DNA of 63,847 nt, the filler included, from Neolecta irregularis DAH-3 (Eukaryota), in NCBI GenBank assembly GCA_001929475.1. It is 4 parts of 4 records of this genome, joined end to end, with 100 filler letters (N's around TTAATTAATTAA, not from the genome) between each part and the next. Parts side by side here need not be neighbours in the genome. Positions count along the whole stretch, not along the records: positions 53,281 to 63,847 come from LXFE01003878.1; 3 more parts are not named here. One strand, 5' to 3'. The position numbers and the translations under genes were made by a program. How positions within the stretch are numbered: position 1 is the stretch's first letter; each line of letters begins with the position of its first letter. Positions 1 through 63,847 of the stretch are shown here, piece by piece. The notes beneath the pieces were generated by a model. It did no database searches. It was not told the origin of the DNA and saw nothing but the letters and a program-made list of their open reading frames with translations.

Positions 1-631
1 ATACTTCAAACATATTCCACCAACCAAGGTAAATACAAGGAAGTTAAGAATCCTTCCCATAACGTTTTCATGGAATGAAATTGGTTCTAACCTAATTGAT
101 TGACAAATGTATGCTATTGAAAAAGGACCAACAACCTTCTTTCACGACAATCTAAAGGCTTGCCTTGCCGTGGGAGAAACTGTTGGTCAACTGAAGGCAA
201 AGGGTATAATTCAAGTGTACCTAGTATCGAAAACTCGAGTAGATTTCGGGTCAACGCCTTTGTAAGCTTCGAGGGATGGGGATGGTTGCATACTGATTTG
301 AGATTTTTGGCAAACAAGAGAGTGATACTACTGGGGATCAATTGTTTTGGGGAGCCTATGATGAATATCGACCGTTTATGGAGATGGTGAGAAAGTCGAA
401 TTGGGTGGAATAAAAGATGCTACACTATCGAGTTGCGATTTCAAATTCACACGTGCAGGGGCTCACCATCAGATTAATTCCAAGCGGCTTCCACCACCTC
501 GCCAACCACCTTTTCCATTCCTCATTAACCTGCGACACTCCTCTCTGCGCATATATTTTCTATATTAGACAGTGTCAATACGCTTTCTGCCATAAATACC
601 GATCTTATAAGCTCATACGAGAGCGGAAAAG

Positions 632-3144
632 ATGGCATCAAGTCCACTCGAGAATCTTATTCCACTGGTGAATAAATTGCAAGATCTGGTGTTTAATACC
701 ATTGGATCTGATACGATCGACCTGCCGCAGGTTGTAGTTGTAGGTTCGCAATCGAGCGGCAAATCGTCTGTGCTGGAAAACCTCGGTATGTTTATTTCCA
801 CCATCAAAACACGTCAGCGCTGACAAGCCTGCTTTAGTCGGTCGGGATTTTTTACCCAGAGGCTCTGGCATCGTCACTCGACGACCTCTCGTCCTTCAAT
901 TAATTAATGTCTCTCCGGCGGACGTTTATCCGCATGGGGACTCGGAATGGGGAGAGTTTCTTCATCTGCCCGGGCAGCGTTTCTCTGATTTTTCTCTGAT
1001 TAGAGGAGAAATTGAGAACGAGACGGCTAGAATTGCCGGAATGAATAAAGGCATCAATCGGTTGCCCATTAATTTGAAGATTTATTCTCCGCATGTCCTA
1101 AATCTGACACTCGTCGATCTTCCAGGTCTCACAAAGGTGGCCATATTCCGTCTTGTTCTCGTCCTTATTCTCTAGATCCCGATTGGCGATCAACCCACTG
1201 ATATTGAGAGGCAAATCCGTATGTTAATTAGCGAGTACATCGCAAAGCCAAACAGCATCATTTTGGCTGTCAGTCCCGCGAATGTAGATCTAGTCAATAG
1301 CGAAGGTCTAAAACTCGCCAGACAGGTAGATACCTCGGGCAAACGCACAATTGGAGTGCTCACAAAGCTTGATTTGATGGATCACGGCACTAATGCTCTC
1401 GAAATTCTGAGTGGTCGCGTTTATCCTCTTAAACTAGGCTTTATCGGCGTCGTCAATCGAAGTCAATACGATATCCAGGAAAACAAGAGCTTAAGCGAAG
1501 CTTTACGCGCGGAAGAGGAGTTTTTCCAGTGTCATCCTGCTTACCGGAATATTGCCCACAGATGCGGAACTCAATATCTTGCCAAGAGCTTGAATCAAAC
1601 TTTGATGAGCCATATTCGCGAGAAACTCCCCGATATTAAAGCACGGTTGAATGCACTTATAGGACAAACGCAACAGGAGTTGAATGGCTATGGAACCTCT
1701 CAATTTAGCGGCAAACAGCATCGGGTATGCTTTCGATCGTTGCCTTTATTCATTCATTAGGGAAGTTTAATCCTTCATTTTCTAACCAAATTTGCAAATT
1801 CATTCATTGCGAGTATCGATGGAACAAGTTCGGACATTTCTACGAAAGAATTATGCGGGGGTGCCCGAGTGTATTACATTTTCAATTCGATATTCGGCCG
1901 TGAACTCGAGAATATAGATCCCACCCATAACCTTGCCGTCAGCGACATCCGGACTGCCATCCGCAATTCGACTGGTCCCAGAGCAAGTCTCTTTGTTCCT
2001 GAACTGGCTTTCGATCTACTTGTAAAACCTCAAATCAGACTTTTGGAGGCTCCTGCTCAGAGATGTGTTGAATTGGTTTATGAAGAGTTGACAAAAATTT
2101 GCCATAGTTGCACATCTACGGTATCCTGTTTTCCAAATAGAATATTAGCTCATATATCAGGAACTGGAACGTTATCCACGCCTTCAAGCAAAACTTATCG
2201 AGGTTGTTTCTGATCTCCTACGTGAACGATTGACACCCACCCAAACCTATGTCGAAAGTCTTATTTCGATTCAAGGCGCTTATATCAACACAAATCATCC
2301 CATGTTTCTCGGCGGTGCTGGCGCTGTCAATTCTATCGTGAACAGTAAGCACGACCGTGAAAAAAAGCACAAGGACCTTGAGCGGAAGAAAGATCGCAAA
2401 CGGGTATATAATATTATAACCAGACAAGAACTAATTTTTGGAAAGCAGATTACGGGTACTAACGGACGAAATACGCCTGTTGACCCCCATGAAATCCCTA
2501 ATGGAACATCAAGTCCCGTTCTCGTTTCTGCAAGCGACGAAATGCCGCCCCCTCATGAAATCCCAAGAGCAAATGGGGTAAATCACAGTCAAAGTCATCG
2601 AGAAAGCTCTGCATCTGCTACCGCCAGTGCTCGGGATTCATTCTTGAATTATTTTTTTGGACAAAAGGAAGATCCCTCAAACTCTCGTGTTGTTGAGCCT
2701 AGTTTTTCGCACAGTATGCGACGAATCGATGCCGTTTCTTCTGCTAGACCTCCTCAATTGAGTTCCTTGGCTTCGAAGCTCGAGGAGAATGCTGTGGTTC
2801 GTGGCTTTACTCTTCTGAGCTTTTACTGACTTTGCTAGGTAGATGAACCTCAACTAACTGAACGGGAGCAAATGGAAACGGATCTCATTCGAAGTCTAAT
2901 TACTTCATACTTCAACATTGTTCGCGAAACAATCTCTGACCTTGTGCCGAAAGCGGTCATGCATTTTCTCGTAAACCATTCCAAGGATTCTGTTCAAAAT
3001 CGACTAGTCACGGATTTGTACAGGGAAAGCTTACTCGATGATTTACTTTTTGAAGATGAGGGTTTAGCTCTCGAACGGGAGAAGTGCGAAAAGATGCTCG
3101 AGGTTTATAAAGAAGCGGCGCGGATCATTTCGGAGATTTTGTAG
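632..3144 (+). CDS. DNM1: Dynamin-related GTPase, mitochondrial fission (multi-exon)
   Basis: [20 protein letters not shown]-loop, TKLDLMD G4, middle domain [15 protein letters not shown] ([12 protein letters not shown]); N-terminus [12 protein letters not shown] and [10 protein letters not shown] typical of Dnm1. Confidence 0.95.
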
Positions 3145-3798
3145 TTTTCATCTATTCTTTATGATCTTTTCTACCCGGAGTATTCCTTAGTGCATCTGAT
3201 TCTATCTGTATTTCTTCTCTTCTACATTTCTTTGCGCTCTTGTTCCAGGAATTCAAACTTCAGCTCTCCCTTGAACTTCTTGATGTTCATCTCTTGCAAA
3301 ACGATCATTGTCCTCTGCAGTCAGTCAACTCTTTGCGTCGAATCATAGCGACCAACAGCCGAATTTCATCTGTAACATTCATGTCGAGAATGTCACGACA
3401 TATAAAGTCTGATTTTACGTTAAGCTTCGCACAAGTTGCATCGCCTTCTGGAAACTTTTTCAACAGCCCAATGTGCTATTTGTTGTTAATTATTTCTATC
3501 CCATGCTTTTGTAAAACCTTTTCCAAAAAGTATTGATGACTGGGTGATCAAGGACCACTGTGGCATCTGGATAGATTTAGTTGAGCCTATGTTTGATTCC
3601 ATTCATGGAATTTCTGTTAAACCCCAATTCAAAATGGCCCAGTGGTCTTTTGACAACTGTAATAGGCCATTCGCGTAACCAAAATTTACAGAGAGATTTT
3701 AAGAGATCCATTTTTTCTAAAGTTACCGGGGTTGTATAATGATGGGTGGGTTCTTCAATCGTCTCGTGCTCATAAACTATTGAGTCGTCGAGGTGTTC

Positions 3799-3979
3799 TG
3801 TAAGCGTAAACCTATGGCACACGCTTACCAATACGGGAAGAAGGCTTTCAATGATATTGCGGCAATTAAAATTGTAGTATATAATATAAATAGGCGATTC
3901 ATACCTAGCCAAGTCGCCAATACTAAGGCTAGAAACAATATAACCTAGTCTTATTCGTATCTGGGCTTCAATACTTACA
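3799..3979 (-). mobile_element. Solo LTR, 181 bp
   Basis: TGTAAG...CTTACA termini, perfect 5-bp TSD TGTTC at 3794-3798 and 3980-3984; homologous in reverse complement to 41612-41792. Confidence 0.85.
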
Positions 3980-4034
3980 TGTTCCTTGTCAAAAATGCGT
4001 CTGGCCTTGGTGACAATGAGAAACTTTGACCATC

Positions 4035-4101
4035 TATAAGCTGAAAACCTGAATTACAAATGACCAGGTTATATTCTGGCCTATGTGTTGTAACTTTTAC
4101 A
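4035..4101 (+). mobile_element. Short or internally deleted LTR relic related to the same family
   Basis: TATAAG...TTTACA; core ttacaaatgaccaggttatattctggcctatgtgttgtaac closely matches 14367-14410. Confidence 0.55.
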
Positions 4102-4908
4102 GGAAACGTGCCTAGGGAGGAGTTATTGTTAAATCCGACAGTCTCGGGTTGCTAAACACTGAATGCGATGCAGATGGTATTCCATTTCTATAGGTCCATA
4201 TTGTATGAACCAGAATGATTTTGAGTGAGTGTCTTGCCAGGAGTTTCATTAAGTGGAGACTGTTCCTGGGTATTGCAAAGAGAATTCGAGGAAGTTCATG
4301 GATATGTATTCGAGGGAGAGTCAATGGGAGAAGTTCTTAGATTTGATCAGAGCTTATCAAATATTCTCGAACAGGTTTTAGGATAGGTTTACTGCCCTTC
4401 CTGTTGATATTCTGAGCTCCCCATTTCTTGACGGCATTCGAGGTGGAAGCATAAATGAAGCCAATGGTAGTCTTTTCGCCTTTCATTAAAAGCTATTGTC
4501 TGTCTTCTTCGCTCACTGATTTTTCTTAGACTGCGGTCAAAGCAGCGGAAAGTAGATCCTTCGTCTTTTCACTCGAGATATTGTGCTTCCATCTGGTGAT
4601 CCTGGTGCAATTGGGAGAGCAACAGCGTCGATACTCGATTCTGGAGCGGCGGAAGACAAATCATCCTTTCTTGTGGAAAGTTTCGTAGCTTAAATCAAGC
4701 TGACATGTTAATCCTCTTTCAAACTGTTATCCATCATGAAAATAAAAAACGATTTACGATGACACCCACCTGCAGTCAGCATGCGCCCAGGACGTACTGC
4801 TTCGTCTCCCTAATAAACCCCGTACACATCGCAGCACTCCGCGTTTCCCGTCCTCGCAAAACACCATATCCTTGCCCCCGCACCCGCCCATCTCCTCATC
4901 ACTAGCTG

Positions 4909-5047
4909 CTGGCTGCGGGGAATGCCGGGGCGAAGAGGCCTGTGGGGACAATAGTGGGCGGAACGTTTGAGCGCAGGTAGGGGACAAAGTGGGAGAAGAT
5001 GGTGTAGGACAGAAGGGCAAGGTAGATAGGGACGGCGCAGAAGAATA
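4909..5047. repeat. Dispersed repeat family 2, copy 1
   Basis: Aligns by eye with 50309-50451 (shared ctggctgcgggg, gtttgagcgca, gacaaagtgggagaag, aggtagataggg, gaagaata). Confidence 0.75.
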
Positions 5048-5528
5048 CATATTAATATAATTGTTTGTGTTCTTAGAATTCGGGGCTTGGGATAGTTCTT
5101 TTCTTTCAATATTAACTTGCTGACGATGGAAATGATGTCGTGTCAACCTGCGGGAAAGTATTTAGGTCACAGTTTCTTCCTCTCTCGAAACACAAGAATA
5201 TAAGAACAAAATCAAAGAAAGACAAACGGTCGAGAATCCCCAGCATAGAGAACTCGCTGTTTTCCCCTTTTACGAAACTCGCTTCCCAGAACTCCGCCCT
5301 ACTCAACCCGTACATCCCCTGCGTGCGTCACACTCTCTCGCAGTTGCCTGTATAGATAGTTTTAGAGTATCAATTATCCTTTGATCTAGCAGCTTTGCAG
5401 GATGGAATTAATCACACGCTAGCGGTTTCCTCTAGAGATCTGATTGGAGTGTCTGTTACCTTTGACCTAACAGCTTTGCAAGATGGATTTAATCCCACTC
5501 TCACTGTTGCGTGTCTCAGATTCTATTG

Positions 5529-6390
5529 ATGGTTGTTTCCTCAACTGCGCTATTCTTGCTCGCTGGTGCCCTGATCCTCGTGGATCCGCGCTCTCAATAT
5601 CTTTGTTTCGATGCGCATCTTCAACCGGGCGTTCCATCATCCGGGTTACAAGATTGTTTCGTTGAATTTATCAAAGAACTCGTAAGTTAAACCCAAATGG
5701 CAAGATAGCGCAAGTGTTTAACGGTCATATCGAAGAAAATATTCTTTCAATTAGTGATTTACAAAACTCTGTCGCAGTGAACAAAGATTTGAAGGCTCGA
5801 CAAGATGCTATCGCCTACCTCAAATATCCCTCTGAATTCAAGGATGCTCGCCAAGAGGTTGAAGCAATCTTCGACTACCTTGAGTTCCCACTCGATCCCT
5901 CTTGCACCGCTGACAAATCGAAATGGTATTATCGAACAGCGGACGGAAGATGCAATTGGCTCAAAGCTGGAGAATCCAATGTTTAACACTCACAATCAGT
6001 TCATTGCTAACGATGTCATACTGTCTGAACTTTCCTGAACCGAAATGATTCAGGTTCTTGTCCCAAAAGGGGAAGAGTTCTTTGATCCCAACAACCAGGG
6101 AAATTTTAGTCTAAATATTCCACGAGCAGTCCCTGTTTCTGGTGCTGGAACCAGCCATTTGAATCCCAGGCAGACTAAAGATAAGTCGACATCTTGGCTT
6201 GAGGGTAGTGCATTGTATGGCTCAACTCAAGAATTTATCTTGCTCTTCGCCTATTCTCGAATGGCAAACTCAATTATAGTGTTGGGCACGACGGTGGTCA
6301 TTATCCACCTTTTAATAGTAAAGGTTTTCCGCTTGATATCAACCTCGGTGTTGCAATCGAAGACTTGTTCCTTGGGGGTGATATTCGAAT
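5529..6390 (+). pseudogene. Decayed animal-type (peroxidase-cyclooxygenase superfamily) heme peroxidase
   Basis: Signal-like MVVSSTALFLLAGALILV; ordered motifs YRTADGRCN, QFIANDV, VPKGEEFFDPNNQG, NPRQ..STSWLEGSALYGS, GGDIRIN split across frames with stops; no C-terminal half. Confidence 0.75.
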
Positions 6391-7182
6391 AAATCATAAG
6401 GTAAAGAGATACAAAAATCAAAACTTTCATAGGGTAGGAGAGCATTTAGTGGATAGAAAGAGAGTAATATTTCATTACTTAGACATGATTCAAGAGATAA
6501 AGCCTGACACGTGTAACATAAAAGGGGGTGTGGATTGTCCTCTGCTAAAACAAACGGCTTGGAGGCTAAGATTATCCGCCTTGAGTAAAGTAACGGCTTC
6601 CTAGTGCTACTATGATAGAATGTTCACGATCAGAAATTCGTCCGAATGTCTCCCCCTTAGTTGTTTAACCGGGCCCCTCTTGCATGCATTTTAGGTTGAA
6701 TATCCTCTGAACATACACCAGATATGAAATATCACTTGTTATGAAAGGCAGCAACTAGAATATCTAGTGAGGAAACGTATCTAGTGATTGGAAGTCGGTC
6801 AATGTATTTTGTTGGTTATCAAGATAGCTTCATTTCATGTTCGTGACCTCTTGCTATCACAAGATACTAGACCATTGTTATTCGTCAAGGGTGACTTTAA
6901 ATATTACAAAGCAAGCTTTAGATGTCAAAGAACGAATAAAGATACATATGTATCAGCCCATACTGATGTCCAGTATTATACATTGTTTTGTGTTCTTTTG
7001 TTGCGTTATAACTTATGCCACTACGCTTTTATCATGTATGTGCATAAACGTAGAAGGTGATTTCTCACTCGACAGTTCCAAAGTCTGAGAGGAGAGATTT
7101 CAGTATAAGTCTTCATCCATGTAATGAAAGGTTTTTGAGTGGTTTGATAATGAGAGAGAGGGTACTCTGACTGATTTCTGGA

Positions 7183-8224
7183 TCAAAGATTTTGCCTTTC
7201 TCGCTGTTCCCTTAAAAAGGTAATTACCTTCTCATAGCAGGCGAATGTGACTGCGCTACACAGATGTTAATTTGGTTCTCAAAGCGTCATGCCTGGCAGG
7301 AGCAGCTTTGAGAACGCTTATTCCCAAACCTTTGTAAAAGCCTCGTATTCCTTCCTTGGCCCAGATTTCCTTCGTGCAAACGTACACTCCGGTATATGCG
7401 GGTATATCTCCTCGAAACAGTAAATGCCTAGAAGGTCCTTGTATCTAGATGAAAATTTAGATCATCAAAACCATAGTGGTTGTACTTGTAATCGTTTCCG
7501 AACTACATCCAGTGGGAAGATACATGTCTTTCCAAGTATACCGGATAAGATACCTGCTAATGCTGGTTGATAGTTTGTGTATTTCCCCAGGCGGTCCTTA
7601 AGCGGTTCGTACACTGCGAATACTAATCCCCTGCCTCGGTCAATGTACGGACCATGGCAACAATGGGATGCGTACATGTAAGGCATAATCCCGCAAACTG
7701 CCGGCCCAACACCCTGGTAAAAACCTCGTACCCCTTCTATTCGGTAGATCTCCTTGATTCCAAAGCGAAAGTTGTGGTAAATTTTATCGCGACCTTGAGC
7801 TGCAAATCGAGTTCGTAACAGATCCATTGGGTACGTCAGGATTGTTGCTACTGTGCCAGCCGTAGCTCCTGAGACAAAGGGAGGGAAATAGGGCGAAACA
7901 ATGGAATAGGCATAGAACTGCGAAGACCCGTAGGTCAAGTAAAGTATTGATGCAGGAAAGTTTCCTTTCCATAGTGCCAGACTTGATCAAGACCAAGAAG
8001 AAAAGGAGTAGTACCAGAAATCCCTCTGTTTTGATAAGCTGCGATAGGACACGAAATGCGCTGAAACGAACAGTAGTATGCGATAACTGAAGGCGGATTT
8101 TAATTACGTCGAGGGGCGATATCACAAATCTTTCTAGATGAATGAATATACAAAATGTTTGATACCTGGATACAAGCCCTGCAAGACCACCGGCAATTGC
8201 AGAGTCATAACTATGATGATCCAT
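7183..8224 (-). CDS. TPC1: Mitochondrial thiamine pyrophosphate carrier (multi-exon)
   Basis: Carrier signatures PLDVIKIRLQ, YPMDLLRTRFAAQG, FPLDVVRKRLQ; AGGLAGLVSR and GFYKGL..KAAPASAVTF typical of Tpc1. Confidence 0.85.
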
Positions 8225-8981
8225 TTAGGGCTTCGAAACGAAGGTATGGAATAGACAACCAAAGTATTTCCCGAACGCGATCACAAGGGTCAATAGTTTT
8301 CGATTGAGATATCACAGCTTGTGCTAGATTGAATAGTGAACCTTTCGCTATAGGAAGAACGAGGTATTTGTAAACTGCTAACAATTTATTGTAGTAGTCA
8401 TCGAATCCTCTTACAATTCCCAAACATGTGGCTTGTCTCTCGAATGACGTAGTTTGTATTCTCCAAGGAATTCGTCTGAATAATGAGCATATCTATGTAT
8501 TATTTGCTGGTATTCAAAGTCAAATCTTATCATCTGTAGATTTGACTCTGGTAATTCGCTTCTTATCAAGTACGGTGGCAACAATTACAACAGAAGATAG
8601 GATGCGTTTGGCAGCACCCTCAATATAATTTCATGAAATCCGAAAATGTGAAATTTGAACTGTATTTCACATAATTCCATAAAAACCCGGTTTGCCGTCC
8701 CTCGCAGGACAGTTACAAGGAATTCTGTAGAATATGATTAGCGTGCCTGTAGTTTGATGGATAAGAAGAAGGCTAGAATCAAAACCAGGTCACAAGTCAT
8801 TTTCCATCATGGATTTCTAACATCAAGTATATGGTATAGGCTATTAGTTTATTCCACTCAGGATTGCGAGCAAAACTGGCATCTTGCCTCGTACAAACCT
8901 TGTGATAAATATTCAGTTATTCCCTATGATCCTCGAAATTATATCTGACGCAACATTTGGTTCACTTTGTATTGGCAAAAG

Positions 8982-9989
8982 ATGCCTGCAGAACAGACTC
9001 TGAAGGAAATATTGTTTGGTTCTGTAAAGACTCTTCAAAAATTGTCTTACGGGGACAGATAGCAGGAGCAGCCGGGAAAATCATCGAATATCCTTTTGAT
9101 AAAATCAAGGTTCGATTACAATGCGAAACTACGTGTAGTGGTCCAATCGAGTGTTTCCGCACAATGGTCAAGGTCGAAGGATGGAGAAACACCTATCGTG
9201 TAAATCTTTCCCTGCTAAACAGAAACCAAAGGAGATAGGGTATTTCAGCGCCGCTTGTAGGAGCAATTGCGGAAAATGCTTCACTATTCGTATTGCTGCT
9301 CAAAAACAGCGCTGACGGTGAACAAGATGATATATTCTCGGGCAAAGACATTTCTTCAATCCAACATTTATCACTGTGATCTCCCAATCTCGGGACTTGT
9401 CGCTGCTGGATCAATATCTGGTCTTGCTTCTTCATTCATATTAACGCCAATCGAACTGATCAAATGCAAACTTCAGGTCCAAATCGTCCCGACAACATGT
9501 TCGACTGCTGATTCCTTCTACCCGCCTGGTCCACTTGCTCTCTGTGTGCAAACGTATCGGAACCACGGGATTACAGGGTTGTGGAGAGGACAAATGGGAA
9601 CACTTGTTAGAGAAACAGGAGGAGGTGCAGCTTGGTTTGGGATTTATGAATATATCACGATGTTGTGTCGAAATAAATCACATCAGAAAAATACATCGAG
9701 CGAAATGATGCTTGCCGGTGCTCTATCCGTATTCGCGTTACTCCATGCCGACGTTGATTTCTAGGGAATGGGATATAACCTTGTGTTGTTTCCAGCTGAT
9801 AGTATAAAAAGTCGAATGCAAACAGATGCTTCTTCAGGTATGTTACAGACTGCGAGCGATATCTGGAGATCTTTGGGAATAAAAGGATTCTATCGAGGAT
9901 GTGGAATCACAGTTGCAAGATCAGCACCTAGCTCTGCAGTCATATTTCTTGTATTCGCCAAACTTGTGGAATTTGATAGGGAAGTATGA
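8982..9989 (+). CDS. ORT1: Mitochondrial ornithine carrier (Ort1/Arg-13, multi-exon)
   Basis: [61 protein letters not shown]; exact C-terminus uncertain. Confidence 0.85.
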
Positions 9990-9994
9990 TAAAA

Positions 9995-10666
9995 CTATCC
10001 AGTCTTCTTCTTTGCTTTTTCTTCTAAAAGAATAATGTTGTCCTCTGGAACCTCTTTGATTTTACTTTGGATAAACTCTAGTATTTCTTGACTTAAATCG
10101 CCTTGAACGACAATTTCCTCGCCTATTCCACCGGCAACTTTTGCAACACTAGCTCCAGTTGCAAATTTCTTTCCAAGCATTTTCGCAATAGCTTTCAGAT
10201 CAACGCCAAATGTCTCTAATCCTGAAATCGCGGTGATATGTTTTCGCTTTGACCGTTCTTGACGCTTAATGTAGACTTTTGAACTGGCTTTTTTTGCCTC
10301 TTCGCGTTCTGTTTTTGCAGCGGCTTTAGCCTGAAGTTTTTCGATTTTTAGTTTCTCCTCGATGGATAGATTAGCAGTGGTTGATGCCAGCGCCTCTAAT
10401 TTTTCATTAATACAGATGTTGAAAGAGGACTACCGTCAGAGTATAGTCGATTGAAGATATCTATATGCGAGGCTGACAGCCAATCTTTGCATTTTTGGAC
10501 TGTTGAGCCGAATTCACAGTACTAATGATCAAAACCATAATCGAGATAAAATCTACTTCGGGAGGAAATGAGCATACTAGAGATTAGGTTCGAAACATTA
10601 AAACAGTGTACTTTTGCAATAGACTATGATTTTTGCTTTGGAAAGTTCGGGTACCAGGGTTGACAT
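9995..10666 (-). CDS. TMA22: Translation machinery-associated protein 22 / DENR (SUI1 domain)
   Basis: YC..C.FPPEYCEFG zinc motif across short exons; KKFATGASV, EEIVVQGD. Confidence 0.9.
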
Positions 10667-10991
10667 TGAATGCGCAGATCAACGTAATGTCAATCATCCA
10701 CGTGAACTCCCAATTCACTTCTGATAAACCGATATTTGTTCACTGACAAGCAGATATTATATTACGATGGATACCGACAATGCGAATTTACAAGTTGACT
10801 AGGAATAAACACGGGTAATCTATTTGAATCACAGCGAATCATTTCATGTATGATATTAGAGAATCAATTGATCTTTAAACGCTAATTAACTGCATATCTT
10901 TCTTTCCATTACCAGAATGTGAATATCAAGCGAGCAAAGTGCGAAAAAGCGAATCCACCTCCAATCAGCCACCCGAGTTTCTTTCTCCGCA

Positions 10992-13250
<2,259 letters not shown>

Positions 13251-13332
13251 TTACAAACATGATGGTTATTCTCTATGATCCATGTTTTGACCGAGAGTTA
13301 TTGTCAGCCGCTCTATATTCTTCTTTGGATTT

Positions 13333-13929
13333 TTAAAATTCCTCTTTGATTTCTGTGAATATTCCTTTCGCTATTTTCTTCTGTTTTCCAACACCGCGGA
13401 CTCTCTTCCTTCTAGTCTGACTTAGCCAAGATCCGTCTTGGAGTCTTGTTGAGACTATTCGCACTCTCTCGGAGTCTTTTTTCATCCAGGTCGGGGTCTC
13501 ATCAACGATGTCATACTCTCCTTTTAATCTTCTGGCAGTTGGTCTGTTAATTTCTAATTCCGGACTCTTGAGTATTTCAAAAACAGTTGGGCGAGATACA
13601 TCCGGTTGTGGTGGTGCATGATTGATAAACAGTGGTTGTAGTGTGTTACTCACTCGGTAATAGATGTCCTCGTAATCTTGAGTCGTAGTTAGCGAGGAGC
13701 TAGTGGTTCCAGTTTCATCATGATCTACAACCGGAGGAATTTTGAGATTTTGAGGCGAGTGAATCATATACTCTTCGTCTTTAAACCAGCTGTCGATGAC
13801 CGAGTCCAAGTCCAGTTCCAACTGGGAATCATCCGTAGAGGTAGACCCAGGATCCCCAATTGGGTCAACCGCTGTGATGTGTGCAAGAAGGCAGCCGAGC
13901 GGTACAAGTATATGCAGCAAACAGAGCAT
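13333..13929 (-). CDS. Orphan, probably secreted protein (198 aa, intronless)
   Basis: Long stop-free ORF; hydrophobic N-terminus MLCLLHILVPLGCLLAHITA; acidic middle and basic C-terminus; no recognised domain. Confidence 0.6.
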   Translation of the reverse strand: MLCLLHILVPLGCLLAHITAVDPIGDPGSTSTDDSQLELDLDSVIDSWFKDEEYMIHSPQNLKIPPVVDHDETGTTSSSLTTTQDYEDIYYRVSNTLQPLFINHAPPQPDVSRPTVFEILKSPELEINRPTARRLKGEYDIVDETPTWMKKDSERVRIVSTRLQDGSWLSQTRRKRVRGVGKQKKIAKGIFTEIKEEF

Positions 13930-14346
13930 TGGGAAATGTAGAGGACAGCGAGGGAATTTTATACTACACAACTAGAAGTATTGTTTCAAGCGTGAGTGCG
14001 ACAGGTCGATAAATACTGTCTCGGCAGTCTAAAATTCACAGAATATTTTTCACTTGCGCTGTCACATTCGAGATACTGAAACCTCTGGAAAGACAGGAGT
14101 TGTGTAATGATGACTGACCTCTACTGTTCATTTCTTTACATCATACAGTAGAATTTGGTTATGGGAAACCTGCGTACAACGAATTCCTCTTTATAATGAA
14201 CCCAATCGCCTTCCAAAATCAATTTGTATAAGGTCCAACGTGATATCATGATAGAACGAATCCTCCTGATAACAAATTCAAGACTCCTGAACGCCACATT
14301 CGTTTTAACCAGATTCTACTGTATCTTGATTGTGGCTGGCTGTAGG

Positions 14347-14565
14347 TGTAAGCTTAACGCCAGAAGTTACAAATAAGACCAGGATATATTTCTAGCCTAA
14401 GTGTTGTAACNNNNNNNNNNNNNNNNNNNNNNNNNNNNNNNNNNNNNNNNNNNNTTAATTAATTAANNNNNNNNNNNNNNNNNNNNNNNNNNNNNNNNNN
14501 NNNNNNNNNNCGCAATATTAATGCAAGCCTTCCTTCTGTGCGTGTACCATAGGTAGACGCTTACA
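14347..14565 (+). mobile_element. LTR fragments on both sides of an assembly gap
   Basis: TGTAAG start at 14347; after the gap 14511-14565 ends CTTACA and is near-identical to the 3' part of the 41612-41792 copy. Confidence 0.7.
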
Positions 14566-15033
14566 AGAACAATGACCAATCCTAGGATGATCATAAAAGG
14601 GCTATGTAGGCTTCTTTTTCATAGACTAGGATACTCTCTGAATTTCTTTGATAATTTGATTCCATGGCACAAGACACCACCCCACCCTCGCGCAGCTAAG
14701 ATTCCAAATACCCCATTGTCACCAAGAACTAAATACGCATAAAAGCAATCAAACTCACTGTGAATCCTGATTAGAACCTATGTGTTAACAAGTTGCAAGG
14801 TTGGAGAACTCGGGCATTTTGCCACAATCTGTTTCGCACTTTGGGAGAAAGACCCACATTGCAATTGTGAATTCATTATTGGCCGTAATACGATTTGCCT
14901 TCCTTGTTATCAAAGTCTAACAAATTATTGGTAATGTATATTGTAAATCTAGAAATATGACAGCTGTGTTGCAAATGATAATCAAACAATTCAAACTCTA
15001 TAACGGAGCCAATAAAGTTTGACGGTGCGAATC

Positions 15034-15905
15034 TTACATTATCAGACACTGCGATCTCCGAATTTTATAACACGTAGGCTGCAACTTCTGGAAGTTCGCG
15101 TTCGGTTTTGAGTACTTTGCTGTGAGGTGGTTAGGGGTAACGTAATAGTAAGGCGCAGATGAAAGGAAAAATAAAACCGATGAAAATGTGTTGCGTACCA
15201 CAGGTTGGACCCTTTGGCGTTGCAGGAATAGAAATTCGGGCTGCCTAATTTAATTAGATTGGATTTCAATCGCAGACTATACTTCACTGAAAGCTTCTCC
15301 TACACCTACAAATGTCAATTAACCCTAAATATATCAGGATACCTTTATTTTCTTTTGCAGAGCATTCTAGCAGTTAATATCCGCGATTGAAAAGATGGAA
15401 ATACCCAGATATCTGGCAGCATTGATTCTACTAGCACAAGCTAATCCTTCCTCATAAGTAATACATTTCTCCTCACCACCTCGTAAATCGCATTTCAGCG
15501 CAACAAGAACAACCTGTACACCCTCACAGTTGTCCGTAATCTCTTTAATCCATCGAGCCGAGATATTCTCAAGACTGCTTAAACTGTCCACTGCAAAACA
15601 CGCCATAATAACAAAAGTATCCGAATACGATAATGCTCGAAGACGATCAAATTCCTCTTGCCCAGCTGTATCCCATAACGATAACTCGAGAGTTTGATTG
15701 TCGATATGTGTTTCATGTACATAGTTTTCAAATACAGTAGGCGCATATATCTCAGGAAAGTAACCCCGCGTAAAGACATTCAAAAGAGAAGTCTTGCCGC
15801 AGGCACCGTCACCTAATACCACGATCTTCCTATGAACTATATTCATCGTTAGAAATATTAAAAAGGAAACATACGAGGACGTTTACGGCAGAAACAATTC
15901 GGCAT
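15034..15905 (-). CDS. RHO3: Rho3 small GTPase
   Basis: KIVVLGDGACGKTSLLNVFTRGYFP, WDTAGQEEFDRLR, N-terminal Cys (MPNCFC); spliced last exon ends in CAAX box CLIM. Confidence 0.92.
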
Positions 15906-16385
15906 GTCGAAAAAGATCCGATGCAGGTTGGGGAAAACTTGTTTTTGGCGGGGTATTTGACGTCGGAGGCGCGCGCTTCTCCACAATTACGCTAAATTTA
16001 GAAACCATAACTGCTTCTGGAAACGCGTTTTTGAACATTTTCTTAAATGTTTAAAAGAGGATGATTAAACCGGAAACTCAGCCTCGAATGTAACTGTACC
16101 TCCTGCCGAGTATCCTTGATATTTGTGCTACCTCACGAATGTTGAACTAATGTTGAGGTGTGTTAGTGGTTCTGGCGGATCGATATTAATCCGCGGATAG
16201 CTTCATCTATACTAAAAAAGATACGTCTATATATTCTACAAGGGCAAACATTCACGATCAGATTGAAATAAAGCAGGTCGTACTCGAATGGATACTCAAA
16301 GTATTCATTACATTCGTAGAAGACATGCCATTCAATTCATAAAGTGTGCAATATTTGATAAAGCATGTAACGATATCTACTCGAA

Positions 16386-18277
<1,892 letters not shown>

Positions 18278-18447
18278 GACAGGATGGTGATTAAAGGGCC
18301 GAGAGATGACATATTGGAGATGTGTCAACGAGCGAAATTATTACAAAGTACTCCTTTTAAAGAGAACTAGAATACGGATGTATAATGGTAAAGTTGGAAA
18401 TAGAATGTGATAAAATAGAGATGCTGGTGAATTGCCAAACCTTGACC

Positions 18448-20465
18448 ATGAGTATAGTGGACCATCGACATTCATCGCCGGAAAATGATCTCTCGCATGG
18501 AGAATCTCTATCTATCCAAGAGACGAACAAGATCCGGGCAAGTCTTGGGTTGAAGCCGCTTGGTGTTCCTTTAGCCGAGGGTTTTGCTCCACCGCCTGGC
18601 AGTAGTGCGGCCCAGGATCTTGAAGCTGTTGAAAACTTTGCGCGAGTAAAAGAGCAGGAGAAGGCAGATGCGCAAAAGGCCATTATTCAAGAAAATATTC
18701 AAAGGCAAGAGGGCGTATGAATATGGTTGATTTGACGGGTAGAGCAAAAGAGCGTATCAACCGAAATGGAAAACTCAAGGGCAAGACACTTGGTGAGGAA
18801 ATGAAGGATGAAGATGTGATGCAATGGATTAAGAAGTCGAAAAAGAAAGAGCGGGAGCTCGCTTTGAAAAAAGAAAATGAGCTGGAAGAGCAAGACAAGA
18901 TGTTTCAAGAGTACAGTATAGGTATTTTGTAGTGGAGTGTGGGCTGCTAATGAGTAGATCAGCTGCAGGGGCTAAAGGTGGGCCACGACACTGATGATTT
19001 TGGGATTGGACGGGATACTATTCTTACGCTTAAAGATGTGAATATATTGCAAGATGGTATATTTGTGGCAAAGATCTTTTTTTGACCTGCAGAAGGGGAT
19101 GAGCTTGTGTCTGAGCAGATTCTTGAGCGAGAGCGACATGAGCGGAATATAGAAAACAAAAAGAAGAAGACGGTGTACATGGGGTATGAGGAGGCGGACG
19201 AGGAGACTGGCGAGACGCGGCTGTTGTCGAAATATGACGAAGACAAGCAAGAGAAGGTGCATTATTTTGGTGGAGTAGCTTACGGGATAGGGGTTTGTGC
19301 TTGGGAATAATGTTCCAGTGCGGAAGAAGGCACAAGAGCAACCAGAGCACCAGGGCAAGACTGTGTTTTCGCTGGCGTATCCGGGTACGTTTTGTTGGAG
19401 ACGAGCTGACTCTGCAGCAGCACAGGAGGTGTCTGACTATGCGCCGGTCAAGTTTAAGAAGAGCAAAAAGACTACATCTAAGCGACGGCGACGAGAATCA
19501 TCTGTGGAGGATATGGCAGAAGTGGTTGTGTCTGCGAAACGGAATCTGGACGACGAATCCTTTGTAGACGATGAAGATCTTGGAGCGCGGCTTGGGGAGC
19601 GGCGGCTGGCGGCGCTGAAGAGGCTACGGGTGCTGGAGGATGCGGCATTTGCGCCTGTTGGACCCGACTGGATGGATATTGATGCTGGAGGAGTGGTGAT
19701 TGACGAGACGAGTGAGTTTGTCAAAGGACTGCAGGGAGCGAGATTGTCGGGGGAGAATGGAAAAGAGGAAATGGAGGAAATGGAGGAGAGCGAGAAAGAG
19801 GAGGAAATGGAAACAGAGGTCAAAAAAGAAGAGACCGAACCAGAACCAGAACCAGACTCTGTCATGGACGAGCCTGTGCTTGACCAGGGTATTGGTGCCA
19901 CTCTGCGCCTGCTGCAGTCTAAAGGTTGTTTCTCTGGTCATAGTTAATGCTGACTGCAGGAATTGTTCCAGCTGAAAATGCCGATGCGGCTGACCAGGCA
20001 CGGCGGCAACGTGCTCGCGATGCCTGGCTCGTTGGACAACGCGCACGGCAGGCTCAGATTGAGCGCGAACGGCGGGAGCAGCGGGAAGCTGAGCGACTGA
20101 GCGGGCGGTTTTGCCAAATGTCGGCTAAAGAACGAGAATTGCAGGCGCAGGCAGAGAACAGACAGCGCGAAGCAGCAGCCGGTCGCGAACAGGCAGAACT
20201 GTACCGTTTCTACCAGCCGCAGCTCGAACTCGCCTATGTCGATGGTTTCGGGCGGCGGCTCGAAGGAAAAGCGGCGTTCAAGTACTTTTCACACCAGTTT
20301 CACGGCAAAGACTCGGGAAAAGCAAAAACTGCACGGCAGCTGCAGCGAATGGCAGATACGTCAAGAAGCGCACGCATGGCCGCAACAGACCAGCCGGGAG
20401 GAATAGGTGCATCCCTTGCGGTGCGCCAGAAGAAAACAGGCGAAGCGGGCATGCGGGTGTTGTAG
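18448..20465 (+). CDS. SNU66: U4/U6.U5 tri-snRNP protein Snu66/SART-1
   Basis: HIND motif LSIQETNKIRASLGLKPL, GLKVGHD, ILTLKD, AFKYFSHQFHGK. Confidence 0.92.
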
Positions 20466-20685
20466 AGGAATTGTGTCGGTGGTCGTATCCCTAGGATCGT
20501 TATTTTATTACAAGTTTCTCTATCTTGTTTTTCAATATCTGCCTTTGGTCTATTTTCTGATTCATGAATGGTTGTACGCTGATATTGACTGTTTTGTTGG
20601 TAATGGACTTCTACTGCCCAGCTCTGTATCACCTCTTTTATACATCTTTTACAATACAAAATCACATCGCATTCTAATCTCTACC

Positions 20686-22085
20686 ATGATTCGCGCTGCA
20701 AGTCTACCGCGACGCACACTGCTCCTGTTCGCCGCGGCTGTTGCTTTTACCGACTGCGGTACCTGTCTTTATTCATTTCGGCCCGCGATAGACCCCGTTC
20801 CGGCGTCGTCTTCCCCCTATTCCACACCCCACATGCCACCCAAACCCAAAGTCCTCCCCGGCCGCCCCGGAAATCTTTCCCCCGACCAGGAACAATCCCT
20901 CAAAGACCTCTGGGCAGCCCTCTTCGCAGTCTTTGACTTTCCCGGATCTAATCATCAAAAATATTCAAAACAAAAACTCGCTGGTTCTGTAAAAACCAGA
21001 TCAGACTCGGTCACAGACAAATACGCACAGAAAAATGACTTTCAGAATGCACTCGCAAACACCCCGCCCCATGAATTACGTGCCGCTTTTTGGCGAATGG
21101 TTAAACAAGACAATCCAGATGCCCTACTCCTCCGCTTCCTCCGCGCCCGCAAATGGGATGTCAATCCCGCGCTAGTCATGCTCGTCTCTACCATGCACTG
21201 GAGAGTAAACGAGGTACAGGTATTTCAGCTTTTTTCTCTTCTTCCAAGCTCATTGAAGGTCGAACATTTTATGGAACAAGGCGAAGAACACTTTGTCAAC
21301 AACGACAAAGACACAATCAAGCAGATCCGACTTGGAAAATCCTTTACCTATGGATACGACCTCAAAGATAGACCCGTCGTGTATATCCGGGCCCGGTTAC
21401 ACCGTTCCTCTGACCAATCCCAAGAAAGTACCGAGAGATACACAGTCTACCTCATGGAAACCATCCGACTCTTTTTAAATGAACCCGTAGACCAGACCTG
21501 TATCGTCTTTGACCTCACAGACTTTTCGGTACCTTGCAATCCTATCCTCCCTGATTCTAGATATCAAATATGGACTATCCCCCAGTGAAATTTCTCATCA
21601 AATGCCTCGAGGCTCATTACCCAGAAAGTCTCGGCCAATGTATAATCCACAAGGCCCCCTGGATATTCCAAGGCATTTGGACAGTAATCAAAGGCTGGCT
21701 CGATCCGGTAGTCGCTTCAAAATTCGTCTTCACTCGAAACTTAACCGATATCGAAAAATATATATCTCCAAATCAATTACTCAAAGAAGTAGGCGGAAAC
21801 GATCCCTATGAATATACATTCATCGAACCCCTCCAAAACGAAAACAAATGGATGAAATATTACCCCGCTCGAGATAAAATTCTAGCCGAAAGAGCGGAAA
21901 TAGTATCTCGCTTGGAAGGATATACTCGATCGTGGTATTCTACTGACGAGAAAGTCAATCAGCAAGAGATACGCGCGCAGAGAACCGATCAGATACATAA
22001 ACTTTGTGAGAATTATCGCCGTCTCGATCCGTATGTACGAGCTCGATCCATTTATGACCGGAATGGATCTTTAAAGGTTAGATAA
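20686..22085 (+). CDS. CSR1: CRAL-TRIO/Sec14-family lipid transfer protein
   Basis: PDALLLRFLRARKWDV, MDYPPVKFLIKCLEAHYPESLG, LDPYVRARSIYDR; start could instead be the later MPPKPK. Confidence 0.88.
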
Positions 22086-22326
22086 CAAGTTGCATGATTC
22101 TTGTTGTTGTCCTGTAGATTCAACATGTGTCATCGAGAACATATATGTTATTTGATGTGGATTCATATAAGATGTTAGTATGTTTGATAGATTCTGTTAT
22201 TCATAGCATACGATGATTGCTAGATTCATATATGATGCTGATTCATAACTTTCGAATTCATCTGTGATGTACCCACGGAGAATTGATCCCATCCGCCGTA
22301 CTTTTGAATATACGTGAACCTTACAA

Positions 22327-23176
22327 TCAAGTGTCTAGTCGACCGTGACTCCTTTTGTACTCTGCCGGACTGACATATTTTTTCATGTTTTGCTGCCACA
22401 TACCCACTCGTTTTTCTCTGCATATCAAAAGTACAACTTAAATGTGAGCATACCGTGCTATTTCTTCCGCCCGTTGGAATTTTTCAAGCATGTCGCCGTA
22501 CACTGCACCTTGCGCTGTATATACTGTAGCCCATCCAGCTTTCAACATCTCAAGGCTGACATCCTTTTTAAAACCCCATCGTCTGACTTTTACAAGTCCC
22601 ACCTAAAAACATCAACATCTAATCATATTTCAAATTCATACCACACGATCATATCGATCTCTTCCCCAAACTTGCACTCGAACCTTTTTACCCCCAACAT
22701 AATTCTCCAACCACACATATGCCTCGTCACTGAAAATCTGTTTTGGTCTCCCAAAGTGCGCCATTTCAGGGGCATCAACTCCTGCTAATCGAATATGAAT
22801 AGTTTGATCTTTCAATTCTTTACGCGTCTCAGGTACACTACGAAGCCAATTCCAGCCCGTGAGACGACCGCCCGGCGTATGGTATAGCCGAAAATTATCG
22901 GCATCGCCTACAGAAGTGACTGTTCCATACAAGGTCGGTCGAACAATATATTTTGCAGGCTTTTTACCTTGCTGTCAAGTTACACCATCTCAAAAAAAAC
23001 AATATACATGGTGCTGGGGAGAAATATCGGGGTGGTAACGAGTGGACAGTAGGGTAACGTTTGATTTTTCGAATATAGATGTATCGAAATCCAACGAGAG
23101 AAGTTGTAAGAATCACCGATTGAAGAATCGTAGAAGTCTCAATATGCGTTTTAACCCTCTCCACAGTCGACACCAT
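22327..23176 (-). CDS. LCL3: Staphylococcal-nuclease-family endonuclease Lcl3
   Basis: [41 protein letters not shown]. Confidence 0.9.
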
Positions 23177-23476
23177 CTAGATTCTCAAACCGAATAGCGG
23201 GAATCGCGAAATAGACATGGCATACGTTGCTTAATGTTTTTGACAAACGTGATGTGTTGTCCAGGTCACGCGATACGTCAACGGGTTGTTCGCCCTTATT
23301 CTCACAATTGTTCTGTCCCACCTGTGGAATCGTCCGCAAGCCGCAGAACCGTCTGAGGGATACAAAATCTCCTGATATAAACGCTCAATCTTTGACTCCG
23401 GAAATAAAAAATCACTGCTATTCAACTGTAAGTATGCAGTGAAGACTCACAACGTTCACAGTGGTCAGTACACTGT

Positions 23477-23486
23477 GTCACGTGAC
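23477..23486. promoter_or_regulatory. Palindromic extended E-box GTCACGTGAC
   Basis: Perfect 10-bp palindrome ~300 bp upstream of LCL3; bHLH (Cbf1-type) consensus. Confidence 0.3.
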
Positions 23487-23651
23487 CTGCGACAAATCCT
23501 ACCAACTGGACTTGAGGAAATCACCAGCAATATTCACCTATGCAGCAAACCAAGTTATCCCAGCTAAAGAAGTACCCTCAGCACCAGAATTTCAAGGCGA
23601 AACTAATGGGCTACCAGGAATCTCAAATTAGGAATGTCCAAGGAGTCATTA

Positions 23652-24323
23652 TCAGTAAACAACAGCAAAACANNNNNNNNNNCGCGTAGGATTTCCACGT
23701 TGTAATATATCAGCACGCCGCAATTTCGCCTCTTTCTTCAATTCTATAACTTTACGTCGCAGCTCCAGTTTCTTCTTTGACTTTGGAATTATTCGTCCTT
23801 GTTCATTCCATTTCTCCCAGACACTATCACCTCTCCTTTTCCACCTTTCTTCGCGACGGGTTTGCTCTTCTTCAGTCATGGGCTTCCATTTCGATCTGAG
23901 AATGCGGCGAATCGCTTCTGGTGATACTTTGAAAATAGAGGATAATCTAGAAACGTCGTATTCGGGAAACTAGTAGAAATTCGTTAAAGTAAGAGATGCA
24001 AGAGTTACTTGTTTATTTAATGCCCTCACTCCCTCTATAGCATCCGGCGAAAGACGTTTAATAGGCTTCCAGCCCTCTGGAAATTTCTTTTTTAATGCCA
24101 GTTGCTGTTGTTGCCAAGGCTCAAGTTTGACAAATTTGCTGTTTGGAAATATTGGCGGGGGTTTTGGTTTGGGCAGTTCATCAGGGAAACGAATTGCAGG
24201 GTTTGGAAGGATCCATTTATCTATGCGGTTTCGTTGTAGGCAAGGTATATTTGAGAATAGACGCGACAAGGCGATGATATGAGATTTGGAAATGGATGTC
24301 CCGTTACAGTTTGATATAGGCAT
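23652..24323 (-). CDS. RRG9: Neugrin-family mitochondrial protein Rrg9 (3' end uncertain, gap)
   Basis: [55 protein letters not shown]. Confidence 0.85.
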
Positions 24324-24419
24324 GCGGTTATGAGGCCAGAATTCTCAAAGCCAGAATTGGAATTTTGGCATTACCCAACTTGGACTCTTCCAAAATATCA
24401 TAAAAGCGTGTCTATCTAA

Positions 24420-25407
24420 ATGTCACGGCGTGCTTCAAATCGTATTGTTCCATCAGAATCATCAGTCGCAGAGGAAGATCCTTTTAGTTCAGACCTTTCA
24501 GAGCTTGATTCTAGCGACCCTGGAGAGGACGACGACGAGGATGTTACTTTGACACCAGGAACTTTCAGAACACCAAGACTCAAGATCAAGCTAAACGTGC
24601 CGCTGGAAAAGGATCGAATCGTCTCTTCAAATAAGGGGAAGGGGGCAAAACAGCGAAGAGCCGGCCGCTCACTTGATTCAGAGAGTTCTGGCGACGAGCT
24701 GAATCTCGCAGATGATGTGGAAATGGAGGACGATGTGGATATCGGCGATAACCAGGATGTGGAAATCGAGTTTGATAGTTTCGAGAGCACTCCTGCCCCC
24801 GAAATTTCCAAGATGACAAAACGGCAGAGAGCAAAGGTAGAAGATCACGGCGATACCTTGTTGGAATTATCTAATGGTATGCGACTGACTAATTGCTTGG
24901 CTGACTGGACAGCCCCGCAAACGCGTAAAACTCTCACTGCAGAGGAACAAGCACTACGAAGAAGTGAAATTGCTCGGAAACGCAAGAACCACACTGAACA
25001 GAAACTTGAAGAGGAAAAGGTGCCATGTTTTCCGTGATGATTATTGACAGCAGGTTGACACCATCAACCGTCTTTTGAAGAAACAGGCGGTTCGTAGGAA
25101 AAGCAAAAAGATTGAAGAGGATGTGGGAGCTGATGATGATGTTTCAACTGCTGGACAGCAACTTCCCCCTCGGCCAATTTCAACGCGATGGATAGATAAC
25201 AAGGATGGCACTGTACTTGGAGTGCCGGATGCATGGCTAGAAACACGGTTTGGAGAGTTCTTCGCCTCACAAGCAAAGATCCAGCCTCCAAAGCCACGAG
25301 ATAGATGTGCCTCCTGTGGAGGAGAGGGGAAATATCGATCTATTGCATTTTCTGGCAAACGCGCATGTTCAATACAATGTCTAAAAGTTGTTGAGGGTAA
25401 AGGGTAG
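24420..25407 (+). CDS. IES2: INO80 complex subunit Ies2 (PAPA-1 plus C-terminal zinc finger)
   Basis: MTKRQRA, RRSEIARKRKN..EQKLEEEK/DTINRLLKKQ, C..C..KYR...ACSIQC. Confidence 0.88.
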
Positions 25408-25433
25408 CAAGGGCCTGTTTTGGACAAATACTA

Positions 25434-26541
25434 TTATTGAAAGAGAAGGGAATCTAGCATTAGTAACAGTATACTTGCTCCAAGTAGAAAGCCCACTAGA
25501 TACCGAATAGCGGACTTGTTTCGGGCACGAGCCTGTTTCAGTTGCAGGTTTCCAGACTGCACATGTTCTGTTGTTGCGTGTGCTTCTTCGTACAAGGCGT
25601 CAGTGAGTTGGGTTTGCGAGACGAGATGATTTGCTAGTTCTGTTTGCAATGAGGCGATGTCGATCAAGGCTTTCTCGGCAGTGCTGTTGTTAATAGAGCA
25701 GCACAGGGTAGTGCATACCGCACTTGAGTCAACGAGCTTTCAAACTCTAATAGCAGCGATTTATTTTCAGACTCGAGTAGCTGCAGTAGCTCTGGGGTTA
25801 AAGAGGGATCTTGGTCTTGGGAATGAGTCTCGTCTGGAGGTACATATGCCGGTCTGCGTCTCTCGGAAGCAGTCGGTAGCAGGCTGTTTTTGTATCAGTA
25901 GCTGGTTTGGGCACAACAACACCTCTGGCTCTTTTCGATCTGACGCTGGACGCGGATTTCTTGTTGCTTTGCCTGAATACTCGACACTTGACTGAGCTTC
26001 TGGTTGAGAAACCAAGTGATTCCGCTTCTGTGCGCAGCCAGCAGATCGCTGACGGCCTGCAAGCGAGGGTCTATGAACAGACCTTTGACCCAGGATGCAG
26101 AGGGCGCGGCATTGCGGCGAGCTCGGTATCAGATTGGCGGGCGCGGTGTGATTATACCGGTTTCCACGCTTTCGAGAGTCCTGACCCGGTCCTTGCACTG
26201 GCGGATGAGAGTTTTCACCTCAAAGTCGACCTGGTCGCGCTGCTGGTCTGTCAAGGTGGTGACTGCAATTGATGGATCTGCGAGCAGCTGGTGGAACGAG
26301 AGAGTTGTCTTGTCCGAGGTGCGAGCGTCTTTGAGATACGCACCACGGATCCGGTGCAGCAGCCCGCCGAGCGACGATACGTGCGCATACTAAACAGCAT
26401 TCAGCGCATCCAGCAGCACCAACAGCTTCTCACCACACGCAGCGCTTCCCGCACAAACTCGTCGCCGACATTTACAGACACCTCGGGCCGGCGAGCAGCA
26501 CCGCCAGGCAGCAGCGAGACGAACAATGCCGTCTGATCCAT
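25434..26541 (-). CDS. UFE1: ER t-SNARE Ufe1/syntaxin-18
   Basis: MDQTALF..DEFVREA, LTDQQRDQVD, SNARE helix IASLQTELANHL..GNLQLKQA, C-terminal TM ending LLMLD. Confidence 0.85.
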
Positions 26542-26913
26542 GTCGGCGCAGTGTGCGATTAAAATCAGATGACAGGTGTTTTTATTTGGAACGAGATAAT
26601 GGAGCAATGCGGTGTGGGGGTGAGTTGTCGAGGCGTTATTTATTCGCCACCACACCACTAAGCACTGCCACAGTTTACCGACCTTGGACGCCACAGCCGC
26701 GATTTTGGCGATGCAAACCCGCCTATGGTACGAAAATAATACAACTGATATATATCGAAAGTGTGTCTGTTGTTTTACTTTTCTATGATCTGGGTCTGAC
26801 CGCTACAGGTCATGTCGCTTTATTGGCCCATAGTCCTTGTAGTGCTTGTAGGATAAGTTCTATCCATCCTGTCCTTGGATCTAAGAATCGCTTTGTGTTA
26901 TCCAAACTATGTT

Positions 26914-28647
26914 ATGCTAGCCACTCCACAATTTTACAGCCACAGCCTGCGTCCTACCCCGCGATTCCTCCTGTGCCGCCAATTCCACCGTGCGAAAATG
27001 ATCCGCCCTTCGGCCAAAATCGCCTCAAGCAACCAGGACGTATGGACAATCTTCAATACTGCAGCCGCAGAAACCCCAGGCGTTGTACATTTAGGCCAGG
27101 GATTCATGAAGTTCGCCATGCTTGCAACCAATTCTAAGAGCCATAGCTTTAATCCGCCAGATTTCCTCCTCGACGCGGCTAAAAAGGCGCTCGACATTGT
27201 CAGCTGCAACCAGTACAGCCATACAAAGGGCCGCGAGCGACTGAGGAAAGCTATAGCAAACGTCTACAGTCCTTTGTTCAACAGAAAAATCAACTATGAG
27301 ACCGAGGTCGTTGTTACCGCTGGCGCAAACGAAGTATTGCCCTGTCTCGCTATTTCCTGATCGGTAGGGCATGTTTTCTGCCTGGGCTGCATTTTTGGAC
27401 CAAGATGACGAGGCACCCCGCTTCTTCGTACTTCAATAACGATAGGTCATTGTTTTTGAACCCTTCTTTGATCAGTACGTTTCCAACATTGCTATGAACG
27501 GCGGAAAACTCGTCTACTGCCCAATCCATCCACCCTCTGATGAAACCAAGAATATGTCTTCTGCAGAATGGACAGTGGACATGCAAGAGGTTTAAAAAAT
27601 CTTGATCCACTCATTCACACAACCAGCTTCGCTCTCTTGTCACTCCAAAGACAAAAGTCATCACGCTAAACACGCCTCATAATCCCCTAGGTACAAATAA
27701 TTGCATTCATTTGCTCATGGCTCAGGCAAAATGTTCTCGACCGAAGAACTCCTCAATATTGGCCAAATTGCAGTTGATCACAACCTTCTTATCCTTTCCG
27801 ATGAAGTGGTGCGAAATCCCACATCTAGTCACTCTTACAAAAGTATGATCGCTTGGACTATACCCCTCACCGTCGTATTGCAACGCTCAATCCCGAATTC
27901 GCCTCCCGAACCTTGACCGTTTGCTCCGCCGGGAAAACTTTTGGTGCAACAGGCTGGAGAGTCGGCTGGTTGATCGGTGTTCCCGATCTCATTAAATATG
28001 TCTCCGCTGCTCATACTAGAATCTGCTTCACTGTCAATTCGCCTCTACAAGAAGCATGCGCCTACGCCCTTGAAGTCGCAGAAGAGAAGAATTACTATAA
28101 ACAGACAGTCTCTGATTATTCCAAGCGATTTGCGACCATTAGAACAGTATTCGATGATCTCGGACTTCCGGTCAATCGCTTGCAACTTGTTGTCTCGACT
28201 AACTGGATAGTACGTCATTCCCCAGGGAGGCTATTTCCTAATGGTAAACTTTTCCAAAGTTAGCATACCATCTGGATACAAATTTCCTGATTCAGTAACT
28301 GTAAATCGCGCCAAGTAATCCGTGTTCCTCGAATGGAGCTTACTGTCAGGGATTTCGCTATGGCATACTGGCTTCTCAAAGAAATCGGTGTAGTTGCTAT
28401 GTTTGACCGTCATCTTCTGATCTGCTAATGTCTAGTCCACCTACAGAGTTCTTCATAGCGGAGCACGCTCATCTTGCTGAGGTAGGTCATATCTAACCGT
28501 ATTTATTGACCCTATTACAGAACTACCTCCGGTTTGCATTCTGTAAAGATGTTGAGACGCTGAGTATTCAAAAACAATGATTCGCTACTAACCCGCCTAG
28601 AGGAGGCTGTTTGCAAATTGCGAAAGCTTGAAGCGTATATTCATTAG
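26914..28647 (+). CDS. BNA3: Kynurenine aminotransferase (class I/II PLP)
   Basis: HLGQGF, VVVTAGANE, FEPFFDQY, NTPHNP, LSDEV, SAGKTFGATGWRVGW, YLRFAFCK. Confidence 0.92.
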
Positions 28648-28944
28648 CGTTCTCAATAGCAACAAAGGGAGATTGGATTTTCGTGGGACGCGACTTGTCG
28701 TTTTGGGGAAAGCATGTCTTACTCTTTGTCCCGTTCTCATCTCCGCATGTCTCGCGAACTTCCCTTTTACACGATTGCTTTCTACCGCAACTCGTGTTTC
28801 TATTTGAAATTGAATGAGGAACTCTCACAGCAATATGCTTGATAACATGTGCTCGTGTCTCAAACATGCCTTGCTATATTATCAGCCCTCTTGCCTCCCA
28901 TCTCCTGTTAATTGCTGGCAATCAACTTCCACTGCCTTTGTATT

Positions 28945-31441
28945 ATGTCGCCCCTGTCTTCTTCAAAGTATTCTTCACAGCATCACGGCATGTTTCCTGT
29001 CATTCGACCAATTTCTCCTCTCGACGATCTGAGAAAATACCCAAGAATACCCGAGTCTATTCATCCTTTACACATCGACTATTATAATTTTCTCGAAAAG
29101 GATAGAGACTACGGCTCCTCTAGAGCGCCTTCCAATGGGCTGGATATTCCTCAGTACACACCATATCTTTGTCTACCTGCGCGTCTTTCTCAGATTTGGA
29201 TCAATCGTTGGACAGTCCTGCTATTTCTAATTTTTATCAGGCTTGCATTATTCACGTCTTCGCTGAGCAAAGATCTTGAAACCGCAGAGCGGGAAATGCA
29301 GTCAGCTTGTCTTGCCTCTGAAACCGGGGCAGGTGCTCTAGCTTCGATGCCTCATTATATGGCCAAGGGAGTCAACAAGCTAACAGCAGATACTCTCGAT
29401 AAAGCAGTTGCCGCATTGACCTTGACTTTATCTTTAATCTTGACTGCCACTGAGTCAGTTATCTTGTTTTTTATTAACATGTACAAACGTAATACCACGG
29501 TTTTCTTTAAATACTGAGATCAGAAACATATATTTGTCTACTTAATCTCTTAATTCGCGGCAGCGTCGAAGTCGTCGCGAACGCTACACTTGCTATAGCA
29601 GAATTCGTAAACAGCACACTGAACGTGATTGAACAAAACATCGAATCGGATATTAGCACGATAAACGATGGATTAAACGGTATCTCGGATGCGATTAAAA
29701 AAGTTGCAAGTATTCTCGGTCAAAACATTGCACTTCCAACAGTCCAAATTCCAGCTGCAGATGCTCTTAAACATTTCAAAATACCAGATTCATTTGCCAC
29801 CGATCTGGAGAATCTCACCAATAAAATCTCACTTAATCATGTCCAGGAACTCGCAGAAGAAGCTGTCAAATTTCCATTCGAGCAAGTGAAGGTATAAATA
29901 GTCTTGTTGTTGAATGATGTTTATCGCTTTAGGGTTTAGTCAATTCATCTCTTGGCCAGTTCAGATTTGATGAATCACTACTTATGGTACCCGATCGAGA
30001 ATACGTGACATTTTGTTCGAATAATTCAAAAGTCAAACACTTTTTCTCGGACTTGTTCGCTACTATCAAAACTACTTATAAAATCTTGACACTGCTCGTT
30101 CTCACATTTGCATTTCTCGCTATAATACCTGTTGCGATTCAAGAGTGGTGGGCATGGCGAAGGTTGAAGAGTCGAGCATCTCGATTCCTCACCGTTTTGC
30201 AAATGTCAAACACACATGATCCAATCGATCTCGTTATGATGGCCGCTAGTCCTCTTTCAGCTTGGTTGAGTTTGAAACTTTCAAATCGTTTCAAGAAGCC
30301 TCACTCTCGGGTCATGGCCCGCTGGTTTATGTCATACATCTCGACGACTCGAGCATTGGTTCTTCTTGCCATCGCTTTGGCCGGACTGCTTGCCTGTTTC
30401 CTTCAATACATTGTTCTTTCTAAATTACGAGCTGCTGCACCAGAGGTTTCTAGAGATATTGGAGACGCTCAATTGATTGTTATGCAAAAAATCCAGAATG
30501 CGTCGACTGCGTGGGCGCAACACACAAATATGTTGATCAATACGACAGAAAATAATATAAACGCCGAGGTTTTTGGTACTCTCCCCCTGCACATTGAGAA
30601 AACTCAAAAGAAAGGCTGGATAAATACTGCAACGTCTGCCGTCAATAATACCCTAGATGTCTTTATGGATACATTAAAGTCAACTCTTCGGGCTACATTC
30701 AACGGTACACCGCTATTCCAGGCAAATGAACTTGGTCGATTACTTCTGACCTCATTCTAGCCAATCGAAGATGTCTTCCGTTGTCTCATTTTTGGAAAAG
30801 TTCAAACTATTCAGAGTGGTCTCACATGGATTCATAATCATGCACATGTAACTCTTCCAACTTTGCCAAACAACACGTTCACTATTCAACCCCAATCGAA
30901 CGATATCCTGGCAAGTTCTGCCCATGAAACAACTATTCAATTTGAAAAAGTTCTGTTCCAACTTTCGGACAAATGGGCGAGTTCGATTCGAATTGAGGCA
31001 CTCTATGCAACCGCTATTCTCTCACTTTATCTGTTGCTTGTTTTATTCGGTCTGATACGGGTATTTCTGGCTGGAAATTCTCGTAATCGTAACGATGGGA
31101 TGCGTTCTTTCCTTTTGACTCCCAGTGTAGACAGCCATATGGGAGACCACCAAAAGAACGCTGTGCTGTCGCAGCAGGAGAAGTGCTTGCGATACAAAGC
31201 TGGAAGCCCACCTACTAGAGCTGCAGTTGCGACTCCTTTATCTGCATATTTCAATGATGACGACGACGATCATTGTTCTTTGAACCGAATACCACGGCCG
31301 AATTCCGAACTTCGTTTGCAGCATACACTTGCTCAGAGACCGGTGGTGGTAGAGAGACTTGACTCGATTAAAAGTGTGGATGTCAAAATCGGCAAGAAAA
31401 GTAAAAGTTGGAGGACGTCGCTGTTTCACAGCTACAAATGA
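28945..31441 (+). CDS. PRM1: Plasma-membrane fusion protein Prm1
   Basis: PYLCLPARLSQIWINRWTVLL, SMPHYMA.GVN, TFC, several TM segments, GLTWIHNHAHV. Confidence 0.9.
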
Positions 31442-31470
31442 TTTGTACAGATCGACTTGCTTCATTGTAA

Positions 31471-31526
31471 TATTTGTGGGTATATGGAGTTTCATAGAAG
31501 TATTTGTGGGCATATGGAGTTTCGTA
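31471..31526. repeat. Imperfect 30-bp tandem duplication
   Basis: tatttgtgggtatatggagtttcatagaag followed by tatttgtgggcatatggagtttcgtag. Confidence 0.8.
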
Positions 31527-31643
31527 GCACCTAATGACTGTAATTAAGCAACTCACCTCTTTCGTGATCGACCACTATACATCAGTCTCTCCGGCTCTTC
31601 TCTTGAAACTCCAAAACCATCAACTGAAACGCGGCTCTACGCT

Positions 31644-33198
31644 ATGCGTGCAGTAATACGCTGGTTTGCTTGTTTGATATTTCTCGTTGGCGCTTTCCTC
31701 GCTATTATTCACGGAACCTTACATGCCAATATCGCCGCTCAGATTCGCTCTCTCAAGGATGTTGAATCCCGTTCCAAGACTAAGGAACTTTCTGTCGACC
31801 CTGTGCCCACGCTTCCCCAGCTACCAGTTCGATGTAAAGTATATACATACTTTGATCACAAAGCCGCCGATATGTCGTCCGAAAAACTACTCCTTACCAT
31901 CTGGAAGAGAGCATGGTCGCATTTCGGATTACGCCCCATCGTACTCAATATTGATGATGCCAAAAAGAACACCCGGTACAATTCGCTTGCAGCAGACCTG
32001 AGGGAAGACCCTAGCTATTTGCACTGGTTGGCGGTTTCGCAAGCGGGTGGCAGCTTGCTAATGGATTATCGGGTATTGCTGGCATCATTTTTTCGACTAG
32101 CTGATAAGCAAGGTTTTCCCCATGGCCGACCCTTTGGATCTGACTTTTGATTATCTCCGCTCATGTCAGTTCTCATCCTTAGTGAGATATTCTGCGCTTG
32201 ATGCTGCTCTATTCCATGGCAGTCCGGAATCGATATCTGCACTTGTGATGAATATAACCTCCGAAAACTTCACATCAACAAAGGCACATAAAGATTTTCA
32301 GGACCCCATTCTACGTCACGCCTCCTCGTCTTTTAAAATAACACACCCGCCCCCAGGACTCGCCTATTATTCACCATCCACAGTCAAGCACCTTTATCCA
32401 AACCTCAACAATAACGAGCTCCCAGGCCTGGTAAATTCGCATCTCCACCAGGAATTTCTCCGCATACATCAGAAAGGAATATCTATTATTGATCCCTTTC
32501 CTCCTCGTTACCATTCTGATTTATTCAACCTTCCTTCCGAACGTCTTGCACAACGAATAAGCAAATGTCCTAAAACCGAGTCTCACTTGAACTGCATACC
32601 AAATACCCCGGCATGCACACCTTGTAAAGATATACATTACTCATTCCATCACTCTTTCGGAGCGAGCATGGATGGAGTCTTCTTTTTGGTAAATCTGCCT
32701 CACCCCCTGATCTCCACTGCAATTATCCTTGAAGAAACAGCGAGCTCAATTACTCCGAACCAGCTCGTCAAATATTCGGATCGGAACGAGTGGATCAAGT
32801 TTATCACCAAGGACGTTTTTCATAAATCGCACAAAAGCATAACAGAAAAAGTGAAATATCTAGAGGATATAGCAGTACAAAACAAACGGTCTATATGGTC
32901 AGTTTGGGATCAAGGGTTTGTAGATATCGAATCAGAGTTAGGCTTTGAACTACAAACGCTGGATGTAGGGGGCTACTCGGATGATGTTTTGGATCTTGGG
33001 GACAGTATTCAGCTTAGAGAGCAGGCGAAACAATATATGCTGGGGAACGCGGAAGCATTAGAGTCAGGAGGCAGTTTCGAGATCGCAGAAGCATGGCATC
33101 CCTATCACACCAAGTTTTTTCGGTTCGTCTCGGCGTGGCAAAAGAAAGTTCGACTAGAACGAAAAGAACATCCTGATTTAAGAAGCACTGACCTTTGA
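31644..33198 (+). CDS. Uncharacterised type II membrane protein (2 exons)
   Basis: N-terminal TM anchor; 168-aa and 358-aa ORFs joined by GT-AG intron near 32073-32111; VYTYF, W.RAW..G..P, WLA motifs. Confidence 0.75.
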
Positions 33199-33324
33199 AG
33201 CATCTGTCTAAATCAAACGGCGTTGGTTGGGGGTGGGGGGGGATTAAAGTTATTCATGTTCATGTATAATCGATCGCCTTATTTAGTTTGTACATTTTCT
33301 GGAAATGCATCCGTTTTACCATTT

Positions 33325-36143
33325 TTATACCCCTGGAGTCTGTCTTATACGAGTACTGGGATTTTGCAAAGCACTGCCGAAACCAATCAGTCGCTTTCCA
33401 TTGCGAGCTTTCTTTCCAGCCCCATCGCCATACCTCTCATCCCACTTCCTCAGCTCGGTCAATGTTGCCATATCGTCACTGATACTGGGAGCTATTTCAT
33501 CGAAAGCCACTTCTATATGCGACTTCCTTAACACTCTTTTCGAATGTTGTGTTGACGAGGATTCTGTGACTGCTGACATTGCAGCAGCAACGCAGAGATT
33601 CTTAAGATCCGATCCAGAGAATAGATTCGTCCGAGTAGCAATTTCTGCTAAATCGATATCCGAATCCAAAGTCTCCTCTTGAAGATGTATGCGTAAAATT
33701 TCCTTGCGGTCTTCCACAGTAGGTAGATCGACAAGTATCCTTCTCGGCATTCTTCGAACAATGGCGTCATCGATATCGAATGGCCGATTTGTAGCACCCA
33801 TGAGAAGTACTCCTTTTGTTTGACTAGTCAAACCGTCCCATTCTGCCATAAATTGATTGATGATCTCGCGGTGAGATGGACTATTATAATCTGAACGTCG
33901 TGAGGCAAATATAGCATCAACTTCATCCAGAAAAATCACGCAAGGGGCAAGTTTTCGAGCGAGAGAAAATATAGCCTGACCATCAAAAATGCAGGCCCAG
34001 GATGGCTGATACCTTGACATTCTTCTCACCCTCACCCACATACATATCAAAGACTTCACTTCCTTTGACTTCGAGAACTCTGGCTCCACTTTCTTTCGCA
34101 ACGGCTTTTGCGAGCATCGTCTAACCTTATCAATGCGATTTTTCAGAGATATGGTTACCTTCCCGGACCCAGGAGGCCCAAATAGTAAAACTCCAGATAT
34201 CATATTTTTGGCAAGGATTCCATGAGAAAATGCTTCAGGATGAGTTAACGGTAAAGATATCAACATTTTCAACGCTTTGACAGTTGTTTCAGGCGCTCTC
34301 ACCGACGAAAATCCAACCTGAATCTTGTCTAGACAATGTCAGTAGCAATCATACGATTGAGAAAAACCAGGATCGACGACTCCACCAAGAAGTTTCTTCT
34401 CGTAGCGGTTACAATCATCGAAGGGTATAGGTTTTAATACTCCGTCCTTGCGTGTGGTATCCTCTTGTTTACGGATTCTTTCCTTGCTTTCTACCTCCCA
34501 TTTCTTCTTGGATTCTTCCACCTTTTCAACCAGCGACAATGCCTTTACAATGTCCTGTTGCGTGATAGTACCACATATCGGCGTTTTCTGTGCTATTTCA
34601 CCGACAACTATCGAAGCCATCCGGTTTATGCGATAAAAGGACCATACCGTTTCTGATAAGTCTTTACGAGAATCTAGTTCTGAACCATGTGTGCTGTTCA
34701 GAAGAAGAGGGAATCGAGTGATTGGTATATTTGAGCCCAGCTTGCGTTTGATTTGATCATACATGTGTCGAAGATTTACTGTCCGCAGGCGTCGAGCATG
34801 ATCCTCGGTATATATCTTCTGCATCTCTGGAGTTGCTGAAGGAGGAATGCCGATTAAATGATAAGACCGGTCAATCTGTTCAGAGGCAGATGACATGCCA
34901 TATGCAGAGCTACTTGATGCAGCTCCACCGATAACTATGAGTTTTTCGCCGCTTTTTCGTTTTTCCCGTACGATCTCCTGGATCGTAGAGTGAATATTTG
35001 AACCGTAAGACGAGCCGAACAAGGAAAAGAAATCCGCAAGGTAGAGTATCGTTGGTCGAGGTAGCGCGGTTCCTCGGGAGACGGATGAGCCCTCAACAGG
35101 TCCCTTCAGTCTGGCGCCGTCTAGAATACGTGTGAGGAAAGCCATTAATGTATCGTGTGGATCTGAAGAACTCTTTGTGATGAAGGGAAGACCCCCCAAA
35201 TTTATATTGGGACGTCCCGACGATTCCAAGGCCGATGTAACAATTTGAACCAAATGTGGGGTTTGATGTGAGAAGATGGACGTATGGGATGGCCTCCCAT
35301 GTTCTGGATCTATGTCAGGCCCGTCGTCATCTTCTTCGCCCTCTAGATCCTCTTCGTCTCGAGCAGCTGTCTCCGAGGCTGACTGATTTGAATAACCCAA
35401 AGTGCGTAAGACACTGTTATTCATGGGAAAGTCTGTACCTAAAATATGAACTATGCTAGACATTCCCAAGATTTACCAGTAGTATCCATCAAATCTCCAG
35501 TCAATTCTTCCAAATCCTGAGCATCGATTTTGATTAAATTTGCTTCAACCTCTTTTGCAATCCGGTGGACGAGATCTTGAAGAAAATACGCTGTCCCGTC
35601 ATGGGGACATTGAAGAATGATATGAGATTTCTTGGCAGCAACACTATTAATGGAAGGCCCTTGAGGAGCCATGAGTCCAGCTTGAGCATGACAAATTATT
35701 TCTTGCCATAAGTCGTCCGGTAGCTTTTCATAAGCTATCCCTGAGGTCTCCGTAGAGGATGTAGAGGTTTTGAGTGCTGCGTATTCCTCAAATCGTTCAA
35801 CATTTCGTTCGAGGAACCACTGGGGTACTTTAAGTCCAGTTTCCTGCGTCTCTTCCTTTTCATTATTTGTCCGACTTTTAGGCGGCCGGCCTCTTTTTTT
35901 TATAGTTCTCCCCAAACTATTACTAGACTCTGTCACAGAGGCCCCAGAGTTATTCTGCGGGTTGTCATTCGGATCATCTGCCGGTGGAGCTGGAGGCGAA
36001 TCTTCGCTGGCATATCGTCTTTCTGGTTCTGGAGGAGTTTGAACGGTGAAAGTCGGGACGGATGAAGAAGATCGAGTATATATCGATGGCCGTATATGAG
36101 AAACTAAATTCGTTGCAAGTCTTCGAGAAACCGGACGAAGCAT
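33325..36143 (-). CDS. Mitochondrial AAA ATPase (Msp1/spastin-like clade)
   Basis: GVLLFGPPGSGK Walker A, IFLDEVD Walker B, ATNRPFDIDDAIVRRMPRR SRH; presequence-like MLRPVSRRL. Confidence 0.9.
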
Positions 36144-36542
36144 AATATGTGTGGTCTGGGGACACCGCAAGGTTCAAAAATGCACAAAGTTTAATTTCGA
36201 TTGTTGGAGTATAGTCAGGATTTTTGCTTTCACGTGTGGTATGCTACCACTTCGGACTCTAATTTTCTTTATAGATTAGATACGTCCAATATCCCATTTC
36301 TATATAAATAAGAGCCGGAAGACAGGCTGGTGTACAATCAGAAGTCTTTTTCAAGGTCTTTGAAGCATGGCAGACGGTCTGTCGGTAACATGCAAGTCAC
36401 AGCCAATTATCATGGAGGGTGGATGAATACAAACTTACAATCACGAAACAAGAGATGAGATCAAAAGCAAAGCAAAGCACGGCACTCAATAGTCACTCGA
36501 AGTCACGAACGGATTGTCATCAAAATCAAGGCTGACAACCTT

Positions 36543-38339
36543 TCAAACTCCAGGTGCTCCGCCATAATAAGACGTTCCGGGTGCTCCAGACTGGCCAGGA
36601 GCTTGAGGCTGTTGACCTTGAGAAGCCTGCCACTGTTGCCACATCGCTAAATAGTTTGCATAGCCGCCGTACTGGGCATAAGGATCACCACCAGCATCGC
36701 CAACAGAGGCAGTTTGGTCGTATGCGTTCGCTATATCTTAGCGTTCGCGCTGAGAAAGAATACAACAAACCTTCAGATTCATGATATGCAGCATCATCTT
36801 GCATATTGCCGTATTGTGGACGTTGCTGCTGGTTAGTATGACCTCCACGATTGCCATAGCCGGCAGCTTGCTGAGGATTTCCACCGGAACGGGGAGTCTA
36901 AATCATGGATCAGAGGATATCTGATGAGCAATTGTCATACCGCGGAATCAACTTTTTCTTGTATGAGCTCCCGAGCTCGTACTACAGCATTACTTTCACC
37001 AACAAGATTGATTTCTCGTCTGCCGTCTGCAGCTGGTTGCGAAGCAATGTTGACTTTACAGCCAGTAGAAACTTGGATATCCTTCACTGTCTCCCCACCT
37101 ATAGATCAGCAATATTACTTGGTCAGGTCATACCTTTGCCGATGATCAGGCCAACTGCTTCCTGGGGAACTATCATCACATCTGTTGCTTGTTCAGCATT
37201 GATCTTCGGTCCGCGAACTCCTCTCTGTTGTCGAGGCAGACCCTGATCCGGTTTTCCGCCATTCTTTCGTTCCAAATCCCCTGCAACGATATCATCGATC
37301 ATCTTTCTCGCAATCATATTGTTCTCATTTCGTCCAATCAAGTTTACTGGTCTCATCCCATTCTCTGAATCCGTAGTGATATTAACATGTGTATCCGCTT
37401 TCTCTTGTATTTCACGAATGGTTTCCCCCCCTCTTCCAATTATGAGGCCAACGCACTGATCAGGTACATATATTTTTAGTAACTCCTTATCACCTTCAAG
37501 TAAGGGTGCGGGAAGTTGCCCATTTTTCTCGTGCCTCTTCGGAGCAAAACGCATGACTTTGTTATCTTCAATCACCTTCATGATTTCGTCGTGGGCAGCA
37601 TCCACTTGGGCGCGACTACCCGATAGGTTACACACGCGATCTTTACTCGAAGAATTGGGATCTAGGGAGTCAGGATTTATGAATGAAACCGACTCTACTA
37701 TTGCCAAATTGAACTTTGGCGCCTGTCACCTGTTCGATACGTTTGAGCGTTTCTCCACCCTTCCCAATAACTAGGCCGACATATTCATAATCAATGGTAA
37801 GTCGTTCTGATACTGCACCTCTACGACGAGGAGGACTATACGAGCTTCGCCTTGTATCAGGAGGCGAGAACCGATTAGAGCGTCCGTAACCTACAGGAGA
37901 ACGCGAATCCCGTCTCCTGGGCGGAGTTCTGGGTCGACGATCGTCATATAAATGTCTATCCCTGGGCATTTCATATCCGCCTCGATATCCAGCTAATTGG
38001 TGTAAATAGGAAAAAGAATTGTAAATACGTGATCGTGAACGCGACCGCGAGTGGCGTCTTGGGGGACCGCGAGGATCATCATAAGGATAAGGCCGAGAGG
38101 AACTATCCAAGGTCATGCTACCAGAATTTGTTGGCTTAAGGCTTGACCAGTCGAATGACCCGGATGATGTAGGTTGTATGCCTGGGAGCAAGCCGTTCAT
38201 CAAAGATTGCGGAGCAATTTGCCCTCCCTGCTGAGTCTGTTGCTGCTGAGCGGCTAAAATTTTGATTAAAGCTGCTTCAACAAGAGCATTTGGTACCGAG
38301 AGCAGCAAGTAATGCCGCAACTTGTGCCTGGTCGGCCAT
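36543..38339 (-). CDS. KH-domain RNA-binding protein (FUBP-like, three KH domains)
   Basis: VGLVIGKGGETL, VGLIIGRGGETI, VGLIIGKG; RS-rich N-region; YAQYGGY and Gln-rich tail. Confidence 0.88.
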
Positions 38340-38505
38340 GCTATCGGACTATTTATGGTGTTGCAAAGAAGTCGGCAAAGATTTTGGTGGTTAGGCTCGA
38401 CAGCGACCAATTCGTTGACTAAATACGCCAAATGGCAAATATTATATAATTTTCTAATCTCTAATATTTGCAATTATGGATATTTACAAAAAAGAGGAAA
38501 CATCT

Positions 38506-41153
38506 CTAGAATCTGATATCCCAGCCCAATTTCCTTGAGAATTAGTGAATTGCAAGCCTGAGATGGAACATACTCTCCAAATTCAGGCAGTCTTTCAGCT
38601 ATTTCTGCAACGTCCTATAGCGTCAATATTCCTTAATGAAAGAGAAAGTACCTTATCACCCCTACCAGAGAGACAAATAACAATATCCTTGTCCTTGTCC
38701 ATAGTCTTAGCCAACTGGATAGCACCGTAAATTGCATGTGAAGATTCAAGAGCTAAATCCTAAACGCAGACATTTGAGAACATACCTGGTATAATTCCTT
38801 CAAGTTCGGACAGAATTCGAAACCCCTCAAGGGCCTGAAGATCGGTTGCAGCAATAAATTCAGCACGTCCAGAATCCTTCCACATCGCGAGTTCAGGCCC
38901 AACACCAGGATAATCTAGGCCAGCTGATACCTAAAATAATCAACAACAAACTCATTAAATTATGATACTGAATGTGTATCTTGAATTTGGCCTTCCTTGC
39001 TTTGCAGAATGTATGTCCGAACCCCATGAAAGACACCCTTAGAACCTCCAGTCAACGTTGCACTATGACGCATAGTTTCAACACCTCTAGTTTAGCCGAG
39101 CTTTGATGACTAGGCAATTACCGTCACCCCCAGCTTCAACTCCTAGGAGCTTTACAGATGTGTCCTCGGAGAATGGATAGAACATCCCGGCACTGTTACT
39201 TCCTCCTCCAACGCAAGCGACAACAGCGTCCGGCAACTTTCCACGTTCAGTCATCATCTGTTTTTTGGTTTCTTGACCAATGACGCTTTGGAACTTTGAG
39301 ATCAATAATACCTCAGAAACAGTAATTTACTGTTCGAACAACGGTAGGAAAGGGGTGAGGTCCAATAGCAGATCCAATGATGTAATGAGTTGTTGAGAGA
39401 TTGGTAACCCAGGACCTCATGGCTTCATTGACAGCATCTCGAAGGGTCCTTGTGCCTATTTGTTGGATAAAGCGGCGGTATACCAAGTACCTGCTTCGAC
39501 GGCGATAACCTTGGCACCCAGAAGTTTCATTCGAAAAACATTCAAGGCTTGTCTCCGAACATCTTCCTATTCGTGTTAGAGCAGTTGCGAAAATTAAATC
39601 GTACAGCTCCCATATAAACTGTACACTTCATGCCAAATTTGGCTGCAACTGTTGCAGTTGCAACACCATGCTGACCGGCACCAGTTTCCGCGATGACGTG
39701 GGTTTTACCGAGCCTTCGAGCTAGGAGAACCTGCCCAATCGCATTATTGATCTTGTGGCTCCTGGTATAGTTAGTGTCAATTGGCAAAATAATTGGATAT
39801 ACCCAGTATGGTTCAGGTCTTCTCGTTTGAGCCAAATTTTAGCCCCGCCGATGTGCTCGGTTAGCCTATTTGCATACTGCAAATGACTGGGTCTTCCCAT
39901 GTACGGATAATAACTTCTATACTCCTCCCAAAACGAGGCGTCGTTAATTGCCGATATGAACACTGCTTCAAGTTCCTGAAGACAATCTACAAGAGCTTCC
40001 GGTACGTACTGACCGCCAAACTCGCCGAATCTTGAAGGCAAGCTCTCACAGTTCGAGGAACCATTGGCCTGAGCTTGAGGGATTGCATCGAGTTGATTCC
40101 CCGTGTTCCCAATTGATGATCCGCTAACTTTGATCACTTCCGAAGGAATCCCTTCATGTTGCTCTATTGCGTTTCCAATGCATTCAGCGATCCCAACCTC
40201 CCGTGATGTCTCGGTATCTTTGCATATAATCCCTTTGCAGAATTTCCTAACTTCTGTCGCGGCTTGACCAGTTGGGGAATCTGAAATGATATTGACAACT
40301 TGACTTCCTATCACAATCCCATCGGCAATCTTTCCAACGCTTAAAAAGTGTTCTCGAGTCGAGACTCCAAATCCTACTGCGAGAGGGATATCCCCGCTCA
40401 ATTCCCGAACTTGTGCACAAAGGCTTGGTAATGCAACATTCACTGAGGAGGTTGCACCAGTAACTCCCATCCTTGAAACTACGTAGATAAATGAATCGGC
40501 AATATTGCAAAGGATTTTCATTCGCTTCAGACTCGTCGATGGAGCGATCAGAGGGATATAGCTTAATCTAACTGATCAACGTTGAGTGGTATAAAGATCT
40601 TAACCGTTCAGTCGCACAGTATTCTCGGAAATTAACAGCTTCTTCAGGCGGAAGATCGACAACAATGAATCCGTTAGCCCCCATTTCTCGGGCTTTTCTG
40701 ACCACTTTTTCTTCGCCGTACATCAATAGAGGATTGTAATAACCCATCAAGATGATAGGAGCCTTGACACCTCGCTGGCGCGCTTGTCCGACAAGCTCAA
40801 GCGTACTTTGAAGAGAAACGCCATGAGATAGAGCAACCTTGTATTAAGATAAAGTGACAATTGTGTTCATACAGAATTCGACCTTTGGATTGTTGGACCA
40901 TCTGCAAGCGGATCGGTGAACGGGATGCCTCCTATCAGCTCTGAGAATCCATCTCATGACTACCAAGTTCGATAATGTCTGATCCGCCAGCTTCCATCGC
41001 CTCAACTATATCAAGCGTTTCAGCCGGGGAAGGAAACCCGGCCGTAACAAAAGTGACCAAGGCTGTTCGGCCTCATTATTGGACGGGTTTCCAGAGTAGA
41101 CACATACCTTCTGCCTTGCACTTGGCAAAAGTAGATCGTATGGCGTCGGTCAT
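38506..41153 (-). CDS. TRP5: Tryptophan synthase, fused alpha-beta
   Basis: [65 protein letters not shown]. Confidence 0.97.
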
Positions 41154-41278
41154 GGTAGATGCCAGATGAGATAAGCTCTGCGCCGATTTAACCGACACCC
41201 CCCTAAACCGACAGCTCAAAAAAATACTCGACGCATATATTTGACTACCCAATGTTCTATTCAAAGTTTAGCTGCCAT

Positions 41279-41345
41279 CAGTGTTGGGGACGGACCAAAG
41301 CCCATGGGCTTTTCTGAGGGTCCGGTCCGGCCCATGGACTGGTAT
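41279..41345 (+). repeat. GGGCC/CCATGG-rich putative DNA-transposon end
   Basis: CAGTGTTGGGGACGGACCAAAGCCC, 21/25 identical to 42128-42152; related start at 53009. Confidence 0.5.
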
Positions 41346-41611
41346 GTGAGAACCATTTTGGGTGGAGGCATGCAGGGTAGAGATGGGCAGGGCAAGAATA
41401 TGTTTAAAAGCGAGTATAATGCTACATTATGTATATATTCTCTTCCGGCGGCTGCAGCAGTGATAACGGGTGAAGAGGGCGGCGGTAACGGGCTAGCAGT
41501 AACGGGCGGGAGAGGCGGGCGAGACGGGAGGAGGTGGGAGAGACGGGCGAGACGGGCCGGTGAGGCAGGCGAGGCGGGTAGGAAGGCGGATAGGGATGAG
41601 ACAGGGAAGGG

Positions 41612-41792
41612 CGTAAGTATTGAAGCCCAGATACAAATAAGACCAGGCTGTATTGTTTCTAGCCTAAGTGTTGGCGACTTGGCTACGTATCAACAGCCTA
41701 TCTATATTATATACAACAATTTTAATTGCCGCAATATTAATGCAAGCCTTCCTTCTGTATTGGTAAGCGTGTACCATAGGTAGACGCTTACA
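41612..41792 (+). mobile_element. LTR preceded by polypurine tract (probable 3' LTR)
   Basis: CGTAAG...CTTACA, homologous to 3799-3979; preceded by ggatagggatgagacagggaaggg; no TSD. Confidence 0.75.
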
Positions 41793-41932
41793 AGAACAAT
41801 GACCAATCCTAGGATGATCATAAAAGGGCTATNNNNNNNNNNNNNNNNNNNNNNNNNNNNNNNNNNNNNNNNNNNNTTAATTAATTAANNNNNNNNNNNN
41901 NNNNNNNNNNNNNNNNNNNNNNNNNNNNNNNN

Positions 41933-42098
41933 TATGAGGCAGCGAAATCACGTAAATTTCGCCAAAGCCGAGCGTTCTGTTGCCTGTGAATGTCGAGACG
42001 ACTTTGGATGTTTCAAAGAGCCTTTTTGTCGTAATGACTGTGACAATACTGAGAATTACCCACGAGATTAGAACCAGAAAGCATTTTGAATATATCAT
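41933..42098 (-). CDS. 5' part of a GT25-family glycosyltransferase, cut by a gap
   Basis: TM anchor followed by NRTLGFGEIYVISLPH, the typical start of the fungal GT25 domain. Confidence 0.65.
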
Positions 42099-42127
42099 GT
42101 TGTACAATTAGTCGATGCCTTGATGGG

Positions 42128-42231
42128 CAGTATTGCGGATGGGCCAAAGCCCGGCTCACAGGCTAGTCCATGATCCGGGCCAGGCCGGGCCGGGCCAGCC
42201 CATGGACGGATGAAGCTATTCATAGTCCTAA
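42128..42231. repeat. GGGCC-rich MITE-like segment
   Basis: CAGTATTGCGGATGGGCCAAAGCCC...ccgggccaggccgggccgggccagcccatgg. Confidence 0.55.
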
Positions 42232-42292
42232 TGCCAAAGTGTTATGCATTGAAATATTCTCTAGAGCTTGTAGTAGCGGATTCTGAGTCACG

Positions 42293-42970
42293 GGGTGTTG
42301 GAGAAGTCATTTGAATGCATTAAAAACGTTTCTGCAAACCGGAAACGAGCAATGATTCCATTGAATGAGATGTATGCTAACTATTTCAGACCACATTATT
42401 TATGGAAGATGATATCAATTGGTCTTTTCATTTAAAAGTATCTCTTTCAGTAATTGCCCTTGTCAACACACAGGCTGTAGTTGTAGCGTCTTTGAAGTTT
42501 TACAGTTCTGGAAACATAGAGGAAAAAGAGGAAAAAAGAGGGAAACTATTCTTTGATTCTTAGCGGGATGGAGAGCATTATCCAACTGTCCTACAAATGT
42601 GCAGATACAGGACCACTTATAGATTTACAAAAATGAGCCACGTCATTGTAGTAAAATCAAGGAAGAGAAAACCCATCAGATAAGCAGAAAATACCACGTA
42701 TACGAGTTTCTTGCGACACCCTCATTATTAACTATAGGGATTCCCGGCAGCCACCACGGACAAACAACCACCACCACCGACAAGCCAAGTGACATCCTCA
42801 GAGCACTATCGATCTCTCCATCCGCAAGAAGAGCTAGGAAGCTCAATAAGGAAGTCGACCTCATCAGGTTGTCCCGTTGATAACTCAATGGCATAGATGC
42901 TGGGGAAACCCCATATGAGGGGTTATTCTATCATTCCTCCTGTCATTGGGGACTATAAAGCCAATAATCA
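42293..42970 (+). pseudogene. GT25 glycosyltransferase relic (core to C-terminus)
   Basis: GCWRSHLNAL and TLFMEDDINW..LK (42293-42437); weaker later remnants RRARKL, PVDNSMA*, GYSIIPPVIG, with stops and frameshifts. Confidence 0.65.
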
Positions 42971-43512
42971 GAAAACTAGGATACTGAGCCAGTGGATGGT
43001 GTAACTTATGTTAAAAATATGAATGTAGAAGATAGCATTTGTGATCATATTAGGGAGACTGTAAGCATGCCACAAGGGCAGGGCTTGCGTTTGCCAAGAT
43101 AATTCATCTACAGAACCGAGAACTAATTTCGCAAGGACTTTTATGTTCGTATTAATTGCATGAACGGGGTTTTTCTAGGGAATGAATTGATCTTTTTGCG
43201 TGTTTTGAAATGAAGCCTAAAATCTCAGCTCTAACACACAATAACGGCGTACGATTGCTGCTGCTGTGGGGGTATATTGTAGATGGTGACCGAGTAGGCA
43301 AAGATGGCAGCGAGAAAGCCGGTGCGGTAGGCCCGGGTGTGAACAGAGGCTGCGAACAGAGAATCAGATCAGTTGTACCTTTCTCAACCGGATTAATTAT
43401 GGCTATCAAAAAAGACCGCTAATTCTGGAAAACAGAAATGATACACCTGAAAAATCTCTTGCAGAACAACGCCAAGGTCAGCAATCACGAAAACGAATTA
43501 CCAATCTTCAAG

Positions 43513-45523
43513 ATGGGCACCGGCAAGAAGGAAAAAAATCGGATAGCCAAGACTGCCGGTCTCAAGGGCCTTCGGGATGGGAATTTAAAAGTCAAGGGCG
43601 AGAACTTTTACCGAGACGCCAAGAAAGTCAAGAAAGTCAATATGTTTAAAGAAGGAAAACCTGTTCGAAATGCAGCTGGAGATATCACCAAGGCCGGAAC
43701 ATTTCAAAGCAGAGAAATTCCGAAAGCTCGCATTCAGCCGGATCGACGCTGGTTCGGTAAGAGTATGAAGATTACTTGGATATTAACTCCTCCAGGAAAT
43801 GCTCGAGTCATAGCTCAAAATGCTTTGGCAGAATTTCGCGAAAAAGTTGGTGCCAAAGCTCATGATTCCTATTCTGTACTTTTAAAGAGAAACAAACTCC
43901 CTATGTCTCTACTGACGGAAAATTTGACGGTATATTTCAAAGATCTTCTCTTGTTGATAACCTAGGTCCCCAAAGTCCAGGTGATAGAAACGGAGCCTTT
44001 CTGCGACACATTTGGTCCTAAAGCACAACGTAAACGTCCGAAGCTTTTTTCAAGTACTCTCGAAGACCTTGCCGGACAAACTCTTTCTTCTCAAGAAGCC
44101 TTTGAAGAGAAAATCAAAGATACGCCCGAAGAGTCATCGGATTACATTGCTCAAGCTCGTGAGCCTGTTTTCTCGAAAGGTCAATCGAAACGTATTTGGA
44201 GTGAATTGTACAAAGTACGGTGCATTGGAAGAAATTACTAAATTCTAGGTCATTGATTCCTCCGACGTCATTATTCATGTTCTTGATGCTCGCGATCCTT
44301 TGGGAACCCGATGTCCGTCTATTGAAACATACATTAGAAGAGAAGTAGCTCACAAGCAGTTAATTTTTGTTCTCAACAAATGCGATCTTGTTCCTACTTC
44401 GGTCGCTGTAAGTTATTTGGCCCTTTTTCATATGACAAATCCCCAAATGTTTAGTCAAGGCTCCTTTGTGTGTCTTTGAAAAAAAGAGCACCTAGTCAGA
44501 GATGGCCTGTTACGACTTTGGAATATCAAACCCCACGATCCACTGAGATTTTATTCCCGTTTTGGGGAAAACTCACCGGACCGTCATGCTTTATGCAAGA
44601 GTTGAGATATGTATGCCGAAAGGCTTTTTATTGTAAATCTCTTAGTTTTGAAGCAAACATTTTCCCTTTTTAATTTTGGTTTCCTTTGCTAATACCTTAA
44701 GGCTCGATGGGTTAAGATTTTATCAAAAGAATATCCAACACTCGCATTTCATGCTTCAATAACCAATTCATTCGGTAAGGGTTCACTCATCCAACTACTC
44801 CGGCAATTCTCCATACTCCATTCGGATAAGAAGCAAATTTCTGTCGGATTCATCGGATATCCCAACACTGGGAAATCCTCAATTATCAATACTCTCAAGA
44901 AGAAAAAGGTCTGCAACGTTGCTCCGATCCCAGGAGAAACAAAAGTAAGCTCTCCAAGGTTCTTGACGATAACTCACATGCAGATTTGGCAGTACATTAC
45001 ACTTATGAAACGAATTTATTTAATTGATTGTCCTGGTGTCGTACCGCCTTCGAATACGGATAGTGACACGGTAATTTTGCTTAAATCTGTGGTCCGCGTC
45101 GAAAACGTACAACATCCGGAACAACATATTCCTGCCCTTCTTGAGCGATGTAAAGTCAGTCACCTTGAGAAAACCTACCAGATCAAAGGCTGGACCAATG
45201 CCGCAGAGTTTTTATGCATGCTTGCACGGAAAAGTGGCCGTTTATTAAAGGGAGGCGAGGCCGATGAAGGATCGGTGGCCAAGATGGTGTTGAATGATTT
45301 CATGCGTGGTAAACTTCCGTGGTTCGTGGCTCCTCCAGAAATAGAGGGTGAAACCCAAGGTCTTGATGGCTGTGAAGAACGTTTAGATGAAAAGAGGAAG
45401 CGGAAAATGGACCCAAATGATGTCATCGAGAAAGTTAAAATTACCATCGCAGACGACAAAGCACAAGATAAAAGCAACAATGAGGATTGCGAAGAGAGAA
45501 TATGTAAAAAGATCAAGTCGTGA
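43513..45523 (+). CDS. NOG2: Nucleolar GTPase Nog2
   Basis: [49 protein letters not shown]. Confidence 0.96.
44441..44662 (+). ncRNA. snR191: Intronic box H/ACA snoRNA, snR191/U19-like
   Basis: Inside the 294-nt NOG2 intron (44408-44701); 5' stem ccaaa/tttgg, H box ATATCA 44523-44528, 3' stem gcttta/tgaagc, ACA 44657-44659; the NOG2 intron is the known snR191 host in yeast. Confidence 0.82.
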
Positions 45524-45669
45524 TCCACAGTCTATTTTGGCGTTGTAATTATGGGTAGTTGAAAGTTTGGCAAGTGCTGTCGTTACAAACTAAGAGAATA
45601 GATCTGGTGATTAAATTCAGATTACATATTGTCTATACACATCAACTCTAATACAGCAACACCGAGACT

Positions 45670-46377
45670 AACACATTTCTTCTTTTTCATTCGAAACGGG
45701 ATCAATGGAAGCCAGTCCAGGAATACTCGACGACGTTACCGTCGCACATAGACTGCTACTCCTCCGCCGACTATCACCTTTAGCTTGAAGTGCATACTAC
45801 AGCCCTTGTCTATACGCCCGCAACGCCATACAGCCCAATTGCAGGGATAAAGTTTGACAGGAAAATTGGTCAGAGATTGTAATTGCAAATAAATATTCCC
45901 CTGCGGCAAACACCCATGAATTTGCGACCATTAATGCGGTTAATATACGAAGTGTCGATCTGAAGAAACCCGGAAGTTAGCATGGGCTAATTCGTGCAAG
46001 ATACTATGTCTATATGCGATAAGTGAGATGAGTTCAACAAAGAGAAAGCATATCAACGAGATAATATTGAATAAGTGGAAAGAATGATGATTCCAGAAGC
46101 AGTGGTCATTGCCTAGAAAATAAATATCCGAGAAACATAGATATTGTAGCGTCATGAGATTCTGGTGTTTAGGAATCCGGGAATAAGAGTTGTGCATTCT
46201 ATGCCATTTGCAAAGTTGCAGGATATACGAACACCGCTCTACAATTGCAGCCTGCGTGTTACAGGCACTAAATAAATACAAATGGGGGAGTACAAGCAAT
46301 GGACACATCAATTTGGTAAATTGTTTTTTAAGTGGGGCTTTTAAGCTGTTGACATTCGAAATACCACCAAAAGGCAT
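45670..46377 (-). CDS. Possible small multi-exon membrane protein
   Basis: Hydrophobic stretches (ASGIIILSTYSIL, ILTALMVANSWVFAAG) in different frames; exon structure not resolved. Confidence 0.25.
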
Positions 46378-46383
46378 AATACA

Positions 46384-49300
46384 TCAATGCGCCGATTCGA
46401 GAACAGCGACGCAGCGATTACAAAGTTGATCATCGCTAGGCGCAGTGTATATCCAGCAACGGGGACATTTATGTCCCTCTGCGGGCGTTACTTCAACGCC
46501 GAGTGAACTGCCGTGAAGCTCGCAAATGTGGGCATAGCGCCAGGAGGGAGATACAGCTTTTTCATTCGAAACTTGAGAAGCGATAAAAAGGGCAGCAAGT
46601 TCAAGGTCTAGAACTTTTAGAATATATTCGACATAGAAATATACCATATTCCTCAAATAAGGCAGCGGTCTCTGGTTTAGAAGGGCTCTCAATATATACT
46701 CGTGCTTCGAGCGAACTTCTTAAATGCCTAATTCGTCAACACTGATAAAAAGTCTGACTTGCTTGTCAGCTCTAGCGCATTCCATAGCCGCCTTCACAGC
46801 TGTTTTCAGTTTACTCAGTTCCTCAAAATCCCGAATCAACTTCACAGAATGCCATTCTTTCTTAATTTCAGGCCATCCATTCAACCAAAGATTAGGACGA
46901 CCATTTTTAAAAGTGTCCGGCGCGTGACTCCAGATTTCTTCGACTAGTACAGGCAAAATCGGAGCCAGAAGTACAATATATCTTTCCAAAATCTCTTGTC
47001 AGCGGGACAATATGTGTGAAACAAACATGATACAACACAGTCTGCGCGGCTCGTCGACTAATGCTGTGTGGTGCATCTGTATATAGCCTGTCCTTGATAA
47101 CGTCGAAATAAAAAGCAGACAAGGAGGCATTTGTATAATGCAGAATGGAATGTGCAACTGAACATATCAGCCAAGTGTATACTATTCTTACCTTTATTAA
47201 ATTCAAACATCGCGTAATCTCGCTGACACGAAACCACAAGCTGATAAAGCTGCATAAGAGCCATGCGGTCAATCTTTCAATTTTTTAGATTAGTTTTCAG
47301 GATGACATACGCGATGTAGGTCGTTATAAGAAACTAAATTCCCGTCCCAGTCATTCAGGTTTCCCAGAAGAAACCGCGCTGTTGTACGAATCTTACGCAC
47401 GCCTTCAGCCATGTGACTTAATATTGTCTTTCCAATCGATACATCTTTTGTGAAATCACAACTAGCTACCCATAGGCGTAGGACATCAACACCGAGTGGA
47501 GGCGAGCCTTTATCTCCGTGGATGATTGCTTTCGGGGAGATGACATTTCCTATTGACTTTGACATTTTGCGTCCAGACTGATCAAGTACGAAGCCGTGAG
47601 TTAGGATAGTGTTGTAGGGAACGACATCTGAGGCCGTTGCTGTTAGCAGCGAGGATTGGAACCATCCTCGATGTTGGTCTGATCCCTCAATAACCAAGTC
47701 GCTGACTGGAGTTTCTTTGTCGCGAGGTACTCGTTCATATATCGTTGACCAACTAGTGCCGCTGTCGAACCATACATCAAGGGTATCCCAACCCCGTTTC
47801 CAGTTTTCGTTTCTGTATTGTGGGGCCACCCAATCTATATCGTTACCGTCCCACCAGGCGTCACTTCCGACCTTGGTCATTCGAGAAATGATAAACGAGA
47901 CACTTTGTTCAGTCATCAACGGTTCGTCGGTATCTACATGATACAAGACAGGTATCGGAACGCCCCATGAGCGCTGTCGTGAAATACACCATTCTTTTCT
48001 AGTTTTAATGAAGGAGGATAATCTAGTCCGACCTTTTTGTTGGAATGGGTCAATGTGGATCAACGTACCTACTTCCGGGATGATCTGTACATTGTCCAGC
48101 GCTTTCAATGCGCTGTTTTTGATTTTCGAAACATCGGCGAACCATTGCTTCGTTGCCCGAATAATGATGGGTTTCTTAGTGCGCCAATCGTAAGGATACG
48201 TGTGTGTATAGGGTGCATCATTGACCAGCGCATTTCGAAGTGCCAGATTTTTGATGACAGCTTCGACTCCTTCCTTCAGGACGGGAAGGCCCTGGAGATC
48301 TTGAAGGCCGACGTCATCGGTAAATTTCCCACGATCATCAACAGGAGAATGAATGTCGATACCATGCTCGATACATAATTGATAATCTTCCATGCCATGC
48401 CCAGGGGCAGTATGTACAAGACCTGTTCCAGAGTCTGAAGTAACATACGAAGCTGGGAGAAGTGGGCTGGAAGTAGAGGGGAAAAATGGGTGAGTATAAC
48501 GAGTGGATAGTAATAAAGCCCCTGGTATGCGGATATTAGTTAGAGTGGCGGATAAGAGAACGCAAACGGCGTCGAGTCGATCATTTGCGACAATTAGGGA
48601 GCCGTGCTTTGGTGAAGTGATAACTCTGTATTCGAAATCAGGATTGATTGCGATAACCTTGACATGAACTACAAATAGCATATAGATGTACCTTATTTGC
48701 AGGAATGGTCCATGGTGTAGTCGTCCATATCAAGAGGGATAGGTCCTGCGGTATATCGTCAATCACGGAAAGTTTCCCTAACAACTGAGACAAATATCAA
48801 AGGTTCGTATACCAAAATCTGAGATGGGAAACTTGACATACACAGAACAACTCTGATGATCGTCCCTGTATTCTAGCTCGGCTTCAGCCAAAGCTGTAGC
48901 GGAACTTGGGCTCCAAAACACCGGTTTGTATTGTCGGTAAATAAGTCCTACGATCAGAGAGGACAGGTTCCAAGTAGTCAACCTTTGTTCAGCATCGTCT
49001 GGAACACCTTTAGTTGACGCACTTCGTAGTCTCTATCTATAATATGAGTGTGGCTGAGGACAAATGCGATGATTACCCATGGTGCTCCAGCTGTTGTCCC
49101 AATCGGCCATCACGGCAAAGTCTTTGGAAGAAGCCTTTTGCTTCTCCATGGCATCCTCAGCAAAGCATCTGGCCATGGCACGGATATCTTTGGGAGGCGT
49201 GGATGAGGCGGATTTGAGGCCTTGGAGAGCTTTGAGCTCTATTGGCAAACCGTGGCAGTCCCAACCAGGAACGTATGAGACAGTACGACCGCAAAGTAGG

Positions 49301-49575
49301 GTATATCGGAGGACGATATCCTTGAGGATCTTGTTGAGGGCATGACCTTGGTGGTTAGTCTGTAAATGCAGGCAAAAAGTACCGATATGGAGGTCGCCGT
49401 TTGCAAAAGGAGGACCGTCATGGAGCACTAAGCTGGGATCTTGGTGTTGCCGTTGCAACCGATACAAGTTGTCTGTACATTTTGGCATATATGCTATGGC
49501 ACATTGCGTATGGTCTGGGCGAAGTGCAAAGGCGGAAACAGGGAGCCGTAGCGATCCAGCATACGGTCGCAGCAT
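46384..49575 (-). CDS. ISM1: Mitochondrial isoleucyl-tRNA synthetase
   Basis: [54 protein letters not shown]-terminal KCPRCW zinc finger. Confidence 0.95.
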
Positions 49576-50308
49576 GCACTGCCACTATGCACAGCCACGC
49601 GGTTCCTGGATTAAGCTCGGCGACGTACGAACCGACACCCCCCCGTTCCGACACCATATAAAATATATAATGAAAGTAAAAATGAAGATTTTTCTCCACC
49701 ATCATTTCTTTAAAGCGTGAGCACTGCTAACGAGATATTGACCGCCACATGAAACTTCATCTCTAAGTCCCCTAAACCACTCACCCGTCCCTTTCACTCC
49801 CTGACCGGATCCAGGATGATGATGGCGGGTATTTCCCTTTTGTATTTCAATTAAGATATCTATCACTGTTTCTGGGGAGGCTGGTAAACTGCTGTTTCTT
49901 TGTCTCTTTCTAATTCCGTTTATTTCTCCTTTTCTCTTTCTACTATTTCCATCGGATACCAGCCCACTGCTGGCAGCAATAATCAAGGGCTGGTATCATC
50001 TCTGTTAGGTAGCCGACTGTATTAATATATTTCCGTTTCTAAGTCTTGACGACCCAACCCAGGAGATTGAAAGCCCATACAGCTGCACTCAACAACCAAT
50101 AATCGATAATCCTATAAACGCCTACAACATCAAGCTACACCATGCATGCAATAAGCCCTTGACCCTTGGCACAAGAGGTTCTGGAATGCCAATCATTATC
50201 AGTGTGTTCATCAATCAATCGGATTGTCAATCGGGGATTAATTGATTGATTAAAAATCTTATTAATCGATCCATGAGGGCCGGACTTGTCCAGGCTCTCA
50301 GACAACCA

Positions 50309-50451
50309 CTGGCTGCGGGGGAGGCTTGAGCAGAGAGGGCTGTGTAGACTATAGCGGGCAGGGTGTTTGAGCGCACATGGAGACAAAGTGGGAGAAGGAG
50401 AAGACGGAGTGGGGCAGCAGGATGAGGTAGATAGGGGCACAGTGGAAGAAT
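50309..50451. repeat. Dispersed repeat family 2, copy 2
   Basis: Homologous to 4909-5047. Confidence 0.75.
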
Positions 50452-50721
50452 AGGAATGATATAGGGTGCGTTCGCCAGCCACCATTTTGACCCCAAATAT
50501 CATGCATGATATTAGGTAATTTCAACATATTCCAATTAGAAGTGACGTTCGGTACCACGCCAATTCCAGAGTTTTTTGGAGATATCCTGATGAAGATCGC
50601 AAGAAAGAAACAGTTATCCGGTGAGTGTGAGTAATATCCAAAAATATATCATGGTGGCTGGCGAATGCTTCCATAATTGTTCCTACTATCTGATATCAGC
50701 TGATATGGCCGTTTAGGCTCA

Positions 50722-50760
50722 TAGACAATGGGCCTGGCTGAGCCCATGGCCCATTGTCTA
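50722..50760. repeat. Perfect 13-bp inverted repeat
   Basis: TAGACAATGGGCC-N13-GGCCCATTGTCTA. Confidence 0.85.
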
Positions 50761-52347
50761 CATACGACCGCTCACCTGATACACAATTTAAGGCTCAGCG
50801 GAGTACCAATCATGGAGGTTTGGTACTTACAAGTCGTCTTTTGGTATCGTCTTCAAGATTAGGATTAGCGTTTAACGAGTGGAACAGTCTATTCCGATCT
50901 GAGGAGGGGCGTAATTTCTGAAGTTCACGTTCCAATGCTTGGATTTTACTTGCGGATTTTTTGGATTCAAAGGTTTGACGTTCCCGGAGGGCACGAAGAG
51001 ATTGATGAAGAGCGTCCCTTTGAGTTTCGATTTCTTTTATCCTTTCCGTTGTGTCAAGTAATGGAGCAGCGGCTTTCGGTGCGGAGACTTTCAGATGTTC
51101 GATTTCAAGACAAAGTTTTGCCATTTGATCTGATTTCTTTTGGAGTAGTTCCTCCGTCTGTAATCAGTACAGATATAGTCAAGGAGATTACATTTTGAAG
51201 ATGAGATGTCAGACGCTCTTTCTCGTTCCGTAGGTGTTCCGCAGCATGTTCTAGGGTAGCCAACCGTTCTTTCAAACTGGGAACAACATCTTGCTGAAGC
51301 TGATCTCGTTCATCTTGTAGAGCGTCTAGCTGCAATTTATTCATAGCGATGATGTCTTCGAGGCCTTGCTTAACACTTCGGTCTTCAGCGTATTTCTGTC
51401 TCATATCCTCAAGCAATGCTTGCAACTTCGGGGTTTCTTCATAATCAGAAGCGTGTATGCTGGAGATATCCAGTTCTTGAATTCGTCGTTCGAGTTGGGT
51501 CTGCTTTTCTTCGAGCGAGGGTCTGCTAGCGCCATAACCCTTGCCAGGCGAGCCGGAACCCACGTCGGAAAAGTAATCGCTCGACCTGTAGTGTCGCTTC
51601 TGAGGCTTTCCGCCGTTCAAAGCAAGGTCGACATCGTCTTGCAATTGAGAAATCATGTCTTCCAGATCCATCTCTCGCCGAATTAATCGAGCAAGATCCG
51701 AAGAGACCGACCGTAGCTCTGTTTCCAATGCGGCGACTTTGTTGACGTCTGCATCGGCAGCAGAGGGGAAGTTCTGTTCCGAGGCCTGTGAGCTCTGGTG
51801 CCGATGGGTTTGGGGCCAACGGAATAGCGAGGAAAAGGCGGAGGAGGATTTGCCAAGGAGTTCTGAGGAGGCTTCTGAGGCAAGAGCAAGGGTCGGGATT
51901 TCTATAAATGCGGGCTTCCCTTTGTTGGGCGGCGGCATTGGAGTTGGCTGGGTGACAAAAGAGTGGTCGGCATCGCCCACCTGCGAGTCGCTCCTGAAAC
52001 GGCGTGCGTGCGGTTGTTTGCGCGTGGACGGTCACCCGGTGGAGCTTGGGGATGGGCGATGGCGCAGGCAAATGCAACGAGAAGCGGGGCGGGCGATCGC
52101 GGAGCGGGGTGGCGGGGGAATCCGGGGCGCAGGGACAGTCGGGCAGCGGCTTCGAGCACAGGCGGATGCCCCGGCCCACGCTAGCCGGCAGCCGTTTCGG
52201 GCTAGGCGACCGCTGGAACACCGCCAGCGGGCTTCTGTCCAGGTCGGCGTCCGCATACAGGCCACATTGCGCGACGGGCGAGCCCGGGTTCGGTGGCACT
52301 CGCCTGGGCCGCCCCGGCGACTGGGCCCGCGGGTTTCCGACGACCAC
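50760..52347 (-). CDS. Coiled-coil protein of unknown function; start uncertain, possibly 3'-truncated
   Basis: Pro/Ser-rich N-exon, LETELRSVSSDLARLIRREMDLED, RSSDYFSD, heptad-rich exons linked by GT-AG introns. Confidence 0.6.
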
Positions 52348-53280
52348 GCGGGCGACAATTTTGGCGAGAGAGACGGAGAGGGGTGGTTATCTGGGCGACT
52401 GGCGGGAAGCGCAGTTGTTTGCTCGTTCGGGTTGTTTGCCGTTCACCGGAAGAGGGGTTAGTTGCCCGTTCAGCGGAGGCAGCGGTTCGTTGCTAGGTTT
52501 GGTGGGCCACAACTGGTTCAGAAGCAAAAGGCGAGCGACATATCGTTCTGGTGCAATTGAACGCAAGGAGGCTTTGGGGGGGCATTCGGGTGTACAATAC
52601 GCCCAATCGGGCGGGTGCCTTGCGTGTCTCACCACCATCCCATTTCCGTCCTCAAGGCCCCGATGGTGCAGGGGCACGCAGCATTGTCTTTCCGCACAAA
52701 CAGCCTCCTTAGCCTGTTCGCCAACTACTCTCTAAGGAAATGAGCCCGCCAATTGGCCGGTCAAGTTGAATAAAATGAATCACTACAACTTTTGCTCTTA
52801 GCAGTGCACCTTGAGCCTGCTTCCTCCTGTGATTTGGTTGCTCCCAATGTCTGGGATATCCATTCCCTTCAACATCCACCCCGCCTCTCAGAAAGAGCTT
52901 GAGCTCACCACGTTGACTTCTCCCTCAGGTCTCCTCAAATGTGCCCTTCTCAACCAGGGCCCCTCCATTGTATCTCTAATCAAGGAATCAACCCACCAGA
53001 TCTGGGCTCAGTGTTGGCTATGGGCCATGGGCTTTTAAGCCCATGGGTCGAAACGGGCTTTTTCACGTGATATTAAATAATACTTTGCAGCCCTTCTCCT
53101 CCCATTTCTCCTCCCTAACCGCCACTTTGAGGATGTCCTTCGTTCGTTTGCCGGTGGCGGTGGTTAGTGGCTGGGGGGGGNNNNNNNNNNNNNNNNNNNN
53201 NNNNNNNNNNNNNNNNNNNNNNNNTTAATTAATTAANNNNNNNNNNNNNNNNNNNNNNNNNNNNNNNNNNNNNNNNNNNN

Positions 53281-53823
53281 GCCAGTTCGCTGATACAAGA
53301 CACATCTAGAGGGTCAAGGATGGATCGGGTATATGCGCGCACCTATGCTGCGATGGCTGAGATATGCTGCGAAGCGGGGCATGTGGACCTCAAGAAACGC
53401 CCTGTCAAAATGCACAGAGTAGCCGCAGAGGAGCCCCTTCTTGGGACTGGTGACGTACTGCTGCACGTACTCGAGTAGCCGCATCTCTGTCTGCTCGACG
53501 GTGTGGGTTGAATTCTGGGCGGCTGCGACGAGTCCGCTCCCGGTGTGCTGCGCTGTGCACCAGCTGTCCATCTGGGCGAGCACCTGCGGGGGCTGGTATA
53601 TAGTCTCCTGGAAGCCGTCCTGTACGATTAGGACAGGGGACGATGGGAAGCGAACATTGTGGAGCGGGTTGAGGTCGTTGTCTGTGACGAGGGCGGCAAC
53701 CTGCAGCATATGGTCATTGCGCGGACTCAGGCCTGTGGTTTCGCAGTCGACCCAGACGAGCGAGGCTGTGGAGCGGTGCAGCCGGGGGACGCGGACGCGC
53801 ACCAGTCGTAGGCGCTCGAGCAT
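53281..53823 (-). CDS. REX2: Oligoribonuclease (REX2/Orn, DEDDh) paralog A; 3' end in gap
   Basis: LVWVDCETTGL, MDSWCTAQHTGSGL, LCGYSVHFDRAFL, DVSCISELA. Confidence 0.88.
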
Positions 53824-54168
53824 TGAGACGGAAGGTCCCCCAATGTTGCACGTGCGCCAAGGCAGATCTCGCGCCCGTTGTTTTTCTACATGAAAAACAG
53901 CAGAAGCGAGACGGGCATGCACTTATGCTGAAGACTGCGAAGCGCAAATGCTAGGGCCGGGGAACAAGCATCTGGGCAAGATACATAACACGCAAGTTTG
54001 GCTGCGGGCGCGCGTCCGAGTGATCTGAAGGGGCTACGCCCGCAGTAAAAAAGGTGGGCGGCCCCGCCTAAATCCTGCCGCCAGCCTTCTCTCTCTCTCG
54101 CTCTGCCTACGTACACAGCCGAAATCCGCCCACACAGCGCACTCCACCACACCGCTCAACAACACAGT

Positions 54169-54746
54169 ATGCCCAAAGCAGCCACCAAACCCCGCGCAAC
54201 CAGAAAGGCCGCTCCGACAACCAAATCAAAGAAAGGTGCATCCTCATTATATGCTCGCTGATCTCGCAGACCCAAACCACCCAAAGAGAGCACTTTCGGC
54301 TTACATGTTCTTCGCAAATGTACCAACTACACTCTTACCCCCCAAATAATGACTCCTCACAGGAAGAACGGCCAAAAGTCATCCAGGAATCCCCTGAAAC
54401 TTCGTTTGGTATGTGCAATTTCCTTTTCCTGCAGTGTCCCACGCTGCCTCACACGCGTCTGCCAATTGACTCGCATGCGGCTCACATTTTGTTCCCTCCC
54501 GCGTCCCTTCGCGTTTCTTGCCCTCTGCTTACCGTTCCAGGCCAAATCGGCAAAATCCTCGGCGTACGATGGAAAAACCTGTCTCCTGAACAACGGAAGG
54601 CATATAGCCTTCAATTGCCCATACTCACCCTCTAGCCGTTTGACAAGAAGGCCGCTGAGGACAAGAAGCGATATGAAACCCAAAAGGCTGCATATATCGC
54701 CAAGCCAGCCTCTGCCGGTGAAGAAGAAGAGGAGGACGAAGAATAG
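54169..54746 (+). CDS. NHP6: HMG-box non-histone protein Nhp6
   Basis: KKDPNHPKRALSAYMFFAN..R..V....P..FGQIGKILG.RWKNL, DKKRYE, acidic tail; four introns. Confidence 0.93.
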
Positions 54747-55045
54747 CTTTAAACACTGCCTTGTCATGGCTGACTTTGTACGATGATATGCTGCTCTTGT
54801 TTCTTTATGCTTTGGTCTCACCCTGCTGTTGATGGTTCAGTCTCTTGTCTCTTTCTATGTTTCGTATTTAGTAGTTTGTTGTTCTGGTCGCGCGTATATG
54901 TATCAATGATTGAGGTGAGTCATAATGCAATGCCCGATATCGCTATACAGACCCGGATTAATTCAGTTACATCCTCGCAACTAGTATACCCCATGCATAC
55001 AATTCAAACTAAACCCAACTCCAAATCAAAAGAGTGCTACGCGTA

Positions 55046-58000
55046 TTACATATTCCTCCCAAACAATCCAGTCAAACTCTTCCTTTTATTTTCCGGTGTT
55101 GTAGGAGTCGGGGGTGGTTCAAGCGCAGCTGTACTTGTACTCAACAAAGCAGCCTTGCGTCGTCGGCGAGCTGAGCCGGCTCCCTTTTCTTCCACCGCCT
55201 CTAGGAGATGCCATTTTGTACCGTCAGGAAGATTACACGGGTTGTCGTTTGGTGCATTTTCAGAATCAACTATGGATTCTTCAAGACCCGAAATCCGGGC
55301 AAGTAAGAACTCGCGCGACGCAAGACGATGACAATCTTCCTCCTTCAAGAAATAATGCGGCGAACTTTGATTAAAAGCTGCCCAAGGCTTTTGACCATTG
55401 TTATTCCGTGTTGGCAGAAATAAAGCAAGGTCATCTTTCATAAAACTGTATGTCAGATCACAACACTTGAGAAACTCATACTTTCGATAAGCAATCTTAT
55501 CCCAAGCTTCATCCCTCGCCTTGTTGGCCTTTTCGCGATACCCCTTGGACTCTTTCTGCCATTTCCTAGCCATATATTCCGTTTCTAGTACACGCTTCTT
55601 GACCGTCTCTGAAAATGCATCAAAATCAAATTTAACCGTGTTCAAAAACTGGGCAAATTTCTCTCCTTCTTCTTCGCTATCTGGCGCGTTCGTCCAATAT
55701 AGTACGGTATTATCCGGAGTAAATTGGACTTTGTCGTCATTTACAGGCGACATGATTCCATTTTGCCTATGAGCGTCGAAACCAAGGGCAACAAGCAACT
55801 CGCTGGCTCGAGCATAAAAAGTGTAAAGACGTTGAGTCAGGTTTTGTGCCCGAATCGTCCGCGAATACAGACGAGATTGGAGTGTGTTAATCTTCTGTTC
55901 ATAATCATATGTCTTTTTCAATTGCATGTCGAATTTCTCGTTCAAAGTCGACTTTTCAGATTTAAGTGATTCAGTTTCCTGTTGAAGCTATCCATTAGTC
56001 TAGAGATAATTAAAGGAATACCTGGTCATATTGTTTCTCCACAGAATCCAATATGAAAGAAAGTGATAGTTCATCAGTGAGATCCTTTGGGGCCGATAGT
56101 CCTCGAATATTGGCTACAAGCTTCTCCAGCTCCATCTCAAGGTCTTTCCGCCGAGCATATTCTTGGTCCACATCGCGTTTCGAACTTTCAAGCATTGACA
56201 ACACTTGCAAGTTTTGAGCTTTCTGGGTGTCATGTTCCGCGACCAGCATCCCATATTGTTCATCCCGGTTGGCAAGTTCTTCCTTCATCTTGACCTGCAA
56301 TTCCTCAAATTTCTGAAGAGCATTGTCTTTATCTATAGTCGTCGCCAGAAAATTCTCCTCCAGCTTACCATATCGATATCTGAGAAGATCAAGTTGTTCT
56401 TCATTCCAATTCGCTTCAGCAGCTACCACATCTTCGCTCATCTTGATAGCCTTCCGAAGCTCGTTGATAGCCCGTGAACCTACTTCTAATTGATCCTGAT
56501 GGAGACGTGAAGCGACCTCTCGATCTTTTCGCCAAGTATCAAGTTCTTCCTCGAGTTCTCCCATCCGCATATGCAAATCTTCATTATCTCCCCGAAGTTG
56601 ACAAATCAAATCTTCAAGTTCTTCAATCTTGTCTTCATCTTCTAATTCTTCTATTCGATGAACCAGCTCATCAATCTGAGCACGTAGGTCTTTTCTTTCA
56701 GATACAAAATCAGCTTGTTGGGCTTCCAGATTTTTGAGAAGATCGTTCTTAACTTCATCAGTCTCAAGCAGTCTTGAATTCAAAATCTTCTCAGAAGTGG
56801 CTTTCAATTCCAGCTCTACTTTCAACGAGGAAATCTCCTCAGTATACTTTTCGAGTTCTTGTTTGTATTGTGGAGATAAAGGTATCGCCATGGGTGAACT
56901 TTCCACATTTTCCGACGTGAGTGCTTTTATTTTGGCTTTAAGTGATTCGATTTCTTCCGCTTGCCGAGAGATTTCGTCTATAGCATTTTTTGAAACAGAT
57001 TCCCTATCTCTACGCACTATTCGCGGCGAAGGCCCTGTATTATCGCTCTGTGGGGATATGGGTGTAGTAGGTGAACTGTAATTATGGACATTTGCATCAA
57101 GAGTGGGGTTTTGTTGATTCTGCTTGAATAGCATTTCTTCGAGATTACGAATTCGAGAGAGATGGTTCTTCATGTTAGCTCAATTAATCATATAAACTTA
57201 CCTTGCATTGCTCCTCAAGAGCCTCTTTTTCTCGATTGATTATAGCCAGTTGGTTCATGTCAGGAGGATCTGTAAGAGAAACGATTCTACGGGTACTAAT
57301 CCGATTGGACTTGAACGCCTTGGCATTCAGGCCTCCGTTGAGAAAATCAGCCGTCGAATTCGCGAGCGATATTCTTTCTGCTGTCCGGACAGCGTCGTTC
57401 AAGCGCAATAACATTTCGTTATCAAAACCAAAACTCTGTAACAATTCAATATAACTCATGACTTCTTCACGCGTGACACGAACGACTGTTCCAGACTGAA
57501 CGTTGAACGTGATTTCAGCAGTTTTCTCGACTTCAGCCTTGATGCGAGAATTGATTTCAATAAACTGCTGAACCCATTTCTGACGCCGAGATTCTTCCAC
57601 ATCATTCAGATCTTTGAGATCCTCGGAAATCTTCGTGGCTCGTTTCAGAATCCATTCGCCCCAGATAGTTCGTCTGTAATACTCAATAAGAAGACTCCCA
57701 TAGGCCTCTGGAATCGAATTTACCTCCTCGAGCAACATCCGGTCGTTTTGATCTTCCAGACTAAACTGAACGAGTCCAGATATAGTGTTGCGAAGATGAA
57801 TCATCTGTATCTGTATTTGTGACAGATCCTGCAGATGTAAAAGAGCGTTTCGTGATAAAGATAGCTGTAAAGTCAATTGTGCCGGCATAAGGTGTTGCCA
57901 TACTTTCATCTTCATGATATTCTCAAATTTGAGATACAATGTGGAAGACCATGTAGATAATGTCGGAATATGCTCATCCGTATGCGATTGATGGTATTTA

Positions 58001-59031
58001 AGCTTTCGCTCCTGAGACTGTGGTCTTGACGATTGAACATACAGATCTCGAAATTCTGATACATTAACTGCAGGTAAGGGAGATCAGGAACCTCTGTCGA
58101 CCTGTGCGGCGGTGCGCACAATATCTTCAATCACCCACGACACCCTGTCGAGAGACTCTAAGGAAGTATTCTTGCTTGTAGTTAGCAACCTTGAGAATTA
58201 GATACATACGTCCATAACGCAACCTTCTTTTTCAGGTCCTCTGTATTTTTCCCAATATCTGCAAACACACTTGAGGCTTTCAAGACATCTGATCGAAAGG
58301 CCTCGTTGGACTCGAAATACCGATTTTTCGCAGATTGAACTAATTCCATATCGATTAAATCTGAGAGATTTGTCACATCAAGTATTCCAGATTTTATTTG
58401 AATTTTCCCGAGATTTTCGAGGCGAGAATCGAAATCTGTCAATAAACAGTCTTGCTCCTGAAGGTCTTTCATAGCATTTTGTTCCCATGCGGTGACATTT
58501 TGCAAGACCGTCTTTGTCTGGGTATTCAAATTGGCGATAGCAACCGCCACAGATTGCTGTATTACCCCAATTGCAGTTTTCTCTTCGTTGATGGTATATC
58601 TCATATCGACAGCATATTGTGCAACCTCTTTCGCCCATTGGACGCGTGCTTGAAAAGCAGAAATGCTGTTCTCGTTGCCGAATGGAAGTTCGGGAGCTTT
58701 CTCAATAGGTTCGAAGGAATCATGTAACGAACTTTCGGCGTTGTCGGCCAAAAGTTCGCGGTTGAACACGAACAAATCTTCCTAAACCCAGATTAGTAAC
58801 TTTAGCAAAGCGTGTTTTACGAACATCATCCCGGAGGTCTTGGATTTTGAAATTATCCCCTCTCGAGGTCATCAATATCTGAGTGGCCGTACTGATATGA
58901 GCCTTGTGAGCAATCCATGCTTTCAATTCAGAAAAGCTAAAGGTATTAGATTTCGTTTCTGAAAATATTACGTACGAAGCACAGCGTGGAGGGGTTAGAG
59001 TATACCCCGAATGTGCCTCGAAGACTCTCAT
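55046..59031 (-). CDS. ATG11: Autophagy scaffold Atg11
   Basis: N-terminal QILMT..G and FVFNR, YGSLLIE..RR, long coiled coil, C-terminal KIAYR.F..DDLALFLPTRN..WAAFN..PHYFL claw domain. Confidence 0.92.
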
Positions 59032-59393
59032 TCTTCCCACCGCAAAGATCGAGCATGTAAAGAAAGCAGAATAGCAGGTGAATATGGTATAGTGCACACG
59101 AAATAGATTTGGGCTTGTTTGGGCGAAAGCTTGATCAGAATCTGGAGAGCCACGACCGCAAGCGTGTTCCTCTTATCGGCCCGATTGGCGTTAGACGAAT
59201 AGACGATTTTCTTCACAAAAGCATCAAGTTTACTAGACATGCATTTATAAAGAAGATTTGTACACCAAGTATTAAGATTCTAGAAATATATAGCCCGCTT
59301 CGGGATGGACCGGAACGTTCTTCGATTTGATCATTTGTAAAAGTAAAGATCACGACAAAAATTTTCTAGATCTTGTCGAATCCATTCTGCGAA

Positions 59394-60631
59394 ATGTTTC
59401 GCACGTCCCTCAGAAAGTCTTCTAGTGCATCTATGTCCAAGATCATTCGCATGAGTCATAGTGCAACTACCGCTTCTCCGACGAGATCAAAGTTTCTTAC
59501 GTTCGTTGCTTTGACTACACTTGCAGTCTCATACCAGCTCTACTCAGCGGCCCCCATTCGCCTAGATGCGAAAGGTGCTTGTCTTTCTGTAGTGCTTGTT
59601 TAATACCATTTAGACCAAGGCGTCTCACATCCTGTGAAACCAATTGCATCAAAAGCATCAACGCTCGCCCAAAAGAGATCAGGGCCTGAAGCATCTACGA
59701 CGAAAGATCCAGCATCAAAGTCCAGGTCAGATCGTGAAAAATCACAGGAAGCATCTAAAGGAGATGAACCTATCAAGAAAGCGCAAGATCATACCGCGAA
59801 TGAAACAGGACAGAATAGTGGAAATGCATCAAATAAAAAGGATGTTATCTCTCGTATCTTCACCATTCAAAACATGCTCACACTCTAGATGATCAGCCTG
59901 TGAAAGCCCCCATGGAGAATGATTCCCAGGTTCATTCACCCAACAACACAACGGTTAAGCCGGCTCATGACGGCATTATCCCTTTCTTGAATGCACTAAC
60001 TTTATAGAAGAACAACCTCAGCAGGGTCTCGGTCAAGAAGACGAAGGCCAAGATGGTGCTTATAGTATACAGACAAATATCCCGATCGGAATTTAATTTC
60101 TAGATGAAGTTACTGGTGAAATTAACTGGGACTGTCCATGTCTAGGTGGAATGGCCCACGGACCATGCGGAGAAGAATTCAAGGAAGCCTTTAGTTGTTT
60201 CGTTTATTCCAAGACAGAACCAAAGGGGAGCGAATGCATTGAGAAATTCAAATCAATGCAAGATTGTTTCAAGGAACATCCAGACATCTATAGTGATCGT
60301 ATGGTAACCTTGGATTGTTAAGCTGATTTCTACAGAGTTTGATGACGACAATGCAGAAGAGCAATCGAAGGATGAAATGGAGACATTTGAACACCCGGCC
60401 GAGAAAGAGGATGCTATGCCTAATCAACCAACCACAAAAGCTCAGTCTAAGGAAGAAAAAAGACAACCAAAAGACAACAAATCAGGGACGTCGAAGTCAG
60501 AGAAGATGACCCAGAGGAGGGGACCGACTTCTAGTGATCCAGGCTCTCAGGAGGAGTTGGACAATAAACAGATCAAGACAATGCCTGAGGAATCGTCCGC
60601 CGCTAAGAAAGTATCCAAGTCAAAGAATTAA
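59394..60631 (+). CDS. MIA40: Mitochondrial IMS import receptor Mia40
   Basis: [43 protein letters not shown] (CPC plus twin CX9C); presequence and TM. Confidence 0.95.
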
Positions 60632-60751
60632 CAAAATATATTCATATCATCTCGGTAATTTCGGATTAATTTCTTTTTATTAGGAATAATGTCCAAAATA
60701 CATAGTGTATCAACAGAAGATTTTTATTCAAAAAATTCATCCTGATTAGAG

Positions 60752-61983
60752 TCACCAACTTCTCCTCTGTTCGTGGTCCAATACAAGATCTAATTTGTCG
60801 CCTGTAATCTTTGGACAGGTCGGGTAAAAAAAGGGCTGCACAATCTCATCAACCACGTTCATAAATAAAGATTCGACAATATCTCCCAATTCGTTTCCAG
60901 TTTGTTTAAAGTCGGGATACTTGCGGTCAGATAATGTTCACCACGGAGGAGATCTCACTGCGTTGACTTCTAAAAGATATACGTTCAATTGATCATCGAT
61001 CAGATAATCCACACCAAATATTTCAAAAGCATTAGGTAATGTCTGGAATTAAATTCCAAAACAGATCACTTGCGTACCTGAAAATGGACACTTTGTGTCG
61101 ACAGCGCACTTTGAAAAACCTCTCTCGTTACGATCTTCAGTCTTTCGTAAATAGTGCCTTTCCCTTCAAACTCTAAATCCCAAAACCTCTGAACATGCTG
61201 CCCTGGATATTCTTGACGACAAGTATTAGTCAAGTGTACATCTAAATCAGTCGACTCATTCGGGGTTCGATATTCTTTGCTCGCAAATAAGGATAACATA
61301 TCTCGATAAACATAAACCTTCATACTACCGAACGCAACAATATAAGCACGAATATGAAATTTTCGATTATTCAGTAAAAGGGGATTCGAGATATATTTCT
61401 GGATAACGAAATGTCGAAGTTGACTTGTTATTATTCCATCATCTCCTTCATCTTCACTGTCTGACTCTTCAAAGCTCCTGAATATTTCTTCTAGTTCGTG
61501 ATACGAACTGAACAATCGAATCCCTTGTCCCCGATCTGCCATTCCGGGTTTCAGTATGAACCAAGTCTTATCAACTCTAGATCCATTCGATTCAAGCTCG
61601 TCTTTGAGTTCGTAGGAGTCAGATAATGCTTCATCCAAATATTCGACATAGTCTATTTCTATTGCCCATGTCTCGATCCGATGATATTTCAAATATGAAT
61701 TTGGACATTTTGTGATGTATGTATCAATGGTTTGTTGAAGGTAGTGTTTCCTGATAAGCGCTTTTCGGATAATATAGGCGCAACATAGCGAAGTAGTTTG
61801 ATGTTTTAAAAAATATTCAAAGTCAATTTCTTCGTAATCTGACCAGCAAAGGAATTTCTCTGATTGTTCTACAGGAGATTTGCAGGTATATTTTGCTTCG
61901 GGAAATCTGAGAGCAAAGACGCTGCGTAGTCTTTGTAAAGCGTAGTCATCCGTGTATTTCAAATGGATTGTTAGCGTAGACAT
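60752..61983 (-). CDS. Tubulin-tyrosine-ligase (ATP-grasp) domain protein, Pby1-like without SurE domain
   Basis: YIIRKALIRKH, ILKPGMADRGQGIRLF, QLRHFVIQKYI, RKFHIRAY, HLTNTC, LLEVNAYPDF. Confidence 0.9.
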
Positions 61984-61999
61984 TTCCAGGGACGCCTAA

Positions 62000-62234
62000 T
62001 GTAAGTAATACGCCTGAGGTAAAACTAAGACTAGGTTTAATTGTCCAACCTATGTGATATGAACATAACTCCCAGGGAATATACCTAACCTATGTTATAT
62101 GAATGTAACTCAGGTTAGGTATATGTTGTTCCCTTCTTTATATTTTATATATGTACTGTAAGTGTTCCCCTGAAGTACGAATAAGACCCGGTATATATTC
62201 TAACCAAGGTAAGTGAACTTCTATATACATGAGT
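62000..62234 (+). mobile_element. Two diverged LTR-like fragments
   Basis: TGTAAG starts at 62000 and 62157, followed by family-like taagactaggtt...cctatgtg and tacgaataagacc..tatattcta. Confidence 0.55.
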
Positions 62235-62244
62235 NNNNNNNNNN

Positions 62245-62482
62245 GTCCATCACCTCCTTGCTCTGATGCACTGTCACCTGGAACCCATTCTACCATCAGC
62301 CTGTTCTATCTTGGCCCAAATACAGTATCAACAATATTCAAATCATCATCTGTAATCAACGCTGCGATTTGAATTATACGGTCTTTGGCGCGGTCCAGTC
62401 CTGTCATTTCACAGTCGACCCAAATTAACGAATGCATTAAATGGTAATATCGAGACGTTGCTTTTAATATTGTCGCACGCAT
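62245..62482 (-). CDS. REX2: Oligoribonuclease paralog C, 5' part (rest in gap or lost)
   Basis: [37 protein letters not shown], intron, [15 protein letters not shown]. Confidence 0.8.
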
Positions 62483-62574
62483 AGAAGAAAAAATATGATA
62501 TCATTCCATCCGTTTCGGAATTTATATTCCCACAATATTATTTTATATTGTTATCCGTATTTTATTGTTATTGG

Positions 62575-62665
62575 TATTTTATATTATCGGTATTATATTA
62601 TCGGTATTATATTATCGGTATTATATTATCGGTATTATATTATCGGTATTTATATCGGTATTTAT
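62575..62665. repeat. 14-bp minisatellite (TATTATATTATCGG), ~5 copies plus degenerate ends
   Basis: Directly visible; bracketed by direct repeat tttatattcccacaat at 62521 and 62661. Confidence 0.92.
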
Positions 62666-62744
62666 ATTCCCACAATGTTGAGTACAATGTTATTTTATTC
62701 TTGAAATTACATTCTCCTACGTGCCTATTTCCTGGTATTCGACC

Positions 62745-63453
62745 TCAACGTAACCAAAGTCTCTTGTATCCAGCAAGCTGTTTTATCGAAGCTCGGATAT
62801 CAGACATGGCAGTATGGTCAGCAGGTGTAGCCCTATGCATAATCTTCTTCATAATAGGCGAGTTCCACCGCTTAGCTAATTCCCTGATCGTCGAAACATC
62901 TACTAAATCAGAAAAGAATATATCTAAAATGACCAATCATTCGGTGACTGAGATGAGCAATCACATTTGGCATATCGTTCTCCATGAATCGTCGGTCATA
63001 GTAGACTGACGAACCGCACAGGATACCATGGCCCGGCGCCACCCGCTTCGAAATATATTCCAAAACTCGTTGTTGTGCGTCTTCAGTCGTAATTGTAGAT
63101 TCTTTGACAGCCGCAAGTAACCCGCTTTTCTCATGTTGTTTAGCACTCCACTCATTCATCCCTTCCAATACTTGTGCAGGATGCGAAATTACAAGTTCAA
63201 TGCCCTGTTAGTAAATACAATAACCAGATATACAAACCGGATCCAGAATTTGGAGTTTATCATTTGTTATGAGGACTGCTATCTGGATAATCTTGTCATT
63301 CTTCGTATCAAGACCAGTCATTTCACAGTCAATCCATGTGTACTTGGACGGCGACGCATGTCTGCCTTGGCCTGGTCGCTTTTTACTAGTGCTTTTAAAG
63401 CGATGTGTTAAGAAAAAAGTCGTGCGAGGCCGATAAAGGCGAACAGCGTTCAT
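62745..63453 (-). CDS. REX2: Oligoribonuclease paralog B (complete, 3 exons)
   Basis: [59 protein letters not shown]. Confidence 0.9.
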
Positions 63454-63498
63454 TGGCGGTGATTCAAAAAATTACATTTAAATGCACCATCATATAAC

Positions 63499-63847
63499 CT
63501 ATCTAAGCCATGTTTTCCGATAGTGTCTCAAGTCTGATAAACTCGCTCGAATATCTTGCATTGCCAGGTGAGCAGATTGGCCCTGTCTAGCAATCCTGAC
63601 ATCCGGTCTCCAGCGTCTCGCCAGTTCGCTGATACAAGACACATCTAGAGGGTCAAGGATGGATCGGGTATATGCGCGCACCTATACTGCGATGGCTGAG
63701 ATACGCTGCGAAGCGGGGCATGTGGACCTCAAGAAACGCCCTGTCAAAATGCACAGAGTAGCCGCAGAGGNNNNNNNNNNATCCATCACCTCCTTGCTCT
63801 GATGCACTGTCACCTGGAACCCATTCTACCATCAGCCTGTTCTATCT
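63499..63847 (-). CDS. REX2: Oligoribonuclease copy D, 3' part (gap inside; extends beyond window)
   Basis: LCGYSVHFDRAFL, DVSCISELARRW, HLAMQDIRASL. Confidence 0.8.

Follow-up and report, generated by a model that had tools for sequence, protein, structure and literature searches.

Neolecta irregularis DAH-3 carries three separate genes for oligoribonuclease (Orn; REX2 in fungi, REXO2 in human), here called A, B and C, which lie head to tail on the minus strand in the order A-B-C, and spliced transcripts with intact reading frames were seen for each of them. We judge it somewhat better than an even chance that this array is an old tandem triplication in which a housekeeping copy, C, was kept and two diverged, probably mitochondrial dinucleases, A and B, were added. 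In the window (the whole stretch of 63,847 nt that was analysed, in which parts of four records are joined end to end), contig C118 occupies positions 53281-63847 and holds A, B and the 5′ part of C. The genome comprises 14.18 Mb in 4542 contigs, and the public assembly interrupts two of the three REX2 genes.

Anatomy of the array

The features of C118 that define the array and its misassembly are as follows.

53281-53823, minus strand: gene A, 5′ part (ATG at 53823; intron 1, 53654-53619; intron 2, 53342-53306; start of exon 3; PF00929 match, E 9.6e-18)
62000-62234 (about), unstranded: dispersed genomic repeat (about 38 of 41 genome-search matches fall on this stretch; loose contig ends)
62235-62244, unstranded: 10-N gap, a false join of the gene C 5′ part to the repeat upstream of the TTL gene
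62245-62482, minus strand: gene C, 5′ part (in-frame ATGs at 62482 and 62437; intron 62323-62290; remainder on contig C3290, L006, minus strand, from 633)
62543-62650, unstranded: 14-nt minisatellite in the 262-nt B-C spacer, flanked by a 25-nt direct repeat (62515-62539 and 62655-62679)
62745-63453, minus strand: gene B (ATG at 63453; introns at about 63237-63205 and 62933-62900)
63499-63770, minus strand: gene A, 3′ part (stop ends at 63499; 63620-63770 overlaps 53281-53431)
63771-63780, unstranded: 10-N gap, a false join of a duplicate scrap to the gene A 3′ part
63781-63847, minus strand: duplicate scrap of the end of the gene C 5′ part, an assembly artefact (last base differs, synonymous)

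The segment at 53281-53823, which the initial annotation had counted as a fourth gene, is the 5′ part of gene A. In a self-comparison of the window, the 151 nt at 53281-53431 recur at 63620-63770 with 98.7% identity and 2 differences, both synonymous, and 63782-63847 is identical to 62246-62311 (66 nt, 100%). A single 1955-nt DNA contig from run X1 covers 62621-63704 and continues unbroken into 53366-54236, while a spliced contig from run X2 joins 63644 to 53343, a joint that corresponds to gene A intron 2 plus the false break; from these two contigs it follows that 53823-53281 and 63770-63499 form a single gene A. Gene C runs on from 62245 into C3290, a separate contig of 633 nt that contains the 3′ two thirds of a REX2 gene, since the first codons of C3290 extend the reading frame cut at 62245 and an X2 contig has, before 62245, a loose end that coincides with the end of C3290. 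C118 consists of three pieces whose orientation was kept and whose succession is the reverse of the true one; once corrected, the order along the minus strand is TTL, ATG11, A, B and C, followed by a convergent gene, with an NHP6-like gene on the opposite strand between ATG11 and A. When the genome was searched with an outside REX2, all 7 candidates belonged to three 5′ and three 3′ exon sets and to nothing else, such counts being lower bounds. On the self-overlap, the X1 and X2 contig joins and this search, four genes were rejected.

The layout draws on 15 of 25 contig joints. The two runs listed for this DNA, with no RNA run among them, come from the same study and are labelled ‘DNA?’; X1 is possibly the source of the DNA analysed here and not an independent sample, and the contigs of X2, despite the label, skip stretches with intron ends and so behave as spliced cDNA. 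We regard the anatomy of the array, three genes in this layout, as close to certain. The original description of three distinct Orn/REX2 proteins with the exon-1 motifs quoted for them, head to tail on the minus strand, agrees with the sequence and with the PF00929 matches.

The array had also been called repeat-associated. This does not hold in the corrected order, where the dispersed repeat at about 62000-62234 lies on another piece, upstream of TTL and about 8 kb from gene A; a repeat-driven array was rejected, as this repeat adjoins the array solely through a false join, and the minisatellite between B and C is the only repeat within it. The dispersed repeat contains internal direct and inverted repeats, has dozens of genomic relatives and is possibly a MITE-like element. 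A second dispersed repeat family is found at contig ends (window 3794-3978, 14349-14605 and 41613-41832). Other 10-N gaps of the assembly, for example 23673-23682, may also be false joins, and the window gaps at 14411-14510, 41833-41932 and 53181-53280 are artificial linker (N runs around a TTAA repeat), so that the genes flanking them are not necessarily neighbours. On contig C334 (L003:430-700), about 150 nt of an aldo-keto-reductase-like gene recur in inverted orientation just behind its 3′ end, and might fold into a hairpin RNA or might stem from misassembly.

Gene models, transcripts and selection

The complete proteins are 196 (A), 213 (B) and 194 (C) aa long and 45-52% identical in pairwise comparisons. 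PF00929 matches lie far above the cut-off for A, B and the C exon, hence the likeness is not due to chance. Intron 1 (phase 0), whose shared position had been noticed from the start, falls at the same alignment column in all three genes, and so does intron 2 (phase 1). Splicing of A intron 1 (skip 53618-53655), of both B introns and of C intron 1 (skip 62289-62324) was seen in X2 contigs. Pseudogenes were rejected, including the possibility raised earlier that all but one copy might be dead, as A, B and C are spliced (C at intron 1) and intact.

The public record of protein B (P0006) names it an N. irregularis oligoribonuclease. B intron 2 (62900-62933) has tandem acceptors, of which the public model uses the nearer (adding one Val) and the spliced contig the farther, and in the public gene A model (P0001, 169 aa) the reading runs into introns and the last exon is missing. 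At 4 sites of gene B, X1 and the window disagree; by our own reading, 2 of these alter presequence residues, 1 changes Ile to Leu and 1 is silent.

Among the three genes pS is 0.75-0.89, which is saturated, compared with a pN of 0.32-0.39. Since synonymous sites are saturated at such values of pN, the copies are, by these sequence estimates, old and all under purifying selection. The spacer from the A stop to the B ATG measures 45 nt (63454-63498) and that from the B stop to the C start 262 nt. Either the promoter of B must lie within A, or A and B must be carried on a common RNA. A and B could be read from one RNA; a single X2 contig spans B and A and proceeds into ATG11, although a multi-gene contig does not prove one transcript.

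Fold and active site

Protein B, the only one folded, was modelled from a 100-row alignment with a mean pLDDT of 90.9 (35 from the single sequence). Every one of the best structure matches listed is an Orn or REXO2 protein (rmsd 1.2-1.8 Å in the top matches), as are 24 of 24 PDB sequence matches, and the B fold as modelled is that of Orn, not of RNase T or Rex1/Rex3.

The residues of A, B and C were compared with those of 148 other Orn domains (Vibrio numbering), the catalytic, clamp and phosphate-cap roles being those given in the available text of PMC6613908. All three proteins keep the PF00929 domain and the DEDDh residues D12, E14, D112, H158 and D163, together with L18, W61, H66 and the phosphate-cap residues S108, R130 and S135; the dimer-interface Ser, Leu and Trp named in the accessible part of PMC6521605 are also seen in the A/B/C alignment. 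Bacterial Orn (Vibrio cholerae 6N6A, E. coli 2IGI) has the same fold, DEDDh site, S108/R130/S135, W61 and L18, but the Neolecta genes differ from it in their introns, predicted presequences and Y129H. Human REXO2 (PDB 6N6I, 6RCI, 6STY) likewise shares the DEDDh fold (normalised by target length, the B model reaches TM 0.90-0.94 with 6N6I and 6RCI), the catalytic and clamp residues and a basic presequence, predicted in the Neolecta proteins, as well as, in C, the two-AUG layout. It differs from the Neolecta set, which consists of three tandem genes, in that the Tyr164 position is His in A, B and C, and in that A and B have no second AUG. His at position 129 also occurs in 17 of the 148 other domains. 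Judged from the residue, stacking can remain with Y129H, but the Tyr129 hydroxyl contact cannot be identical.

A further set of changes is confined to A and B. Both, but not C, are without equivalents of human His163 and Lys190 (the mapping to human numbering is ours); in the available text of PMC6521605, His163 stacks on Tyr164 and Lys190 belongs to a basic patch for longer substrates. A carries Thr for Met15 and Tyr for Asn107; in B, Ser takes the place of the pocket Cys and Tyr that of His110 (for the roles of these pocket-side residues, see the accessible parts of PMC6521605 and PMC7261184). Taken with the long branches of A and B, the pocket-side changes and the missing His163 and Lys190 equivalents could mean that A and/or B have ceased to be chiefly general dinucleases and prefer other ends, such as DNA, capped or modified dinucleotides or longer RNAs, or trim snRNA or 5.8S as yeast Rex2 does. 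We consider such new substrates unlikely, because all catalytic residues as well as S108, R130, S135, W61 and L18 are retained and the same changes are found singly in other Orn proteins (Thr15 in 11, Tyr110 in 33 and Ser62 in 22 of the 148); moreover, the Met15 contact is made through the backbone (PMC6521605, available text).

N-termini and the identity of copy C

The basic N-termini reported in the initial annotation are borne out by extensions of 23 (A), 39 (B) and 20 (C) residues, which contain 6, 10 and 3 Arg plus Lys, respectively, and at most 1 Asp plus Glu, in an analysis of charge and hydrophobic moment. A second in-frame Met before the catalytic Asp is present only in C. According to the available part of PMC3669425, two AUGs give rise to mitochondrial and cytosolic forms of human REXO2, and budding-yeast Rex2 acts in the nucleus and mitochondria. 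The yeast orthologue P0012 has one Met only before the domain and, considering that Rex2 works in two compartments, a single ATG is no proof of a mitochondria-only protein. The Lys/Arg run in the B extension could be a nuclear signal. The proposed specialisation by compartment keeps some support from the sequence, namely the second Met found in C alone.

C looks like the ancestral copy, given its two in-frame ATGs, as in human REXO2, and a neighbour that it probably has in common with fission-yeast rex2. The convergent gene that ends just past C on C3290 gave Atlas matches to RNase H2 subunit B (0.88 and 0.76), which are leads, and no Pfam match; the tail of its protein resembles a PCNA-binding box. 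Fission-yeast rex2 is SPBC1347.07 and the RNASEH2B orthologue is SPBC1347.08c (PMC5990653, available text); as read from the numbering, these are adjacent genes on opposite strands in the same convergent layout as at C. RNase H2 subunit B is therefore probably the neighbour shared by gene C and fission-yeast rex2, to go by sequence likeness. The PF09468 profile found 0 matches in the genome and was silent in all controls too. A single genome match to PF17745, considered as RNase H2 subunit B, was rejected; it looks spurious, being antisense to another reading frame.

History and evolutionary rates

In a 46-row tree (LG+G4), A, B and C group, with P0010 and P0106 nested beside B (86/92), and a constraint placing A+B+C together was not rejected (AU p 0.35). 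After removal of P0010 and P0106, which had been found by likeness to B, a 44-row tree under a mixture model recovered an A+B+C clade (99/96). This Neolecta clade stands beside Saccharomycotina and Pezizomycotina with weak support, and yeast Rex2/Ynt20 and fission-yeast rex2 belong to one orthologous group with the Neolecta genes, again with weak tree support. A 158-row FastTree joined A to C (0.92) and did not settle the position of B. Placing C alone with other ascomycetes was just rejected (p 0.046), and 4 derived states are common to A, B and C. None of the alternative orders of the two duplications was favoured (AU p 0.18-0.44).

End branches in the 44-row tree were 0.17 for C, 1.3 for A and 1.23 for B. 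In relative-rate tests, A was faster than C with 3 of 5 outgroups (p<0.05; the other 2 not significant) and B was faster than C with 2 of 5 (p<0.05; the other 3 not significant). Three biochemically equal enzymes, active in the same compartments and kept for dosage or for different life stages, would account for the conserved core and for the transcription and integrity of all three genes. Pure dosage copies, however, tend towards staying alike, and the 45-52% identity and unequal rates make this explanation doubtful; contig depth, for its part, cannot rank expression.

Fast-evolving extra copies might instead restrict RNA mycoviruses, much as yeast Rex2 helps to keep the L-A totivirus in check: in rex2 nuc1 mutants L-A builds up, and the cells do not survive high temperature (PMC10089162, available text). 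We give an antiviral arms race only a small chance. Tandem duplication with fast divergence would suit a conflict gene, and the genome contains NUC1 and Piwi matches on 5 contigs, but dS is saturated with no measurable positive selection, the yeast effect appears only without NUC1 and may be indirect (PMC10089162, same portion), and apart from fast evolution no measurement here speaks in its favour. A search of the genome for mitovirus and totivirus polymerase remnants gave 0 matches, with the controls equally silent. A broader version, in which RNA-virus conflict, or else short RNA ends of a new class, drove the divergence of A and B as mitochondrial Rex2 paralogues, is just as improbable. 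The Piwi (Argonaute) matches, on contigs C1759 (two, facing), C1168, C1235, C2049 and C2119, possibly mean that this small genome has more than one Argonaute gene, perhaps several.

Four or more copies, or an array created by the assembler or by mixed alleles, are scarcely credible: the four fragments in the window, the small differences between overlaps and the 4 X1 sites in B would fit, but contigs unite the fragments into three genes, the genome search found exactly three exon sets and 45-52% identity excludes alleles.

Copy number in relatives and in the literature

REX2 is usually a single-copy gene, and 80 of 80 loci agree. These loci, the best 80 of 550 confirmed stretches from a metagenome scan, each had one REX2/Orn gene in the fetched DNA when A, B, C and two further proteins served as queries, a test of neighbouring copies rather than of whole-genome number. 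About 33 of them look fungal by sequence, of which 14 are at least 10 kb; the rest are mostly bacterial, many of them short. Yeast and other fungal Rex2 differ from the Neolecta genes in having one copy per examined fungal locus as against three. The claim of a local expansion of diverged REX2 genes stands as regards the three paralogues and the lack of a neighbouring second copy in these 80 loci, but not as regards four copies. Other Taphrinomycotina were absent from 20 proteins looked up by name and from the 5, 1 and 7 matches of shallow shared-word homologue searches; with this set for comparison, the array is probably lineage-specific.

Two-domain Orn proteins occur in unrelated eukaryotes (P0007, P0022 and P0072). 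They resemble the Neolecta case in having more than one Orn domain per organism or predicted protein, but their domains are fused, whereas Neolecta has three separate genes. Because such proteins exist elsewhere, duplication of Orn/REX2 is sporadic and not unique to Neolecta.

None of 10 other ascomycete REX2 loci has TTL, ATG11 or RNase H2 B alongside, and just L035 and L036 carry an NHP6-like gene, at a distance of about 6.6 kb from REX2. Where ascomycete REX2 loci have introns, the intron comes right after the WIDCE motif, which differs from the intron-1 position in Neolecta. REX2 adjoins phosphoglucomutase in the Pezizomycotina-like loci L035, L039, L040, L050 and L054, mostly with a GFO/IDH/MocA oxidoreductase nearby, and DNA polymerase alpha in L045, L047 and L052.

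Judged by titles and the beginnings of abstracts, the literature yielded no paper that describes REX2 paralogues, be it for Neolecta or for another fungus. The N. irregularis genome paper emphasises gene-family loss and names a transcription-factor expansion, and its main text, so far as available, contains neither ‘rex2’ nor ‘oligoribonuclease’ (PMC5309816). The word ‘paralog’ is absent from the accessible portions of PMC9779919 and PMC8492067.

Discussion

In the reading that we favour, an old tandem triplication, the array A-B-C would have arisen through two local duplications that took place long ago in the lineage that led to Neolecta. By analogy with the family, each protein would be a homodimeric 3′-5′ exonuclease that clamps a dinucleotide bearing a 5′ phosphate, whether of RNA or DNA, and uses two Mg ions to cleave it into mononucleotides. 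C would be the ancestral housekeeping copy, whose two start codons would supply mitochondrial and cytosolic/nuclear forms, as in human REXO2. A and B, predicted to be made in the presequence-bearing form only, would serve as additional dinucleases of the mitochondria. With C still in charge of the work outside mitochondria, A and B may have drifted faster while purifying selection persisted, and this drift would include the loss of second-shell substrate-binding residues (the human His163 and Lys190 equivalents). As Orn active sites are built from two subunits, it is conceivable that A, B and C could form mixed dimers with new specificities.

The initial annotation had presented the locus as a candidate for an undescribed system. 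The three proteins are instead bona fide Orn/REXO2 members with an essentially intact dinuclease site, and neither a partner gene nor an RNA element was noticed; the array is an unusual case of the familiar process of gene duplication, affecting a housekeeping gene that normally exists as one copy, and no new kind of system.

RNA decay ends with the step performed by REX2/REXO2, an enzyme whose jobs, namely clearing dinucleotides in mitochondria, trimming nuclear RNA and, in yeast, antiviral help, are poorly separated. The small genome of this fungus, with three expressed paralogues of which one is conservative and two have diverged, would split these jobs into testable pieces, and the array offers a natural test of whether His can substitute for the ‘strict’ phosphate-cap Tyr.
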